In this document: positions 1-64,000 of the stretch, piece by piece
Position numbering within the stretch: position 1 is the stretch's first letter
Layout: each line of letters starts with the position of its first letter
Source: Candidatus Latescibacterota bacterium
GTDB taxonomy: Bacteria > Latescibacterota > UBA2968
Direction of reading: 5' to 3'
NCBI GenBank assembly: GCA_965198115.1
Contig: OZ240241.1
Coordinates: 3,200,001-3,264,000 of the forward strand
DNA: 64,000 nucleotides
Translations under genes and position numbers: made by a program
The notes under the pieces: generated by a model
The model's database searches: none
The model's input: only the letters and a program-made list of their open reading frames with translations
What the model was told of the DNA's origin: nothing

Positions 1-590
1 CGACTCAGCGCTTCTCCGAATGTGCTGGCATCTAAGTGCTCGAATGTCACCGACGCGAGCTCACACCCTTTCGGCGATGTCTCCGCGGGATGAGCAGATT
101 CCGGGCTCCATTCGATGAAAAACGGCAGCGGCTCCACCTCTGCCTCTCCGAAATTGTTCCCGACTCTGAGCGTCTTCCAAGCCAGGTTGATCCCATCGAG
201 CGTCGTACGGGCGCCGTCTCTGAACAGGATCTGATCGAAACCGGCGGCCCGTGCGTCCCGCTCAACCGCCAGAAGGTCAGGCGTCCGCACCGCCCACGTG
301 ACGAGACGTGGCTTTTCGAGCGATCTCAGATCGATCGGGAAGTTCAAATTCGCCTGAGCGGGGTCCGGGGCGATGACCTCCAGATACTGCCGATTGCCCA
401 GAGACAACAGTGCGTTTCGCGTGCCGACACCCGGATGCACGCCGCCGACCTGGGCGCGCAAACCCACACGCTCCTCGAGCCAGGCGATCCCACAATCGAG
501 ATCGGACGTGCCGAGAAGCACGTGGTCGACCACGTGACAAGCTTCGTTGGGGGATGTCCGATCCAGAACCAATTCCTTAGAACTGCTCAC
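1..590 (-). CDS. VOC/glyoxalase-like (Glyoxalase_3) family protein, runs off the window start
   Basis: Not in the ORF track. Manual minus-strand translation from GTG 590 gives ...VVDHVLLGTSDLDCG...GGVHPGVGTRNALLSLGNRQYLEVIAPDP...LPFFIEW, typical motifs of the family; no stop before base 1. Confidence 0.85.
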   Translation of the reverse strand, partial: MSSSKELVLDRTSPNEACHVVDHVLLGTSDLDCGIAWLEERVGLRAQVGGVHPGVGTRNALLSLGNRQYLEVIAPDPAQANLNFPIDLRSLEKPRLVTWAVRTPDLLAVERDARAAGFDQILFRDGARTTLDGINLAWKTLRVGNNFGEAEVEPLPFFIEWSPESAHPAETSPKGCELASVTFEHLDASTFGEALS

Positions 591-714
591 ACAAGTGGTT
601 TGTGACACGTGTCCGATTCGCGGGTTCTCTTATAATATGAGGAGCCCCTGCTGCCTCCGAGCGTTAAAGAAGGCGAACCCGCTCATCCACATCGCCCTGT
701 TCCAGGAGCCTCTC

Positions 715-1230
715 GTGCGAACCGATCGATTCCTCACGCTTTTGGTCTTCCTACTCGCCTCATCGGCCGAGTCGGCGGACATCGCCCCCGACTTCAACTT
801 GAAAACACCGGAGGGCAAAAGGCTTCACCTGCAAGCCATGTTGGAGGAAGGGCCCGTTCTCCTCGACTTTTGGGCGACCTGGTGTAAACCCTGCCTCAAA
901 GGCATGCCCAAGATCCAGTCCATCTACGAGACGTATCGTGAACGGGGCCTTGCAGTCGTGGGGGTGAACGAAGACGGCCCACGCGGGCAGGCCAAGGTAA
1001 AGCCTTTCGTCCGCGCACGGAAAATCACCTTTCCCATTGCGCTCGATTCCGACGGCCGGCTGATGAAGCGCATTCGTGCCGTGACCCTGCCCACGACCAT
1101 CCTGATCGATCGCGACGGAGAAATCGTTCTGCGTCAGAGTGGCTACTCACCCGAAGGCGAACAGGCTCTGATCGACGCCATCGAATCTCTGTTGACACCG
1201 ACCCGAGACGGGGAATCAGCCGAATCGTGA
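715..1230 (+). CDS. TlpA/ResA-like thiol-disulfide oxidoreductase, exported
   Basis: LLDFWATWCKPC motif and LPTT cis-Pro loop; signal peptide after GTG 715 with AGGAG RBS at 704-708. Confidence 0.9.
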   Translation: MRTDRFLTLLVFLLASSAESADIAPDFNLKTPEGKRLHLQAMLEEGPVLLDFWATWCKPCLKGMPKIQSIYETYRERGLAVVGVNEDGPRGQAKVKPFVRARKITFPIALDSDGRLMKRIRAVTLPTTILIDRDGEIVLRQSGYSPEGEQALIDAIESLLTPTRDGESAES

Positions 1231-2795
1231 GCTGCGCGTCTCATCATCCCCGACTGTTCTACGCCGTGCTTCTCCTGCTTTCTCTCGGGCCTGGCAACGG
1301 CTCAGCTCAGCTTTCCTTCACCAGTCTGACCGAAACGCAGCGAGGCCGGGTCCCCAACGAAGACGCTGAGGCCTATTCCAATTTCTACGAGCAGCTCAAC
1401 GTCGACTACATAACCAACCGGATTCAGGCCGGAGGACGGCTAGAAGTTTACCGCGCCACCGCAAGCGATCGAAGTTTGACCTTCCTGAGCCAGCGATATC
1501 TCTCCTGGTCGACCGGGCCCGCCTACCTGACAGCCGGCAATTTCCAGGGCATCCTCGGAAGAGGACTCACGCTCCGCGCATTCGAGCTCCCGGGCGTCAT
1601 CCTCGAGAACACCCTGTTTCGGCGTCGACACACGAGTACGTCCGATATGGAAGGTGTTTTCGGATCCTGGACGCACGACCGTTTTGAAATCAAGGCTCTC
1701 TCGGGTCGACCGGTAGCGGGCGACATTCCCCCCGGTTTCCCCGACACCCTTAACACGTTCGATCGCCTCGTCGGTCTCGGCGGCGATCGTCGGCAGGACT
1801 GGGTCACGGGCGGGGAAGTCAGTTTCGGCCTCCGCAACTTCCGAGTGGGAGCAACTGCGATTCATCTACGTCCCAAGCGCAGCGACCGCAGCCACGCGTG
1901 GTCGTGGCTCGCCGGTCTCGATCTGACGCCCACCCTCTCCCGGCTCGGAATACGCGACGCCTACGGTGAACTCTATGTAGAAATCGCCAGACGCGAGGGG
2001 ACGACCCCGGGGGGACACGGTCGCTACGTCTCCTCGGATTTTGGCGTGGGATCCTTCGGACTGAGCATCGAGTACAAGGATTATGACAACTTCAATCTCC
2101 TCGCCAACGATCCTCCCCAGCTCGTCCGGGAGCACTCTGCCTTCCTGCTGAACAGAACGACGCATGTCCTTGAAACTTTCAACGAGAAAGGCTACCAGAT
2201 CGAAGCCATCTATCCGGTCCCCGGACTCGGCACTGTGACGGGCAACGTGAGCTACGGAAAGAATGTGCTGGCGCCGACTGTCTCGACCGTGTTCGACGAA
2301 CGGTTCGTCTCACTTGACCTCGATGTCTTGCCGCCCACCCACACGGCTTCCGTCTTTTTCGATTGGGGAAAGGACGAGTTGGACGGGCGCCGTGCCCGGA
2401 GGACGGGTGGCATCCTCCTTGGGACGACGGCTGTGACCGAGCAGACCTTCGAGCTCGATCTGCAGCTTCAGCGAGGGAAGCTTACATTGAGTGAGGAACC
2501 TTCCTACTGGGACACGTATGGCGCGCTCTCGTGGCAGTCGTCCCGCGGTTTTGGTATTGCCCTCGTCGCGGATCGATCGACCGATCCTCTGGAAACGGAC
2601 ATTCCAACGACGTTCGATATCGCGGAGACCGAACCGGTCGTCTTCTGGTCGGTTAACGTGAGTGGACGGTTCGGCCCACACGAGGGATTGCTCTTCATCG
2701 GCGAAAGACGAGGCGGAACCGCGTGCACGTCCGGGACGTGTTATGAAGTGCTGGCGTTCAGAGGAGCGGAATTCCGGCTGACGACAAGATTCTAA
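1227..2795 (+). CDS. DUF6029-like outer-membrane beta-barrel protein
   Basis: Signal peptide, GNFQGILGRGLTLR segment, C-terminal RRGGTACTSGTCYEV...LTTRF ending in Phe; overlaps the TlpA stop (GTGA). Confidence 0.7.
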   Translation: MSCASHHPRLFYAVLLLLSLGPGNGSAQLSFTSLTETQRGRVPNEDAEAYSNFYEQLNVDYITNRIQAGGRLEVYRATASDRSLTFLSQRYLSWSTGPAYLTAGNFQGILGRGLTLRAFELPGVILENTLFRRRHTSTSDMEGVFGSWTHDRFEIKALSGRPVAGDIPPGFPDTLNTFDRLVGLGGDRRQDWVTGGEVSFGLRNFRVGATAIHLRPKRSDRSHAWSWLAGLDLTPTLSRLGIRDAYGELYVEIARREGTTPGGHGRYVSSDFGVGSFGLSIEYKDYDNFNLLANDPPQLVREHSAFLLNRTTHVLETFNEKGYQIEAIYPVPGLGTVTGNVSYGKNVLAPTVSTVFDERFVSLDLDVLPPTHTASVFFDWGKDELDGRRARRTGGILLGTTAVTEQTFELDLQLQRGKLTLSEEPSYWDTYGALSWQSSRGFGIALVADRSTDPLETDIPTTFDIAETEPVVFWSVNVSGRFGPHEGLLFIGERRGGTACTSGTCYEVLAFRGAEFRLTTRF

Positions 2796-2985
2796 GGCGA
2801 TTCGCCCGATATCCGCAGTCATCCAACGTGTCAAGGCCAATCACACCGATTCCAGATTTTAGACTTTTGTGATTCTTTCTACGTTGGAATCGCCCATATT
2901 TTAGGGTCGGAAAGTCCGGAAACAGAAAAGGGCCGTAGATAACTGGCTGTTTACCATCCATTTAGCAATTGTCGAGAAAATCGAA

Positions 2986-4269
2986 ATGCGAATCATCACG
3001 ATCGCTCTCGCCGGATGCCTGATTTTGGGTCTCTCTTCGACGGCCCAGTCTCAGACCCGGCCCGGCAACCCGATTCACGACTTTACTCTGCAGGATCTGA
3101 ACGGGAACAGCCACCGCCCGAATCAATACAGCGGTCAGGTCCTTCTCCTCTTCCTCCTCGGCCATAACTGAGGCATTTGTAGAGCGGCGGCGCCGCTCGT
3201 GCAACGTGAAGTCGTCGATGTGCACCGGAAAAAACCCGTGCAGATGCTGGGCGTCGGGGAATGGCTCGCAGTCGCAGCTGTCCCTGTTCCGTTCAGTGAC
3301 GGGGGTCGACTTCCCGCTGCTGCAGAGAGCGGGAACGGGCGGAATCCCCTGGGGTCTGGGCGTTGAGAACATCGTCGTGGTCAACCAGGAAGGAACCATC
3401 CACGACATCTTCGACATCTCGGATCGTCGCCGGCTCAACGAGGCGGTCGACTTCCTGCTCACACCCGTGCCTGCGCCGGTATCCCGGCTTAACCGATCCT
3501 CGCTCGACTTCGGCTCAACCGGAATCGTCGGAACCGACATCAGCATCATCCTCACGGTCGAAAACACCGGAGACGCGCTCCTCGAAGTCTCGAGCATCAC
3601 GTCGGACCACTCCGACATACGGTTCGATCAGAGCACGTTTACGGTCAACCCCGGGAGCCGCGAAGACGTCACCGTCACCCTCTCCCCGGCGGATGCAGGC
3701 TCGATCTCCGGTCGCGTCACGGTCACCACAAACGACCGCACCTGGACGCTACTCGTCGACCGGATCACCATCGAACGGCCGCTGCCGATGATCGCCCTAC
3801 CGGCATCTATGCTCGACTTCGGTACGATCGAGGTTGGACGCGCCGATTCCCGGGGGCTGGAGATTCGGAACGATGGACCGGGTCCGCTGAACGTGACGGA
3901 TGTGCGGACGGACATTCCGGGCATCACATTCTCCGCCCGTGTCTTCACCGTAGCTGCAGGTGAGGTTTCCACGATCACCATCCTCGTGGACGCCCAAACC
4001 GAGGGCCTGATCAGCGGCATCGTCGAGATCATCAGCAACGACCCCGATATGATGAGCTCGACGTCACGGTCTCCGCTACGGCAGAGATCGACGTCGCAGA
4101 TGCACGCGCAGACTTCGATGGCAGCGGCACGATCGACTTTACCGACTTCCTAGGCTTCGCGGTCGCCTTCGGTACATCCGATTCGGCCTACGACATCAAC
4201 GAGAATGGCCAGGTCGACTTCGCAGACTTTCTGACCTCTGCACAGAATTTCGGGAGAGTGGTAAACTAA
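2986..4269 (+). CDS. Secreted selenocysteine (UxxC) redoxin + two Ig-like (choice-of-anchor D-like) domains + EF-hand/dockerin-like C-terminus; two apparent frameshifts
   Basis: DFTLQDLNG...VLLLFLLGHN-TGA(3169-3171)-GICRAAAPLVQ continues in frame; frame changes near 3257 and 4050; C-terminus ADFDGSGTIDFTDFLGFAVAFG...DINENGQVDFADFL ends at TAA 4267-4269. Confidence 0.8.
3177..3205 (+). promoter_or_regulatory. Bacterial SECIS-like hairpin
   Basis: TTGTA-GAGCGGC-GGC-GCCGCTC-G-TGCAA stem-loop just 3' of UGA 3169, with G in the apical loop. Confidence 0.6.
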
Positions 4270-4326
4270 GGGTTTGCCACGAAATAAGTGCTGCACTTTT
4301 CAAGGTAATGATCTTACGCTCGGAGT

Positions 4327-5535
4327 GTGGACGTCGAAACTCTCCGAACGAAGTATGAAGCCTTGGCTCCGGTGCTGACGGAACGCACGCGTCGTCTGTG
4401 GGCCGCCACGGAAGCCGAAGCGTTGGGTCACGGTGGGATCGCGATTGTGGCTCTGGCGACAGGAATGTCCAGAGAGCGGATCTTTCGTGGCATTCAGGAG
4501 TTGAGGTCGGACGAACCTTTGGACCCGGCTCGCATCCGGCGTCCAGGCGGCGGTCGTAAGCGGAAGGCCGACACGGACCCGACGCTGTGGCAGGACCTGA
4601 ATGATCTGGTCGAGCCAACGACTGCGGGGTCGCCTGACGACAATCCTCTGAGATGGACATCGAAGAGCACTCGCAAACTGGCCGCCGAGTTGCAAGCGAT
4701 GGGGCATTCGGTGAGCCCCAGGATCGTTGCCAATCTCCTGCACGAACACGATTACACGCTGCAGGCGAATCGGAAGACAAGGGAGGGATCTGCACACCCG
4801 GATCGGGACGCTCAGTTCGTTTACCTCGATGATCGGATTAGCCAGCAGCAGCAGCAGGGCCTTCCCGTTATCTCGGTGGACACCAAGAAGAAAGAGTTGA
4901 TCGGCGACTTCAAGAATCCTGGCCGAGAATGGCGACCCAAGGGAGACCCGGAGCGTGTGAAGGTACACGATTTCATAGTGCCTGCTCAGGGCAAGGCGAT
5001 CCCTTATGGAGTGTATGATCTGAGCCGTGATGAAGGCTGGGTAAGTGTCGGTATCGATCACGACACGGCCAGCTTCGCCGTGAATGCGATCCGAAGTTGG
5101 TGGAAGAACATGGGACGGCCCGCCTACGGCACTTCGACGCATCTGCTAATCACGGCGGACGCAGGCGGCAGCAACGGCGCCAAGACGCGGCTGTGGAAGT
5201 GGGAGCTGCAGCGCTTTGCGAATCGCACTGGCCTGACGATCACCGTATGCCACTACCCTCCTGGCACTAGTAAGTGGAACAAGATCGAACATCGCCTGTT
5301 CTCCTTCATCGCTATGAACTGGCAAGGCAAGCCCCTGGTCAGCCTGGCTGCAACCGTGAATCTCATTGCCGGAACGACCACTCAAGCCGGTCTCCGAGTA
5401 CGCTCCGAGATCGACAAGCGACCCTACCCTAACGGGGTCAAGGTGACCGATGAACAGATGACCCAAATCGATCTCACTCCGCACGATTTCCACGGCGACT
5501 GGAACTACACGATCCGGCCAATGGCTCAACATTGA
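4327..5535 (+). CDS. ISAzo13-family DDE transposase
   Basis: 402 aa; ISVDTKKKE, ITADAGGSNG, PPGTSKWNKIEHRLF motifs. Confidence 0.95.
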   Translation: MDVETLRTKYEALAPVLTERTRRLWAATEAEALGHGGIAIVALATGMSRERIFRGIQELRSDEPLDPARIRRPGGGRKRKADTDPTLWQDLNDLVEPTTAGSPDDNPLRWTSKSTRKLAAELQAMGHSVSPRIVANLLHEHDYTLQANRKTREGSAHPDRDAQFVYLDDRISQQQQQGLPVISVDTKKKELIGDFKNPGREWRPKGDPERVKVHDFIVPAQGKAIPYGVYDLSRDEGWVSVGIDHDTASFAVNAIRSWWKNMGRPAYGTSTHLLITADAGGSNGAKTRLWKWELQRFANRTGLTITVCHYPPGTSKWNKIEHRLFSFIAMNWQGKPLVSLAATVNLIAGTTTQAGLRVRSEIDKRPYPNGVKVTDEQMTQIDLTPHDFHGDWNYTIRPMAQH

Positions 5536-5553
5536 GATCGACCGTTTATTTAT

Positions 5554-6973
5554 GGCTATATCCGGATCTCTCAACGAGATGAAGTGGGTGAAGGTGCCGT
5601 GGTTCCTGGCATGGGGGCGCGGTTAGCGTGTGCGGAACCTCTTCGGAATCTGCTCAGGGATGTTTATGTCTCCGACGGTAAGGAAGATCATATCGTTGAA
5701 TGCGTCGAGTGTGCGGAATCCGCTGGCTCGGTTCTTGACGATTTGGACGATTCGGTTGAGGCCTTCGGCGATGGCGTTGGTAAGACGCGTGTTCACGAAT
5801 GCGAGGACGCCGAAGAAGTGCTGTCGCAGGGTCCTGACGAACTTTCGCAGGGGTTCAAGTCGACTTCTGAGTGCGGACGTCGTCCAGCATTTCAGGAAGC
5901 GTTCGGCAGCCCAGGGCGCTTTGTATTCCCAGAACTGCTCGAACTCGTCCTTGAGTCTCCAGGCTCTATAGATTCGGTAGTTCGCCTTCTCCAGTGCTTT
6001 GAGTGTCCGAGTATCCCCTCTGGAGCGTGTCGCTGAGTGCCGGTAGAGGAGCCATCGGAGGCCCTTCATGGCTTTGCGCTCATCCGGGGCAGCTTTACGC
6101 CACTGGTCCTTACGGACCTCGTCAACGGCGGCATTGAGAGCCTTGACGATGTGAAAGCGATCGAGGACCAGCTTGGCATTCGGACAGTGTTCCTGGATGG
6201 CTCCGATGTAAGCTTCGCTCATGTCGCAGCAGGCCCACTCGATCTTGGATCTCCGGTAGGGACTGAGAGCCTCTGTGAAGAACCGATCGATCGTTTTACG
6301 CGCCCTGCCGCGGCCAACCCACACCACGCAGGAGCGGTCCAGATCGTAAACGAGCGTGGCGTACCTGTGACGCTTGGCGTAGGAGATCTCGTCGATCCCG
6401 ATGGTTTTGAGCCCTCGGATACGATGACCTTCACGAAGCCGCGTGATGGATCGGTGACGGAGATCCGACAGCGTCGAGGCAGAGATGCGCAGTAACTCGG
6501 ACGCCGCCTTCTGCGTCATGGTCTGGCAGTAGCGCAGCATGGCATACTCGAAGCGATACGTCACCCGAGAGAACCGCTCCGCCCACGGAATCTCCTCGAC
6601 CACACGACCGTGGGTAGGACACCGAATCTCCCGAGGATGGTAGAGAAGCCAGACCCTCCACCCGCACACCGGAATGTCACGCCACCGACGCGGATGGGGC
6701 ATTGTGCGGACGATTTTACCTCGACGGCCGCACTCCGGACAACAACAACCATTCTTATGTGGCTTTACGGCGATGACGAAGCAGCTTCTCCCCTCAAACT
6801 ACCAGCTGACAACACGGAACCCCTTGAATCTCAGCAGTTTCGATAGTAATCTGCTCCCGGTCATAGGTCGCACCCCCTTCGCTTTGATTGTCCTACACAC
6901 ACAACCAAGCGTAGGGAACGATCTATGACCTTGTCATTCTATAGTTTCACCGTTGAGAAACCCGGATAGAGCC
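5554..6973 (-). mobile_element. ISL3-family IS copy 1 (1420 bp)
   Basis: Terminal IRs GGCTATATCCGGATCTCTCAACG / CGTTGAGAAACCCGGATAGAGCC; 8-bp TSD TTATTTAT (5546-5553, 6974-6981). Confidence 0.95.
5623..6864 (-). pseudogene. ISL3 transposase with early nonsense codon
   Basis: TGG in copy 2 is TAG here (6799-6801); remainder has IGIDE, CCDMS, LDRFH, AEGLN motifs. Confidence 0.85.
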
Positions 6974-7029
6974 TTATTTATTCCGAACCCTAAGAGCCGT
7001 TCGCGAATACTCAAGAGAGCTTGAGCGGC

Positions 7030-7144
7030 GTCAGTTCGAGCCCCTCGACTTCGCTCGGGTCAGGCTCCGTTGAGAACACGTCCTTTGCGAAGAGAGACTT
7101 CTCGACGGAGTTTATCCTGAGCCTGACGAAGGGCTCGAAGTGAC
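7030..7144. repeat. REP-like inverted repeat pair
   Basis: GTCAGTTCGAGCCCCTCGACTTCGCTCGGGTCAGGCTCCGTTGAGAA pairs imperfectly with TTCTCGACGGAGTTTATCCTGAGCCTGACGAAGGGCTCGAAGTGAC; related unit at 7692-7742. Confidence 0.75.
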
Positions 7145-7163
7145 CTGCTCTGTTTGTCCCAAT

Positions 7164-7202
7164 AAAAGAAACCCCGGAGGATCTGTTATGCCCCCGGGGT
7201 TC
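7164..7202 (-). terminator. Intrinsic terminator after the NIPSNAP gene
   Basis: AACCCCGG...CCGGGGTT stem followed by a T-tract on the minus strand. Confidence 0.6.
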
Positions 7203-7239
7203 CGTGTTTCTACGAGACGAATCGCAATTCCACTTAACG

Positions 7240-7560
7240 TCATTGAATGACGGATCGTGAGGTCGGCTCCATTCGGGTGACGACAATCCGTTCGCGATCC
7301 ATAATCTCTCCCACGCGTGGACTCATATCGTCCGTCCAATGCGGGTCCTCGTAGACGGCTTTGTAGAGCCGCTCTCGCTCTTCTTCGCTCTCGAATCTTC
7401 GGATCCAAATGTAGAGATCCTCCTCTTCTTCCCCCGTAAAACTCCCGACAACCACCATCCCCTTCGAAACCTGGAAAGGAATGATCTCCCCTTCCATGTA
7501 CTCCACCCACTCGTCCATCCGCCCATCCTTGATCCGATACTGCCTCAACTCGAAAAACAC
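7240..7560 (-). CDS. NIPSNAP family protein
   Basis: MFFELRQYRIKDG...YIWIRRFESEEERE pattern, 106 aa. Confidence 0.9.
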   Translation of the reverse strand: MFFELRQYRIKDGRMDEWVEYMEGEIIPFQVSKGMVVVGSFTGEEEEDLYIWIRRFESEEERERLYKAVYEDPHWTDDMSPRVGEIMDRERIVVTRMEPTSRSVIQ

Positions 7561-7691
7561 ACTATACCCCTTTCTTCAAGTACCTGCAGCAACCAACTCA
7601 ATCTGCGATGGATCGGGTTCCGCCCGACTCCGAATGAAACCCGTCTCTCACTGTTCCTCCTAACTCTCAGTCCTTCTTCGCGTTGGTGTCG

Positions 7692-7742
7692 GAGCCTGCC
7701 CTGAGCCCCTCGACTTCGCTCGGGATAAACTCCGTCGAAGGG
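7692..7742. repeat. REP-like palindromic unit
   Basis: CTGAGCCCCTCGACTTCGCTCGGGATAAACTCCGTCGAAGGG shares its core with 7030-7144. Confidence 0.7.
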
Positions 7743-7746
7743 TGGT

Positions 7747-8796
7747 TCAGCCTTTCTGACCATAAATCCCATCTACGATCGCTTGATCCGTCAACATTTC
7801 GTCGAGGGTGATGAGTGGCTCGCACTTGCCCAGACAGCAATCGATGAAGTGATGGACCTCCTTTGTCGTACGTAACCTCGAATCGTCCTGGAAACCCTTC
7901 GGGACCGCGCCCTCGGTCCGGTCGACGTAGTCTCCATCCTCCCAGGACATCAGTCTGAACGGCTCGAGCGACGCGTAGCCCGCTGAGCCCCAGACGTCCA
8001 CTCCCTTCTTGTTCATCAAGTCGGGCGCCAGCCACATCCCTTCCACCGTCATCGATTGACCAGACGTGAACATCACGTGCCCGCTTACCACGTCCTCGGT
8101 GTCGTAGGTGTCACGTACCTCCTCCAGCTTATCGGGATACGACGGTAGATCGTGGAAACGCGACCCCACGCTTCCCACGACGCTTGCCACCTCGGGCCCG
8201 CCCAGAAACCAGACCGCAAGGTCGATCACGTGGACCGCCGTGCTCGCAAGCGAGCCGCCGCCCGATTGAGCCTTGATGTAGTGCGGACCCCACGTCGGCA
8301 CGCTCATCTCGTGCGACCAGGCGCGCGCAAACATCGGCTGTCCAATCCCACCTTCAGCGATAAACGCACGCATCGCGGTCGCATCCTGTCTGAACCGGAA
8401 GTTGTAGCCAACCATAAAGTGTCGGCCAGCGAGACGGGCAGCTTCGATCATCCGCTCCGCGCCGTCCAAAGAGAACGCCATCGGTTTAGCCGCCAACACG
8501 TGCGATCCCCTCTCGAGTGCGGCCACCGTCACATCCGGACGAATGTCGGCCATCGTCCCAACCATCACGATGTCGAGCACCTCCGCATCGAGCATCTTGC
8601 GATAGTCATTGTAGACCGCCGGACGATCGCCTTCGCTGACACCTTCGTAATGCTCGGCGAACACAGACTCGATGCTGGCTGAACGGACATCGCATAAAGC
8701 GACGACGTCAGCCGCATCGGAAAGGATATTGCGCACGTAGGCGTTCTTGCCAAACGACCCGCATCCGACCACGCCAACACTCAAACGTGTAGCCAT
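7747..8796 (-). CDS. Gfo/Idh/MocA family oxidoreductase
   Basis: VGVVGCGSFG Rossmann motif, HVLAAKPM, VGYNFRF, GGGSLASTAVHVID. Confidence 0.9.
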   Translation of the reverse strand: MATRLSVGVVGCGSFGKNAYVRNILSDAADVVALCDVRSASIESVFAEHYEGVSEGDRPAVYNDYRKMLDAEVLDIVMVGTMADIRPDVTVAALERGSHVLAAKPMAFSLDGAERMIEAARLAGRHFMVGYNFRFRQDATAMRAFIAEGGIGQPMFARAWSHEMSVPTWGPHYIKAQSGGGSLASTAVHVIDLAVWFLGGPEVASVVGSVGSRFHDLPSYPDKLEEVRDTYDTEDVVSGHVMFTSGQSMTVEGMWLAPDLMNKKGVDVWGSAGYASLEPFRLMSWEDGDYVDRTEGAVPKGFQDDSRLRTTKEVHHFIDCCLGKCEPLITLDEMLTDQAIVDGIYGQKG

Positions 8797-8875
8797 CGTT
8801 ACGATTTACCTCCGTAATGTCGAAGCTCGTACCGCAGGTCTCGCGGATCGCTTGCGTGCAGCGAGCCTGTTTCCT

Positions 8876-10324
8876 TCACCGCTGAATCTCCCGATCGATC
8901 AGACTCTCCATCCCGCCGGATGGCATCGACCCGATGTAATGCCCATTCACGAAGAAGGTCGGCGTCGAATCGACGCCCAGTGCGTCGCCCTCCTCCATAT
9001 CCTCGGCCACCACCCGGGCACCGGCTCCCGATTCCAGACAAGCACCGAGCAGGGTCACATCGACACCCACCTCCTCCGCGTGCTGTCGAATCGTCGCCTC
9101 ATTCAGATGATCCTGCTTACCGAAGAGTCGATCCGCGACGTCCCAGAACATCCCCTGCTGGTGGGCACACGCAGCGACTTCGGCCGCAAAACGGGCGTGC
9201 CTGTGTCTCTCGAGCGGATAGTGTCTGAAGATGAGGCGCACATCACCCGGCCGTCTCTTCACCAGTTCGCTTAAATGGGCGTGTGCCCCGGCACAAAAGC
9301 TGCATTCGAGGTCGGAGAATTCGACGATCGTCACCGGTGCATTGGCAGCCCCCTTCTCGGGGCCGTTTCTCGGGTTCGGGTCGAAAGCAAACCGCTCGGA
9401 CAGGGGAGGAATGTAGAAGGTATCGTAGTGCTTCTTGAGCCGGGCAACATAGGCCTTCAAGGCCGGTTCGCTCTTCAGCTGACGAAGTTCGTGACGGATG
9501 GTGCTTTCGACCTCCGTCAGCGTCGTTCCCGGTTTCAGTCGGTGTCGAATCTGGCCCCACCGCCTGTCGATCTCCTCCGCCGTAATCTCTACTTTGCCGC
9601 GGACTTCGCGGTTCACCAGCGCTCGAGCGGACAGCCCTTCTTCCTCCGCTTTCGCTTCCAGAACCTGTCGATCCAGCCAGTCTTGCCGAAGCTCGGCTCT
9701 GACTTCGTGCAGCTTGACCCGAATCGCGTCGTCCATCTCGACTCGTGTGATCTCCCGGTCGCCGATTCGGGCCACGACCTCTGCGGGTGCGCTCTGGTAC
9801 GAACGAGTGTGGTGAACGGCATCTTCCAGAGGGACGTAGAGTAGGGGCGGCACCACGATCGCGAGACCGACGGGAATCGACTCGCGCGAAATCCACAGCC
9901 TGCGGGCGTCGCCGACGTGGTGGTCTCTTCGCGCGCTCCACGCAACCCCCAGCAGCACCAGTGTGATCAACACCGACAGCAAACAGAATGGACACCAGGC
10001 CTCGATCACGATAGCCTGCTGATATACGAGGAAAAGGGAGGGAACAGCGCCAACCGCGGCAAGAATCAACGCCGTATGCATCGCGTCGGCCCTGTCTTCA
10101 CGACGAAGGGCGCGCCAGGCTGTGAAGACGATGGCGAGGTAAAGTCCGAGACCGAAGGTGGACAGCGGGATACCCATCATCTTCGAGTACGGACTGCCCA
10201 TCACCTCCCCGCAGCCGGACCCCGCACCGCACGCTTCTGCCCCGAACAGATGGGCATAAGTCAGGTAGGCAGCGTCCATCGCCCCAAGGACCGAGAGTAA
10301 GAGCAGAGTGAGAGCGGCGGTCAC
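8876..10324 (-). CDS. VKOR + helical linker + DsbA-like thioredoxin fusion
   Basis: VKOR loop cysteines (CGAGSGC) and WCPFC; C-terminal IVEFSDLECSFC...RHYPL...GVDSTPTFFVNG. Confidence 0.85.
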   Translation of the reverse strand: MTAALTLLLLSVLGAMDAAYLTYAHLFGAEACGAGSGCGEVMGSPYSKMMGIPLSTFGLGLYLAIVFTAWRALRREDRADAMHTALILAAVGAVPSLFLVYQQAIVIEAWCPFCLLSVLITLVLLGVAWSARRDHHVGDARRLWISRESIPVGLAIVVPPLLYVPLEDAVHHTRSYQSAPAEVVARIGDREITRVEMDDAIRVKLHEVRAELRQDWLDRQVLEAKAEEEGLSARALVNREVRGKVEITAEEIDRRWGQIRHRLKPGTTLTEVESTIRHELRQLKSEPALKAYVARLKKHYDTFYIPPLSERFAFDPNPRNGPEKGAANAPVTIVEFSDLECSFCAGAHAHLSELVKRRPGDVRLIFRHYPLERHRHARFAAEVAACAHQQGMFWDVADRLFGKQDHLNEATIRQHAEEVGVDVTLLGACLESGAGARVVAEDMEEGDALGVDSTPTFFVNGHYIGSMPSGGMESLIDREIQR

Positions 10325-10374
10325 ATTCCTCCTCCATCACGTTCCCATACTGCTTGCGCGATGGCCGTCTGCCA

Positions 10375-11028
10375 TCACGCAAGCGCTTTCATTCTCACGT
10401 TCCGATACGCCACCGGACCGTGATCACCCTGGAGCATCAGCCTTCCCAGGGGTTGCTCATCCTCGAACGCGGCGGCTCGCGTGAAACCCCCGACTTCAAC
10501 CTGTTCGTGTACGACCTCGTCGTTCCAGACGACGCGCTCGAAACATGCATTGTCCACCTTCTCTTGCCCATCGAAGCGCGGTGCTCGAAACGTGATGTCG
10601 AACGACTGCCATTCGCCGGGCGGACGACTCGCATTTACGTTGGGCGGCGTCCCGCCCACCGGCTGACCGTCGATCCACTGACAGTAGATGCCTCCGCACG
10701 TGCCGTACTTGAGGTCGGGTGCTCCCCAGCTGTCGAGCACCTGGACTTCGTAACGACCCATCACATACACACCCGAGTTCGACCCTTCTGGAACGACGAA
10801 TTCGACGTGCAGCTCACAATCTCCGTGTGTAACGCTCGAAATCAGATCCGCTGTCCGACCCGAGGGACCGTTGTAGAACACACCCTCCCCTTCCTCGATC
10901 GAGAACCGCTTCGAATCGGCTGGATCCAGTTCTACCCCGCCGATCACGCCCCAATCGTGCTCGCCCTCTGCCGAACTCTCCCATCCGGAAAGATCCTTCC
11001 CCGTAAACAGCTCATTCCAATCTGCCAT
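10375..11028 (-). CDS. DUF1080 (3-keto-disaccharide hydrolase-like) protein
   Basis: LFTGKDLSGW, NSGVY, YEVQVLDS, GEWQSFDI, LQGDHGPVAYRN. Confidence 0.9.
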   Translation of the reverse strand: MADWNELFTGKDLSGWESSAEGEHDWGVIGGVELDPADSKRFSIEEGEGVFYNGPSGRTADLISSVTHGDCELHVEFVVPEGSNSGVYVMGRYEVQVLDSWGAPDLKYGTCGGIYCQWIDGQPVGGTPPNVNASRPPGEWQSFDITFRAPRFDGQEKVDNACFERVVWNDEVVHEQVEVGGFTRAAAFEDEQPLGRLMLQGDHGPVAYRNVRMKALA

Positions 11029-11062
11029 CGCCTGCCCTCTCTCGATCGTTGAAAACCCACAT

Positions 11063-12011
11063 GGTCAAGTCCCATAGTCAGTTGAAACTCATCGGGCCCC
11101 GTGTAGTTTGGTCAGGCTCTCAACATTCTCGCGCTTGTGCCACTGACAGCGATGAACGCGCACATACCCTTTGAGGGCTTTGGTGACAGCACTGCGGAGC
11201 CCCTTTGAGCCGTCAAGCACAACGAGGAGGCCTTGATCGTAGCACAGGCCTCTCCGGATGAGGTCCTGGATCAGCTGGCGGCAGATCCGTTCGTTCTCCG
11301 TCGCCGATTCGACGAAGCCCAGGGGGATCTTCTGGCCGTCCATCGTGACCCCCGGAGCGATCACGATCTCTTCGTCGGCAAAGCTCTTTCCGTCAATGAA
11401 CAGGGTCACGAAGCCGTAGTCGTCGAGGGGACGCTCCTGGAACTGCTTCCGCTTCTTCGCGGTGGCTTTGATGAACCGCCGCGAGACGGAGGACGCTGAG
11501 ATACCAAACGCTTCTGGAACCGATTCGGCACAGGCCTTGTAGTTGCGGCACGAGATCCCCTTGAGAACACGAAGCAACAGCCCCTCGTCCGTCTTCTTGG
11601 GCGTCTGTAGAGCCCGGTATGCAGCCAGGGAAACCTCTGCGTCGGCCTCGACGTCGCGCACCCGGGGAACGTCTAACGGGAGCTTCTGGTCCATCAGATA
11701 CACGGATCCCTTCTGGCTTCCCCACCGACGATGCGCCTGCTCCGAACCTTTGCGCGCATACCGAACGCCTGCGAGCTGCTCGACCTCCTGCTGGAGGAGG
11801 TCTGCCACTGCCTCCAGACCCAACGGGATCAACGCCTGGATCACCGACAAACGCGTCTCCAAATCGATGACATCGCCCTCAACCTTGACTTCACCATCGC
11901 CTACAAATAGCTTCTCCATCTGGGCTCCTTTCTTACGGGTATACGCTCCTACACGTCTACCCAACGTAAGTTTGGAGCCCTCTAAGTTTCAACTACGATA
12001 GGCACAACACC
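11063..12011 (-). mobile_element. IS256-family IS, internally deleted copy (949 bp)
   Basis: Ends GGTCAAGTCCCATAGTCAGTTGAAAC / GTTTCAACTACGATAGGCACAACACC; 8-bp TSD ACCCACAT; lacks about 440 bp relative to 62296-63682. Confidence 0.9.
11089..11919 (-). pseudogene. IS256 transposase, C-terminal third deleted
   Basis: LFIDG, VVLDGSKGL and RCQWHK present; TTNCIE segment absent. Confidence 0.85.
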
Positions 12012-12213
12012 ACCCACATCGGCGAGACAATTTATCGCCTGTCCCACGAATCCGCACGCGGATTGCGTAGCTCTTGTCGAAAGACTTTCGGGTTTGTGCA
12101 AAACCGAAAAGGCCGCATCTTGAGATGCATCATTCAGCACGCTATAAGCGATCGAGATGACCTACCCGTTTAGACAAGCCTGCGATCGAATCGAAGAAGA
12201 GGAGAAGTGAGCC

Positions 12214-13059
12214 TTGTTGGATGCCGCTTGAGCGAAGGAACTTCGCCGTCAATTGATCGAGGACGGGTATTGCCACGTCCCGAACGTCGCGCCGCTGGAC
12301 CTGATCGAGGACATACGACTGAAGACTGACGCGATCGCCGAGAACCTTCCGGAAGAGGAAAAGGTGAAGCGGCGTCTTCATGGCTCGTTGGTCAGCGTCT
12401 ACGACCACGAGGAGATGCTCCCCATCATCACCTTGTCGGGAGCGCTCAAGGTGCTACGCGAACTGGGCTATCCCAAGGCGAGATTCTACAGCGGCTACAT
12501 CATCAGCAAACCGCCAGAAGTTGCGCCCCCGTTGTTCTGGCACCAGGACGGTATTCTCTGGGACCAACCGATCAGCTACACAGATATTCCCCACCAGTTC
12601 TTCCTGATGTACTACCTGATCGACACCAACCGTGAAAATGGCTGCCTTCGCGTCATCCCGGGATCGCATCTGAACCGGCATCGGTTGCACGGCTTCCCGC
12701 CCGCGCAATCGATCGAGTTCAACAAGTCCGATGAGGACAGCCACCCGGCCCTTCAAGAAGATCCCGACGAAGTCGACGTACCTGCCAAAGCCGGTGATCT
12801 CGTCATCGGCGACGCCCGGCTGCTTCACTCCGCACACCCGAATCGCTCGAGCCAGCGGAGAACGGTCATCACGCTCTGGTTCTGTCCCACTTTCTATGAA
12901 ATGCCCGAAAACATCCAGGCATTCTACGGACGCCACAGGGAGCAGCTCGACCAATGGAGCAATGAAGGCAGGGAAACACTCGCTGCCCTCCGCACCTCCT
13001 ACTCGGGAGGCGTTCAGCCCGCCACGGGAACGCGCATTCCCGATGAACGGCTCGCGTGA
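12214..13059 (+). CDS. Phytanoyl-CoA dioxygenase (PhyH) family Fe(II)/2OG oxygenase
   Basis: WHQD, NGCLRVIPGSH, LLHSAHPN. Start uncertain: TTG 12214 has a GAGGAG RBS but a TGA at codon 6; TTG 12253 is the alternative. Confidence 0.85.
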
Positions 13060-13092
13060 CCCTATCCGCTCCGACACCCAACCCCCCGCCTT

Positions 13093-13995
13093 ATGAAATC
13101 CCTCTGCTTCGGCGCCGTCCTCTGGGACCTGATCGAGGGTGAAGAACACCTGGGCGGCGCGCCTTTCAACCTAGCCGTACACTTGCGACGGCTTGGCTTC
13201 GACTCGTACATGGTCTCGTCCATCGGCGCCGACGATCGCGGGGATCGCATTCGTGACGAGATCCTCCGCCATCGCATCGACGACACCTGGGTCAAGCAGG
13301 ATCCAGATCATCCCACCGCGATCGTGACCGTCAACATCGACGCAGCGGGACACTCGACCTACGTCATCCACGAAGACGTCGCCTCCGATCACATCGAGCT
13401 GACCGAAGACGACGTCTCCCGAATCTCGGAGATCGATCTCGACGTCGTCTGCTACGGCACGCTGGAATCGCGTGGCGACACAACGCGACGGTCGCTCTTC
13501 CGACTGTTGGACGCCGTCGAGGAGAAGGAAGAGACGCGCGCGTTCTGCGACCTGAACCTGCGCCAGCACTACTACAGCGCCACGCTCATTCGCGACGCGC
13601 TCGTCTACTGCGACATCCTCAAGCTGAACGACGAGGAGGCGACCGTCGTCAGCGAGCTGCTCTTCCCAAGCCAGACATTCGCCAGCGACCGTGATTTCGG
13701 CACCGCCGTTTGCCACGCCTTCGATCTGGAAGTAGCCGTCATCACGCGAGGCGAGCGCGGCTGTGTCGTCACCACACGCAGCGAGGCGATCGAAGTACCG
13801 GGCGTCGAAGTCGACGTCGTCGACACAGTAGGCCCGGGCGACGCCTTCAGCGCGGCCTTCCTCCGTGAATACCTATCCGGAGCGGCCATCGACAGAGCGG
13901 CGGCGAGGGCAAATCGGCTGGGGGCGTTCGTGGCTTCGAAGCGAGGGGCGCTGCCCGACTACGATGAGGAGATCGAGCAGGAGTTGGGGCTTTAG
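13093..13995 (+). CDS. PfkB-family carbohydrate kinase (fructokinase-like)
   Basis: GGAPFNLA, DLNLR, LKLNDEE, VDTVGPGDAFSA. Confidence 0.9.
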   Translation: MKSLCFGAVLWDLIEGEEHLGGAPFNLAVHLRRLGFDSYMVSSIGADDRGDRIRDEILRHRIDDTWVKQDPDHPTAIVTVNIDAAGHSTYVIHEDVASDHIELTEDDVSRISEIDLDVVCYGTLESRGDTTRRSLFRLLDAVEEKEETRAFCDLNLRQHYYSATLIRDALVYCDILKLNDEEATVVSELLFPSQTFASDRDFGTAVCHAFDLEVAVITRGERGCVVTTRSEAIEVPGVEVDVVDTVGPGDAFSAAFLREYLSGAAIDRAAARANRLGAFVASKRGALPDYDEEIEQELGL

Positions 13996-14076
13996 GGGAA
14001 GTTGCCAGCCGTCGGGCGTCAGGGAAAAGCAGGCCTTTGCTTCATCAACCCTCTCTGTGTCCTCAGTGGTTGCCTT

Positions 14077-15213
14077 TCACGTTCCGTCTGGCGTGACGGA
14101 GGCATCCCAGCTGCCCAACGGATCGCCATCGTGCTTCAGCCAGCGGTCCATCCAGCTGAGGCACGCCTCCTGCGAGAGATCGGGAATGGCGTGGCCGTCG
14201 CCGAACACGAGGAAGGCGTGGGCGTCCTCGCGACCCAGGAGGCGATAGAGCTCGTGTAGCTTGAGATGCAGCATCACGCGATGGGCCTGGCCCGTCTCGT
14301 CGCCGTCGTTCAAGGCGAATCGCTCGAGCACGGGACGTGGAGCAATGAGCGAGAACATCTCGTGGAAATCGCACTGGACCTGGCGTCCCGCGAGAAAGTC
14401 TTCTCGAATTTGCGGGAAGTAGATATACCAGTAATCCCTGGACCAGTGAAGCGGTTTCGGATTCTCGCGAAACGTCCCGCCACTGCAACTCGGCACCGCA
14501 CACTTGATCCGATCGTCATACGCGGCCAGAAAAACGCTGCCGTGTCCACCGAGCGAATGCCCGGTCACACCCAGACGCGATGCGTCCACGTCTTCGCGAG
14601 CGGCCAGAATGGACGTCGCGATCACACTGTCATACGTGTACTTGCCGACAGCTGACCAATCCGGATGCTTCCGATAGAGCGCGGCAGTCTCGTATCGCCC
14701 TTCTTCCGGTATACGCGAAGCCGAACAGAAATGTTCGGGCGAGATCGTCACATACCCACGCCAGACCTGCTGACGCGCGAAGTCCTTCCCAGCGACACCG
14801 CCACGTTGCTCGTCCGGGTCGCCCGGTTCCGGCAGCATTCCCAGCGTGCGACGTGCGCCCCAATTCGTCGTTCCGTGCAGGCAGACGACGCCGGGATATC
14901 CTCCGTCGGGCGGTTCACCGTCAGGGATTCCGATGTAGGCGTGGGTACGCTCATCCTCCTCCACCCAATAGCTCACGCGCTGAATTCGAAACCCGCCTCC
15001 ATCCCATTCGCGCTCGACCTCCAATTGCGGATCTACGGGCGGATCGGGCGCAGCCTCGTCACGAATCAGCGCGAGGAACCGCTCGCGAACCTGTTCCCGC
15101 TTGAGCGCCCAATCTTCGGCCGTCGCCACATCTGCCAGCAGATCGTCCCAGCTCGTCGTGATTGCCGTCGGTGTCCAGTCAGGGTGCTGAATGTCCTCGA
15201 CTTTGTTCGTCAT
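14077..15213 (-). CDS. Alpha/beta hydrolase (dienelactone hydrolase-like)
   Basis: VVCLHG, GHSLGG nucleophile elbow, LIAPRP, DGH; start set at MTNKVED. Confidence 0.85.
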   Translation of the reverse strand: MTNKVEDIQHPDWTPTAITTSWDDLLADVATAEDWALKREQVRERFLALIRDEAAPDPPVDPQLEVEREWDGGGFRIQRVSYWVEEDERTHAYIGIPDGEPPDGGYPGVVCLHGTTNWGARRTLGMLPEPGDPDEQRGGVAGKDFARQQVWRGYVTISPEHFCSASRIPEEGRYETAALYRKHPDWSAVGKYTYDSVIATSILAAREDVDASRLGVTGHSLGGHGSVFLAAYDDRIKCAVPSCSGGTFRENPKPLHWSRDYWYIYFPQIREDFLAGRQVQCDFHEMFSLIAPRPVLERFALNDGDETGQAHRVMLHLKLHELYRLLGREDAHAFLVFGDGHAIPDLSQEACLSWMDRWLKHDGDPLGSWDASVTPDGT

Positions 15214-15217
15214 CGTC

Positions 15218-17131
15218 CTATTCCCGAATAAAGATCTGTTCGTGAAAGACGGGACGGCTCCATCCGCGATATGGATCGATCGTCGTACTCTCCTTCGGCA
15301 CGTTGCCCAGCCGTGTGGACGCTCCCCAGACGTGGTAGGCAAACCCGGGAATCACCCGCGGGACTTCCTCGGCGAAGATGTCGCGGACTTGATTCATGTT
15401 CTCTCTTACCCGGGCGGTGTCCACCGTCGTCCCCGCCTCCTCGATCAAGCGTGTCGCTTCGAACAACCAGGCAGGACCGTCCGTCGCTGCTTCACGATGC
15501 CACTCCGGCTGGTTCTTACCCATCATGCCCCAAAGCTGACGTTTGACCAGGGCGTCATCGGCCGTGGACCACCACCAGTGGATTTCGAAGTCGCCCGAAT
15601 CCAATAGCCCGCCAATGATGTCTCGAAGCGCGATATACAGGTCGACCCGGATCCCGACGCTACGCCAATGTTCGGCCACGAGCTGACAGACATCGACTCC
15701 CATACCGGGAATGACGTCGAGTGTGATCGAGAAGGGAGAGCCGTCGTCCAGTTCTCGGATACCGTCGCCGTCCCTGTCTGCGTAGCCAGCCTCTTCCAGC
15801 AGCTGACGGGCGAGCGGCGGGTCGAATTCCACATACTTCTGCGCGGCTTCTTCCGAGTAGAACCGACTCGACGGCCCAAACGTGTAACCCGCCGGTTGCA
15901 GCAAACCGTGATACAGGATCTCTCCGATTTCCTGTCGATTCATCGAGTGAGAAAGCGCCATCCGAACCCGTCGATCACGGAGGGCCCGGCGGAGCGGCAG
16001 CCTCTTCGCGTCGAAGTTGATCGTGAAGACGGAGACCGGAACGGGTGTACCCAGGTAGAGTCGGTATCTTCCCTTTCGTTCCTCCGATTTCAACGTCGAG
16101 AACATATTGATCTGAGCGTAACGCCCGAGAAAGTCGATCTCCCCGTTCATGAACTTCAGCAGGATCACCTGCGTGTCCTGGATGATGTTGAACACGAGCC
16201 GGTCGGCGTAGGGAAGCTGGTTCCCTGCACTGTCGACCTTGAAGTAGTAGGGGTTCCGTTCGTAAACAATACGCTGCCCGCGCGTCCACTCCACGGGCAT
16301 CCAGGCCGACAGTCGGGGTATCCCGGGCTTGTAGAGCATCTGTGCCGTCGTCGTGCTGTCTCGGAGCGCCTCGTAGCTCGCATTCGGATTGTATCGGGGA
16401 TGCAGCTCGGACAGGACGTGTTTCGGGAACGCGATCCAGTCGCTGCATAGCACGTCGAGAATACGGCCCAACGGCTTGTGCGATCGGATCCGAAGCGTTA
16501 CGTCATCCACCTTCTCCATTTGGAAGGGAACACCCTCGACGAGCCACGCGGCGGGAAACAACGGGTTCGCCCGCGCGTCGTCGTTGAGCGTCATATCGTT
16601 ATACCAGAAGAGAATGTCGTCCACGGTGAACGGGACACCGTCGGACCATTTGATCCCCTTCCGGATCTTGAAAATCGCCGTGCGCCCTTCATCCAGAAAC
16701 GTGTGGCTTTCGGCCAGATTGTAGAGAATGCTGTTCGGCAGCGGCCGCTCGTAGCCCATCAGATTTTCGTTCAACGTCTTGCTGACCCCTGGCGTTTGCA
16801 CGATGTCTCCCGTCAACGCCCTCCGGAGCATCCCGCCATATCGTCCGATCTCTTCCATCGGAACGACGACCAACGGGTTCCCCGGCAGCCGCTCCGAAAC
16901 CGGCGGCAAGTCTCCGACGCGAACGCGCTCCGCCAACATCGGTGCTTCGCCGAATGCTCTGTCCACAAGGAGGACAGGGTCGATCGCCAGCGGGGCCGTC
17001 GTCCTCTGCCGCCCAGATTCGTGCGTATCCGCCACGCCCGCTCCGTCCTCTGGCAACCGGTCTGACTGCAGACACCCGACCACGGTCCCGGTCAGAATGG
17101 AAAGCAGAACCCTGTGCCTCGGAGTCCTCAT
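15218..17131 (-). CDS. ABC transporter family-5 substrate-binding lipoprotein
   Basis: Lipobox-like VVGC; LPPVSERLP, KWSDGVPFTVDD, RNPYYFKVDSAGNQLPYAD. Confidence 0.9.
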   Translation of the reverse strand: MRTPRHRVLLSILTGTVVGCLQSDRLPEDGAGVADTHESGRQRTTAPLAIDPVLLVDRAFGEAPMLAERVRVGDLPPVSERLPGNPLVVVPMEEIGRYGGMLRRALTGDIVQTPGVSKTLNENLMGYERPLPNSILYNLAESHTFLDEGRTAIFKIRKGIKWSDGVPFTVDDILFWYNDMTLNDDARANPLFPAAWLVEGVPFQMEKVDDVTLRIRSHKPLGRILDVLCSDWIAFPKHVLSELHPRYNPNASYEALRDSTTTAQMLYKPGIPRLSAWMPVEWTRGQRIVYERNPYYFKVDSAGNQLPYADRLVFNIIQDTQVILLKFMNGEIDFLGRYAQINMFSTLKSEERKGRYRLYLGTPVPVSVFTINFDAKRLPLRRALRDRRVRMALSHSMNRQEIGEILYHGLLQPAGYTFGPSSRFYSEEAAQKYVEFDPPLARQLLEEAGYADRDGDGIRELDDGSPFSITLDVIPGMGVDVCQLVAEHWRSVGIRVDLYIALRDIIGGLLDSGDFEIHWWWSTADDALVKRQLWGMMGKNQPEWHREAATDGPAWLFEATRLIEEAGTTVDTARVRENMNQVRDIFAEEVPRVIPGFAYHVWGASTRLGNVPKESTTIDPYRGWSRPVFHEQIFIRE

Positions 17132-18138
17132 CGCTTTCGACCCGCCTCGTTTTCCATCTGCTCCGTCTCCGACTCCCGGCACAACGCCAGAGCCAATTCC
17201 TCGATACGCGACCGCTCGTCGAGTCCGCTCATCAAACGATCGGGTAACTTCCCAACGCCGATGTGGGCGCCGGCCAGGTTTCCGGCGATTGTCTCGAACG
17301 TATCCACGTCACCCCCCGTGCACAAGGCCCGTCTCACGACGCCCTCGAAGTCATCCGGTCTCCGCAGAAACGACCCCAAGGCCACGAGGAAGGTCACCGG
17401 ACCCTCGCCCGGAATGCCGCTTCCTCTCCGATGCGGGCGCAGCGGCATCTCGAGCATCGCCCGATAGGCCTTCTCTTCATCCAGCGCCAGCAGCTCCGGA
17501 ACCCGTTCGATCAGTCCCGCCGTCAACGCGTCGATCTTTCGGGCGGCGGATGCGGCCAGGCTGACGATGTCGTCCACGACAATTGACGTGCACGTCGCCA
17601 GATGACCGACGACGCAGGCACAGGCGACGGCAGGGGCCACGGCGCGTGGATCCTTGTGTGTCACGTGGCTCGCTGCCAGCGCAGCATCCTCGATCTCCTC
17701 TGGCCGACGGCCGTACCACAGTCCCACCGGCGCGATCTTCATCACCGCCCCGTTCGAGGGACGATCGGTCGACGCAGCGTCCTGCCACGGCACACCCGCA
17801 TCGAGCCGTTCGAGCGTTTCGCGGAACGCCTGTCCGTAACCGTAGAGCTCTCCGGCGCGCCACATCGTCAACAAACGTCGGGCAATGTCCTCGGGATCGA
17901 CGCCGCCACGATCGAAAATCGACTCGGCGAGCACAAGCGCCTGTTGTGTATCGTCCGTGTAGACCCCGGCGCGCCACGCCACCTCGCCGTGTCGGTTCAC
18001 CCTGTCGCGATACCCGGCTGTCAGATCGGCAACTTCCGCGATACGCTCGCGCGACCATCCCTCACAGAAACCGCCCAGGGCGTCACCGATGGCGCCGCCC
18101 AGCAGCGAGCCGATGAATCGATCTTTCAGATCTTCCAT
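17128..18138 (-). CDS. ADP-ribosylglycohydrolase family protein
   Basis: GGAIGDALG, YTDDTQ, SNGAVMK, GGDVDT. Confidence 0.9.
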   Translation of the reverse strand: MEDLKDRFIGSLLGGAIGDALGGFCEGWSRERIAEVADLTAGYRDRVNRHGEVAWRAGVYTDDTQQALVLAESIFDRGGVDPEDIARRLLTMWRAGELYGYGQAFRETLERLDAGVPWQDAASTDRPSNGAVMKIAPVGLWYGRRPEEIEDAALAASHVTHKDPRAVAPAVACACVVGHLATCTSIVVDDIVSLAASAARKIDALTAGLIERVPELLALDEEKAYRAMLEMPLRPHRRGSGIPGEGPVTFLVALGSFLRRPDDFEGVVRRALCTGGDVDTFETIAGNLAGAHIGVGKLPDRLMSGLDERSRIEELALALCRESETEQMENEAGRKR

Positions 18139-18479
18139 TGAGACCTTTTAGAAACGCTATAACGCAGAGACCGCGGGGAACGCAGGGAAGAGCCCGAAGG
18201 AGGATAAGATCACTGAAGCTGCCCTGCCGCAAAACAAGAATGGACCCTCCCTCACATTCGTTCGGGACAGGCTCCTAAGAGGGTACCGGGGTGACAACAT
18301 TGTCGCGGCGCAAGGTCTTTGTTTTCAGCATCTGTTACAAACACGAAAAGGCCCCAGTCGATTTGACCGGGGCCCAAGAGTTGGACCGCAAGGGCTTAAC
18401 GCCCTCTGTCTTTTTAGGTGAAAGGCCGTGCCCGTCTGCGGTCCATATACCTATTCGTTTATATCGGCATCAATTCCTT

Positions 18480-18662
18480 TCAGGCCACGAGCCTGGCGTA
18501 ACTCGAAAGAACGATGTAGCGCGACCCCGTCCAGGGATTCCCCTGTCGTACGACGAGCAGGTGGTTCCCCTCGTGCCCTCGGCGAATCTCTTCGACCTCG
18601 CCGATGATCCAGTCTTTGAATTCGTGCGTGAAGCTGACGGTGTCTCCGGGCTGGAAAGCCAT
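18480..18662 (-). CDS. Small hypothetical protein (60 aa, possible SH3/KOW-like beta fold)
   Basis: MAFQPGDTVSF... with GGGAGG RBS. Confidence 0.55.
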   Translation of the reverse strand: MAFQPGDTVSFTHEFKDWIIGEVEEIRRGHEGNHLLVVRQGNPWTGSRYIVLSSYARLVA

Positions 18663-19061
18663 ATCAGACCTCCCGAGACGAGACGGTGGACGCTCGCTGC
18701 GATTCACTAGATATACGTCGCAAAGTTCGTGCCCGAAACGCCCCCACGGAGCCACGAAAACCTAAGTGCATTTATATACTGTTACTTATCTTCTCAATCG
18801 AAAACACGCACTCTCCGAATCCGGCCCACCTGTATGGTCAAAAGTGCCATACTACGCTGACAACGTGTGCCCAAGGCCCGACATCTCCGTACCTGAACCG
18901 AATGGCCCGGATGGCCGATTTCACCCGAAAGTGGCGGTTATCAACAGCCCCAGGGACCCGTCGAGGCCAGAGTGGCCAACATCGAATCCGCATACTGCCA
19001 AATGGGCCTATTCCGCTCGATTTTTCGACCTCCAAAGGATCAAGATCGATCTTCCGGAAAC

Positions 19062-19077
19062 TGGCACGGTTCGTGCA
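19062..19077 (+). promoter_or_regulatory. Sigma-54 (-24/-12) promoter candidate
   Basis: TGGCACGGTTCGTGCA = GG-N10-GC, about 40 bp upstream of ATG 19115. Confidence 0.6.
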
Positions 19078-19114
19078 CCGAATAACGCTATCACTCCGTT
19101 TCCTGGAAAAAACG

Positions 19115-19483
19115 ATGGCACGCATCCTACTCATAGACGACGATCCCGACATCCGCCGGCCGGTCCGTATACAGTTTGAAAAGAACGGACACGTCGTAGC
19201 AGAAGCGAGCGACGGAGTCGATGGGCTGGCGCAGTGCCACGAGGACCCGCCCGATCTGGTCATCTGCGACATCCTGATGCCGGAAATGGACGGGTTCGAA
19301 ACCATGCGGACACTGAAAAAAGACTTTCCCGACATGCCGATCCTCGTCCTCTCGGGCAGCATCCACGCCTACCTCGATATGGCGCCCGATCTCGGCGCGG
19401 ACTTCGTCCTCAGCAAGCCTTTCCGCCTCAGCGCTCTGCAGCACGCAGCCTCCGAGCTCATCACCAAGGCTGACCACTTGTAG
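19115..19483 (+). CDS. Single-domain response regulator (REC)
   Basis: ILLIDDD, DLVICDILMPEMDG, LSG, KPF. Confidence 0.9.
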   Translation: MARILLIDDDPDIRRPVRIQFEKNGHVVAEASDGVDGLAQCHEDPPDLVICDILMPEMDGFETMRTLKKDFPDMPILVLSGSIHAYLDMAPDLGADFVLSKPFRLSALQHAASELITKADHL

Positions 19484-20345
19484 CGCGTCTGCCGAGATCG
19501 ACCCGTAGAGCCATCCGGATTCCACCGTATGCCGGGACCAGTGTCACCCGTGTGCGTGAGACTTTGCTCTCGTGTCGCGCGAACGCCTTACCCACGGTCC
19601 TCCCGATCGCCCACCCCATCGCCCCACCGGCAACCACGTCCGACACCCAGTGGATGTCTCCCTGATACCCAAACGTCGCCGACGCCATCACGCACGCCGC
19701 CCATCCGTAGGCCCACGCCCTGACCTTCGCTGAATCGCTGTAGTAGCTCGAGAGAGCGGCGGCCATCGCCATATTGGTGATGGTGTGGCCAGACGGCCAT
19801 CCGTTGTAGATCCCGCGCCGCCAGAAGCCGAACACCCAGTCGCGACTCCGTTCCTCCGCGAGGTCGGGCTCGAAATACCGCGGATCGCGCCGTCCCGTGA
19901 TCGCCTTCACCAGGTTCCCCGACACCCAGGCTATCGCCACCGCCTGGAGTGCGGCCGAGCCGGCGTTGCGCGTCCGAACGTCCTCGCCCCGGTATCGCAG
20001 GATCAATGGAACGACGGCGGGCGCGAAGTAACCGAGTCCAAGAGCGGGCAGGCTGAGCCCCACCGACCAGCCCTCGGGGCGATGAGCCGACCAACGCTGG
20101 ACCCTCGCGTCCACATCCGACGCCATCAACCCCCAAGTCGCCCCGACCGAAACCGCGTGCACGAGTGTCGTCTTTCCCACAAAGCTGTCGATAAAATTGC
20201 GACCGAAACGCCACGTCGCGCCCCTGGCGATGTCCGGTGTCAACGCGGCGATCGATGAATCGGCCGGCACATTGCCTCCAATAGCCGGAACTGGAACAAC
20301 AAACAGGCATACCATCGACCATCGTCTGATGTCGTTCGAAAGCAT
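19461..20345 (-). CDS. PAP2-family phosphatase
   Basis: KAITGRRDP, WPSGH, HWVSDV motifs. Confidence 0.85.
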   Translation of the reverse strand: MLSNDIRRWSMVCLFVVPVPAIGGNVPADSSIAALTPDIARGATWRFGRNFIDSFVGKTTLVHAVSVGATWGLMASDVDARVQRWSAHRPEGWSVGLSLPALGLGYFAPAVVPLILRYRGEDVRTRNAGSAALQAVAIAWVSGNLVKAITGRRDPRYFEPDLAEERSRDWVFGFWRRGIYNGWPSGHTITNMAMAAALSSYYSDSAKVRAWAYGWAACVMASATFGYQGDIHWVSDVVAGGAMGWAIGRTVGKAFARHESKVSRTRVTLVPAYGGIRMALRVDLGRRATSGQPW

Positions 20346-20414
20346 ACCCTGCGATCCTCCCGCTGGCCTTCCTCACCTGCTCGTCTCAGACCGAAGCTAC
20401 TGCGGCGTAAAGCG

Positions 20415-20449
20415 AAGCCCCCTCTCATCGAATGTGGGAGGGGGCTTTT
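20415..20449. terminator. Hairpin/terminator downstream of the brnA-like gene
   Basis: AAGCCCCCTCTCA...TGGGAGGGGGCTT. Confidence 0.55.
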
Positions 20450-20476
20450 CATTGCAAAGTTTGGATTCACACCCGA

Positions 20477-20689
20477 TCACGGTGTCCATCTGATCCTGGG
20501 TTTCTTCTTTTTGAGGGCACATTCACCAAGATAAAGATTGATCAGCGTCTGGTAGGGCATGCCGTATTCGCTCGACAGTTTCTTGAAGTAGTCGATCACG
20601 ACGGTGTCCAGACGAATCGTCACCTGCTTCTTGAGCCGGCGGGCGTAGGGATTCTTCTTCGCATTGGAAAAGTCGTATTCACGTTTCAT
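20477..20689 (-). CDS. BrnA-type antitoxin (RHH), orphan
   Basis: MKREYDFSNAKKNPYA...VTIRLD...YFK...PYQTLINLYL. Confidence 0.85.
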   Translation of the reverse strand: MKREYDFSNAKKNPYARRLKKQVTIRLDTVVIDYFKKLSSEYGMPYQTLINLYLGECALKKKKPRIRWTP

Positions 20690-20836
20690 ATCCCGTAGCT
20701 CCCGAAGTATTCGCACCTCTACTGCGACTCGTTCTACACATATAAAGTATATTATACTTATAGAATAATTATAACTGGAAATAGCTTCCCACGTGGTGAA
20801 AAGGGACATCCCCCGTTTGTTCGGTGTTTTTCGGCC

Positions 20837-21946
20837 TTAAGCCACATCCAGCATCGACGGTTGCGCAGGGGCCTCACGCACGACCGAGCAACGACTTCTT
20901 GGATCCAGTGCCTCTATGAGTTCGACGAGGAGATCGCGTTCATCTCCGCCCATCTGTCGTATGCCCTCGGCGATTCGCTGCACAATCGTCGGGTCCATCG
21001 TGACTCGGGCCTTCATCAGCATCATCCTCAGGACGCCCGCTGTGGTGGCCAGACGCTCGTAGCGTCGACCGAATCCACGTTCCTCCAGCAGAATACCGGC
21101 AGTTTCCAGATATCGGATCCGATCCACCATCATCTTCTTGTGTTCCCAGAGGATATGAATGGGGCGGATGTCATAGCAGTCCGGGCGCCCGGCCAGAAAA
21201 GCGAAATACCTTTCGAGCCATTCGTAGGTTGCGAGTCCGTAGAACCGACAATCGTGATTACGCAAGCCCGTGAAGCGCTTTGACGTGTTTTTCGACCAGA
21301 CGTAATCCTGAAGTTGTGAGCGGATCCATTCGGTATCGAGCTCGTAGTCGATTTCGGGAATCGGTCGGAGAAGACCGAGCCCCTGCTGATTATAATGCCC
21401 CGCGAGATCCGCAGACGCAATCGCCCGTTCGACATCATCGAACCCTAATTCGTCTATGGTGTAATCTCCCGTCCGGTCGAATCCGATCGAAACGACGAAC
21501 GAATCGCTCTCGGAATCGAAACCGCTGATCAGGATTTCGTGACAGAGATGGCGCTCCTGAAACGCCGCGCTCCCGGGTATGTAGAACGCATCGACGCACG
21601 CCTCGACGTAGTAGCCCAACCCGATTGACTCTACGAGAAACGTGACCAATCCATCGGTGCGCATCGCCAGTCGACGGTCCAGCCAATGGCTCTCGAGAAA
21701 TGGACAAACGAGAACGTGGCGAAACGGATGAATCGCGTAATAATCGGGATGAAGGTAAAAGTCGAACTTCTCGAACCGCCCTTTGACGGCGCGCTCGAAG
21801 TCATAGTGACCGGGACAACTGAGCTGGATGTATTGACTGTAGAACCACGGCAAGAACGCACGCCTTCCAGCCAGGATCGACAGTGGGAATGCGTGGTGGA
21901 GGTAGCCATTCAGGGTCGGAATCGAAAGAGGCAGAAGTCTTCTCAT
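20837..21946 (-). CDS. Hypothetical protein, BtrH-N-like, of the kind found in ACP/NRPS clusters
   Basis: PWFYSQYIQL, VDAFYIP...HEILISGFD, LWEHKKMM segments; directly downstream of the ACP. Confidence 0.55.
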   Translation of the reverse strand: MRRLLPLSIPTLNGYLHHAFPLSILAGRRAFLPWFYSQYIQLSCPGHYDFERAVKGRFEKFDFYLHPDYYAIHPFRHVLVCPFLESHWLDRRLAMRTDGLVTFLVESIGLGYYVEACVDAFYIPGSAAFQERHLCHEILISGFDSESDSFVVSIGFDRTGDYTIDELGFDDVERAIASADLAGHYNQQGLGLLRPIPEIDYELDTEWIRSQLQDYVWSKNTSKRFTGLRNHDCRFYGLATYEWLERYFAFLAGRPDCYDIRPIHILWEHKKMMVDRIRYLETAGILLEERGFGRRYERLATTAGVLRMMLMKARVTMDPTIVQRIAEGIRQMGGDERDLLVELIEALDPRSRCSVVREAPAQPSMLDVA

Positions 21947-21947
21947 A

Positions 21948-22232
21948 TCAGCCTCCTGCCTCGTCGTCCGTCACACTCGCGACGTAATCCGCCATCGCCT
22001 TCACGTTGTCGAACAACTCAACGCGCAGATCTTCGTCCTGAATCTCGATTCCGAAATCCTTCTCGATGGCGACGATTATCTCGATCGTCGCCATCGAATT
22101 CAGACCCACGCCGCCGCCGAAAAGCTGGTCTTCCGTGCCGATTTCGTGCGGCTCCACCTGAAGATCCAGCGTTTCCACGATCAATTCCTTGATGCGATCT
22201 TCGATTTCTTCTTCTATCAGTGTGTCAGACAT
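21948..22232 (-). CDS. Acyl/peptidyl carrier protein
   Basis: Acidic 94 aa; GLNSMA phosphopantetheine Ser; IEKDFGIEI. Confidence 0.9.
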   Translation of the reverse strand: MSDTLIEEEIEDRIKELIVETLDLQVEPHEIGTEDQLFGGGVGLNSMATIEIIVAIEKDFGIEIQDEDLRVELFDNVKAMADYVASVTDDEAGG

Positions 22233-24091
22233 AGTGCCTCCTCAATGCTCGAGCTTGTATCAGCTCGAAATGCGCGATCAAACGATCGCACAGACGATCA
22301 ACGTCGTGCGAATTCGTGATGCGGCAGACAGGCATTTCGAATCGCTTCGACAGCCGTGTCGTATGATGGGTGATGGTCGCTTCGTCCATTTGGCGGGGGG
22401 TCACGAGCGATGCGCCGTATGCCTCGCGGATGTGTTTCTCCTTGTCACTCAAGGCGAGAGCGACCGTCGGACATTTGACGACGGCACGGATTGCGTCGAT
22501 CGTGTCTGCGATGTAATCACCAGGATCGATGCTGTTCACAACCAGGACGCACGCATCCGGTTTCGCGCCCAGTAGGAACGGCGTCGTTGACATATTCAAA
22601 GTGCTGGGCTCATAGACGCCATAGGGGATACTGCCCGATTGAGTTCCCACCAGCAGAAGATCCGGCGTAGCGTCCGCACAGATCGATCGCAGGCAGGCAT
22701 CGATGTAGGGTGGGTACATCCGCAGTGGGAGGTCCGCCGGCGCCGCGTATCCGTTCGGAAACGTGACCTCCATTCCGAAGAGCGCCGCGTGATGCTCCGT
22801 TCCCAATTGCCCCACGCGATAGCCTCGGGCGATGAAAGCGCGGCGAAGACCAACCTGAAGCGTGAACTTTCCTTGCTGGGAGCTGGTGCCGCAAACGGCG
22901 ATCACGGGCACTCCCACCTGATCCAGGTCCTGGGCCTGTTGGATCGTAGCATCAACTCCTGTGCGGCAATGTCTGGATACGCGATCTGTAACCCTTTCTC
23001 GCAGGCCAATTCGTGGAGATCCGGGTACGCGTCAGGTCGAACAGGTAGAAAGCTGAAGACGTTCGAGCCGCCTATTAACGCAGCCTCGACGTATTCTCCT
23101 ACCAAGTCTCGCCGATGGATCCGCGCGAGCTGATCGACGTAGCCCAGAATCACGGTGTCCACCCCGGTCACGAGATCCTGGAACCTGGGCTGAATCGGAA
23201 GATCGGCCCGTGGGAGCCCCAGGACTTCCGCCGCATCCTTCCCCACCAACCCCTTACCTGGATGATCTCCCACGGACACAATCTCGAACTCCAACTGGTG
23301 ACGATACCGCACAAGCGCGTGCATTTCTTTGTTGTAGGGGAACAGACTCACTCTCCCCATCCACGACAGATCCATTGAGGCCGTCGCTGGCGCAGCCACA
23401 TCCACTGGCACCGCACACTCGCTCGAACCCGATTGCTCTAGCCAGGAACGCACGTCGTTCAATGACGAAGGCCATTCTTTGTTCATCGCGAGCGCTACTG
23501 CACCCGCGACGTGTGGTGCCGCGAAACTCGTCCCTCCGACGAACACCTCCTTGCAGTCGAGCCAGCACAATCGTTGGCGTCCGCCAGGCCCTGTGCACTC
23601 GACTTTTCGCCCTTGCTGATAAGTAAAACCAGATTGTACATCGCCTCCGGTCACCCCGATCACTTCCGGAAACATCGCCGGGTAACTGGCGACGTCGTCG
23701 TTATGTGCAGCGGCGATCAGAACGGTCCCCGAATCGGCTGCGGCCCTGCAGGCCTTGTGCAGCCTGTCTCGGATGGCACCGTCCGTTGTACCCAAGCTCA
23801 GGTTGACCACCTGCACTCAATGGGCGAGACACCACTCGATCGCTTCGACCAGCCGGTCTCCATCGCACGTCATCGATTCATCGAAAATGCGAACGCTGAA
23901 GATCGCTGACTCCGGGGCCAGTTTTCGAACGATGCCAGCACACCCCGTACCGTGGCCAGAGAGATCGGAGAAATCGTCCGCATCATCACCCGACAGCAGG
24001 TTAATCCCACCCGCCAGATCGCCAATCTTTGGATGCTCGTCGACGCGCTGTCCACGATCGCGACACGAACAGCCTCACCCTTCCCCATCAT
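22225..24091 (-). pseudogene. S8 subtilisin-like peptidase fused to a DUF1611-like P-loop domain, disrupted
   Basis: Triad motifs VAIVDS(G), GHGT, GTSFAAPHV, then GTSSQQGKFT; frameshift near 24045, TGA at 23817-23819, frameshift near 22940. Confidence 0.75.
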
Positions 24092-24440
24092 CCACCTCCA
24101 CCATTCATTACGTGTTGTAATCGTACAATCATTCCGGTCTCGACTTCCACGTGCACGATCAGTTCTTCACCCTTCGATCTCCAGCGATACTCGAACACAG
24201 ACAGCCCACAAAGAACCTTGTCGTCATACCCGTAATGCCGGTCCACGATCAGGGTTCGCAGGAAGTCGTGGCGAGAAAAGTAACATTTAGCAACATCGTG
24301 CTTCGGAATGGCAGGGATGTAGTTGACCATATTCAGGGCCGTTTCGGGCACCCCCTTGAATCCTCCTCGTTTGAACAACGGGATAGCCTTGCGATTGAAT
24401 GGCCAGGTGTGAAGGGAGAGGTAGGGGGCGTTGGATTGGC
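24088..24440 (-). pseudogene. C-terminal remnant of a GNAT-type protein
   Basis: LHTWPFNRKAIPLFKRGGF resembles GNAT motif B; N-terminus missing; stop overlaps the S8 start (ATGA). Confidence 0.5.
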
Positions 24441-24469
24441 AGAGTTTGCGGATTAAAGGGCGGTAAAGG

Positions 24470-24853
24470 CGTATGGCGGCTACCTGCCGGACCACCCACC
24501 TCGTTGTCGCTACCGAATGTCGTGACGATTAACTCGGCGGGCGCAGTGATTTGCGGCAGGACGTGCTCGACGAGCACAGTTGCAACGCCTCTTCGTCGCC
24601 ACTTCTCGGCCACCGAAAGCCACCCGATCCGGTAAACCGGCGGACGGCTCGAAAACAACAGCCCGCCCATCAGCTTCGTCCCGGGACCACCGTCATCCTC
24701 CCGAACGCAATAGGCACTCCCCTGCGCGATGTGCTGCACAAGCGCGGCGTGAAACCCCGGCTCATCGACCATCGGCCCGAACAGGAACTCGACCTCAGCT
24801 GCGAGGTCGAGCCAGGCAGGTACATCCTCCGTTGTGGCGGCGCACACAAGCAT
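24470..24853 (-). pseudogene. GNAT acetyltransferase, C-terminally truncated
   Basis: WLSVAEKWRRRGVAT motif A; protein-like sequence ends after TTFGSDNEVG. Confidence 0.6.
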
Positions 24854-24871
24854 TTCGGACCCTTCTTATTC

Positions 24872-26291
24872 GGCTCTATCCGGGTTTCTCAACGGTGAAA
24901 CTATAGAATGACAAGGTCATAGATCGTTCCCTACGCTTGGTTGTGTGTGTAGGACAATCAAAGCGAAGGGGGTGCGACCTATGACCGGGAGCAGATTACT
25001 ATCGAAACTGCTGAGATTCAAGGGGGTCCGTGTTGTCAGCTGGTGGTTTGAGGGGAGAAGCTGCTTCGTCATCGCCGTAAAGCCACATAAGAATGGTTGT
25101 TGTTGTCCGGAGTGCGGCCGTCGAGGTAAAATCGTCCGCACAATGCCCCATCCGCGTCGGTGGCGTGACATTCCGGTGTGCGGGTGGAGGGTCTGGCTTC
25201 TCTACCATCCTCGGGAGATTCGGTGTCCTACCCACGGTCGTGTGGTCGAGGAGATTCCGTGGGCGGAGCGGTTCTCTCGGGTGACGTATCGCTTCGAGTA
25301 TGCCATGCTGCGCTACTGCCAGACCATGACGCAGAAGGCGGCGTCCGAGTTACTGCGCATCTCTGCCTCGACGCTGTCGGATCTCCTTCACCGATCCATC
25401 ACGCGGCTTCGTGAAGGTCATCGTATCCGAGGGCTCAAAACCATCGGGATCGACGAGATCTCCTACGCCAAGCGTCACAGGTACGCCACGCTCGTTTACG
25501 ATCTGGACCGCTCCTGCGTGGTGTGGGTTGGCCGCGGCAGGGCGCGTAAAACGATCGATCGGTTCTTCACAGAGGCTCTCAGTCCCTACCAGAGATCCAA
25601 GATCGAGTGGGCCTGCTGCGACATGAGCGAAGCTTACATCGGAGCCATCCAGGAACACTGTCCGAATGCCAAGCTGGTCCTCGATCGCTTTCACATCGTC
25701 AAGGCTCTCAATGCCGCCGTTGACGAGGTCCGTAAGGACCAGTGGCGTAAAGCTGCCCCGGATGAGCGCAAAGCCATGAAGGGCCTCCGATGGCTCCTCT
25801 ACCGGCACTCAGCGACACGCTCCAGAGGGGATACTCGGACACTCAAAGCACTGGAGAAGGCGAACTACCGAATCTATAGAGCCTGGAGACTCAAGGACGA
25901 GTTCGAGCAGTTCTGGGAATACAAAGCGCCCTGGGCTGCCGAACGCTTCCTGAAATGCTGGACGACGTCCGCACTCAGAAGTCGACTTGAACCCCTGCGA
26001 AAGTTCGTCAGGACCCTGCGACAGCACTTCTTCGGCGTCCTCGCATTCGTGAACACGCGTCTTACCAACGCCATCGCCGAAGGCCTCAACCGAATCGTCC
26101 AAATCGTCAAGAACCGAGCCAGCGGATTCCGCACACTCGACGCATTCAACGATATGATCTTCCTTACCGTCGGAGACATAAACATCCCTGAGCAGATTCC
26201 GAAGAGGTTCCGCACACTCTAACCGCGCCCCCATGCCAGGAACCACGACACCTTCACCCACTTCATCTCGTTGAGAGATCCGGATATAGCC
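24872..26291 (+). mobile_element. ISL3-family IS copy 2 (1420 bp), intact
   Basis: Same terminal IRs as 5554-6973; TSD CTTATTC (24865-24871, 26292-26298). Confidence 0.95.
24981..26222 (+). CDS. ISL3 transposase
   Basis: Zinc finger CPECG...CPTH; IGIDE, CDMS, DRFH, AEGLN. Confidence 0.95.
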   Translation: MTGSRLLSKLLRFKGVRVVSWWFEGRSCFVIAVKPHKNGCCCPECGRRGKIVRTMPHPRRWRDIPVCGWRVWLLYHPREIRCPTHGRVVEEIPWAERFSRVTYRFEYAMLRYCQTMTQKAASELLRISASTLSDLLHRSITRLREGHRIRGLKTIGIDEISYAKRHRYATLVYDLDRSCVVWVGRGRARKTIDRFFTEALSPYQRSKIEWACCDMSEAYIGAIQEHCPNAKLVLDRFHIVKALNAAVDEVRKDQWRKAAPDERKAMKGLRWLLYRHSATRSRGDTRTLKALEKANYRIYRAWRLKDEFEQFWEYKAPWAAERFLKCWTTSALRSRLEPLRKFVRTLRQHFFGVLAFVNTRLTNAIAEGLNRIVQIVKNRASGFRTLDAFNDMIFLTVGDINIPEQIPKRFRTL

Positions 26292-26566
26292 CTTATTCTC
26301 ACCCGCGATCAAAGGGTGCCAAGGTAGGCGACCCAGACATCCGCTGCAACTCTGAGTCCGTCGTCAAGGTGCCACACCCTTACGAGATCCCCCGGCACCC
26401 CGTTCCGGTTTGTATTATCCTGTACTCGCAATCGGAACCCGGAGACACTCCCAAACCCATCCCCGACTAGGGTCTCGGTCCACCGCACTTCCACCCTTTC
26501 GTGTTTTTCGTGGTTCGTTTTGAGTTTCTTCCGTGTATTCCGTGGTCTCTAGTTTTCGAGGTCCCC

Positions 26567-28447
26567 TTGTTCGATCGACGTTACCTCCCGACAGCCGACC
26601 ACGAATTCGTCGTCATCACGGACACGCACTATATGCTCGACGTCGGCGACGCCCCGCTCGAATTCGAATCGCGCCGCAAGCAGACCGCCCGCGCCGGTGT
26701 CGCGCTCTCGCTCGTCGCCGCGCTCGACGTCGACCACGTCGTCCACCTCGGCGATCTCAACCAGGAATACCCCGAAACCCCGGGCTTCGACCAGGCGCAG
26801 ACCGAAGCGCTCGCGCAAATTCGCGACCTCGGTCTGTCCCCCTACTTCGTGCCGGGCAACCACGACGTCGGAGACAAACCCGATCCCACGATGCCGACGC
26901 ACGACGTCTCGGCCGAAACCCTCGCGAAGTTCAACGAACGGATCGGCCCGACGTGGCAGCGCGTCGACATCGGCCCGCATCGCCTTCTCCTCATCAACTC
27001 CCAGATCCTCAACACCGACCTCTCGGAGGCCACCGAACAGCGCGCCTGGCTCGAGGCTCAGCTCACCGAAGCCGTCGCCGGCAGCACCTTCCTGTTCCTG
27101 CACCTGCCGCCCTACCTCTACGACGGCACGGAACAAGGCTTCGGTCACTACGACGTCATCGACGAACCCGATCGCAGCTGGCTGCTCGATCTGATTCGCA
27201 ACAGCGACGTCGACACCGTCGCCGCCGCGCACGTCCACTTCGCCTTCGCCGACCGAATCGGCAGTGCCCACTACCGGGTCCTCGCGTCGCCCTCGTTCGT
27301 ACGACCCGGCTTCTCACACCTGTTCACGTCCGCCGCGCCACCCGAACGAGGCCGTGACGACACATCCAAATTCGGTTTCACCCTCGTCCGGATCGCCGGC
27401 GATCGCACCGATCTCCACACCATTCGGACGGGCGGCGCCCAACAGGTCGATCCGCGAACACGGCTCCTCACGCGAACGAGCGCCGCCCTCCCGACCTCCC
27501 CCATCGGCGTCACCTTCCGAGAGGCCGTGTCACCCGTCGGGCGCGTGCCAATCGCGTGGCCCTCGGTCATCGTCCAACCCGTGCGGAACGACTATCCCCT
27601 TCTCTCGTGTCTGGAAATGGGCATCACCCACGTCCGTGTCCCCGCAACAGAAATGATGGACGAACGCCAGCTCGGCCGCATCGCGCTCCTCCGAGACCAC
27701 GGCGTCACGGTCACCGCCTTTCACCTGTTCGCCTATCCCTCCGCGGCGACAGAGATGGCCGGCCGTCTCCGCAACCGTGTCGACGGATTGGAGATTCAAT
27801 TCGCGGCCGAGTACGCCGACGACTTCGCCAAGGCGACCTCGAGCGATCTCTCACTGACATTGGCCCCGATCACGACCGGCGTCGTCATTGCCGGCAAGCA
27901 GCACCCCCGAACACGCGTCGGATACAGCCTCGACGAAGCCACCGACCCTGGCGACAGCCGAGCCCTCTGCCGAGTCGCGCCCGGAGATCGTCTGGACAAA
28001 TGGCTGACTACCCGTGCCGTCACCTCCGGCCGCGCTGACCTCGTCCTCGACCTGCCCGGCGAGGATGACACGATCAACGCGACACGGGTCGCCCACGGCC
28101 TCCTTGGCGCCGCGACCGCGCCGGGCACCAGGCTGTTCATCGATCCGCTCGCCGACCTCGACCGCACGATCGACGTGATGCACGGACTGATCGACACGCG
28201 CTGCAACCCACGCCCTGCGATGACCGTCGTCCGAATGCTCAACACCATCCTGTTCGCGAACAACGAAGCGTGGACCCTCGAATCCACGGATCCCTGGACC
28301 CTCTCATCCCCAAGGCGACGCCTCACCTTGAGCGAGAACGGCCATCCGGAAGAAACCCAATCCCTCTACGGCCTGACCACAGGCACCGTCACCAACGCCG
28401 GTGAGAACCTTGATGACCCAATCCTTCTGCTCGAATTCATCCAGTAG
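26567..28447 (+). CDS. Calcineurin-like metallophosphoesterase with long C-terminal extension
   Basis: TDTH, HLGD, PGNHD, HLP, AHVH; start at TTG 26567 after GAGG. Confidence 0.8.
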   Translation: MFDRRYLPTADHEFVVITDTHYMLDVGDAPLEFESRRKQTARAGVALSLVAALDVDHVVHLGDLNQEYPETPGFDQAQTEALAQIRDLGLSPYFVPGNHDVGDKPDPTMPTHDVSAETLAKFNERIGPTWQRVDIGPHRLLLINSQILNTDLSEATEQRAWLEAQLTEAVAGSTFLFLHLPPYLYDGTEQGFGHYDVIDEPDRSWLLDLIRNSDVDTVAAAHVHFAFADRIGSAHYRVLASPSFVRPGFSHLFTSAAPPERGRDDTSKFGFTLVRIAGDRTDLHTIRTGGAQQVDPRTRLLTRTSAALPTSPIGVTFREAVSPVGRVPIAWPSVIVQPVRNDYPLLSCLEMGITHVRVPATEMMDERQLGRIALLRDHGVTVTAFHLFAYPSAATEMAGRLRNRVDGLEIQFAAEYADDFAKATSSDLSLTLAPITTGVVIAGKQHPRTRVGYSLDEATDPGDSRALCRVAPGDRLDKWLTTRAVTSGRADLVLDLPGEDDTINATRVAHGLLGAATAPGTRLFIDPLADLDRTIDVMHGLIDTRCNPRPAMTVVRMLNTILFANNEAWTLESTDPWTLSSPRRRLTLSENGHPEETQSLYGLTTGTVTNAGENLDDPILLLEFIQ

Positions 28448-28637
28448 TGGTCACGTTAGTATTTTGACCAACCTTTACGCCACAGCCTGGCTCTAACGAT
28501 TGACCGGTCGTCACCGTCAATCCATCGGTCATTCCGCCGATACATATAAGTAAGACGAACTTCAAAGCTCCCTGATCGTCTACACAGTAGTTCCAGTTTT
28601 CCTTCGTGTCTTGGTGTCTTCGTGGTAAAGGTTTTCA

Positions 28638-29303
28638 ATGCTTCCATACGAGCAACTTGTCATCCGCGCCTCCTCCCCCGACGAAGACGACGCCCGTGAC
28701 GCGTTCGATCGCCTCGCCCGCGATTTTGGCGCATCGGTACACGCCCAGGCGCTAGGGCAGCTCGGCGACCACCACCTAGCCGAAGACGCAGCCCAGAACG
28801 CGCTCACGGAAGCCTATCTGAAGCTTCACCAACTCCAGGCCCCGCGCGCTTTTCCCGTATGGCTCAGACGCATCGTCCGAACCCAGTGCGAGCGCATTCG
28901 CCGCAGGCGCCAGCCCTCGCTCTCACTCGACGTCGAGGGAGACGAAGGGGCCCAGGTCATAGACAGCGCACCCAATCCACTGGATGAAGCCATCGCACGG
29001 GATCGTGACCGGATCCTGCACGAAGCCGTCGATCGACTACCCGATCACGAGCGTCGGACCGTCGAACTCTTCTACTTCGAGGATCAATCCCACGAGGAAG
29101 TCGCCCGACGCCTCGGGATACCCGCAAAAACCCTCAAAAGCCGCCTCTTCTCCGCACGCAGACATCTCCAGCCCACCTTGAGCCGACTCCTGTTGGATCG
29201 GAAGACCGCCACCCTCTGTCCGTTTCCCCCATCGCCGGTTCCACCGCCGTCGCTCAAGCCGCTTAAGTTACATATTATAAATTACTTAATTATCAACGTC
29301 TGA
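28638..29303 (+). CDS. ECF sigma-70 factor
   Basis: AEDAAQ...FPVWLRRI region 2; LFYFEDQSHEEVA...TLKSRLFSAR region 4. Confidence 0.9.
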   Translation: MLPYEQLVIRASSPDEDDARDAFDRLARDFGASVHAQALGQLGDHHLAEDAAQNALTEAYLKLHQLQAPRAFPVWLRRIVRTQCERIRRRRQPSLSLDVEGDEGAQVIDSAPNPLDEAIARDRDRILHEAVDRLPDHERRTVELFYFEDQSHEEVARRLGIPAKTLKSRLFSARRHLQPTLSRLLLDRKTATLCPFPPSPVPPPSLKPLKLHIINYLIINV

Positions 29304-29471
29304 ATTTCCTCATAAAAGTGGCCCCGGGGCCACTTTCCCCATCTCCTCCTCGACCGTCGTTTCGGTTTTTCTCCCCCCAACTCCCCGGTTATCTTCCCTC
29401 GCCTGTCCGCCGTAGCATTCGCGGAGGCGGATCCTCCTCCTCCAATTCAAAGTCCCCTCTCGGATCGATCG

Positions 29472-31547
29472 ATGTCAGCCGTCGTCGCCGACACCCACTT
29501 TTTGCAGAAGCACGCCCGCTCCTGGACCCTGCCTGGCGGTCGTCACCCCAACGACATCCGCACCTTGGCTCGAACCTCCGATGGGGCCATCTGGGTCAGA
29601 ACGGCCGATGGGCTCTTCGCCTTCGACGACGGTGAATTCGACGCCGATGCAGACGTACCCTGCCGCGACATCAAGCGGCTCCGCGTCGAAGACCGAACCC
29701 TCCTGGCGTGCACCGCTCTCACCCTCAGCACCCGATCCGCGGGCCACGCGTGGGAGAACCTCATCGAAGAGACGTGGGACGCGGGTGCCGTCGTCGACGT
29801 GCTACCGGGCACACCGCCGTGCGTCCTCCTGACCGAAGCCGGCATCGGAACAGTCACGGACGGGACGTTCACTCGTGTCGTCGGCCTCTACGACTCTGAC
29901 GCGAACGACTACTGCATCGCCCGCCACGGCGACCACATCTGGATTGGCGGCCATCGCGGCCTCCGCGTCATCGGACCGGACGGCGCGACCGTCGCCCATC
30001 TCCTGGCCAACCTCCAACTCCGAGATATCGCTTTTGTCGACGGCGAAGCCGTCATCGCAACCTCGAGCCTCCTTTACCGCGTCTCCATCTCCTCGTACGA
30101 GATCTCCGCGATGGGGTCGCCTGTCGCCGACTTCCACGCCGTCGCTGCCGCCGGCGACTGGCTCTGGGCAGGATCGTCGCAGGGTCTGTGCGGATGGGAC
30201 GGCGATCGCTGGCACTACCTCGCCGGCTCGCGCTGGCTGCCCTCGAACGACGTTCGCACCGTCCTCTGCGTCGACGACACCGTCTACGCCGGCACGGGCA
30301 ACGGCCTCGCCCAAATCCGGCTCGAACCGACCACCCTCGAGCGCAAGGCCGTCGACTTCGGCACGCGCATCCGCGACCGCCACCTCCGGCTGAAGGGCTA
30401 CGTCACCTCATCACGTCTCGAGGTCCCCGGCGATCTCACCACGAGCCGCCCAGCTCCGTCCGACAACGACGGTCTCTGGACTGCGCTCTACCTCGCCGCC
30501 CAGTCCTACCGGTTCGCGGTAACCGAAGAACCCGAGGCACGCCAGTTCGCCGATCAGGCCTTCGACGCCCTAGCCTGGCTCGAAGCGGTCACGACCGTCG
30601 ACGGCTTCCCCACGAAGGCCGTCGTGTCACGCGACGAGGACACCGGCTCCGACCCCGTCACCTGGTATCCGAGCGAGGACGGCCAGTGGCTGTGGAAGGG
30701 CGATTGCAGCTCGGATGAAATCGACGGTCACTTCTACGGATATTCGATCTACCACGACCTCGCCGCCACCGAGGAGAAACGCGACGAAATCCGCGCCCTC
30801 GTCAACCGCATAATGGGTCACATCCTCGACAACGGTTACCTCCTCGTCTGCGCCGACGGCGAACGCACCCGCTGGGGCGTGTGGGCACCCGACTACCTGA
30901 ACGGTCACTGGCGTGCGCAAAGGGGCCTCAACTCGCTCGAGATTCTGTCCGCGCTCCGCACGGCTGAACACATCACCGGCAACAACCGCTACAGCGACGC
31001 CTACCGCGACCTGGTCGAAAACCACGGCTACGCCGAAAACGCCCGTCGGACCAAAATCACGACACCCGGCCACGTCAACCACTCGGACGACGAACTCGCC
31101 TTCATCTCCTACTACCCACTCCTCAAATACGAGACCGACAGCGGGCTCCGCGACCTCTACCTCGAAAGTCTGCGTCACGCGTGGGAGATCGAACGCCCCG
31201 AACGCAATCCGTGGTGGAACTTCATCTACAGCGCACTCACAGGATCGCAGACCGACATCGAGGAGGGGGCACGGACCCTTCGCGAAATCCCGTACGACCT
31301 CCTCAACTGGTCTGTCCACAACAGTCACCGCCGCGATGTCACGATCGACGCGCATCGGGGTCGCAAAGGCGAGGTGCAGTCCACCTCGGTCCTGCCTTAC
31401 GACGAACTACCGATGTCGAAGTGGAACGGAAACCCGTATTCTCTGGATGCGGCCACGAACGGCAACAGCGAGGACGACGGGACCTATTACATCCTGCCGT
31501 ATTGGATGGGAAGATACTACGGGTACATAGAAGCGAGTGAGAAGTAG
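29472..31547 (+). CDS. Hypothetical protein: N-terminal beta-propeller-like repeats + helical glycosidase-like domain
   Basis: Repeats IWIG/WLWAG/WLPSNDVR; C-terminal SDNDGLWT, SSDEIDGH, NHSDDELAF, YILPYWMGRYYG. Confidence 0.75.
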   Translation: MSAVVADTHFLQKHARSWTLPGGRHPNDIRTLARTSDGAIWVRTADGLFAFDDGEFDADADVPCRDIKRLRVEDRTLLACTALTLSTRSAGHAWENLIEETWDAGAVVDVLPGTPPCVLLTEAGIGTVTDGTFTRVVGLYDSDANDYCIARHGDHIWIGGHRGLRVIGPDGATVAHLLANLQLRDIAFVDGEAVIATSSLLYRVSISSYEISAMGSPVADFHAVAAAGDWLWAGSSQGLCGWDGDRWHYLAGSRWLPSNDVRTVLCVDDTVYAGTGNGLAQIRLEPTTLERKAVDFGTRIRDRHLRLKGYVTSSRLEVPGDLTTSRPAPSDNDGLWTALYLAAQSYRFAVTEEPEARQFADQAFDALAWLEAVTTVDGFPTKAVVSRDEDTGSDPVTWYPSEDGQWLWKGDCSSDEIDGHFYGYSIYHDLAATEEKRDEIRALVNRIMGHILDNGYLLVCADGERTRWGVWAPDYLNGHWRAQRGLNSLEILSALRTAEHITGNNRYSDAYRDLVENHGYAENARRTKITTPGHVNHSDDELAFISYYPLLKYETDSGLRDLYLESLRHAWEIERPERNPWWNFIYSALTGSQTDIEEGARTLREIPYDLLNWSVHNSHRRDVTIDAHRGRKGEVQSTSVLPYDELPMSKWNGNPYSLDAATNGNSEDDGTYYILPYWMGRYYGYIEASEK

Positions 31548-31602
31548 CGAATGATGACTTCAGAATGTTGAAGGCCATTCATCATTCGGAACTCGGTATT
31601 CG

Positions 31603-32052
31603 CTACTCGGTACTCGCCCTTCTTGTGAGCCGCAGCACGCAAGCAATCGCGCACACCACGAGCGAGGCGACGATGACCCACATCGGCGTGCGGGCGGCTT
31701 CCGCCAGGTCCGGCAGCCAGCGCAGGAACAACCCACACCCGGCGATGGCGAGCAGTTGCCAAACGCTCACGGTCAGAAACCGCCTGGCAAGTGCTCCTTT
31801 CTCAACGCCCTTTCGGTAATACGCCTCGGAGAGGATGATGATCGCCAGACCGCAGACTCCGAACAGGAAAAACCCGATCTTGTCGGCCAGCGCCGCCACC
31901 GGGGCGGTCGCGCCCACGAGAGCGATCGCAGCCAGTCCGACCTCGCGCAGCATGACGAGGTTCACGAAACCGAGCACCATCGTCACACACCACAGCAGGA
32001 GAGCGCCCGCCTTCGCTCGACGGGACGCATCCGCCTGAACTGTCTCACCCAT
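31603..32052 (-). CDS. Hypothetical membrane protein (about 4 TM)
   Basis: Four hydrophobic segments. Confidence 0.65.
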   Translation of the reverse strand: MGETVQADASRRAKAGALLLWCVTMVLGFVNLVMLREVGLAAIALVGATAPVAALADKIGFFLFGVCGLAIIILSEAYYRKGVEKGALARRFLTVSVWQLLAIAGCGLFLRWLPDLAEAARTPMWVIVASLVVCAIACVLRLTRRASTE

Positions 32053-32066
32053 TCGGGAGCCCCTCA

Positions 32067-33275
32067 GTGACAAGCACGAGTCTCTTCGGATCGGTCGTCA
32101 TCACACTCTTCGTTGCAGCCTCATCGGCTGGCGCAATCGAGCCTCCTCGTCCGCCAAAGCACGAATTCTCATTCGTCGTCCTCGGCGACAGTCAGTTCGA
32201 GCACCCCAACGCCTTCAACCGAATCATCGACGAGGTGGTTCGACTCTATCCGTCGTTCGTCATTCAGGTCGGAGATATGATTCACTTCCCTGCGGACGAG
32301 GGAGTAGCTCGAGCGAAATGGACACGATACAAAGCGCAAATCGCTCCACTCGAGGAAATCCCGTTCTATCCCGTCCCCGGCAACCACGACGTCACCGATT
32401 CCACCCGGGGCGTCGGAGGAGAACCGATCTATCGCGAGATCTGGGGAGCCACCTACTACTCGTTCGACTATCGCAACGCCCATTTCATCATACTGAACAC
32501 CGACGAAGGCGGCGCACAAGACATCACCGGAGACCAGCGGACGTGGCTGCTCAAGGATCTTCGAAAGGCACGTGGCAAGGATCACATCTTCGTCTTCTTC
32601 CATCGCCCCATCTACACGCTCGCCAGCGAGAAGGCACTCCACGGTATCTTCGTCGAGCACAACGTCCGAGCGGTCTTCTACGGCCACCATCACCACTTGA
32701 ATTTCCACGAGCGAGACGGCATCCCCTACTATATGACCACGGCGTCCACCGAAGCGGAAAACCCCTATGGGGAAGTTTCCGGGGTCTTCCACCATCAGCT
32801 ACTCGTCACCGTTCGAAATGATGACTTCCGAGTCGCCGTCATCAAAGCCAACAGCGTGTTGCCGCCCGACATCGTGTCCGTCGACGACAACTCCGACTTA
32901 TACCGGCTCCATCACGGATTTTTCAGCAAACGAGAAGCCCCCTTCGGCGACCTTACGAAAAGCGACGACGGATACACCATCACGCTGCTCACGAATAACC
33001 CCACCAGCCAGGACCTCGTCGCCTTCCTCGAATGGGAACTGCCCAACGCTCGATGGGGTGTCGCAGACAGCCGGGGAGTCAGAGTCGACCTCCCCTCTGG
33101 TACCCGGAATCATCCCGTGACCTTCAAACTGACGAGAAGGTATCCGTCGCCCCCTGAAGCATACCCGACCTGCGTCGCAAGATCCATCTATCTCACGCAC
33201 GACGGCGACGTCGTCCAAACCGAACACACGTTTCGCATCGTGGAGTCGCACCAAGCAGATGACGATGGGCCGTAA
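32067..33275 (+). CDS. Secreted metallophosphoesterase
   Basis: Signal peptide; GDSQ, VGD, PGNHD, HRP, GHHH. Confidence 0.85.
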   Translation: MTSTSLFGSVVITLFVAASSAGAIEPPRPPKHEFSFVVLGDSQFEHPNAFNRIIDEVVRLYPSFVIQVGDMIHFPADEGVARAKWTRYKAQIAPLEEIPFYPVPGNHDVTDSTRGVGGEPIYREIWGATYYSFDYRNAHFIILNTDEGGAQDITGDQRTWLLKDLRKARGKDHIFVFFHRPIYTLASEKALHGIFVEHNVRAVFYGHHHHLNFHERDGIPYYMTTASTEAENPYGEVSGVFHHQLLVTVRNDDFRVAVIKANSVLPPDIVSVDDNSDLYRLHHGFFSKREAPFGDLTKSDDGYTITLLTNNPTSQDLVAFLEWELPNARWGVADSRGVRVDLPSGTRNHPVTFKLTRRYPSPPEAYPTCVARSIYLTHDGDVVQTEHTFRIVESHQADDDGP

Positions 33276-33358
33276 TCATTCTCCCAGGCGATGGTCATCC
33301 TCATCAGACTTTGAAACTCTGTGTCCTCAATGAACTCAGTGGCGCTTCTACCCAATAG

Positions 33359-34144
33359 ATGTCCGATACCCTAAACCGCATCCGCATCGTCCTCGTCGAG
33401 CCCAACCAACCGGGCAACATCGGGTCCGTCGCCCGGGCGATGAAGAACGCCGGTCTCACGCGGCTCTACCTCGTCAGGTCCGTCGATCACACCTGCGGGG
33501 ACGCACGCAAGATGGCCCACGGCTCCGGCGAGATTCTCTACGGCGCCACCGTCACCGACACCCTCGATGAAGCCCTGGCCGGCACGATCCTCACCGTCGG
33601 GACATCCGCACGGACACGGAAAGATTTTGACGTGCTCTACGGTCCGACTGCCGTCGCGAAGCGCCTCGCCTCCATCCCTCCGGACGGAGAAGGCGCGCTC
33701 GTGTTCGGACGCGAGAAGCACGGCCTGACAAACGACGAGCTGGAAAGGTGCCAGGTCGTCTGCCGAATCCCGTCCGCCCACGCCTATCCGTCGCTCAACC
33801 TTTCCCAGGCCGTCCTGATAATGGGCTACGAGCTCTACAGAGCGGCGCTCGATCTGGACGAGCAACCAGACCTCCAGCTTGCTCCGCACGAACAAATCGA
33901 GGCGATGTACGAGCACGTGGCGCGCGGCCTCGATATGCTCGGTTTCAGCTCTCATCACCGGCCGGAGACCTTTATGCGATCCATCCGTCGTCTCTTCGGC
34001 CGGATCCAGCTGGAGAAGCGTGACGTCTCCACGCTCCACCGCATCTTCCGGCACATCGACCGGTTCGTCGCTCGCCACGACCTGGACGTCGAAAGGGACG
34101 GGCCGATGTCGCGTGCCAACCGAGCGGCCGACGAGCAGGAATAG
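33359..34144 (+). CDS. trmJ: TrmJ/LasT-family SPOUT RNA methyltransferase
   Basis: PGNIGSVARAMKN, VFGREKHGLTNDEL, YPSLNLSQAV. Confidence 0.85.
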   Translation: MSDTLNRIRIVLVEPNQPGNIGSVARAMKNAGLTRLYLVRSVDHTCGDARKMAHGSGEILYGATVTDTLDEALAGTILTVGTSARTRKDFDVLYGPTAVAKRLASIPPDGEGALVFGREKHGLTNDELERCQVVCRIPSAHAYPSLNLSQAVLIMGYELYRAALDLDEQPDLQLAPHEQIEAMYEHVARGLDMLGFSSHHRPETFMRSIRRLFGRIQLEKRDVSTLHRIFRHIDRFVARHDLDVERDGPMSRANRAADEQE

Positions 34145-34198
34145 AAATGGCCGGCCCCAAATGACGGGACCGGCCTTCAGATTTCGATGTCGCGATCT

Positions 34199-34711
34199 CT
34201 ACGCGGCTGAACCGGGTTTACGCATTTCCACACCGGCTCGATCGAGCAGCACCATTACCTTTCCGGGGTGCAATTCTCTATCGGCGGCGATCTCGTCGAC
34301 GGTCTTGCCGTCTTCGAGGTAAGCTTTGGCGATCTCGGCCTCCGTCACGCCCTGCTGATAGCCCTTCGTGCCATAAACACCCTCGTGCTTGGTGACCTCG
34401 ATGTCGTCTTCGACCGAAACCTGGCACGACAGGCGTAGATTCCCCTTCAACTGAATGAACCGGAATTTCTCAATCGCGCCTTTCGACGTTACCGCGCCCG
34501 GAGGACGCACTTCGACCGTGCAGGTCCCGCAGAGCCCATTTCCCTGGCAGTTCAGAAACTTCGAGATCCCGTTATAGAGATCGATGTCGTTCTCGATCGC
34601 GAGCGCCCGCAGATTCGTGTGTGGAGCACACTCGATCGTCTTGCCTTCGTTCGTGAAGGTCACCTTACACGTCGTTTTCTTAGGCGCCAATCTGTCTACC
34701 ACCGTCGGCAT
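34199..34711 (-). CDS. 2Fe-2S ferredoxin with C-terminal HTH-like domain
   Basis: NCQGNGLCGTC...RLSCQ; tail YLEDGKTVDEIA...LLDRAGVEMR. Confidence 0.85.
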   Translation of the reverse strand: MPTVVDRLAPKKTTCKVTFTNEGKTIECAPHTNLRALAIENDIDLYNGISKFLNCQGNGLCGTCTVEVRPPGAVTSKGAIEKFRFIQLKGNLRLSCQVSVEDDIEVTKHEGVYGTKGYQQGVTEAEIAKAYLEDGKTVDEIAADRELHPGKVMVLLDRAGVEMRKPGSAA

Positions 34712-34862
34712 TTCTGCCCTCCCTCATCGGTCCCCCGTGCAGCCACGGGCCTTGCTCGCGAACGCCAAAAGGTAATTCGAGAGTGGATCATAGACAAGAA
34801 AAAAACAGCCATTTAGACGCGTGAACCCGCGTTGACAAGCCCTACCACCGAATCTATACTTA

Positions 34863-36124
34863 GTACTCCTGTTCGCAAATACGGTGACGTATTCTAAGCA
34901 GACTTTGCCAAGGGCGTATCGTAGAACCTGAGTTTGTCGATCATCTCCGCGAGATCTGTTCGTGTGAACTTCCATTTGAAGGGTGTGGCGATACGTCCGT
35001 AGCGTTCCTGAAAACCGAGGATTCTTGCCTCAAGCTCTTCGAGCGATGCAAATTCGATAGGTGTCAGAGCCTTGCGTTTGAGGATCGAGAAGTAGATCTC
35101 GATCTGATTGAGCCAGCTTGCGTGGATCGGAAGGTGAACGGGGTGGATGTTTGGCCACTTCCCCTGGATACGGTCGATGCATGTTTGCCCTCGGTGCGAG
35201 GAGCCATTATCCACGATGAGGTAGACTTTCTTTGCCGAGCAATAGGGTTTCCGGCTCATGATCAGGCTCAGGAGCCGGTTGAAGGGCTCGATACCCGAAG
35301 AAGACTCACAGAGACCGAAGATTCGACCATTGTGCACGTCGAGAGCAGCCAGATAGGCCAGGGCTCCTTTCCGCTCGTATTCGTGTTTCAACGCGTGCCG
35401 CTCTGTTCGAGGCTGGCGGTAGGGTAACGTGCTTGCGAGCTCGTGCTTGAATACTGGTCTTTTCGTCGGCAGAAAGTACATATTCCCTCGGCCCTAAAGG
35501 CTTTCCTTGCCATTGGCGGTGATACAGATCAAGGACTCTACCTGCTTTGGTTTGGAAGTCCGGGTCCCGTGGGAAAATCCAGGAGCGATGATACCAAGGA
35601 CGAATCGCGTCCTCGTTCAACCAGCGCCAGACAGTGGCGCCGCTGATCTTGGCAACGAAGCCCCTTTGCACTGCCTCGGCGGCAATCTCGGAACAGCTGA
35701 ACCGCGAGAGCGGTATCCCGCTCTCGCTCGGTAGTTCACACGCCAGCGCCTTGATCTGAACGACCACCTGAGGGGGGAAAACCGGGCGGGCGCCCGGGAC
35801 GAGATCTATCTTCGAGTCCCGAAAGACGCTCTTCGAAAAAGCGCTTACGCCATTTGCTTACGATCGGACGCGGGACATCCAACCGTTGGGCGATAATCTT
35901 GTTGGATAATCCCTCGGCGGCGAGAAGCACGATTTTCGATCGGATCACTTGATAATACGATAACGTATATTGTCCAGCCATTCGCTCGAGGTCGACCCGT
36001 TCCTTCTCAGACAGTAGCACCACATAAGGCGAACGTCTTGGCATTGTTCTCCTCCTTTTGAAGGAGAACATAAGCTACAAATAATGTTCAGGACATACGT
36101 AATAATATTTATGAACCCATGCAC
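34863..36124 (-). mobile_element. IS630-like IS copy A (1262 bp)
   Basis: Ends GTGCATGGGTTCAT / GCGAACAGGAGTAC; TTA on both sides; near-identical to copies B and C. Confidence 0.9.
34894..36044 (-). CDS. IS630 transposase split over three frames
   Basis: HTH ORF, then SADEKT ORF, then IVDN...ASWLNQIE ORF. Confidence 0.75.
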
Positions 36125-36727
36125 TTAGCGACATCCGGATCGACGAATGCCCTTGTTATGACTAGGTTTTCTTCTTAGGGCCTTCTTGAGCAGCTGAAAA
36201 TTCGACAGTAGCTCATTGTATTCGGACCGAATTGACCATTCGTCGAGGGAAGTCGTCTTATTGGACCCTCCAACTGGCGCGGGATCAAGCGCCTTTCCGA
36301 CTTCGCGAAGCCACGCTGAGTAGATCCTGCGCTGCGGCCCTTGTCGTGGTAGCTCGCGTGCCATTGTCACCAGTATCCGAGACTTGCTTGTATGGGGAGG
36401 CAGCACAACCACTCTGGACCGCCTCTCGATAGGAGTCCAGTAACGATCGCACAGGGAAGTGGTGCCACAAGATTCATTTCCAGCGAGTCAGCGTCGAATT
36501 TCTTCTCCGTGTAGTTGTCGATCGCCTCCCGAAAACACCCATCATCTCGATTTCGCGCGATCGCCGCATCCACGCTTTCCCAATCAAAGGCTCGCCCCTC
36601 AATGAGGTCTTCGGCCAGCCGGTAATCGTCATTGGGCGAAGCCTTGCTCGACAAAGGGGTCGTGTCGTCCCTTGTATCAAGGGCTTCCACCTTTGGTGAC
36701 TCACGGTCTTTTCCTGGGCCGGGCTCA

Positions 36728-37989
36728 TTGCATGGTTTCATAAACATTATTACGTATGTCCTGAACATTATTTGTAGCTTATGTTCTCCTTCAAAAGGAG
36801 GAGAACAATGCCAAGACGTTCGCCTTATGTGGTGCTACTGTCTGAGAAGGAACGGGTCGACCTCGAGCGAATGGCTGGACAATATACGTTATCGTATTAT
36901 AAAGTGATCCGATCGAAAATCGTGCTTCTCGCCGCCGAGGGATTATCCAACAAGATTATCGCCCAACGGTTGGATGTCCCGCGTCCGATCGTAAGCAAAT
37001 GGCGTAAGCGCTTTTTCGAAGAGCGTCTTTCGGGACTCGAAGATAGATCTCGTCCCGGGCGCCCGCCCGGTTTTCCCCCCTCAGGTGGTCGTTCAGATCA
37101 AGGCGCTGGCGTGTGAACTACCGAGCGAGAGCGGGATACCGCTCTCGCGGTTCAGCTGTTCCGAGATTGCCGCCGAGGCAGTGCAAAGGGGCTTCGTTGC
37201 CAAGATCAGCGGCGCCACTGTCTGGCGCTGGTTGAACGAGGACGCGATTCGTCCTTGGTATCATCGCTCCTGGATTTTCCCACGGGACCCGGACTTCCAA
37301 ACCAAAGCAGGTAGAGTCCTTGATCTGTATCACCGCCAATGGCAAGGAAAGCCTTTAGGGCCGAGGGAATATGTACTTTCTGCCGACGAAAAGACCAGTA
37401 TTCAAGCACGAGCTCGCAAGCACGTTACCCTACCGCCAGCCTCGAACAGAGCGGCACGCGTTGAAACACGAATACGAGCGGAAAGGAGCCCTGGCCTATC
37501 TGGCTGCTCTCGACGTGCACAATGGTCGAATCTTCGGTCTCTGTGAGTCTTCTTCGGGTATCGAGCCCTTCAACCGGCTCCTGAGCCTGATCATGAGCCG
37601 GAAACCCTATTGCTCGGCAAAGAAAGTCTACCTCATCGTGGATAATGGCTCCTCGCACCGAGGGCAAACATGCATCGACCGTATCCAGGGGAAGTGGCCA
37701 AACATCCACCCCGTTCACCTTCCGATCCACGCAAGCTGGCTCAATCAGATCGAGATCTACTTCTCGATCCTCAAACGCAAGGCTCTGACACCTATCGAAT
37801 TTGCATCGCTCGAAGAGCTTGAGGCAAGAATCCTCGGTTTTCAGGAACGCTACGGACGTATCGCCACACCCTTCAAATGGAAGTTCACACGAACAGATCT
37901 CGCGGAGATGATCGACAAACTCAGGTTCTACGATACGCCCTTGGCAAAGTCTGCTTAGAATACGTCACCGTATTTGCGAACAGGAGTAC
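36728..37989 (+). mobile_element. IS630-like IS copy B, inverted relative to copy A
   Basis: 1262 bp; left end has 3 mismatches and no TWA flank; right flank TAA. Confidence 0.9.
36808..37958 (+). CDS. IS630 transposase split over three frames
   Basis: AGGAGG RBS; frame changes at TTTTCCCCCC 37071-37080 and GAAA 37463-37466. Confidence 0.75.
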
Positions 37990-38028
37990 TAAGCCAGCTT
38001 TTTCCCAGCCTTCCAAACCGGAGCATCT

Positions 38029-39531
38029 ATGTTCGGGCTTCACCCAGCAGATGTCGTCACCCTGAGCGTCTACCTCGTCGGGATCGTCATAGCCGGGCTG
38101 TGGGCCGCCCGCAAAGTCAAGGGAATGGCCGACTACTTTATGGGCGGGCGCTCGTTTGGCAAGGCGTTCATGATTATGCATTCCTTCGGCACGGGTACCC
38201 ACACCGATCAGGCCGTATCCGTCGCGGGCGCCAGCTACAAGCTGGGCCTCGGAGGCATCTGGTATCAGTGGCTTTACCTCTTCGCGACTCCGTTCTACTG
38301 GATCATCGCCCCGATCTTTCGGCGGCTCCGATGCATCACGGCCGCCGACTACTTCGCCGACCGATTCAGCCCGTCCCTCGAGTTTCTCTATACACTCTGG
38401 GGACTCTTCTATTTCGCGCTTCAGATCGGAACGATGTTGCTCGGGACGGGGAAAACCGCCTCGGCCATCACAGGCGGCGGCATCACCGAGTGGCAGGCCA
38501 TTTGGGTGATGACGATGCTCTTCCTGTCCTACGGGCTCCTCGGCGGACTTCCGGCGGCGATCGTCACCGATTTCATCCAGGGCATCTTCATCATTGTCCT
38601 CTCGTTCCTGCTCGTGCCCTTTGTCCTGAACCAGGTGGGCGGGTTCAGCGGGCTTCACGAGAAGGTTCCGGCCGAGATGTTCAGCCTGATCGCTCCCGGG
38701 GACCCTCCCGAAGGCTATGACCGCATCACACCCTTCTTCATCCTGATGATCGTCATCAACGCGCTGGTCGGGATCGTGGCGCAACCGCACGTCCTCGAGG
38801 GCACGGCAGCGGGAAAGACCGAACTCGAAGGCCGTGTCGGGTTCACCTACGGCAATATGATCAAACGTCTGTGCACGGTCGCCTGGTCCTTCACCGGCAT
38901 CGCTTGTGTCGCGATGTATCCCGGTCTCGTTGACCCCGAACACGCCTTTGGAATGGCTTCACGCGATCTGCTGCCCATTGGCCTGATCGGAATTATGCTC
39001 GCCTCGATGATCGCTGCCGTGATGTCGACGTGCGACTCGTTTATGGTGGACGGCGCCGCCCTGTTCGTCGAGAATTTCTACAAGCGTCACCTGAAGCCCG
39101 AAGAGTCCGAAAGTCATTACCTCAACATCGGTCGGATCGTATCGCTTGTCATCGTCGGAGGTGGGTTGTTCGTTGCCGACCAGTTCGTGTCGGTCGTCGA
39201 GATTATTCGATTCAGCTGGTCTTTCGTCGCTTTCTTCGGCATCGCATTCTGGGCAGGCATCGTCTGGCGCCGCTGCAACAGCCTGGGAGCCTGGGCGGGC
39301 ATCATCGTCTCCGGCCTGCTCTGGTATGTATCCGACTCCGTCTGGGAGTGGGAACTCCCCAGCCAGTATCTGCTCTACACGATTGGCGGCTTCGCCTCAC
39401 TCATCATCGTCAGCAAAATGACGCCACCGCTCCCCGAGGAAAAGCTCGATCGCTTCTACACCATCCTTCACACGCCCGTCGGCCAGGAACACAAGCTGAG
39501 AGAAGCCGGCATCACGGTCGTCCTCGAATAG
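38029..39531 (+). CDS. Sodium:solute symporter (SSS family)
   Basis: DYFMGGRSFG, TDFIQG, AAVMSTCDS; many TM segments. Confidence 0.9.
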   Translation: MFGLHPADVVTLSVYLVGIVIAGLWAARKVKGMADYFMGGRSFGKAFMIMHSFGTGTHTDQAVSVAGASYKLGLGGIWYQWLYLFATPFYWIIAPIFRRLRCITAADYFADRFSPSLEFLYTLWGLFYFALQIGTMLLGTGKTASAITGGGITEWQAIWVMTMLFLSYGLLGGLPAAIVTDFIQGIFIIVLSFLLVPFVLNQVGGFSGLHEKVPAEMFSLIAPGDPPEGYDRITPFFILMIVINALVGIVAQPHVLEGTAAGKTELEGRVGFTYGNMIKRLCTVAWSFTGIACVAMYPGLVDPEHAFGMASRDLLPIGLIGIMLASMIAAVMSTCDSFMVDGAALFVENFYKRHLKPEESESHYLNIGRIVSLVIVGGGLFVADQFVSVVEIIRFSWSFVAFFGIAFWAGIVWRRCNSLGAWAGIIVSGLLWYVSDSVWEWELPSQYLLYTIGGFASLIIVSKMTPPLPEEKLDRFYTILHTPVGQEHKLREAGITVVLE

Positions 39532-39544
39532 AAGGGAATCACGA

Positions 39545-39664
39545 ATGTTCGACCTCGAAATCAGAAAACCGAACAGACAGACCGTCGTCGGATTCATCGT
39601 CGCCTGGGTCTGTGTCATCGCCATTATGCTGATGACGATGCTCATCGCCCGGATTGGCGCGTAG
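39545..39664 (+). CDS. 39-aa single-TM protein, possible symporter accessory subunit
   Basis: MFDLEIRKPNRQTVVGFIVAWVCVIAIMLMTMLIARIGA; purine-rich RBS, 13 bp after the symporter stop. Confidence 0.6.
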   Translation: MFDLEIRKPNRQTVVGFIVAWVCVIAIMLMTMLIARIGA

Positions 39665-39769
39665 ACATCGAGTATTGAGGATCGAGCATCGAGAATGTTC
39701 ACGTGGCATTATGCCATAAGGGTGAAGCCGTCTCTCCACTCTGGTCAATTTGTCAATAGTCACTGGTCA

Positions 39770-40201
39770 ATGGTCACTCCCAAGGTGCTCTTCCTCTGCA
39801 CCGGTAATTCCTGTCGCAGCCAAATGGCCGAAGGCTGGGCACGCCTGAAGGCCGACCGTCTCGACGTCTGGTCCGCCGGCATCGAGACCCACGGCCTCAA
39901 CCCAAACGCCGTTCACGTGATGAAGGAAGCCGGCGTCGACATCGCCGGCCATCGCTCCAAACACGTCGACGAACTCTCCGACATTGCTTTCGACTACGTC
40001 GTCACAGTCTGCGATCACGCAGCCGAACACTGTCCCGTCTTCACCGGAAGCGCCAAAGTCATCCACCAGCCGTTCGACGACCCTCCCCGTCTCGCGAAGG
40101 ATGCTCCCACGAGAGAGGATGCGCTCGCTCACTACCGGCGCGTCCGGGACGAGATCAAAACCTTCGTCGACACCCTGCCCGAATTTCTGGCAGACGATTA
40201 G
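39770..40201 (+). CDS. arsC: Arsenate reductase ArsC (LMW-PTP fold)
   Basis: [33 protein letters not shown]. Confidence 0.9.
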
Positions 40202-40292
40202 CGGAACCGCCTTGCCCGATCGTCAGCGTCAGCCTATTTTCGTGCGCCCCTGCCCGTTTTTCAATGTTCTATCTTCAATTCCCTAATCTTCA

Positions 40293-40772
40293 ATGATCAG
40301 ACGCTACGAACCGCAAGACCTCGACCGTATCAAGGAGATCACTGTCATCTGTTTCGAGGGTGTTTCGATTGACCACAACATCGAAAAAACCTTCGGCCAG
40401 TTCTCGGAAACCGACTGGAAGGTGCGCAAAGCCGCCCATATGGACGATGACGTCGCGGCCAACGCCGAAGGCATCTTCGTTTACGAAGAGGAAGACATCG
40501 TCATCGGCTACATCACGACCCGAATCTTCCGCGAGGCATTGATCGGCCAGATTCTGAACCTCTCCGTGATCCCGGGACACCAGGGCAAGGGCATCGGCAA
40601 AGCCCTGATGAAGGCCGCCCTCGACTATTTCGAAGACGAGGGAATGAAAGTCGCCAAGATCGAAACCCTCGATCAGAACGACGTCGGCCAGAGCTTCTAT
40701 CCCAACGCCGGCTTCAAGGAAGTCGCCCGCCAGATCCACTACGCAATGCCTCTTTCGGACAGGAAGATCTGA
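40293..40772 (+). CDS. GNAT N-acetyltransferase
   Basis: LSVIPGHQGKGIG motif A; FYPNAGF. Confidence 0.9.
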   Translation: MIRRYEPQDLDRIKEITVICFEGVSIDHNIEKTFGQFSETDWKVRKAAHMDDDVAANAEGIFVYEEEDIVIGYITTRIFREALIGQILNLSVIPGHQGKGIGKALMKAALDYFEDEGMKVAKIETLDQNDVGQSFYPNAGFKEVARQIHYAMPLSDRKI

Positions 40773-40804
40773 GGCGCGGGATCCGGGAACCGTCATCCGG
40801 CAAG

Positions 40805-40844
40805 AAAAAAGGCGCCCCACTCGATCTTCCGAGCAGGGCGCCTT
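40805..40844. terminator. Terminator between convergent GNAT and PhyH genes
   Basis: AAAAAAGGCGCCC...GGGCGCCTT. Confidence 0.65.
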
Positions 40845-40945
40845 CTGTCTTCTGCAAATTTTGTGGGCTCTAACATCGGGCGAAGCCCGTCGTAACCGTC
40901 CACCGCCGACCGTCCACAGGGGCGCGCGGGATCTCACAGCAATCG

Positions 40946-41737
40946 CTACGGTCTCTCCCATACGAGTGGAAAATGCTCCCCGCGCATCAACTCCCCATCC
41001 TCCACCTCCACGAACTGCTTCATCACGTGGTCGCCGCTGGCCACGAACCTCGCCTCGTCCGTCATATAGTGGATGGCAATCGCCCGTCTCGGGCCTTCAC
41101 TTCGGTTTTCGTGTGATGCGTGCCAGGTCAACCCGTGGTGGTAATGCACCTCGCCTTTCCTGACCGGGCGTCTGACGACAGCCAGGTCGTGCCCTTCGAA
41201 AGTGTCAGGCATCGAATCGAACCCATCGAGACCACGAACAAAGCTGATCTGGTTTCCCCACTGGTGTGAGCCAGGAACCATACTCATACACCCGTTCGAC
41301 TCGTCCACGTCGTCCAGCGCGACCCAGGCGCTCACCTCCGTCATCGGTTTGATGATCCGCCACAGCGGCGCATCCTGATGCCACATGTTCACCCCACCCA
41401 GACGGGCCGGTTTGTACTGAATCTGATCGTGCCAGATTCGGAGCGCACTCGCGCCCGTCAGCTGGCCGATCTCCTCTGTGATCTTCTCGCTGCTCAGGAG
41501 AGCGCGATACGGTTCGCTCACTTCCCAGATGTTCACCACCTGCCAGACCGGTTCCTCCGGCTTCCGCCGGTTCAGATTCCGAAGTTCCACCGGCTGGGTT
41601 ACGTCGTCCCGGTCCCGACTCTCGATCACGCGCTTGAGCTCCTTGCGGAGGATGTTGACCTCCTCGACATCCAGCGCCTGCCCCCCGTTCAGGTATCCAT
41701 CGCGGTGGAATGCCTCGACCTGTTCGTCACTCAACAT
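40946..41737 (-). CDS. PhyH-family dioxygenase
   Basis: WHQD, NGCMSMVPGSH, WHASHEN. Confidence 0.9.
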   Translation of the reverse strand: MLSDEQVEAFHRDGYLNGGQALDVEEVNILRKELKRVIESRDRDDVTQPVELRNLNRRKPEEPVWQVVNIWEVSEPYRALLSSEKITEEIGQLTGASALRIWHDQIQYKPARLGGVNMWHQDAPLWRIIKPMTEVSAWVALDDVDESNGCMSMVPGSHQWGNQISFVRGLDGFDSMPDTFEGHDLAVVRRPVRKGEVHYHHGLTWHASHENRSEGPRRAIAIHYMTDEARFVASGDHVMKQFVEVEDGELMRGEHFPLVWERP

Positions 41738-42007
41738 ACGATCTCCCGATCCCCATTGTCTGCGTCCTTCGTCCGGAGCTCGTCGAAGAGCCCCAGGGCC
41801 TCAGCAAGGTTCGCGTCATTTTCACCAAAGCCTCGCCCTTGCGCACCGCACTCTGCGTCGGAGCTTTCTTCGCCGTTGCAGATCCGTTACGCTTCTCTAC
41901 CAAAGGTAAAGCCCCGCGGTCACTTGAAGCAACCCCGGGGCTCCCGGCTTATTCTGTTCGTCTCTCAGGTGTTTCCGGCCCGGACAACGGATCGCGGTTC
42001 ACGCACC

Positions 42008-42340
42008 TCACTTCACCATCGAATCGATCTCCTGATGCACGCGAATGTCGCGGACCACGTCCACGAGCGTCTTGAAGGCGTGGGCGCCACCGTCGACGAT
42101 CAGCCTGCGCAGTGCGCCCAACTCCACGTCATCGTAGGTTCCGTGCAGCGCGATATCATCGAGGTAGGCCCGCTTGGCCTCCTCCGGCAATCGTGACAGA
42201 GCGTCGAGCAGTGCGAAAAAGCGATAGCACTTCTCGTCTTCCAAACAGCGTTTTGCGGCAGACAGGAGCTTGTGCTTCGATTTCAGCTCCGTCCCGAACC
42301 GCGAGGGCAGGGTCGTTAATGGGTGGCGGGGCAGGTTCAT
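42008..42340 (-). CDS. Hypothetical protein
   Basis: 110-aa ORF with AGGAGG RBS. Confidence 0.65.
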   Translation of the reverse strand: MNLPRHPLTTLPSRFGTELKSKHKLLSAAKRCLEDEKCYRFFALLDALSRLPEEAKRAYLDDIALHGTYDDVELGALRRLIVDGGAHAFKTLVDVVRDIRVHQEIDSMVK

Positions 42341-42553
42341 CTCATCCTCCTAAGGTTCACGGACTGACCACCAAAGGTTGAGCAATCCGCAGACCAGATC
42401 GAGATGCCTGCATCAAATTCCTATAAATCAGTCATTTACGTCAATCGTCCGGCTGTTCCCACCCGGCGCTCCAAGAAGATTCTTCCAGTGACAGCCCGGC
42501 AAAAGGAAACGCGCGCCGATTGCCCTTCTCACTTCTTCCTGCTCCCTTTTCCC

Positions 42554-42742
42554 TCAGTATGACATTGATTCCCGTCGCCCGAACAGAAGCCGATACCCGA
42601 AGTAAGCGAGCGCCACGACGACTGCCGCTTTGGCCGCGAACCACAGCAGCCCGACAACGGTCCCGATCAACATCATCAACACGCTGAATCCGACCACGAC
42701 GGCGGCGACCATCAGAAGCGCGCCGAAGAATTTGGCGATCAT
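42554..42742 (-). CDS. Small 2-TM membrane protein downstream of pspA
   Basis: Hydrophobic 62 aa; GGAGGA RBS. Confidence 0.7.
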   Translation of the reverse strand: MIAKFFGALLMVAAVVVGFSVLMMLIGTVVGLLWFAAKAAVVVALAYFGYRLLFGRRESMSY

Positions 42743-42751
42743 CGTATCCTC

Positions 42752-43414
42752 CTACCCCTGCTTCGTCTTTTCGCGCAGGGCTGTCAGTTCCTCTTCCACA
42801 CGACGCTGGCGGGCCAGTCGCTCATAGTCGTCCCGGGGCGCAGCGTCCACGATTTCCTCATAGACTTCGGCAGCGATCTCTTTGCGCTCGACATCATCGA
42901 CCAACCGGTCGTAAGCACGAAACGGCTCGGTGTCGATCGTTCTTGGCCCGCTCTCGTCCGATCGGCTTCGTGACACGCGGGCACGACGGGCCACCAATGC
43001 GGGCCCCCGGGCCTTCGCCTCCTTGAGTTTCTCTCGAAGCGACGTCAATCGTTTCTTGAGATCCTCGGCAACCGACCCGGCCTCTTCGACGGCCTGCGCC
43101 TGACGCTCGATCGTCTGATCAGCCGCGAACTTCGCGTCGAGAAGAGCCCTGGCCTCATCGTCCTGGCCGGCTCGCACCGCTGCCTCCGCCTTTCGCTCCA
43201 GATCGGACGACAGGTCACGAACGCTCGCCAGGCGACGCTCCATCAATCGGTGGTTCGCGACCGCCCTGCTCGTTTCGGCAACAGCCGAATCGAGAGCCCG
43301 TTCCATATCGATCACCATCTGACTCAGAACCTTGGATGGGTCTTCAAATCGACTCAAGACCTCCTCGACTTCGGCACGGACGATGCGGCTCATTCTGCTG
43401 ATCGCTCCAGACAT
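42752..43414 (-). CDS. pspA: PspA/IM30 family protein
   Basis: MSGAISRMSRIVRA...EDPSKVL...coiled coil...VEEELTALREK; AAGGAG RBS. Confidence 0.85.
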   Translation of the reverse strand: MSGAISRMSRIVRAEVEEVLSRFEDPSKVLSQMVIDMERALDSAVAETSRAVANHRLMERRLASVRDLSSDLERKAEAAVRAGQDDEARALLDAKFAADQTIERQAQAVEEAGSVAEDLKKRLTSLREKLKEAKARGPALVARRARVSRSRSDESGPRTIDTEPFRAYDRLVDDVERKEIAAEVYEEIVDAAPRDDYERLARQRRVEEELTALREKTKQG

Positions 43415-43458
43415 TGGGTGCTCCTTTGAGAGTGGGCTCAGCGTTCCCCCGGTCCCTC

Positions 43459-43474
43459 TGCACCCCACGTGCCA
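43459..43474 (-). promoter_or_regulatory. Sigma-54 promoter of pspA
   Basis: TGGCACGTGGGGTGCA (GG-N10-GC), with an AT-rich tract at about 43490-43545 upstream. Confidence 0.7.
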
Positions 43475-43602
43475 CACCCGAACCAGACTATACAAAACGC
43501 CATAACTAGCTTTTTAATATGGTAATTACATAATTTACCTAATTTCCTGATCCGCCCGCAAAGCGGGCGGTAATCGCCAGGCGGGTGGCGTGATCCACCA
43601 AT

Positions 43603-43636
43603 AAAAAAGCCGACACGTCGAAGAAACGCGTCGGCT
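43603..43636 (-). terminator. Intrinsic terminator of the coxD-coxE-xdhC operon
   Basis: AGCCGAC...GTCGGCT stem followed by T6 on the minus strand. Confidence 0.7.
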
Positions 43637-43663
43637 CCAGCCCCACTGACTTCGTTGCCGCAA

Positions 43664-44764
43664 TCAGGTCACGGCTGACATCGATGCCACTTGATGGGCC
43701 GGTTTTCCCGCGGCTCGTCGCACGCGAATCAATTCACCGACCACACTCACGGCGATCTCCTCCGGATTGTCGGACCCGATGTCCAGCCCGATCGGTGCGT
43801 GCACTCCGTCGAGGCGCTCCCGAGGAATTCCCTTCGCTTCCAGCTCTTTCCACATCAGCGCGATCTTTCGTCGACTCCCCAGCATTCCCACGTAAGCCGC
43901 ATTGGTCTTGACCGCTTGCTCGACGATCGGTTTGTCGAACTGATGGCCCCGCGTCACGGCGCAGATATAGGCCAGATCGTCGATCGCGAGATGCTCGAAC
44001 GCCGTCTCCAAATCCAGAACGAGCGTCTCGTCCGCCATCGGGAATCGCTCTTTGTTCGCGAACATCGGCCGATCGTCCACGACCACGATGCGGAAGCCGA
44101 CGGTGGCGGCGATTCTGGCGATCGCGAACGAAACGTGTCCGCCCCCGAACAGATACAGCGTCGGCTCGGGGCAGATCGACTCAAGAAACACCTTCCGTGG
44201 AACGCCGGCCGGATCCTCGACATCGATCACTTTCAACAGATCTTCCGGAACCGTCTCCATCTCGGTGACCTCGTTCCGAACGATCTCGTCCAGCGCGTCC
44301 TCACCCAGCGACCCAGCGCACTTCCCATCCTCGCGGACCAACAGCTTCAGCGCACCGGCGTCCGATCCCTGTGACACCAGAGTGGCCAGGACGGCGGATG
44401 CGCGCTCTGCCCGAACAGCCGAAACCTCCCGGAAAATGGCCTCCGATGTCCCACTGACGACCGGCTCCGTGAAAACTTCGACGTTGCCCCCACAGTTCAG
44501 CCCGTTTTCGCCTGCGTGCTGCTCGGTGAGAATGAAGTTCTGCAACGAAGAACGCCCGCTGTCCATCACCTCTCGTGCTTCGGACCATACGTCCGCTTCC
44601 AGACAGCCACCACCGACCGTACCGATGATCGTACCGTCTCCCTGCACGAGCATCTTTGCCTTCTTGCTCATCGGAAGGCTGCCCTTGCTCGAGACAATCG
44701 TCGACATCGCCGCGGGTTCCCCCGACGCCATCAATCGCAGTGCTTCTTCGAACACGTCCTTCAT
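43664..44764 (-). CDS. xdhC: XdhC/CoxF molybdo-hydroxylase accessory factor
   Basis: GTVGGGCLE, CGG, FGGGHVS, VTRGH, APIGLDIGSDNPEEIAVS. Confidence 0.9.
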   Translation of the reverse strand: MKDVFEEALRLMASGEPAAMSTIVSSKGSLPMSKKAKMLVQGDGTIIGTVGGGCLEADVWSEAREVMDSGRSSLQNFILTEQHAGENGLNCGGNVEVFTEPVVSGTSEAIFREVSAVRAERASAVLATLVSQGSDAGALKLLVREDGKCAGSLGEDALDEIVRNEVTEMETVPEDLLKVIDVEDPAGVPRKVFLESICPEPTLYLFGGGHVSFAIARIAATVGFRIVVVDDRPMFANKERFPMADETLVLDLETAFEHLAIDDLAYICAVTRGHQFDKPIVEQAVKTNAAYVGMLGSRRKIALMWKELEAKGIPRERLDGVHAPIGLDIGSDNPEEIAVSVVGELIRVRRAAGKPAHQVASMSAVT

Positions 44765-44816
44765 AGCATCACATCCTTGCCTCGCCCGCTCTCCTCGAAG
44801 CGCCGGGCGGGACAGG

Positions 44817-45983
44817 CTACCGCCAAACGGAGCGCAACGTCTTGGCCAGTTCGATCAGACTCTCCAGGTTGTGTGCGGGCATAAAGTAGTTCAGATACGG
44901 CAACGCCGTCTTCATCCCCAGACAAAGCGGCTGGTAACCCGGACTTCCCAGAAGGGGATTCAGCCACATCAGCTTGTGGACGCGTCGACGGAGCCGCTCC
45001 ATCTCCTGCCGCATCAGCCCCGTATCGCCGCGGTCCCATCCGTCGCTCACGATGATCATCACCGTCTTCGACCGCAGCATATCCCGCGCGAAAAAGTCGT
45101 TGAACTCGCGAATGCAGCTGCCGATGTCGGTGCCGCCCGCCCAGTCGTGGACCTGATCCGCAACTTCCCGCAGCGACTCTTCCACGCCCTTGGTCTTCAG
45201 CAGACGCGAGATCACCGTCATCCGAGTTGAGAAGACGCCTACCTCGACATCCGGGATCTCACGCTTGATGGCATAGATAAATTGTATCAAAAATCGGCTG
45301 TAACAGTCCATCGAACCGCTGACGTCGCACAGCACCATCAGCTTCGTTTTCTTGATACGCTTGCGGCGACGCTCCAGTTCCACGCCGTCACGACCCATCA
45401 ACGCGTTCCGCCGCCACGTGCGACGGAAGTCGATCTCCCGCCCGGAGTTGTCGGGAAACCGCCTCCGACTCCGTCGGTTCGCGATGATGTTCACGATCTC
45501 GGCGATCACGCGACGCGCCTGCTCGATCTCCTTGTCGGACATCGCGGCCAGGTCCTTCTGCATCAGGACCTCGTCGGGGCTCCACCCGGGATCCTCGGTC
45601 TCCCCCTCGCCCTCCTCCGCCTCTTCTTCCTCGGTCGTGTCAGTCGTCTCCGCCATCTCCTCGAGCGCTTCCGTCAGGTCGTTCTCGTCCATCTCCTGAG
45701 GAACCTCGACTTCGACCATTTGAGACGTGACGTTCCAGAATGCGTCGAAGACCTGATCGAACATCTCGATGTCGTCGAACCGCGACACGAGCGTCGCTCT
45801 TGCGGCCGCATAGAAATCGTGCCGATTCGACATCTCGATATGGCCGACGCTGTGGCAAAGATCGATCAGATTTCCCGAATTGACCTCCACACCCGCACTG
45901 TGGAGTGACCGTGTGAAAGCCACAACCCGCCCGAGCATCGTCGATTGATCGATCTGTAAAGACAATATCCCGTCCTTCGTCAC
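44817..45983 (-). CDS. coxE: CoxE-like VWA-domain protein
   Basis: CDVSGSM MIDAS motif, WAGGTDIG, SDGWDRGD, WLNPL. Confidence 0.85.
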   Translation of the reverse strand: MTKDGILSLQIDQSTMLGRVVAFTRSLHSAGVEVNSGNLIDLCHSVGHIEMSNRHDFYAAARATLVSRFDDIEMFDQVFDAFWNVTSQMVEVEVPQEMDENDLTEALEEMAETTDTTEEEEAEEGEGETEDPGWSPDEVLMQKDLAAMSDKEIEQARRVIAEIVNIIANRRSRRRFPDNSGREIDFRRTWRRNALMGRDGVELERRRKRIKKTKLMVLCDVSGSMDCYSRFLIQFIYAIKREIPDVEVGVFSTRMTVISRLLKTKGVEESLREVADQVHDWAGGTDIGSCIREFNDFFARDMLRSKTVMIIVSDGWDRGDTGLMRQEMERLRRRVHKLMWLNPLLGSPGYQPLCLGMKTALPYLNYFMPAHNLESLIELAKTLRSVWR

Positions 45984-46058
45984 GTAGGTATCGCGGACGG
46001 CCGTTACAAGGTCACCGCCGACCGCCCACCGTCCACTATCTTCTGTCCTCTGGTTTTC

Positions 46059-46982
46059 TCAAGCGGTCCGCGCCTGCTTCGTCACACGCTGACGCAACAT
46101 ATGGGCCTTCTCGATGATCTGGGCGAGACCGTCCTCTTGGACCTTCTCGATATCTTCCTTGTACTTCAGAATGCAGCCCAAGGTCGCGTCGACGGAACTC
46201 ACCTCCAGATCCTTCGTCTGCATCGACATCAGCGCCAGCGCCCAATCGATCGTTTCGGCGACACCCGGCTTTTTGTAAAAGTCCCGCGTGCGCATCAGTT
46301 GCATAAAACCGCAGATTTGGGCCGACAGCTCGGCCTGAATGTCCGGCACGCGCGACTCGATGATATCCATCTCCTTCTCGAACGTCGGATAATCGATCCA
46401 CAGGTAGAGGCAGCGCCGCTTGAGCGCATCGTGCAGTTCACGTGTTCGGTTGGACGTGAGAACCACGAAGGGTACCTGATGGGCGGAAACTGTTCCGATT
46501 TCGGGAATCGTAATCTGGAAGTCCGACAGCACTTCGAGCAGGAACGCCTCGAACTCTTCATCCGATCGATCGACCTCGTCGATCAACAAGACCGGCGTTG
46601 TTTCACCCTCATACTGAATCGCCTTGAGCAACGGACGCTCGAGCAGGAATTCGGGGCCGAAGATGTTTCGCCCGATCTCCTCCTTGTTCAGACCCCGGGC
46701 CTCTTCCAGCCTGAGTTCCAGCATCTGCCGAGGGTAATTCCATTCGTAGAGCGCCGTGTTCGCGTCGAGTCCCTCGTAGCACTGCAGCCGGATCAGTTCG
46801 GTACCCAGGATGCCGGCCATCACTTTGGCCACCTCCGTCTTACCGACACCCGGTTCACCCTCCAGGAAAATGGGCTTCCCCAACGCGACAGCGAGGTAGA
46901 TGGTCGTGGCCAGTGTCCGATCGGCGATATAGCCCTCCCCGCCGAATTTTACCTCCACATCTTCGATCGATTCGAACGTCAT
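46059..46982 (-). CDS. coxD: CoxD-like MoxR AAA+ ATPase
   Basis: GEPGVGKT, RLQCYEGLD, LLIDEVD, TSNRTRELHDALKRRC. Confidence 0.85.
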   Translation of the reverse strand: MTFESIEDVEVKFGGEGYIADRTLATTIYLAVALGKPIFLEGEPGVGKTEVAKVMAGILGTELIRLQCYEGLDANTALYEWNYPRQMLELRLEEARGLNKEEIGRNIFGPEFLLERPLLKAIQYEGETTPVLLIDEVDRSDEEFEAFLLEVLSDFQITIPEIGTVSAHQVPFVVLTSNRTRELHDALKRRCLYLWIDYPTFEKEMDIIESRVPDIQAELSAQICGFMQLMRTRDFYKKPGVAETIDWALALMSMQTKDLEVSSVDATLGCILKYKEDIEKVQEDGLAQIIEKAHMLRQRVTKQARTA

Positions 46983-47013
46983 CCGAAATGAGTCCTTTCG
47001 CCTCTCCGACCGG

Positions 47014-47544
47014 TTACGGGCATCGCCCGGTTTTCTCGATCCACGCTTCGAGTGCCTCGCGAGTCGAGGGAAAAGCCAGTTCGTCCCAGGGGATCTCCTC
47101 GACCGGAAAGGCTTTCACATCCAAAGTTTCAGCATTCCCTCTTAGTTCGCCGTCAACGACACGGCCGTCGTAGACGATCAATACCACACGCTCACCACGG
47201 TAGGAGTAGACCCCTACGAGGTCAAGCACTTCAACCTTGAGACCGACCTCCTCCTCGGCTTCCCGAGCGGCTGCGACGGTCGTGGGCTCCCCCGCATCGG
47301 TGTAGCCCCCGGGGAACACCCACTTTCCATAGCCGGGTTCGATCGCACGTTTGAGCAGGACGACCCCATCCTCCCACGTCACGATCACGCCCGAGGCAAC
47401 TTTGGGGTCGACATAAAGAACCCACGCGCATCCCCTACACTGCTGGCGTGGGTGACCTTCGATTTCGGTCCACGCCAGCGGGGAGCCGCACCGCTCGCAA
47501 AACCAGGCGCGGTGGACCGGTTTGTGGGGGGGTTCTGATGCCAA
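47014..47544 (-). CDS. NUDIX hydrolase with N-terminal zinc ribbon
   Basis: CERCG...CRGC; Nudix box GGYTDAGE...AAAREAEEEVG; start uncertain. Confidence 0.85.
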   Translation of the reverse strand: MASEPPHKPVHRAWFCERCGSPLAWTEIEGHPRQQCRGCAWVLYVDPKVASGVIVTWEDGVVLLKRAIEPGYGKWVFPGGYTDAGEPTTVAAAREAEEEVGLKVEVLDLVGVYSYRGERVVLIVYDGRVVDGELRGNAETLDVKAFPVEEIPWDELAFPSTREALEAWIEKTGRCP

Positions 47545-47688
47545 GGGTCCGTCACAATATACCACAGGCCACTTGCCCGGCAAACCGGGAGACGCGGTAA
47601 CCGGGGCCACTTGTCGACGCAAAGAAATCAGGCAGGCACTCAGCGTGTGCCTGCCTGGCCGTGTCGTCATCGCCAACGGATACGCTCG

Positions 47689-49124
47689 CTACGGTTCAGC
47701 CGGCTGTTCTGTCGTCGTCCACCCCGCTGTCCAGTCATCCTCGTCGTTCATTGCACCAAGGAAGGTCACAGGGTCGAAGAATCCATCGTCCGGGGGCGTC
47801 GCGGCCCCGCTCAGCGCCGGCGAGCCCGACGACACCCGGAAATCGGGCACGGTCAAGTTGAAAGCATCCACGATCATCGGATCCGCCCCGAATTGGTTGC
47901 TCCCGTCTCCGATCGACCAGATTTCCTCGCTGAAGCCATCGTCGTCCGTGGCGAAGTTTCCCGCTGCGTTGAACAGAATCGTGTTCGCCAACGTGAGGGC
48001 ACCCCCGTCGGCTTGCGCGAACGTCGGCGCATTGTCTACGTCCACGCCCCCATTGTCGAAACCCGTCACGACGAAGTTCCTGAGTGTGGCAGCCGTGCCG
48101 CCTCGGAGCAGAACGCCGATGTCACCCTCGGGGCCGCTCGGATCCCCGATCAACGTCACGTTGTAGATCGTCGGGTTCGAACGGGGCGTGGCGTCGTTGT
48201 TGTTCGCGTCGTTGTCCGCCTCGATTCCGTTATCAGCATCATCGCCTCGCTGTTGCGCGATCCAGAACTGGCCCTTGCCAACCCATCCGTCCGTCCAGTC
48301 GAAGCTGTCGTCCCGAACACCGGTGCACAGCAGATGCTTTGCGTTCACCGTTCCACCGAAGAACTCGATTCCGTCGTCCTGGTTGAAGTGAACCTGTACG
48401 TAATCCACCAGTGTACCGGACCCCACTCCCTGGAAAGCGATGCCGTTCAGCTTGCTATCCAGGGCAAACTCGAAGCCCGCAAACTCGACGCGAAGGTAGC
48501 GCAAGATGCCGCTGTCATCCTCGGGGTCCGACCCGCCGTAGTGTCCCGTGTCCCCCTCACCCATCGCTGTCTCTCCGGTGTTGATCGGGGCGCGACCGTT
48601 CAGGACCAGACCGCCCCATTGTCCCCGCGCACGACTTCCTTCGGCTGCTTCGCTCGTCATCACGATCGGCGCTCCAGGCAGACCATCCGCGATCAGCTGG
48701 CCGTCCTGAGATACGACGAGTGTGCCCGTCGTTGCCGTCTCCCCATAGATCACGACGCCCGGAAGAACGATCAGCCTCGCTCCAGCCTCGACGAACACGG
48801 CCCCACGCAGCAGATACTCGCGATCGGACGTCAGCACTCTGTCTTCGGAAATCGCGCCCTCCAGAACCTCCAGTCGCCCACCGGCAGAACGTCTTCGTTG
48901 AACTGCCCCGTAAATTCGATGAAATCGCCGAACTGGACGATCCCGTCCCAGTCGATGTCGTAGGTCGGATGCGACCCTTCGAACTGACCGGCGAACAGGA
49001 TGAAATCCTCGAAGCTGATCGTGCCATCCGCATCGAAGTCGACCCGTGCAGGTTCGATCTGGGCGGAGGACGTCGCGACCAGGACGTAGAACGTTAAAAT
49101 CGTGGCGAAGAAGGTCCTTCTCAC
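47689..49124 (-). CDS. Secreted protein: N-terminal EF-hand/dockerin-like pair + beta-helix-like domain; one apparent frameshift
   Basis: DFDADGTISFEDF/DIDWDGIVQFGDF, frame change near 48872, then GQWGGLVLNG, DDSGILRYLRVEFAG, DDGIEFFGG, DDSFDW. Confidence 0.75.
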
Positions 49125-49367
49125 AATACGTATTCCTTCCACAGTGGATGGTTCCAGTCGTCTTTCGTGACCGCCGTCTCCAGTCGACATGGAGGTCGCG
49201 TTTCAGCCAGAATCTAAGACAAAATCGGATCGCTCTGTCCAGAAAGGGGGCGAAATCCTTACCAGCTGGTTTCCGAATCTTGTCCGGCCAGCCCCGATGG
49301 ACCTATAGTCAAAAACGCTGTGGGCAAGGTCAGGCGAAACGTCAACTCGATACGATAGGCGCATACT

Positions 49368-50324
49368 GTGAACGCGAGATCCGTTCTACCGAATCTGATT
49401 TTGTCAGCCTGTATGTCGTGCGGTGTTGCAGAGGGGGCCGACACGAAATTCAAGGGCTATGTGTTCGGCGACTACTATTACGTGGCGAGCGGGGCGCAGA
49501 AGGAGCAAAACGGGTTTCAGCTTCGCCGGGTCTACTTCACCACCGACATCAAGTGGAACAAACGCCTCAGCGGTAGATTTCGCCTCGAAGCATCCGACGC
49601 TGGATTCGGATCGAACGAAAAAATGACGCCTGTCGTCAAGGACGCCTGGTTGCGATACCGGCGGTCGGGCCAAACCATCGTGATGGGTTTGGCGCCGACA
49701 CCGACGTGGGATGTCTCCGAGAGCGTCTGGGGGTATCGAGCTGTCGAGAAGCTGCTGATGGACCTGAACAAGCTGGGGGCATCGAGGGACACCGGTGTTC
49801 GATTCACGATGCCCCTGAGCGAAAGGGCGACCCTCGATCTGATGTTCGGTAACGGCAACAGCAACAAGGCAGAAGGCGACAACGGCAAGAAGGCCTACGG
49901 TCGCCTCCACGTGAAGGCGACCAAGCAAGCGGGCGCTCTCCTCTACGCCGACTGGGAGAGTCGACCGGGCGATCAGGACCGTACCACCCTCGAAGGATTT
50001 CTCTATCGCTCCACCAAAAGGACTGCCGTAGGTGTCGAGGCCGTCTATCAGCGAAGGAAGGGCCCCACGGACGTGAACGTCATCGGTCTCTCCGTCCTGG
50101 GCAGGATGAAGACAAAGTCGGATTGGGGCGTCTACGGAAGGGTCGACTTCTTCGATCCGAACGACAACCGGGACGACGATCGCACCTTCTTCTTCATCGG
50201 CGGCGTCGACATCGAACCCACAGAAAGCGTGCACATCCTGCCCCACATTCTGGTCAAGTCGTTCGAGGACTCGACAGTCGACGCGGACGTGACTCCGAGG
50301 ATCACGCTCTACTACATCTTCTAA
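49368..50324 (+). CDS. Outer-membrane porin-like beta-barrel
   Basis: Signal peptide, GFQLRRVYFT, VKDAWL, C-terminal YYIF. Confidence 0.7.
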   Translation: MNARSVLPNLILSACMSCGVAEGADTKFKGYVFGDYYYVASGAQKEQNGFQLRRVYFTTDIKWNKRLSGRFRLEASDAGFGSNEKMTPVVKDAWLRYRRSGQTIVMGLAPTPTWDVSESVWGYRAVEKLLMDLNKLGASRDTGVRFTMPLSERATLDLMFGNGNSNKAEGDNGKKAYGRLHVKATKQAGALLYADWESRPGDQDRTTLEGFLYRSTKRTAVGVEAVYQRRKGPTDVNVIGLSVLGRMKTKSDWGVYGRVDFFDPNDNRDDDRTFFFIGGVDIEPTESVHILPHILVKSFEDSTVDADVTPRITLYYIF

Positions 50325-50396
50325 TCCAACACACCACGCACCAAAAGACTCGGTCACGATCGGCGGCGGTCGGATCTATGCAGGGGACGGAGTCGG

Positions 50397-50975
50397 TCAG
50401 GATCGGGCCGCAGCGGCAGCGCTGGTTTTGCGGGACAGGGCGACCTGCTCGCGACGGCGGTCGTGCCGTGTAGACTGTTCGATACTGCGATACTCGCCGA
50501 GCGTTTCGCTCAGCCGTTCCTGCATCAGCTGGCCCAACCGGTAGACGATCTTAAAACCGAGTGAGGGAGAGTGCGCGACCAGATCCATCAGATCGGCCTT
50601 GAAGAATCCGAGCACGTGGGAGCGCGCGACCGAAATGACCGACGCCGCACGAGGTTCGCCGTCGAGCAGTGACATCTCTCCGAACATTCGACCCGGCCCC
50701 AGTGTCGCCAGGAAGATGTCGTCCCCCGAATCATTCTCCAGAATCACTTCCGCTTCGCCCCCAACGAGGATGTAGAGTCCGGCTCCTGGCGCTCCCTCCT
50801 GCACAATCACGTCCTTGGGGAAGTAGTCGCGGCGGTGCAAAAGAGGGGTCAGCGTCTGAAGCTCGCTCTGGTCCAGCGTTTCGAACAGACGGACGCTCCG
50901 GATCACCTCCCGGATGTCATCCCCCTTCTCCTGAACGACGTCGTAGACGTTGCCCCATTCCTCGTCTTGCGGCAC
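50397..50975 (-). CDS. Cyclic-nucleotide-binding domain protein
   Basis: FGEMSLLDGEPRAAS phosphate-binding cassette; no obvious HTH. Confidence 0.85.
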   Translation of the reverse strand: MPQDEEWGNVYDVVQEKGDDIREVIRSVRLFETLDQSELQTLTPLLHRRDYFPKDVIVQEGAPGAGLYILVGGEAEVILENDSGDDIFLATLGPGRMFGEMSLLDGEPRAASVISVARSHVLGFFKADLMDLVAHSPSLGFKIVYRLGQLMQERLSETLGEYRSIEQSTRHDRRREQVALSRKTSAAAAARS

Positions 50976-51112
50976 AGGCTATCCTTCGGCTCGGTTGGTT
51001 AGGTCGTCGTACTAAAAATAAGGTGGTCCAGCCGTTGATCCAACCCTCGCAAACAGAAAAGGACGGACTTGATCTGAGCCCGACCTCTCTCCACAACCTC
51101 GAATGCGTCCGG

Positions 51113-51550
51113 CTACACGTCCGCCAGAACCTGTTCCGTATGCGCTCGAGCGACGACATCGTCATACGCCTTCTCGACCTTGCCGTCCGTCCCGATCACA
51201 TACGTGATGCGCTTGGCCGAACCGTCGCTCTTGTCCTGACAGGCACCGTAGCTCAGACAAACCGCTCTTTCAGTGTCGCACAAGAGCGGATAAGGGAACG
51301 ACTGCTCGTCAGCAAACTTGGCGTTCGCTTCGACAGGGTCAGTACTCACACCCACAACCTGGATATTCTTTGCTTCGAAGTCTTGGATTCTGTCCCGGAA
51401 TCCGACACCCTCAGCCGTTCAGCCGCCGGTACTGGCGCGAGGATAGAACCACATCAGCACACGCTTCCCCGCGAAGTCCGACAGCGTGACCGTCTTACCC
51501 GTATGATCCTGAACCTCGAAGTCCGGCGCATTGTCACCCACGTTCAGCAT
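51113..51550 (-). CDS. bcp: Selenocysteine-containing BCP/PrxQ peroxiredoxin (145 aa, Sec44)
   Basis: MLNVGDNAPDF...WFYPRASTGG-TGA(51419-51421)-TAEGVGFRD...VGVSTD; TGA occupies the peroxidatic Cys of PxxxTxxC; GAGG RBS. Confidence 0.9.
51380..51406 (-). promoter_or_regulatory. Bacterial SECIS-like hairpin
   Basis: GTC-GGATTC-CGGGACA-GAATCC-AA-GAC starting about 12 nt after the UGA. Confidence 0.6.
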
Positions 51551-51708
51551 TGATTTCCTCCATCGACGGGCCTTCGCACCCGACACGCCATCGGGCGACG
51601 ATCTTCAACATAACACGGACTCTGGGGGGCGGCCAATCGCAAATCTGACTTGCTTGGGGACCCGTGACCGCTCATACTCCGTCTGTTCCCAGGCTACGGA
51701 GACTCACA

Positions 51709-52894
51709 GTGCGTATCGCCCACATTTCCGACTTTCATCTGCGACACCACCTGCCAGGTAACTCGCTGAACGGCAAGCGCCGCGGCCGTCTGATGGCCGA
51801 TCTCCTGGCTGAAGCGACGGATGAGATCAACGGGCTGGCAGCCGATCTGCTCGCGGTAACGGGGGATCTGATCGACTACCCTCTCTACGGGCTGGACGAC
51901 CCCGACCTCGGGGCGCGCGGGCTTGAAGAGATGAGACTCGTCAAGGAGATCCTCGACCGAGTCACCTGTCCCGTTGCCTGTCTCTACGGAAACCACGATC
52001 ATCCCGCGCAGTTTCGCGACCTCTTCAGCGAACAGCCGCTCGAACGCGACATCGACGGGTATCGCGTCATCACATTCCTCGATGACGAAGGCGAAGCCCA
52101 TCACCCGGAGCGCATAGACGACGAACGGAAGCGCTTCGACCAGGTCCTGAAGGACTCTGACGAACGCCCTCAGATTCACCTCCAGCACTATCAGGTCTGG
52201 CCGCATCACACGACCGGTTACCCGCACAGCTATCGTGACGCGCCGTCGCTCAAAAATGCGATCGTCCAAATCCGGTCGAGTCCGTCTCGTCCTGAGCGGC
52301 CACTATCACGGGGGCTACAACCTGTTCGAGGAAGAAGGCGTCGCATTCTCGACGGCCACGGCCTTCTGTGAGTTCCCCCACGCCTACCGCACGTACGATG
52401 TGGACGAAACCGGAATCGCCGAACGGGTCTACACCCTCGCCGACCGAATGACGCGCAAGCCGGCCATCCTCCTCGACCACGACGGGCTCCTCGACCCTCT
52501 GGCCGAATCACGCGCGGCCATCGGAGCCCTGAAGCGTCTCTCCGAAGCGGGCTACCTTCTGGTGGGAATCATTCGCCAACGATTGGGAACCACGCAAACC
52601 GTTCGAGAACTCGAAACCGGAAGCGACGGCCTTTTCGACAAGCTCAAGGATCAAGGGGTCGAAGTGAATGGCCTCATCACCCGGTTCGCGAAAGAGGAGG
52701 ATCCGAACACCCTCCTCGCGGGGTGTGAGCATCTGCTCGTCAGCCTTGCACACTCCACCCTCTTCACGGTTCTCGAAGACGAGGAAGCGGCCGGGCGCGA
52801 AGCCGGCATCGGAAAAGTCTACAGACTCGATCCAACCAACTCTGTCGAAGCATTCTGCGAGCACGCACGGGCCATCTGTGGAGCGGCCTCGTGA
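51709..52894 (+). CDS. Metallophosphoesterase + degenerate HAD (GmhB-like) domain; one apparent frameshift
   Basis: HISDFH, TGD, GNHD; extra base near 52267, then SGHYH and ILLDHDG. Confidence 0.7.
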
Positions 52895-53502
52895 ACGGGC
52901 GGGTCACAGACACGTTGATACCGCTCGGGCTCGTCATCGGGCTACACGCCGCGGCGATCGGCGTCATCACACGCGGCTACCTCGGCGATTTTCACACGGA
53001 CGTGCGATTCCCGGCAGAGGAGACGATCGATCGAGCGGGCGAGGTGGAAACGATCCTCCATCACGCGCTCCAAACCGATGTCCACCAGGCGCTCGCGTCG
53101 GTTCTGGCGGCATCACACAATGAGCGTTTGCTTCGCCGATCGGTTCGACGCGTGGCTTACCTGATCCTCTCGAACACCGTGCTCACGCGATCGGGAGCCG
53201 CGACTACATTCGCCGCAAGAGCTCCCGTCCGCTTCGCAAGCGGTCAGACCTCCAAAGGGTTCGAAGCGGCATCACGCAGGTTGTTCGGGCTCCCTTCCAG
53301 CCGTCTCTCCATCGGCGAATTGGCCCTCTTGTGCCGCACGGCCGTCACCGGTCATCTACCCCCGGCCCCCGACGAGGCACTACGTGTTCGCAATCGCCTG
53401 ATCGATCGACTCGAGTCACGCGGCGTGCTCTCGAGAGCCGATGTCGATCGCGAACACGCCCGTCCCCTTACCCTCGCCCCCGACCCGAGCCCGATCTACT
53501 GA
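52891..53502 (+). CDS. Membrane-anchored protein with degenerate transglycosylase-like C-terminus
   Basis: GFEAASRRLFG...LSIGELALL...RNRLIDRL resembles the GT51 C-terminal half; no EDxxF motif. Confidence 0.45.
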   Translation: MNGRVTDTLIPLGLVIGLHAAAIGVITRGYLGDFHTDVRFPAEETIDRAGEVETILHHALQTDVHQALASVLAASHNERLLRRSVRRVAYLILSNTVLTRSGAATTFAARAPVRFASGQTSKGFEAASRRLFGLPSSRLSIGELALLCRTAVTGHLPPAPDEALRVRNRLIDRLESRGVLSRADVDREHARPLTLAPDPSPIY

Positions 53503-53585
53503 CGCCGTGCGTGTGCTCAGTACAGGGGCGAGCGCAACACATTGTTTTCACAAGGCTTAAATGCATTCGATCGCCCTTGGGCGAC

Positions 53586-54077
53586 CTACAGCTTCTTGTA
53601 ATAGGTCACATCCTCCCGTCGGATATCGAATCCCGCCTTCTCGTAGGCTCGCCTGGCCGGCGCGTGCCCTTCGTCCAGCCCCGTCTGGACGCTCGCGTAC
53701 TTGAGCCCTTCTCGCCGGAACAGATCGAGCACGACACCATACATCGCCGAACCCACACCCGACCCCTGAGTGCGGGGGTCGACGGCATTGTTTCCGATCG
53801 TGCCGAGAAAACGGTCCCGGTCGATTCGAAACGTGATGAAACCCACGATGCCGTCGTTGTCGTGCTCGACCACGAGCATCCACGCTGGATTGTGGACAAA
53901 ATGGGAGCGAATCTGATCCGCCTTCCGGTCTTTCCACGTGGGACTCAGATCGTCGTGCATCTCCTTGCCCATAATATTCGTAAAGCTGTCGTGGATACGC
54001 TCCCAGGCCTGCTTCGCAATATCACAGGCTGCATCGACGTCCGTCTCGTCCGCCTGCCGTATTGTATAGCCCTTCAT
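53586..54077 (-). CDS. GNAT N-acetyltransferase
   Basis: NAVDPRTQGSGVG; ARRAYEKAGF. Confidence 0.85.
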   Translation of the reverse strand: MKGYTIRQADETDVDAACDIAKQAWERIHDSFTNIMGKEMHDDLSPTWKDRKADQIRSHFVHNPAWMLVVEHDNDGIVGFITFRIDRDRFLGTIGNNAVDPRTQGSGVGSAMYGVVLDLFRREGLKYASVQTGLDEGHAPARRAYEKAGFDIRREDVTYYKKL

Positions 54078-54262
54078 CAGTTCGACCGAACGAAACATCG
54101 TAGTCCCTTCGCAATTGACTTCGCGCGCGGCCGCTCTATTTTGAAGCTCGTTAGAGACGCGGTTCCACGTGACTGGCAAACACACAGTCCGCGCTCGACC
54201 CGCATCGTGTTCACTTCGCGTCTTCGTGCCTTCGTGTTCCCAACTCTGTATCGAGGCTATCT

Positions 54263-55027
54263 ATGAAACTAGGTTTCGTGACCTACCAAATCGGCAAGGA
54301 TATGGACGTCCCCACGATCATCGACGTCTGCCAGAAGACGGGTTTCCAGGGCGTTGAACTCCGAACGACGCACGCCCACGGCGTCGAATCCACACTCTCT
54401 GCCGAGGAACGACAAAAGGTGCGCAAGCAATTCGAAGACGGGGGCGTCGAAATCGCGGGGATCGGATCCGCCTTCGAGTACCACGCACTCGAAGAAGATT
54501 TGGTGAAAGAGAATATCGCGGGCACGATCGAATCGGCAAAGCTCGCCGCCGACCTCGGCTGCCCGGGCGTGAAGGTCAGACCGAACGGGCTACAGGTCGA
54601 CAACGGGGTACCCGAGGAGAAGACGCTCGAGCAGATCGGTCTCTCGATCCGCGAATGCGGGCAGGCGGCCGCAGACCTGGGTGTCGCCATTCGTGTTGAG
54701 GTCCACGGTCGTGAGACCAGCCGCCCGGACCGAATGCGGGCCATTATGGATCACGCCGACCACGACAACGTTCACATCTGCTGGAACTCCAACTTCAACG
54801 AAGTCGTCGACGGCACGATCGATGAAGCCTGGAATCTCCTCGGCCACCTGATCGGCCTCGTCCACATCACCGAGCTCTGGAAACCGGAGTATCCCTGGGC
54901 CGACTTATTCGCCCGCCTCGCGGCATCGGGCTACGAAGGATACACGCTCGCCGAGATCCCCCCCAACGACGACCCTGAGCGGGTCCTTCATTATTACAAG
55001 GCGCTATGGGACGCCTATCAACCTTAG
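54263..55027 (+). CDS. Sugar phosphate isomerase/epimerase (xylose isomerase-like TIM barrel)
   Basis: GVELRTTHAHGVE, VEVHG, CWNSN, VHI, LAE. Confidence 0.85.
   Translation: MKLGFVTYQIGKDMDVPTIIDVCQKTGFQGVELRTTHAHGVESTLSAEERQKVRKQFEDGGVEIAGIGSAFEYHALEEDLVKENIAGTIESAKLAADLGCPGVKVRPNGLQVDNGVPEEKTLEQIGLSIRECGQAAADLGVAIRVEVHGRETSRPDRMRAIMDHADHDNVHICWNSNFNEVVDGTIDEAWNLLGHLIGLVHITELWKPEYPWADLFARLAASGYEGYTLAEIPPNDDPERVLHYYKALWDAYQP
54870..55027 (+). repeat. Direct repeat copy 1 (3' end of the isomerase gene)
   Basis: 158 bp, 12 mismatches against 57627-57784 by manual alignment. Confidence 0.9.
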
Positions 55028-55098
55028 AGCCGATTGGGAAATCAGGGTCATAGGAAATTGATTAATTCCACATTTCCTATCCGCATAGTGCGCTGCTC
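55027..55098. mobile_element. 72-bp MITE-like element or fused IS-end remnant
   Basis: GAGC...GCTC termini, TTA on both sides, internal IR ATAGGAAAT/ATTTCCTAT. Confidence 0.5.
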
Positions 55099-55101
55099 TT
55101 A

Positions 55102-56394
55102 GGGTTCGGAATAAATAAACGGTCGATCTCAATGTTGAGCCATTGGCCGGATCGTGTAGTTCCAGTCGCCGTGGAAATCGTGCGGAGTGAGATCGATTTG
55201 GGTCATCTGTTCATCGGTCACCTTGACCCCGTTAGGGTAGGGTCGCTTGTCGATCTCGGAGCGTACTCGGAGACCGGCTTGAGTGGTCGTTCCGGCAATG
55301 AGATTCACGGTTGCAGCCAGGCTGACCAGGGGCTTGCCTCGCCAGTTCATAGCGATGAAGGAGAACAGGCGATGTTCGATCTTGTTCCACTTACTAGTGC
55401 CAGGAGGGTAGTGGCATACGGTGATCGTCAGGCCAGTGCGATTCGCAAAGCGCTGCAGCTCCCACTTCCACAGCCGCGTCTTGGCGCCGTTGCTGCCGCC
55501 TGCGTCCGCCGTGATTAGCAGATGCGTCGAAGTGCCGTAGGCGGGCCGTCCCATGTTCTTCCACCAACTTCGGATCGCATTCACGGCGAAGCTGGCCGTG
55601 TCGTGATCGATACCGACACTTACCCAGCCTTCATCACGGCTCAGATCATACACTCCATAAGGGATCGCCTTGCCCTGAGCAGGCACTATGAAATCGTGTA
55701 CCTTCACACGCTCCGGGTCTCCCTTGGGTCGCCATTCTCGGCCAGGATTCTTGAAGTCGCCGATCAACTCTTTCTTCTTGGTGTCCACCGAGATAACGGG
55801 AAGGCCCTGCTGCTGCTGCTGGCTAATCCGATCATCGAGGTAAACGAACTGAGCGTCCCGATCCGGGTGTGCAGATCCCTCCCTTGTCTTCCGATTCGCC
55901 TGCAGCGTGTAATCGTGTTCGTGCAGGAGATTGGCAACGATCCTGGGGCTCACCGAATGCCCCATCGCTTGCAACTCGGCGGCCAGTTTGCGAGTGCTCT
56001 TCGATGTCCATCTCAGAGGATTGTCGTCAGGCGACCCCGCAGTCGTTGGCTCGACCAGATCATTCAGGTCCTGCCACAGCGTCGGGTCCGTGTCGGCCTT
56101 CCGCTTACGACCGCCGCCTGGACGCCGGATGCGAGCCGGGTCCAAAGGTTCGTCCGACCTCAACTCCTGAATGCCACGAAAGATCCGCTCTCTGGACATT
56201 CCTGTCGCCAGAGCCACAATCGCGATCCCACCGTGACCCAACGCTTCGGCTTCCGTGGCGGCCCACAGACGACGCGTGCGTTCCGTCAGCACCGGAGCCA
56301 AGGCTTCATACTTCGTTCGGAGAGTTTCGACGTCCACACTCCGAGCGTAAGATCATTACCTTGAAAAGTGCAGCACTTATTTCGTGGCAAACCC
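55102..56394 (-). mobile_element. ISAzo13-family IS copy 2 (1293 bp)
   Basis: Same ends as copy 1; TTA flanks. Confidence 0.95.
55129..56337 (-). CDS. ISAzo13 transposase
   Basis: 402 aa, one substitution (Q to R) relative to the other copies. Confidence 0.95.
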   Translation of the reverse strand: MDVETLRTKYEALAPVLTERTRRLWAATEAEALGHGGIAIVALATGMSRERIFRGIQELRSDEPLDPARIRRPGGGRKRKADTDPTLWQDLNDLVEPTTAGSPDDNPLRWTSKSTRKLAAELQAMGHSVSPRIVANLLHEHDYTLQANRKTREGSAHPDRDAQFVYLDDRISQQQQQGLPVISVDTKKKELIGDFKNPGREWRPKGDPERVKVHDFIVPAQGKAIPYGVYDLSRDEGWVSVGIDHDTASFAVNAIRSWWKNMGRPAYGTSTHLLITADAGGSNGAKTRLWKWELQRFANRTGLTITVCHYPPGTSKWNKIEHRLFSFIAMNWRGKPLVSLAATVNLIAGTTTQAGLRVRSEIDKRPYPNGVKVTDEQMTQIDLTPHDFHGDWNYTIRPMAQH

Positions 56395-56567
56395 TTAGTC
56401 ACTCTCCAACGAATTCATCAGGCAACCCGGCAGGCCACCTCTCGATCCGAGGGTTGTAAATCGGCTACCATCATACACGGACACGCCACCGGTGCGTTTG
56501 CCGAACCAAAGGTAGGCCTTAGTGCTTTCCGTGGTGGCAAAAACCGTAGTGTCCGAGAGTGGACTGA

Positions 56568-57317
56568 ATGGCTAAACGAAAGAAAGGGACCAAGCGGCGA
56601 CTCGCCGATCTCTACATCGTGGGGATCGGCATTCACGGACGTCGTCACCTTACCTGGGAAGCTGAGAACGCACTCCGCGAAAGCCGCATTGTTCTGGATG
56701 AGACCGGTCAGATTGAGATGACGAAGGAACTCAATCCCAACACAGTCGATATGGCACCTCTCTATTGGACGGGTGAAGAGAGAGAGGTCGTCTACGAGCG
56801 ACTCGTAAAGAGAGCGCTTGACGAAATTGAGATCGGGCCGGGTGTCGCAGTGGTCACCTATGGGCACCCGCTCTTTTTCGACGATATCAACCACCAGCTA
56901 CTTCGACGCTGTCGAAGACGCAAGCTTGACTGTGTCATCGTCCCGGGTATTTCGTGCCTGGATACACTGAGCGTCGATCTCGAGATCGACTACGGCGATG
57001 GCCTACAGGTTTACGAAGCGACGGACCTCGTAGATAACGGTTATCCACTCAACCCCCACGTGCACACACTCATCCTTCAGCTGGGGGAATTCAATCACTC
57101 AGAGACGTCCGATACCCTGGACCCGGCTCCGGGACGTTTGAAAAAATTGGTCGCTTTTCTTCGCAAGACCTATCGGAGAGACCAGAAAGTGGTGATCTGC
57201 TACAGCAATGACGGCTCGGAGGGCTTGTTCCTGAAGACCAGGCTCCATCGGCTGGACAGCCATTGGAGAAAGATCTTCCCGGGGACGACTCTGTATGTCC
57301 CACCTGCGGAGATTTGA
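56568..57317 (+). CDS. Borosin-type (OphMA/SonM-like) SAM-dependent methyltransferase, tetrapyrrole-methylase fold
   Basis: LYIVGIGI...HLT, Y-x5-R-x3-Y (LYWTGEEREVVY), YGHP, PGISCLD, YEAT, TLYVPP. Confidence 0.75.
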   Translation: MAKRKKGTKRRLADLYIVGIGIHGRRHLTWEAENALRESRIVLDETGQIEMTKELNPNTVDMAPLYWTGEEREVVYERLVKRALDEIEIGPGVAVVTYGHPLFFDDINHQLLRRCRRRKLDCVIVPGISCLDTLSVDLEIDYGDGLQVYEATDLVDNGYPLNPHVHTLILQLGEFNHSETSDTLDPAPGRLKKLVAFLRKTYRRDQKVVICYSNDGSEGLFLKTRLHRLDSHWRKIFPGTTLYVPPAEI

Positions 57318-57626
57318 ACCACCCTTGGGTCTGGCCAAATCCCGCCACACGCCTCAGACGTCAGCAACCCACAATCTTCCCGGGTCATGAAAACGCGTTC
57401 GACTCTCAGCCTGCTCGGCCTCCCACTCATCTTCCTTGCTTCCACATACGCCCCCCTCGATCTGACGCAAGCCGATCGCATCCTCGTCGCCGTTGCCCTC
57501 ACCGCCGCGATGCTGTGGACGCTCGAACCGGCGACGACCCGGGCGCCTGGGGGTCGCAGAACGAGCAGGACACGCGCCCCCTCGCTCCGTTCGCCGAAAT
57601 CCCGATGGTCGAGCCCGATCAGCTGG

Positions 57627-57784
57627 CCGAGCTCTGGAAACCGGAGTATCCCTGGGCCGACTTATTCGCCCGCCTCGCGGCATCGGGCTACGAAGGAGAC
57701 ACCCTCGCCGAGATCCCCCCTAACGACGATCCCGAGCGGGTCCTGCACTACTACAAGGCGCTCTGGAACGCGTATCAACCGTAG
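57627..57784 (+). pseudogene. Orphan duplicated 3' end of the isomerase gene (direct repeat copy 2)
   Basis: Encodes ELWKPEYPWADLFARLAASGYEG...YYKALWNAYQP-stop. Confidence 0.85.
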
Positions 57785-57822
57785 ACATCGGGGAATGGGG
57801 GAATGACATAGAACCATCCACC

Positions 57823-58341
57823 CTATGATTCCGCCATTCCTCGATGCTCTGCTTCCTCTTCTACTGACGGGCCGGCGTTCGCCTCGGGCGTCTCCGCCAT
57901 AACAGTGTCGGAGACCTGAGTCTGTAGATCACCCATTGCCGGTGAGGGCGTGAGATCCGGAACGCCGGGCACGACTCGACGTATTTCCTCCATCAACCGC
58001 AGTGGTTCGAAGGGTTTCGCCAGGATCCCACGGACGCCCAATCCCAAGAGTTGTTTGGCCACCACATCCGAGACGAATCCGGACACCACAATGATCGGCA
58101 GCATCAGTCGCCTTCGCTGAAGTGCTTCCAACAGATCGATACCGCTCGGCCCAATCATATGGATGTCGAGCAGCATCAACCCGACCTCCTCTTTCTCGAG
58201 CACGTCGATAGCCTTCACCGCGCTCGGCGCTTGTAGTGGATGATATCCAGCTGCACGCAGAATCTTCGACAAAAGTGTACGAACCTGACGGTCATCGTCT
58301 ACGATCAAGATTCGTCGTTGGCTCTCCGTGTATCTGGGCAT
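57823..58341 (-). CDS. Response regulator (REC + acidic tail)
   Basis: ILIVDDD, LLDIHM, VSG, KPF. Confidence 0.85.
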   Translation of the reverse strand: MPRYTESQRRILIVDDDRQVRTLLSKILRAAGYHPLQAPSAVKAIDVLEKEEVGLMLLDIHMIGPSGIDLLEALQRRRLMLPIIVVSGFVSDVVAKQLLGLGVRGILAKPFEPLRLMEEIRRVVPGVPDLTPSPAMGDLQTQVSDTVMAETPEANAGPSVEEEAEHRGMAES

Positions 58342-58370
58342 TTTGTGGCTCCTCTCTCTGACGGGTCAAC

Positions 58371-59639
58371 TCAGGCTCCAAGTTCCGACAGAAAGGCATC
58401 CGCCTTTTCGAGATCCTGCCTGGCAGTCTGGATGATGCCATCCAGGAACCTGCCACCGAGGGCAAAGCGTTTAACCACGGACTCGTCAATCTCCGACACC
58501 AGGTCTTCCTGCTTCTCCTCGACACTTAATCGATGGCACAGCACGTCCGCGAGGTGGATTAAACACACCATTCGTTGGTATCGACAGGTTCGCCAAGGCT
58601 CGTGGTGGAACAGGATGGCGTCCTGAACCGCTTCAGGGAGTTTCCATTCCCCGGCCAGGTGCCCACCCACGTCGGAATGAGTTAAACCCAGCACATCGGA
58701 TTCGTGTCTGGCGATCGTTCTTCGGTCGTCACCAACCTTCTCGAGAACCGGTTTGTAGTAGTATCCAAAGTATTGACCCAGAACGATCTGGCCGATGTCG
58801 TGGAGCATCCCGGCCAGGTAAGCCGACTCGCTCTCCATCTGAAGAAGCTTAGCGAGACTTCGAGCCACAAACGCTGTTCCAACCGAGTGCCTCCAGAACT
58901 CGCTGGCGTCAAAGGACGTCCCACTGTCGCTCTTGCCCAGACCTTCGATCACCTGAATCGACGCGACCAGGTTGGCGATTTCCTGCAAGCCGAGTAGAGT
59001 CACTGCGAGTTTGAGTGAGTCGATTCGGTTTCGAAAACCGAAGCAGGTGGAGTTGGCCAGTTTGAAGACCGTCGCAAGAAGACCTGGGTCCAGCTGAATG
59101 CGTTCGGCGATCTCGTCGCAGGACGCACCCTGTCGGGACAGTGACGTGATATCCACATAGGTGGATGGGAGCGTCGGCAATCCTTCGATCTCGCGTACAC
59201 GCTGAATCACGCTCGCCTCGATGTCATCCTTGGTCGCGATGGCACCGGACGTCAACACGCTGTGGACCCTCTCCTGCAATACCTCCTGCCCAAAGGGCTT
59301 GGCGAGGTAGGACTGTGCGCCTGCGTTCCGTGCCTTGACCACGCCTTCCTCCGATGGCTTGGCCGCTGTCAGAATCACAGGAATGTCGTTGTACTTCGGG
59401 CTGAGACCCACGAGTTCCGTCAACCGGAGACCATCGCCCGGAACGTCGATGTCGGCGATGATCGCGTGAGGGGGAGTCTGCCGAAGTCGATCCACCGCCG
59501 TGAGTGTATCCGTCGCTACATCTGGCACGTAGGTCTCCGATAGCATATCGGAGATCACCTGGCCGAAGCGGGGTCGGTCGACGACCAGGATCCGTTTCTT
59601 GTCGAACGTGCGCTGGGTTCGAGATCCAATTGCGACCAT
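58371..59639 (-). CDS. REC + HDOD domain signalling protein
   Basis: REC (IIADID, KPF); LPTLP, DPGL, LANS, FWRHS, AGMLHDIG, FHHEP. Confidence 0.9.
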   Translation of the reverse strand: MVAIGSRTQRTFDKKRILVVDRPRFGQVISDMLSETYVPDVATDTLTAVDRLRQTPPHAIIADIDVPGDGLRLTELVGLSPKYNDIPVILTAAKPSEEGVVKARNAGAQSYLAKPFGQEVLQERVHSVLTSGAIATKDDIEASVIQRVREIEGLPTLPSTYVDITSLSRQGASCDEIAERIQLDPGLLATVFKLANSTCFGFRNRIDSLKLAVTLLGLQEIANLVASIQVIEGLGKSDSGTSFDASEFWRHSVGTAFVARSLAKLLQMESESAYLAGMLHDIGQIVLGQYFGYYYKPVLEKVGDDRRTIARHESDVLGLTHSDVGGHLAGEWKLPEAVQDAILFHHEPWRTCRYQRMVCLIHLADVLCHRLSVEEKQEDLVSEIDESVVKRFALGGRFLDGIIQTARQDLEKADAFLSELGA

Positions 59640-59989
59640 ACGATCACTCCACACCGGAACACGTCTTGAAAGGATTCGGGAAATCTGGGGGAAGGCTGAT
59701 GAACAGCAGTCGAACTGCGGAGGTGTGTTTGCAACTCGTGTGCCTGTGACAACAACGGGACACAAGCCGAGCAACGAGAGGGGGTTACTGCGATTGGTCG
59801 CTGAGATGGATCAGGCGTGTAGAATCAGAATCTGGTTCACTCCGATAGATCGATTTGTGACAGGCATCCAGAGCCTTATGAGGCGCGGTTTCCGGTTCAG
59901 CGGACTGGAACGAAATGATCCTGACCTATTGGAAAAGAGGCATTCGAGGATGTCATTCGGAAAGAATCTTGACCACTTACCGGCACTAA

Positions 59990-61280
59990 GGGTTTGCCAC
60001 GAAATAAGTGCTGCACTTTTCAAGGTAATGATCTTACGCTCGGAGTGTGGACGTCGAAACTCTCCGAACGAAGTATGAAGCCTTGGCTCCGGTGCTGACG
60101 GAACGCACGCGTCGTCTGTGGGCCGCCACGGAAGCCGAAGCGTTGGGTCACGGTGGGATCGCGATTGTGGCTCTGGCGACAGGAATGTCCAGAGAGCGGA
60201 TCTTTCGTGGCATTCAGGAGTTGAGGTCGGACGAACCTTTGGACCCGGCTCGCATCCGGCGTCCAGGCGGCGGTCGTAAGCGGAAGGCCGACACGGACCC
60301 GACGCTGTGGCAGGACCTGAATGATCTGGTCGAGCCAACGACTGCGGGGTCGCCTGACGACAATCCTCTGAGATGGACATCGAAGAGCACTCGCAAACTG
60401 GCCGCCGAGTTGCAAGCGATGGGGCATTCGGTGAGCCCCAGGATCGTTGCCAATCTCCTGCACGAACACGATTACACGCTGCAGGCGAATCGGAAGACAA
60501 GGGAGGGATCTGCACACCCGGATCGGGACGCTCAGTTCGTTTACCTCGATGATCGGATTAGCCAGCAGCAGCAGCAGGGCCTTCCCGTTATCTCGGTGGA
60601 CACCAAGAAGAAAGAGTTGATCGGCGACTTCAAGAATCCTGGCCGAGAATGGCGACCCAAGGGAGACCCGGAGCGTGTGAAGGTACACGATTTCATAGTG
60701 CCTGCTCAGGGCAAGGCGATCCCTTATGGAGTGTATGATCTGAGCCGTGATGAAGGCTGGGTAAGTGTCGGTATCGATCACGACACGGCCAGCTTCGCCG
60801 TGAATGCGATCCGAAGTTGGTGGAAGAACATGGGACGGCCCGCCTACGGCACTTCGACGCATCTGCTAATCACGGCGGACGCAGGCGGCAGCAACGGCGC
60901 CAAGACGCGGCTGTGGAAGTGGGAGCTGCAGCGCTTTGCGAATCGCACTGGCCTGACGATCACCGTATGCCACTACCCTCCTGGCACTAGTAAGTGGAAC
61001 AAGATCGAACATCGCCTGTTCTCCTTCATCGCTATGAACTGGCAAGGCAAGCCCCTGGTCAGCCTGGCTGCAACCGTGAATCTCATTGCCGGAACGACCA
61101 CTCAAGCCGGTCTCCGAGTACGCTCCGAGATCGACAAGCGACCCTACCCTAACGGGGTCAAGGTGACCGATGAACAGATGACCCAAATCGATCTCACTCC
61201 GCACGATTTCCACGGCGACTGGAACTACACGATCCGGCCAATGGCTCAACATTGAGATCGACCTTATTTATTCCGAACCC
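59990..61280 (+). mobile_element. ISAzo13-family IS copy 3
   Basis: Same ends; flanks TAA and TTA; abuts IS630 copy C. Confidence 0.95.
60047..61255 (+). CDS. ISAzo13 transposase
   Basis: Protein identical to 4327-5535. Confidence 0.95.
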   Translation: MDVETLRTKYEALAPVLTERTRRLWAATEAEALGHGGIAIVALATGMSRERIFRGIQELRSDEPLDPARIRRPGGGRKRKADTDPTLWQDLNDLVEPTTAGSPDDNPLRWTSKSTRKLAAELQAMGHSVSPRIVANLLHEHDYTLQANRKTREGSAHPDRDAQFVYLDDRISQQQQQGLPVISVDTKKKELIGDFKNPGREWRPKGDPERVKVHDFIVPAQGKAIPYGVYDLSRDEGWVSVGIDHDTASFAVNAIRSWWKNMGRPAYGTSTHLLITADAGGSNGAKTRLWKWELQRFANRTGLTITVCHYPPGTSKWNKIEHRLFSFIAMNWQGKPLVSLAATVNLIAGTTTQAGLRVRSEIDKRPYPNGVKVTDEQMTQIDLTPHDFHGDWNYTIRPMAQH

Positions 61281-62295
61281 TTAGTACTCCTGTTCGCAAA
61301 TACGGTGACGTATTCTAAGCAGACTTTGCCAAGGGCGTATCGTAGAACCTGAGTTTGTCGATCATCTCCGCGAGATCTGTTCGTGTGAACTTCCATTTGA
61401 AGGGTGTGGCGATACGTCCGTAGCGTTCCTGAAAACCGAGGATTCTTGCCTCAAGCTCTTCGAGCGATGCAAATTCGATAGGTGTCAGAGCCTTGCGTTT
61501 GAGGATCGAGAAGTAGATCTCGATCTGATTGAGCCAGCTTGCGTGGATCGGAAGGTGAACGGGGTGGATGTTTGGCCACTTCCCCTGGATACGGTCGATG
61601 CATGTTTGCCCTCGGTGCGAGGAGCCATTATCCACGATGAGGTAGACTTTCTTTGCCGAGCAATAGGGTTTCCGGCTCATGATCAGGCTCAGGAGCCGGT
61701 TGAAGGGCTCGATACCCGAAGAAGACTCACAGAGACCGAAGATTCGACCATTGTGCACGTCGAGAGCAGCCAGATAGGCCAGGGCTCCTTTCCGCTCGTA
61801 TTCGTGTTTCAACGCGTGCCGCTCTGTTCGAGGCTGGCGGTAGGGTAACGTGCTTGCGAGCTCGTGCTTGAATACTGGTCTTTTCGTCGGCAGAAAGTAC
61901 ATATTCCCTCGGCCCTAAAGGCTTTCCTTGCCATTGGCGGTGATACAGATCAAGGACTCTACCTGCTTTGGTTTGGAAGTCCGGGTCCCGTGGGAAAATC
62001 CAGGAGCGATGATACCAAGGACGAATCGCGTCCTCGTTCAACCAGCGCCAGACAGTGGCGCCGCTGATCTTGGCAACGAAGCCCCTTTGCACTGCCTCGG
62101 CGGCAATCTCGGAACAGCTGAACCGCGAGAGCGGTATCCCGCTCTCGCTCGGTAGTTCACACGCCAGCGCCTTGATCTGAACGACCACCTGAGGGGGGAA
62201 AACCGGGCGGGCGCCCGGGACGAGATCTATCTTCGAGTCCCGAAAGACGCTCTTCGAAAAAGCGCTTACGCCATTTGCTTACGATCGGACGCGGG

Positions 62296-63682
62296 GGTCA
62301 AGTCCCATAGTCAGTTGAAAACTCATCGGGCCCCGTAGTTTGGTCAGGCTCTCTTTTGAGCATTCTGTTCGTTGTCGAGATTCAGATCTTTGTTCAGTGC
62401 TTGCCTGAGTAGGGGAAGATGTTTGTATCCGCTCACGCGTCGCAGGCGAGGTTCGATGTCGAGGAGTGCGGCAGCCACCCATCTGTGTCTCTGGGGAGAG
62501 TTGTTCCAGCGTCTGACCTTCCGAGTGAGCTCGCCGGTCCTGCTGTTGAGGGCTTCGATGCAGTTGGTGGTTCGGAAGCTTCGTTTCAGGAATGGGAGCA
62601 TACCCAGCCGGTGGAGGGTCAGGGTTTCCTCCAGGCCTTCCTCGAGGCTCGTTACGGCAGACTGATTCATCAGCTTCAGTTCGGGTTTAAGTGATTCGAG
62701 TGCGGCCTTTGCCTCCTCGTAGGTGTCGCAGTCATAGGCTTTCTGGAGCTTCCGTCGAACTCTTGGACGTTCCCTCTCCGGGAGATAGCTGACGACATTC
62801 TCGCGCTTGTGCCACTGACAGCGATGAACGCGCACATACCCTTTGAGGGCTTTGGTGACAGCACTGCGGAGTCCCTTTGAGCCGTCAAGCACAACGAGAA
62901 GGCCCTGGTCGTAGCACAGGCCTCTCCGGATGAGGTCCTGGATCAGCTGGCGGCAGATCCGTTCGTTCTCCGTCGCCGATTCGACGAAGCCCAGGGGGAT
63001 CTTCTGGCCGTCCATCGTGACCCCCGGAGCGATCACGATCTCTTCGTCGGCAAAGCTCTTTCCGTCAATGAACAGGGTCACGAAGCCGTAGTCGTCGAGG
63101 GGACGCTCCTGGAACTGCTTCAGCTTCTTCGCGGTGGCTTTGATGAACCGCCGCGAGACGGAGGACGCTGAGATACCAAACGCTTCTGGAACCGATTCGG
63201 CACAGGCCTTGTAGTTGCGGCACGAGATCCCCTTGAGAACACGAAGCAACAGCCCCTCGTCCGTCTTCTTGGGCGTCTGTAGAGCCCGGTATGCAGCCAG
63301 GGAAACCTCTGCGTCGGCCTCGACGTCGCGCACCCGGGGAACGTCTAACGGGAGCTTCTGGCCATCAGATACACGGATCCCTTCTGGCTTCCCCACCGAC
63401 GATGCGCCTGCTCCGAACCTTTGCGCGCATACCGAACGCCTGCGAGCTGCTCGACCTCCTGCTGGAGGAGGTCTGCCACTGCCTCCAGACCCAACGGGAT
63501 CAACGCCTGGATCACCGACAAACGCGTCTCCAAATCGATGACATCGCCCTCAACCTTGACTTCACCATCGCCTACAAATAGCTTCTCCATCTGGGCTCCT
63601 TTCTTACGGGTATACGCTCCTACACGTCTACCCAACGTAAGTTTGGAGCCCTCTAAGTTTCAACTACGATAGGCACAACACC
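62296..63682 (-). mobile_element. IS256-family IS, full length (1387 bp)
   Basis: Same ends as 11063-12011; 8-bp TSD GACGCGGG. Confidence 0.95.
62344..63590 (-). CDS. IS256 transposase, 1-nt deletion near 63361
   Basis: FIDG, LDGSKG, RCQWHK, RTTNCIE; copy 1 has GGTCCATC where this copy has GGCCATC. Confidence 0.8.
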
Positions 63683-64000
63683 GACGCGGGACATCCAACC
63701 GTTGGGCGATAATCTTGTTGGATAATCCCTCGGCGGCGAGAAGCACGATTTTCGATCGGATCACTTGATAATACGGTAACGTATATTGTCCAGCCATTCG
63801 CTCGACGAGGTCGACCCGTTCCTTCTCAGACAGTAGCACCACATAAGGCGAACGTCTTGGCATTGTTCTCCTCCTTTTGAAGGAGAACATAAGCTACAAA
63901 TAATGTTCAGAACATACGTAATAATATTTATGAACCCATGCACTAAGCCTCGTCCTATCCCCAAAACCTCAGTGATCTCAGTGCCTGCCTGCCGGAGGAG

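Follow-up and report, generated by a model that had tools for sequence, protein, structure and literature searches.

The window, a 64,000-nucleotide stretch of a Candidatus Latescibacterota genome (8.43 Mb, one contig), contains a forward-strand run of three genes: a TlpA-type gene, a gene for a DUF6029-like beta-barrel and a broken redoxin gene with an in-frame TGA, at whose stop codon an insertion element begins (Table 1). The redoxin gene opens with the ATG at 2986, and its first 61 codons run up to a TGA in the context LLGHN-TGA-GICRAAAP, as the first-pass annotation of this DNA had described. That annotation read the gene as a secreted selenoprotein in which a UxxC redoxin is followed by two Ig-like domains and a paired EF-hand or dockerin-like tail, and most of this outline holds. 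Read-through residues 26-90 match AhpC-TSA (PF00578) at 28.3 bits (cut-off, 26), so redoxin sequence does continue past the TGA; the proposed signal peptide, judged by eye, agrees with the hydrophobic N termini of homologues; and the two Ig-like domains are recognized as choice-of-anchor D (NF012200) at 90.2 bits against a cut-off of 45 in the intact copy described below. The multidomain architecture is kept in relatives. The expectation that standard annotation would miss such a protein was also borne out, as the five database relatives found are 300-346 aa long, compared with 429 aa for the whole protein.

Pfam, a structure prediction and the closest solved domain agree in giving the redoxin an AhpC-TSA/redoxin fold of the TlpA-ResA-like kind. 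In the predicted structure (pLDDT 92.6), the domain adopts a thioredoxin fold with a helix that begins directly after the selenocysteine (Sec) position. The closest solved redoxin domain is PDB 2LS5 (E 3.7e-26 by profile; rmsd 2.1 over 147 columns by fold), an uncharacterized putative disulfide isomerase from Bacteroides thetaiotaomicron that consists of a single Cys-type domain. When the whole protein was used for the fold search, the matches were filled by ciliary ASH-domain chains, from which no function follows.

Table 1. Features at the redoxin locus, in window coordinates
Feature	Position	Strand	Basis or remark
TlpA/ResA-type thioredoxin-fold protein, WCKPC, predicted periplasmic	637..1230	+	AhpC-TSA 87 bits, Redoxin 72 bits
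DUF6029-like outer-membrane beta-barrel	1227..2795	+	PF19494 47.5 bits, cut-off 27
Cys-x4-Cys of barrel (TGC 2724, TGT 2739)	2724..2741	+	Invariant; predicted hairpin, last long loop
Signal peptide, predicted	2986..3051	+	By eye; hydrophobic N termini of homologues
Redoxin domain, first part, UxxC motif HN-U-GIC	3052..3255	+	Sequence, Pfam, homologues
TGA read as selenocysteine 62	3169..3171	+	Homologue column; selA/selB/selC/selD present
SECIS-type hairpin	3174..3208, family-conserved core 3186-3197	+	Folding and pairing conservation
First break, net -5 nt	3256..3258	+	Alignment of four copies; contigs of X1, X2, X3
Redoxin domain, second part, out of frame with first part in window copy	3260..3469	+	Sequence, model
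Two choice-of-anchor D / ASH-type Ig-like domains	3470..4090	+	NF012200 (two stretches), PF22544, PF15780, model
Second break, one C missing relative to intact copy	4061..4062	+	Also missing in duplicate; contigs of X1, X2 have C
Dockerin-like tail: two EF-hand-like loops, helix after each, then stop	4105..4269	+	Profiles, model
ISAzo13-family element at stop codon	4269..5553 (transposase 4327-5535)	+	NF033519 573 bits; outside the system

We asked whether the TGA column is conserved among homologues. Among 38 homologous frames, 37 have TGA in this column and one has TGT; these frames come from the best 30 loci of a 61-genome search (54 genomes matched), include the intact copy of the same genome, cover two families and are open behind the TGA. 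A profile built from 11 Cys homologues detected the redoxin family in 119 of the 168 genomes of the phylum, and nearly all of the 150 matches listed, out of 266, have one internal TGA. In a tree of 42 hand-picked rows, the redoxin family forms one clade separate from TlpA proteins (100/100), with Cys forms nested at several places among the Sec forms. One database match to the redoxin comes from a source named Gemmatimonadetes. A peptide-pattern scan of genome contigs gave 11 loci, chiefly matches to the Ig part and none of the close redoxin family. The genome also contains the machinery for Sec insertion: selA, selB, selC (tRNA-Sec) and selD all score over their cut-offs, and selD carries an in-frame TGA of its own. 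Neither of the two conditions under which the first-pass annotation would have given up the Sec reading, a genome lacking Sec machinery or homologues with neither Cys nor TGA in this column, was borne out.

The 7-bp hairpin that had been noted behind the TGA is present at 3182-3198 (loop, 3189-3191) and extends to 15 pairs and -18 kcal/mol in the 40 nt after the TGA. It lies within the published SECIS consensus limits as they stand in the available text of PMC13188914: a loop of 3-9 nt with a G in the first two places, a stem of 4-16 bp, an energy of -7.5 kcal/mol or lower and a distance of 16-37 nt from the UGA. In the window, the loop lies 17-18 nt past the UGA and its first base is G. The corresponding stretch of the intact copy adopts a similar fold and shows two compensatory changes relative to the window (U-A to C-G and A-U to C-G). 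Across 34 distinct sequences, 133 of 136 cells are paired in a core of four pairs that closes a four-base loop with G as its first base; an alternative pairing register fits worse, at 76% versus 84% of cells paired, and was rejected. The five-pair helix outperforms 500 shuffles and every slid control, a result inflated by the kinship of the sequences. At +18, a third codon position, G occurs in 36 of 36 sequences even though three different amino acids are found there; a frame containing N bases was left out of this count. With the core defined on Sec sequences, it is complete in 31 of 41 Sec homologues versus 1 of 11 Cys homologues, six of the latter being from another phylum; within the phylum, the Cys count is 1 of 5. 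Seven other TGA frames in the genome, including selD, likewise fold a hairpin about as far from the TGA, with a G in its loop. Tested against synonymous recoding, the energy of the hairpin gave p = 0.10 for the window, p = 0.01 for the intact copy and p <= 0.05 in 6 of 37 TGA sequences; because this test is weak, we did not use it as main evidence for a SECIS.

What exceeds chance is the conservation of the TGA column and of the pairing; hairpin energy alone is weak evidence. We consider it nearly certain, on these comparisons, that the TGA of the redoxin family is read as Sec, and we infer that SelB and the hairpin direct decoding of the UGA. If the TGA were instead a plain nonsense mutation in a Cys gene that has decayed, this would suit a genome rich in broken genes and the nonsignificant energy of the window hairpin. 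On sequence evidence, however, that explanation is already contradicted by conservation of the column, since the TGA recurs there in two families with open frames behind it; a single TGA in nearly all matches listed across the class, and the nesting of Cys forms among Sec forms, speak against it as well, and we regard it as exceedingly improbable.

The genome holds further candidate selenoproteins. A second likely one lies in the window at 51116-51550 (-), a BCP/PrxQ-type peroxiredoxin with a TGG-U-T (TxxU) motif, its TGA at 51419-51421 and a downstream hairpin. Four more redoxin frames with TGA are found at G000:C1:3585770-3586114 (-), 4086045-4086389 (-), 6231744-6232130 (-) and 5943144-5943380 (-); two of the four have the motif WASW-U-GC, one AAW-U-GFC and one a deiodinase-like SFT-U-PPF. 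The frame at 3585770-3586114 stands between selB and the tRNA-Sec gene. A separate tract, G000:C1:2870558-2872531 (-), packs 20 tRNA genes into about 2 kb, like the arrays of phages or islands.

Four copies of the redoxin gene are present in the genome. The unit at 507-4268 of the window, with TlpA and barrel, is duplicated at C1:1133078-1136839, with two differing sites beyond the first 22 bases and both breaks in common. The copy at C1:120986-122275 encodes an intact protein of 429 aa in which the TGA at codon 62 is the sole internal stop, and a fourth copy (C1:612566) is truncated. Two shorter paralogues are also broken, one by a frameshift and the other by an element. The intact form was found as well in runs X4, X5, X6, X9 and X18, from five other studies; in X6, X9 and X18 the barrel region is without real cover, which says nothing on its absence.

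The first-pass annotation had placed frameshifts near 3257 and 4050. At the former site, 3256-3258, a net 5 nt are lost; we take this break as real because contigs of two samples (runs X1 and X2 from one, X3 from a second sample of the same study) span it without difference. Besides shifting the frame, this loss takes out the Asp of a G-x-D-x-W-N-G motif that is invariant in 24 of 24 aligned proteins, and programmed frameshifting at 3257 was rejected because an invariant residue is lost. The second break lies at 4061, not 4050, and is unconfirmed: the C that is missing in the window and in the duplicate is present in the single covering contig of X1 and in that of X2, and either an assembly error in the window or a bubble between copies that was collapsed may account for the break.

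Through the 5-nt loss the window copy has no open frame across the gene, whereas C1:120986-122275 has one, and we hold with high confidence that the window copy is a pseudogene. It could be argued that the gene works and that both breaks are assembly errors, since the second break is not in the contigs of the two runs holding the window form, and the SECIS and 5' part still look selected, with 20 codons that differ synonymously from the intact copy and 7 that differ non-synonymously. Contigs in three runs from two samples nevertheless span the first break, which is common to the duplicate locus and deletes an otherwise invariant Asp, and this makes a working window gene highly unlikely. The barrel-linked copies in this genome are dead, and only the unlinked intact copy could work.

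Several other features of these copies are recorded here. The 3' part of the window gene (3258-4060) is 97% identical to C1:121263-122065, while the 5' part is 88% identical; the first break sits at this boundary, and the truncated copy at C1:612566 starts there too. This pattern suggests gene conversion between redoxin copies. Runs X1, X2 and X3 contain yet another form of the gene, which at window position 3744 continues into other sequence. The stop codon is TAA in the window copy because the ISAzo13-family element starts at 4269, and TAG in the other two full-length copies. This element and an ISL3-family element adjoin at window 4269-6975; the genome carries 75 near-full copies of the former and 228 of the latter, a very large recent expansion.

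The two genes upstream of the redoxin, which the first-pass annotation had overlooked, are conserved partners of it. The TlpA gene could also start at GTG 715 in place of 637, and its WATxCKPC motif is invariant in 17 barrel-adjacent TlpA homologues. The barrel is assigned to DUF6029 by its score, by a C-terminal C-x4-C loop and by its model, which has 24 strands (pLDDT 84.8, pTM 0.81); the PF19494 match spans part of the family model only. Its close homologues come from sources named Candidatus Latescibacterota (59% and 49% identity). Both Cys residues are invariant in 46 of 46 aligned sequences and sit on a predicted hairpin (strands 470-474 and 477-481) that lies between strands 23 and 24 of the barrel, with a tip pLDDT below 50. 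By usual topology, the last long loop of such barrels faces outward; with the Cys pair on an outward-type loop, the pore would be the only route by which a TlpA in the periplasm could reach it. The best fold matches of the barrel are the ushers FimD (Z 19.3) and PapC (Z 18.5), matches that are generic at 9-14% identity and show no function.

We examined how often barrel and redoxin occur together in the phylum. Among 168 genomes, the barrel is found in 102, every one of which also has the redoxin; in 17 the redoxin occurs alone, and 49 lack both. Some of the matches in those 17 of 66 barrel-negative genomes are weak and may be other redoxins. Barrel and redoxin lie within 2.5 kb of each other in 69 of the 102 genomes (66 and 3 from two comparisons), are apart in 27 by the matches listed, including all 21 of genus g4, and are unplaced or apart in 6 more. 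In two orders and in Bacteroidota, the linkage is kept in different orientations. Redoxins without a barrel also occur: G001, a genome of the same genus that is 95% complete, has an intact Sec gene at the syntenic locus with neither TlpA nor barrel, and all three genomes of family f4 have the redoxin but not the barrel. Because linked genes can be lost by one deletion and related genomes are not independent, the co-occurrence overstates the coupling.

Outside this phylum we sampled Bacteroidota, where PF19494 is found in 39 of 151 genomes. At 21 hand-picked barrel loci, a WCxPC TlpA lies no more than two genes from the barrel in 18, and an Omp28 or redoxin CxxC protein is nearby in 16 (Omp28 in 13, a Cys redoxin in 3); the other 5 have no second thioredoxin-fold neighbour. 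The three Cys redoxins are members of the same subfamily and have a lipoprotein-type N terminus or a type IX tail. Two unusual fusions were seen among relatives beside barrels. At L123:2917-4779 (+), a barrel-adjacent Sec redoxin is fused to a serine-hydrolase / penicillin-binding-type domain and a type IX-type tail, and at L079:10932-12911 (+), beside a second, divergent barrel of G052, one frame combines LVIVD repeats, an Ig domain, a W-U-PVC redoxin and a dockerin-like tail.

The description of the tail as a paired EF-hand or dockerin-like domain was upheld in part. Type I dockerins consist of two repeated segments, each a calcium loop plus a helix, and the tail has two D-x-D/N-x-x-G-x-I/V-D-F-x-D loops with a helix after each in the model. 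EF-hand_1 scores above its cut-off, but the tail stays below those for type I dockerins (Dockerin_1, PF00404, 20.3 versus 22.9 bits; NF041540, 18.2 versus 29 bits), and its best solved-structure matches are calmodulin-type EF-hands. The tail of one relative does reach the dockerin cut-off (29.3 versus 29 bits). The genome has 56 frames with this dockerin-like domain, 41 of which carry it within 30 residues of their stop, and cohesin gives 12 matches in 9 frames, 4 of which also have a type IX-type tail. SprA, DsbD and 19 type IX tails are also present in the genome, and a profile scan found no type IX type A sorting domain on the intact copy.

Such a domain is present on relatives from a sister order. 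There, a redoxin is adjacent at 14 of the 15 barrel loci fetched, with UxxC in all 14; by eye, 12 of the tails are type IX-type, one is dockerin-like and one is short, and TIGR04183 is passed by 6 of the 10 scanned. This exchange of dockerin-like and type IX tails suggests a role in surface placement for the dockerin-like tail as well. We infer that the redoxin is exported, and it probably resides at the cell surface, judging from these comparisons of tails. Its tail would bind cohesins of type IX-tailed scaffold proteins that hold the enzyme outside. Frames that combine cohesin, a dockerin-like domain and a type IX-type tail occur at G000:C1:8209469-8211505, 5024476-5027295 and 4277801-4279387 and are candidate surface scaffolds. 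Cellulosome-like scaffolds have reportedly been described in Latescibacteria. In the window itself, a small frame at 48834-49202 (-) encodes nothing but a hydrophobic stretch at the N terminus and a single dockerin-like domain.

We compared the redoxin and its neighbourhood with known systems. UxxC redoxin-type selenoproteins are listed families in Table 1 of PMC13188914: a Prx-like thiol:disulfide oxidoreductase (PF00578), a redoxin (PF08534) and a protein like thiol-disulfide isomerases (cd02966). The Latescibacterota redoxin has the same AhpC-TSA/redoxin fold, Sec at the attacking Cys and downstream SECIS, but differs from those families, as described in the available text, in its signal peptide, Ig-like stalk, dockerin-like or type IX-type tail and barrel neighbourhood; that text, as far as available, makes no mention of dockerin, Latescibacter, signal peptide, secreted or periplasm (PMC13188914). 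HBP35 of Porphyromonas gingivalis is an exported thioredoxin-motif protein with measured thioredoxin activity that is held at the surface by a C-terminal sorting domain, according to the portions consulted of PMC2907840 and PMC4674972; unlike the Sec redoxin, it has Cys and a type IX tail and binds hemin. Exported selenoproteins are known in the SAO system, as the accessible part of 10.1101/2022.07.06.499078 describes.

No selenoprotein model of NCBIfam claims the redoxin family. The redoxin reaches 25.4 bits with NF053656 (TUGYCR-motif thioredoxin-fold (seleno)protein; the motif here is NUGLCR or NUGICR), and the Ig domains reach 40.6 bits with NF041425 (OS_HP2 (seleno)protein), both far below the 100-bit cut-offs. 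By sequence, the redoxin resembles a ResA/TlpA-type disulfide oxidoreductase; it falls within the broad PF00578 UxxC class and outside every curated selenoprotein model. The literature covered, which excludes most subscription journals, yielded no description of the Sec redoxin architecture or of a TlpA-barrel-redoxin or TlpA-barrel-Omp28 trio, and nothing relevant on selenoprotein with Latescibacter or on Latescibacter with dockerin and cohesin.

A similar arrangement is the Bacteroidota trio of TlpA, DUF6029 and Omp28 (PF11551), which likewise has a TlpA, a barrel with a C-x4-C loop and then an exported CxxC protein. The third gene there is Omp28, a Cys protein of another subfamily, whereas in Latescibacterota it is an AhpC-TSA/redoxin-type Sec protein. 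The resemblance to Omp28 is of position and role only, and Omp28 gave no match to three pieces of the window redoxin gene at E 0.1. The porin-cytochrome conduit MtrCAB passes electrons along a haem chain through a large barrel to a surface enzyme. It is alike in layout only (periplasmic carrier, large barrel, surface enzyme), having a haem chain where the TlpA-barrel-redoxin set has thiol/selenol pairs; MtrB (6r2q_B) matches the barrel at Z 15.5, ranking among unrelated barrels and showing no function.

Our preferred reading, held at somewhat better than even confidence, is that the intact paralogue is an exported UxxC Sec oxidoreductase with Ig spacers and a dockerin-like tail, likely fed by TlpA and the Cys-pair barrel. 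SelB-directed decoding of the UGA would yield a UxxC redoxin that is exported and displayed at the surface on the tip of its Ig stalk. DsbD would reduce TlpA, TlpA would reduce the Cys pair of the barrel, and this pair would in turn reduce the Sec/Cys pair of the surface enzyme, which could then reduce or reshuffle disulfides of surface proteins. With Sec, the site would be more reactive and oxidation-resistant. Such a thiol relay across the outer membrane, from TlpA via the barrel to the surface enzyme, is a tentative proposal that falls a little short of even likelihood. Slightly more tentative still is its fuller version, in which transfer takes place inside the pore and a dockerin-cohesin scaffold, instead of a type IX tail, docks the Sec surface enzyme.

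Two other explanations of the same neighbourhood have to be weighed. The barrel might be an export or attachment pore, for the redoxin or for polysaccharide, rather than an electron conduit, with a structural Cys pair and a TlpA that keeps the cargo reduced before export. The usher translocation pores among its best fold matches would fit, as would the four Bacteroidota loci at which type IX cargo without a thioredoxin match lies beside the barrel; in addition, the sole paper that we found on DUF6029 raises, in the text available, a possible polysaccharide pore with a role in secretion on the basis of profile similarity (PMC9603273). Those fold matches are generic, however, at the low identity given above; the recurring neighbours are thiol-redox proteins of two different subfamilies; and with type IX-type tails on many of the partners and SprA present, a second pore is not needed. 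We consider this explanation unlikely.

Alternatively, the Sec redoxin could work alone in the periplasm or at the surface, reducing peroxide or disulfides from small thiols, with the linkage merely inherited and the tail a calcium-binding appendage. Its retention without a barrel in G001 and family f4, its unlinked position in genus g4 and the sub-threshold dockerin scores of its tail would all be expected on that account. It sits poorly with the presence of the redoxin in every barrel-positive genome, with a linkage kept across orientations, two orders and Bacteroidota, and with relatives that swap the tail for a known outer-membrane sorting domain, and we judge it improbable. An exported Sec oxidoreductase likely fed by TlpA and the barrel remains our preferred reading. 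UxxC redoxin selenoproteins being already known, what we describe is a real selenoprotein family in a new arrangement, together with a relay that is testable but unproven.

The window copy itself, a pseudogene, adds little. The family to which it belongs is a selenoprotein family present in 119 of the 168 genomes of an uncultured phylum and cut in two by standard gene calling. To our knowledge, exported, surface-sorted bacterial selenoenzymes have hardly been described. As the third member of a conserved TlpA-barrel-redoxin module, the redoxin makes a long-open question testable, namely the electron source of thioredoxin-fold proteins on the outer face of Gram-negative cells, and the Cys version in Bacteroidota can be tested in culturable strains. 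If true, the relay would be a haem-free counterpart of the porin-cytochrome conduits and would account for the recharging of surface thioredoxins.

Follow-up and report, generated by a model that had tools for sequence, protein, structure and literature searches.

In the accessible text of the borosin literature, the characterised backbone N-methyltransferases (NMTs) act on dedicated precursors. In SonM/SonA, the type IV system of Shewanella oneidensis (PDB 7LTC; PMC8429565), a single-domain NMT of about 250–260 aa works with a separate precursor bearing a borosin-binding domain (BBD). Residues Y58, R67, Y71, Y93, F99 and Q167 of SonM have been assigned roles in peptide binding, in SAM binding and in the locks, and the R67A variant is inactive (PMC8429565). 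SonM slightly methylates a core peptide even without its BBD (PMC11751858). In type V the BBD is fused to the enzyme, RceM, and the precursor RceA is a multi-core peptide without BBD, composed of near-identical repeats in which an acidic residue is followed by Val or Ile and which are each methylated once (Imani et al., bioRxiv 10.1101/2021.12.24.474128). The same preprint describes types IV–X and a divergent cluster of 20 members, and notes that GGDEF genes are frequently close by. For 733 NMTs, Lee et al. (bioRxiv 10.1101/2024.01.09.574750) record no precursor identified by RODEO, and they also describe BBD-less clusters of Legionellales; orphan status is therefore not new.

Here we analyzed a window of 64,000 bp, the whole stretch under study, from a Candidatus Latescibacterota genome (G000) consisting of one contig of 8.4 Mb with 100% completeness. 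It contains the gene of a stand-alone enzyme (Table 1) that resembles SonM in its single-domain organization and is 26–27% identical to it. In contrast to SonM/SonA, a BBD-bearing precursor is absent beside this gene and in all 14 loci of its clade. The clade also has YGHPxxFDD and DTLSxD instead of YGHPGVF and DCLFAD-type motifs, a variable Arg, and Leu or Phe at the position of SonM W166. The multi-core peptides found beside some relatives are similar to RceA in their near-identical repeats, in the acidic residue followed by Val or Ile and in the lack of a BBD. Unlike in the RceM system, as far as it is described in the accessible text, the repeats are proline-rich and contain Lys, and the BBD is on neither partner, since the clade enzymes stop directly behind their catalytic domain. 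With the Legionellales borosins the clade shares the BBD-free and orphan categories; the one tested Legionella plasmid NMT (L049) falls outside it.

The enzyme fits none of the borosin architectures of types 0–X. Types I–III, V–VIII and 0 have a BBD fused to the NMT, and in our 249-aa protein the NMT fold takes up residues 13–249; types IX and X have a duplicated NMT or a TPR-TM-GGDEF fusion, and ours is a single domain. Type IV implies a separate BBD precursor, and none was adjacent in the window or in the 14 clade loci, or credible genome-wide with profiles of moderate sensitivity. Neither the clade nor the [D/E]IKxP peptide architecture described below was found in the accessible text of Lee et al., Imani et al., PMC8429565, PMC11751858 and PMC11285071 or among literature listings on borosins and backbone methylation; supplementary orphan lists and Cho et al. 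(2022) may include clade members.

Peptide drugs create a demand for backbone N-methylation. In the well-studied borosin enzymes, efficient turnover depends on a binding domain that is either fused or tethered. A compact enzyme of 245 aa together with a nearly leaderless repeat peptide, as in loci L002, L003 and L006, is a candidate for BBD-free recognition and Arg-free catalysis, and the clade offers a handle on the role of orphan borosin methyltransferases. The clade and these enzyme–peptide pairs are of more value than the present copy, which in its genome is most likely a lone passenger.

Table 1. Features of the segment around the methyltransferase gene (positions within the window)
Feature	Position	Strand	Remarks
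AP_endonuc_2 (TIM barrel) gene	54263–55027	+	conserved; left edge of the variable region
ISAzo13 copy (left)	55102–56394	−	transposase 55129–56337; inserted some 170 nt before the enzyme gene; TTA on both sides; context only
Borosin-type N-methyltransferase ORF	56568–57317	+	ATG start, 249 aa, intact
Rearrangement scar	57387–57785	+	mosaic of three gene pieces; not a precursor
Scar, first part	57450–57531		5' fragment of the transporter gene that lies downstream
Scar, second part	57530–57617		internal IorA-like piece
Scar, third part	57627–57785		3' end of the AP_endonuc_2 gene, 92% identical to 54870–55028
Single REC-domain protein	57823–58341	−	neighbour, judged unrelated
REC-HDOD protein	58371–59774	−	several paralogues in the source genome and relatives; judged unrelated
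ISAzo13 copy (right)	59985–61284	+	transposase 60047–61255

Identity of the enzyme

All motifs named in the preliminary description are present at their places in the open reading frame: G19-I-G-I22, H27-L-T, Y66-x5-R72-x3-Y76, Y98-G-H-P, P126-G-I-S, E150-A-T and T241-L-Y-V-P-P. The NMT fold covers residues 13–249, so that the protein ends right after the methyltransferase domain, as had been proposed. In a 49-sequence alignment the TLYxPP motif lies within about 10 columns of the C-terminus in nearly all displayed rows. In addition, positions 56400–57502 were matched without any difference or indel by contigs of two public runs (X1 and X2), which are probably from the source sample. Since the homologues stop at the same motif and these contigs are identical, the stop codon is real and a C-terminal extension is truly absent.

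Family models placed the protein only broadly. Its sole Pfam match was TP_methylase (E 6e-19), and the best NCBIfam model, YabN (NF052436), gave 56 bits (E 3e-15) at a cut-off of 525 bits, with the MazG part absent. Atlas returned generic TP_methylase clusters only, PADLOC had no match for the enzyme, and a scan for promoters and terminators stayed at chance level. The 25 best PDB sequence matches were SonM, OphMA, dbOphMA and MroMA, with E 7e-16 to 8e-12; no tetrapyrrole methylase did better than E 0.013. A profile of 49 clade members matched borosin enzymes over their full length (E 1e-29 to 1e-35), while CobF, CbiF, CobA, RsmI and Dph5 were matched over half the length or less with E of at least 1e-5. 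The AlphaFold model (pLDDT 94) had a TM score of 0.87 to SonM; in structure comparison SonM reached Z 28.6 (rmsd 1.8 Å), with CysG following at Z 17.7.

In the PDB sequence alignment, Y66, R72, Y76, Y98, F104 and Q171 correspond to SonM Y58, R67, Y71, Y93, F99 and Q167. The Tyr/Arg/Tyr set, previously singled out as catalytic, is thus complete in our enzyme; in the clade this holds for the tyrosines (Y66 in 49 of 49 rows, Y76 in 48) and not for the Arg, which is kept in 19 of 49. R40, D105 and Q171 are likewise invariant, and Y98 is present in 47 of 49 rows. By eye, the enzyme has the YGHP motif, and the position of the second BorosinMT motif reads DTLSVD and not DCLFAD.

Phylogenetic trees included four YabN, five CysG, five RsmI and about 150 other borosin-like representatives beside the clade; SonM and OphMA were absent as rows, and YGHPGVF-type homologues stood in for them. 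FastTree (243 rows) placed the enzyme in a 67-row clade with a support of 98. With IQ-TREE (66 of the 243 rows), the 29 clade rows came out as a single branch (91), nested within a branch of 34 rows (97) and separate from YabN, CysG, RsmI and the YGHPGVF-type borosins. The whole borosin-like branch, with YabN outside, had a support of 80–88. The N-terminal domain of YabN, CysG/CobA and RsmI share the PF00590 fold and SAM-binding motifs with the enzyme, but they differ in their weaker, half-length matches and their separate branches in both trees, and the enzyme has no MazG domain.

PDB matches, profiles, modelled fold and trees all group the protein with borosin enzymes, and they support a borosin-type backbone N-methyltransferase fold and ancestry, with the corresponding catalysis predicted, as opposed to CysG, RsmI or YabN. 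The fold, the Tyr/Arg/Tyr/Tyr residues and the tree position are those of borosin NMTs. The identity originally suggested is supported at this level, including its separation from tetrapyrrole and rRNA methylases.

By analogy with SonM, SAM would be bound between the two domains in contact with Y98 and F104, and the peptide would lie extended in the cleft. Its backbone carbonyl groups would be bound there by Y66 and Y76, which would also stabilise the amide once it is deprotonated. The methyl group would then pass to the backbone amide nitrogen by an SN2 reaction. The invariant D105 might, more speculatively, contact the Lys of the peptide motif or stand in for the variable Arg. In the relatives with repeat peptides, one methyl per repeat may be added without BBD at the Ile, or at its neighbour, after the acidic residue, as in RceA.

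Surrounding segment and source genome

In four of the seven relatives compared, a transporter gene lies within about 1.3 kb behind the AP_endonuc_2 gene, and in both relatives with enough DNA (G001 and G029) an IorA-like gene comes next. In the source genome the AP_endonuc_2 and transporter genes are 9 kb apart, and the scar between the enzyme and the REC genes is made of pieces of these three genes; short contigs from public runs span its junctions. We infer that the segment arose by tandem duplication and deletions, the first spacer containing the enzyme and the second containing the REC and REC-HDOD genes and three IS. The enzyme and the REC genes would then be neighbours by accident, since they belong to different copies of the duplicated spacer with the scar between them.

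The second ISAzo13 copy is followed by a DDE_3 (IS630-like) and then a Mutator-family transposase. A composite ISAzo13 transposon, which would have target duplications at the outer ends of the pair only, is not needed to account for the segment. An inverted pair does not by itself demonstrate one, as near-full copies number 73 in this genome, and the TTA found on either side of the left copy rather speaks for an independent insertion. The flanks of the right copy are TAA/TTA; target flanks were scored for 16 of the 73 copies, and nine of them matched. The genome is generally rich in IS, with dozens of copies of the two further elements at 61280–63683.

The enzyme gene has a GC content of 54.6% against 59.1%, and among 1756 long frames its GC3 falls on the 14th percentile. 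It exists in one copy in its genome and was found in only this one of 168 genomes of the phylum and in none of 40 relatives. Both composition and distribution agree with the acquired segment proposed earlier, and we consider horizontal acquisition of the gene likely.

No precursor-like ORF adjoins the gene, in agreement with the first description. Two downstream frames of 173 and 139 aa were rejected as products of the scar. A precursor hidden under the IS was also dismissed: six-frame reading of each flank on its own gave no noteworthy peptide running from start to stop, and one proline-rich frame in the right flank opens behind a stop and lacks a start codon near its beginning.

The complete source genome gave no LigA match, and two custom BBD profiles, which recovered six of seven held-out sequences at E < 1 (three of them at 0.09–0.77) and are thus of moderate sensitivity, found no credible BBD genome-wide. 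Two weak matches were discarded on inspection: by eye, the one at 5843974 (E 0.13) is the C-terminal part of a dioxygenase-like protein, and the one at 3761503 (E 0.35–1.3) is a helix within a peptidase-like protein of 1400 aa. The genome also has no tandem [D/E]IKxP motif, its 19 matches to the loose single motif being chance-like, and no homologues of ten partner genes of the clade or of the cyclase-like partner described below. A genome-wide scan for short repeat peptides gave 71 frames; 60 of these were looked at, and each was a simple DNA repeat, an antisense frame or a domain repeat. A 47-aa Cys-rich peptide ending in DDILF is encoded at C1:51733–51945 of the genome. PF00590 had only two matches in the genome, and therefore no RsmI-like gene was found by this search.

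Relatives of the enzyme and their repeat peptides

The clade comprises about 50 stand-alone enzymes of 240–270 aa with the motif YGHPxxFDD. It was collected from 631 candidates, 55 of which passed; 45 are full-length, with 43–67% identity and lengths of 233–270 aa. No fusion of enzyme and core was found in longer proteins (two distant matches among 7995 scored, which is weak evidence), and viral contigs contained no clade member. Of the new split-borosin lineage postulated before, the distinct clade and its stand-alone architecture are supported; no BBD-bearing precursor was found beside its members, and orphan borosin enzymes are not rare.

Locus scans yielded six loci from GTDB and 19 from metagenomes, of which 14 distinct loci carry clade enzymes; L011, L012 and L016 were left out as near-copies of L013 and L003. 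One of the 14 (L015) has 69 nt of upstream DNA and is uninformative for precursors, which leaves 13. The contexts are unrelated to each other and come from several phyla. Proline-rich repeat peptides are encoded directly upstream, on the same strand, in three of the 14 loci (L002, L003 and L006). Their ORFs of 66, 190 and 90 aa contain 5, 18 and 6 [D/E]-[I/V]-K-x-[P/N] motifs, respectively, and have purine-rich leaders and no BBD. In nine of the 13 informative loci and in the window, no precursor or BBD gene was found within 0.55–8 kb of upstream DNA.

A DNA pattern for the tandem motif had 3, 17 and 4 matches in three of five genomes, all within the L002, L003 and L006 ORFs, compared with zero control matches; the other two genomes, both orphans (G043 and G044), had none. 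Among 251 genomes of the order, ten matched, eight of them once, and at least three matches were found only in G041 and G042, the only two with a clade enzyme; a control pattern matched once in 16 genomes. Since G041 and G042 are discovery genomes, this comparison measures specificity and is not an independent replication. When the L003 repeat peptide was used as query for homologues, it retrieved no sequence and missed even itself, so that this search is uninformative. BBD-less [D/E]IKxP repeat peptides are likely a candidate substrate class of some relatives.

The enzymes of L002, L003, L006 and L024 fall in one sub-branch (support 100) with about 45–56% identity to ours. This sub-branch has R72 in 0 of 13 members, K238 in 13 and R215 in 12. 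Because our enzyme is in a separate sub-branch with different residues near the active site, its substrate may differ from the repeat peptides. Just upstream of the L024 enzyme (L024:660–863) there is a 67-aa hydrophobic peptide rich in Gly and Val with a short proline-rich tail, possibly a membrane-anchored single-core substrate.

Downstream genes were compared as well. Three of the nearer relatives of our enzyme are directly followed by a co-oriented gene for a membrane protein (L010:2344–3834, L014:8690–10711, L017:2117–3652) consisting of a TM segment, an extracytoplasmic domain, a second TM segment and a cyclase-like domain, with an additional TIR in L014. Foldseek related it to class III nucleotidyl cyclases (E 2e-9; model pLDDT 72, three sequences). 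Pfam, NCBIfam (outside the TIR part) and PDB sequence searches had no match, and profile comparison with one cyclase sequence gave no support, so that the similarity comes from the fold search alone. SET-domain methyltransferase genes adjoin the enzyme in two unrelated loci (L008:1408–1887 and L013:2855–3271), and related multi-TM proteins of 215–220 aa from no known family are encoded directly downstream in L005 (8757–9422) and L018 (1396–2040). Other clade loci have SET, TIR or unknown membrane proteins as neighbours.

Alternative readings and more distant enzymes

We lean towards the view that the enzyme is a stand-alone, borosin-fold mobile orphan of a rare branch, acquired alone and with no cognate substrate in the source genome, where it is probably stranded or weakly promiscuous. 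That all orphans are stranded is hard to reconcile with the nine precursor-less clade loci, which keep intact active sites over long branches. It is conceivable, if rather unlikely, that the main line of the clade is a precursor-independent single-gene cassette that methylates backbone amides of folded host proteins or of co-transferred membrane signalling proteins, the repeat peptides being a specialisation of one sub-branch. The nine informative loci and the window without a peptide or BBD gene agree with this, as do the unrelated contexts in several phyla despite the invariant R40, Y66, D105 and Q171, the cyclase-like protein shared by L010, L014 and L017, the SET genes beside L008 and L013 and, weakly, the absence of fused forms. 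Against it, no target emerged; the partner genes vary by locus and none is present in the source genome; the characterised borosin enzymes act on dedicated precursors; and precursors may be distant, the two other orphan genomes having been searched with one motif. A broader proposal, to which we give an equally modest chance, is that such enzymes spread as single genes across phyla and modify amide nitrogens of ordinary host or partner proteins with an active site that relies on Asp and lacks the canonical Arg; one sub-branch would have recruited proline-rich repeat peptides with neither leader nor BBD. If true, backbone N-methylation would be a general protein modification beyond a step of RiPP formation.

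A dedicated precursor elsewhere in the source genome, for example a short non-repetitive peptide or the 47-aa peptide with its DD(I/V)LF-type end, appears improbable to us. Lee et al. name a distal precursor as one explanation of orphan NMTs, and the L024 peptide, with its one proline-rich stretch, suggests that single-core substrates may exist; but the DDILF peptide is 3.2 Mb from the enzyme, the 19 loose matches are chance-like and, as the enzyme is unique within its phylum and its spacer was recently rearranged, a distal substrate would have had to arrive separately. Still less probable is a switch of the borosin fold to a non-peptide substrate, such as a small-molecule amide, a tetrapyrrole or RNA. 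Lee et al. allow that orphan NMTs may be non-borosin TP methylases, the enzyme branches outside the YGHPGVF-type enzymes with DTLSVD in place of DCLFAD, the Arg needed by SonM is absent in 30 of 49 members, and the nearest NCBIfam model is YabN, albeit far under its cut-off. However, the peptide-binding tyrosines are kept, the fold is 11 Z units nearer to SonM than to CysG, the repeat peptides go specifically with one sub-branch, and the YabN rows lie outside the borosin-like branch, if with modest support. The preliminary description had also tied the enzyme to signalling through the adjacent REC and REC-HDOD genes. These genes are indeed there, convergent to the enzyme and beyond the scar; all lie between two inverted ISAzo13 copies, the enzyme gene and the single-REC gene both have a lowish GC3, and Imani et al. 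report GGDEF domains in 56% of borosin clusters. One mobile signalling unit is nevertheless largely refuted, and we hold it for very improbable: a REC or HDOD homologue occurs in none of the 14 clade loci, the genes belong to different copies of the spacer, the left IS shows a target duplication of its own in a genome with 73 near-full ISAzo13 copies, and relatives that lack the enzyme often have REC-HDOD paralogues (nine of 15 searched in the family, the enzyme itself being in none of the 40 relatives).

Other borosin-like branches were observed in the course of the searches. Seventeen plasmid records encode proteins 26–34% identical to the enzyme. Many borosin-like representatives (P0076, P0088, P0092, P0094, P0104 and others) have a BBD-like segment N-terminal to the NMT, like type 0 borosins. 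A second distant group, with 30–33% identity, was found in L007 (7715–7978; Actinomycetota), L019, L020, L022, L023, L025 and L026. Its loci resemble type IV and contain a BBD-like precursor of 73–87 aa, which terminates in a hydrophobic core with IRM or LRM, together with a divergent cyclase-AAA-TPR gene.
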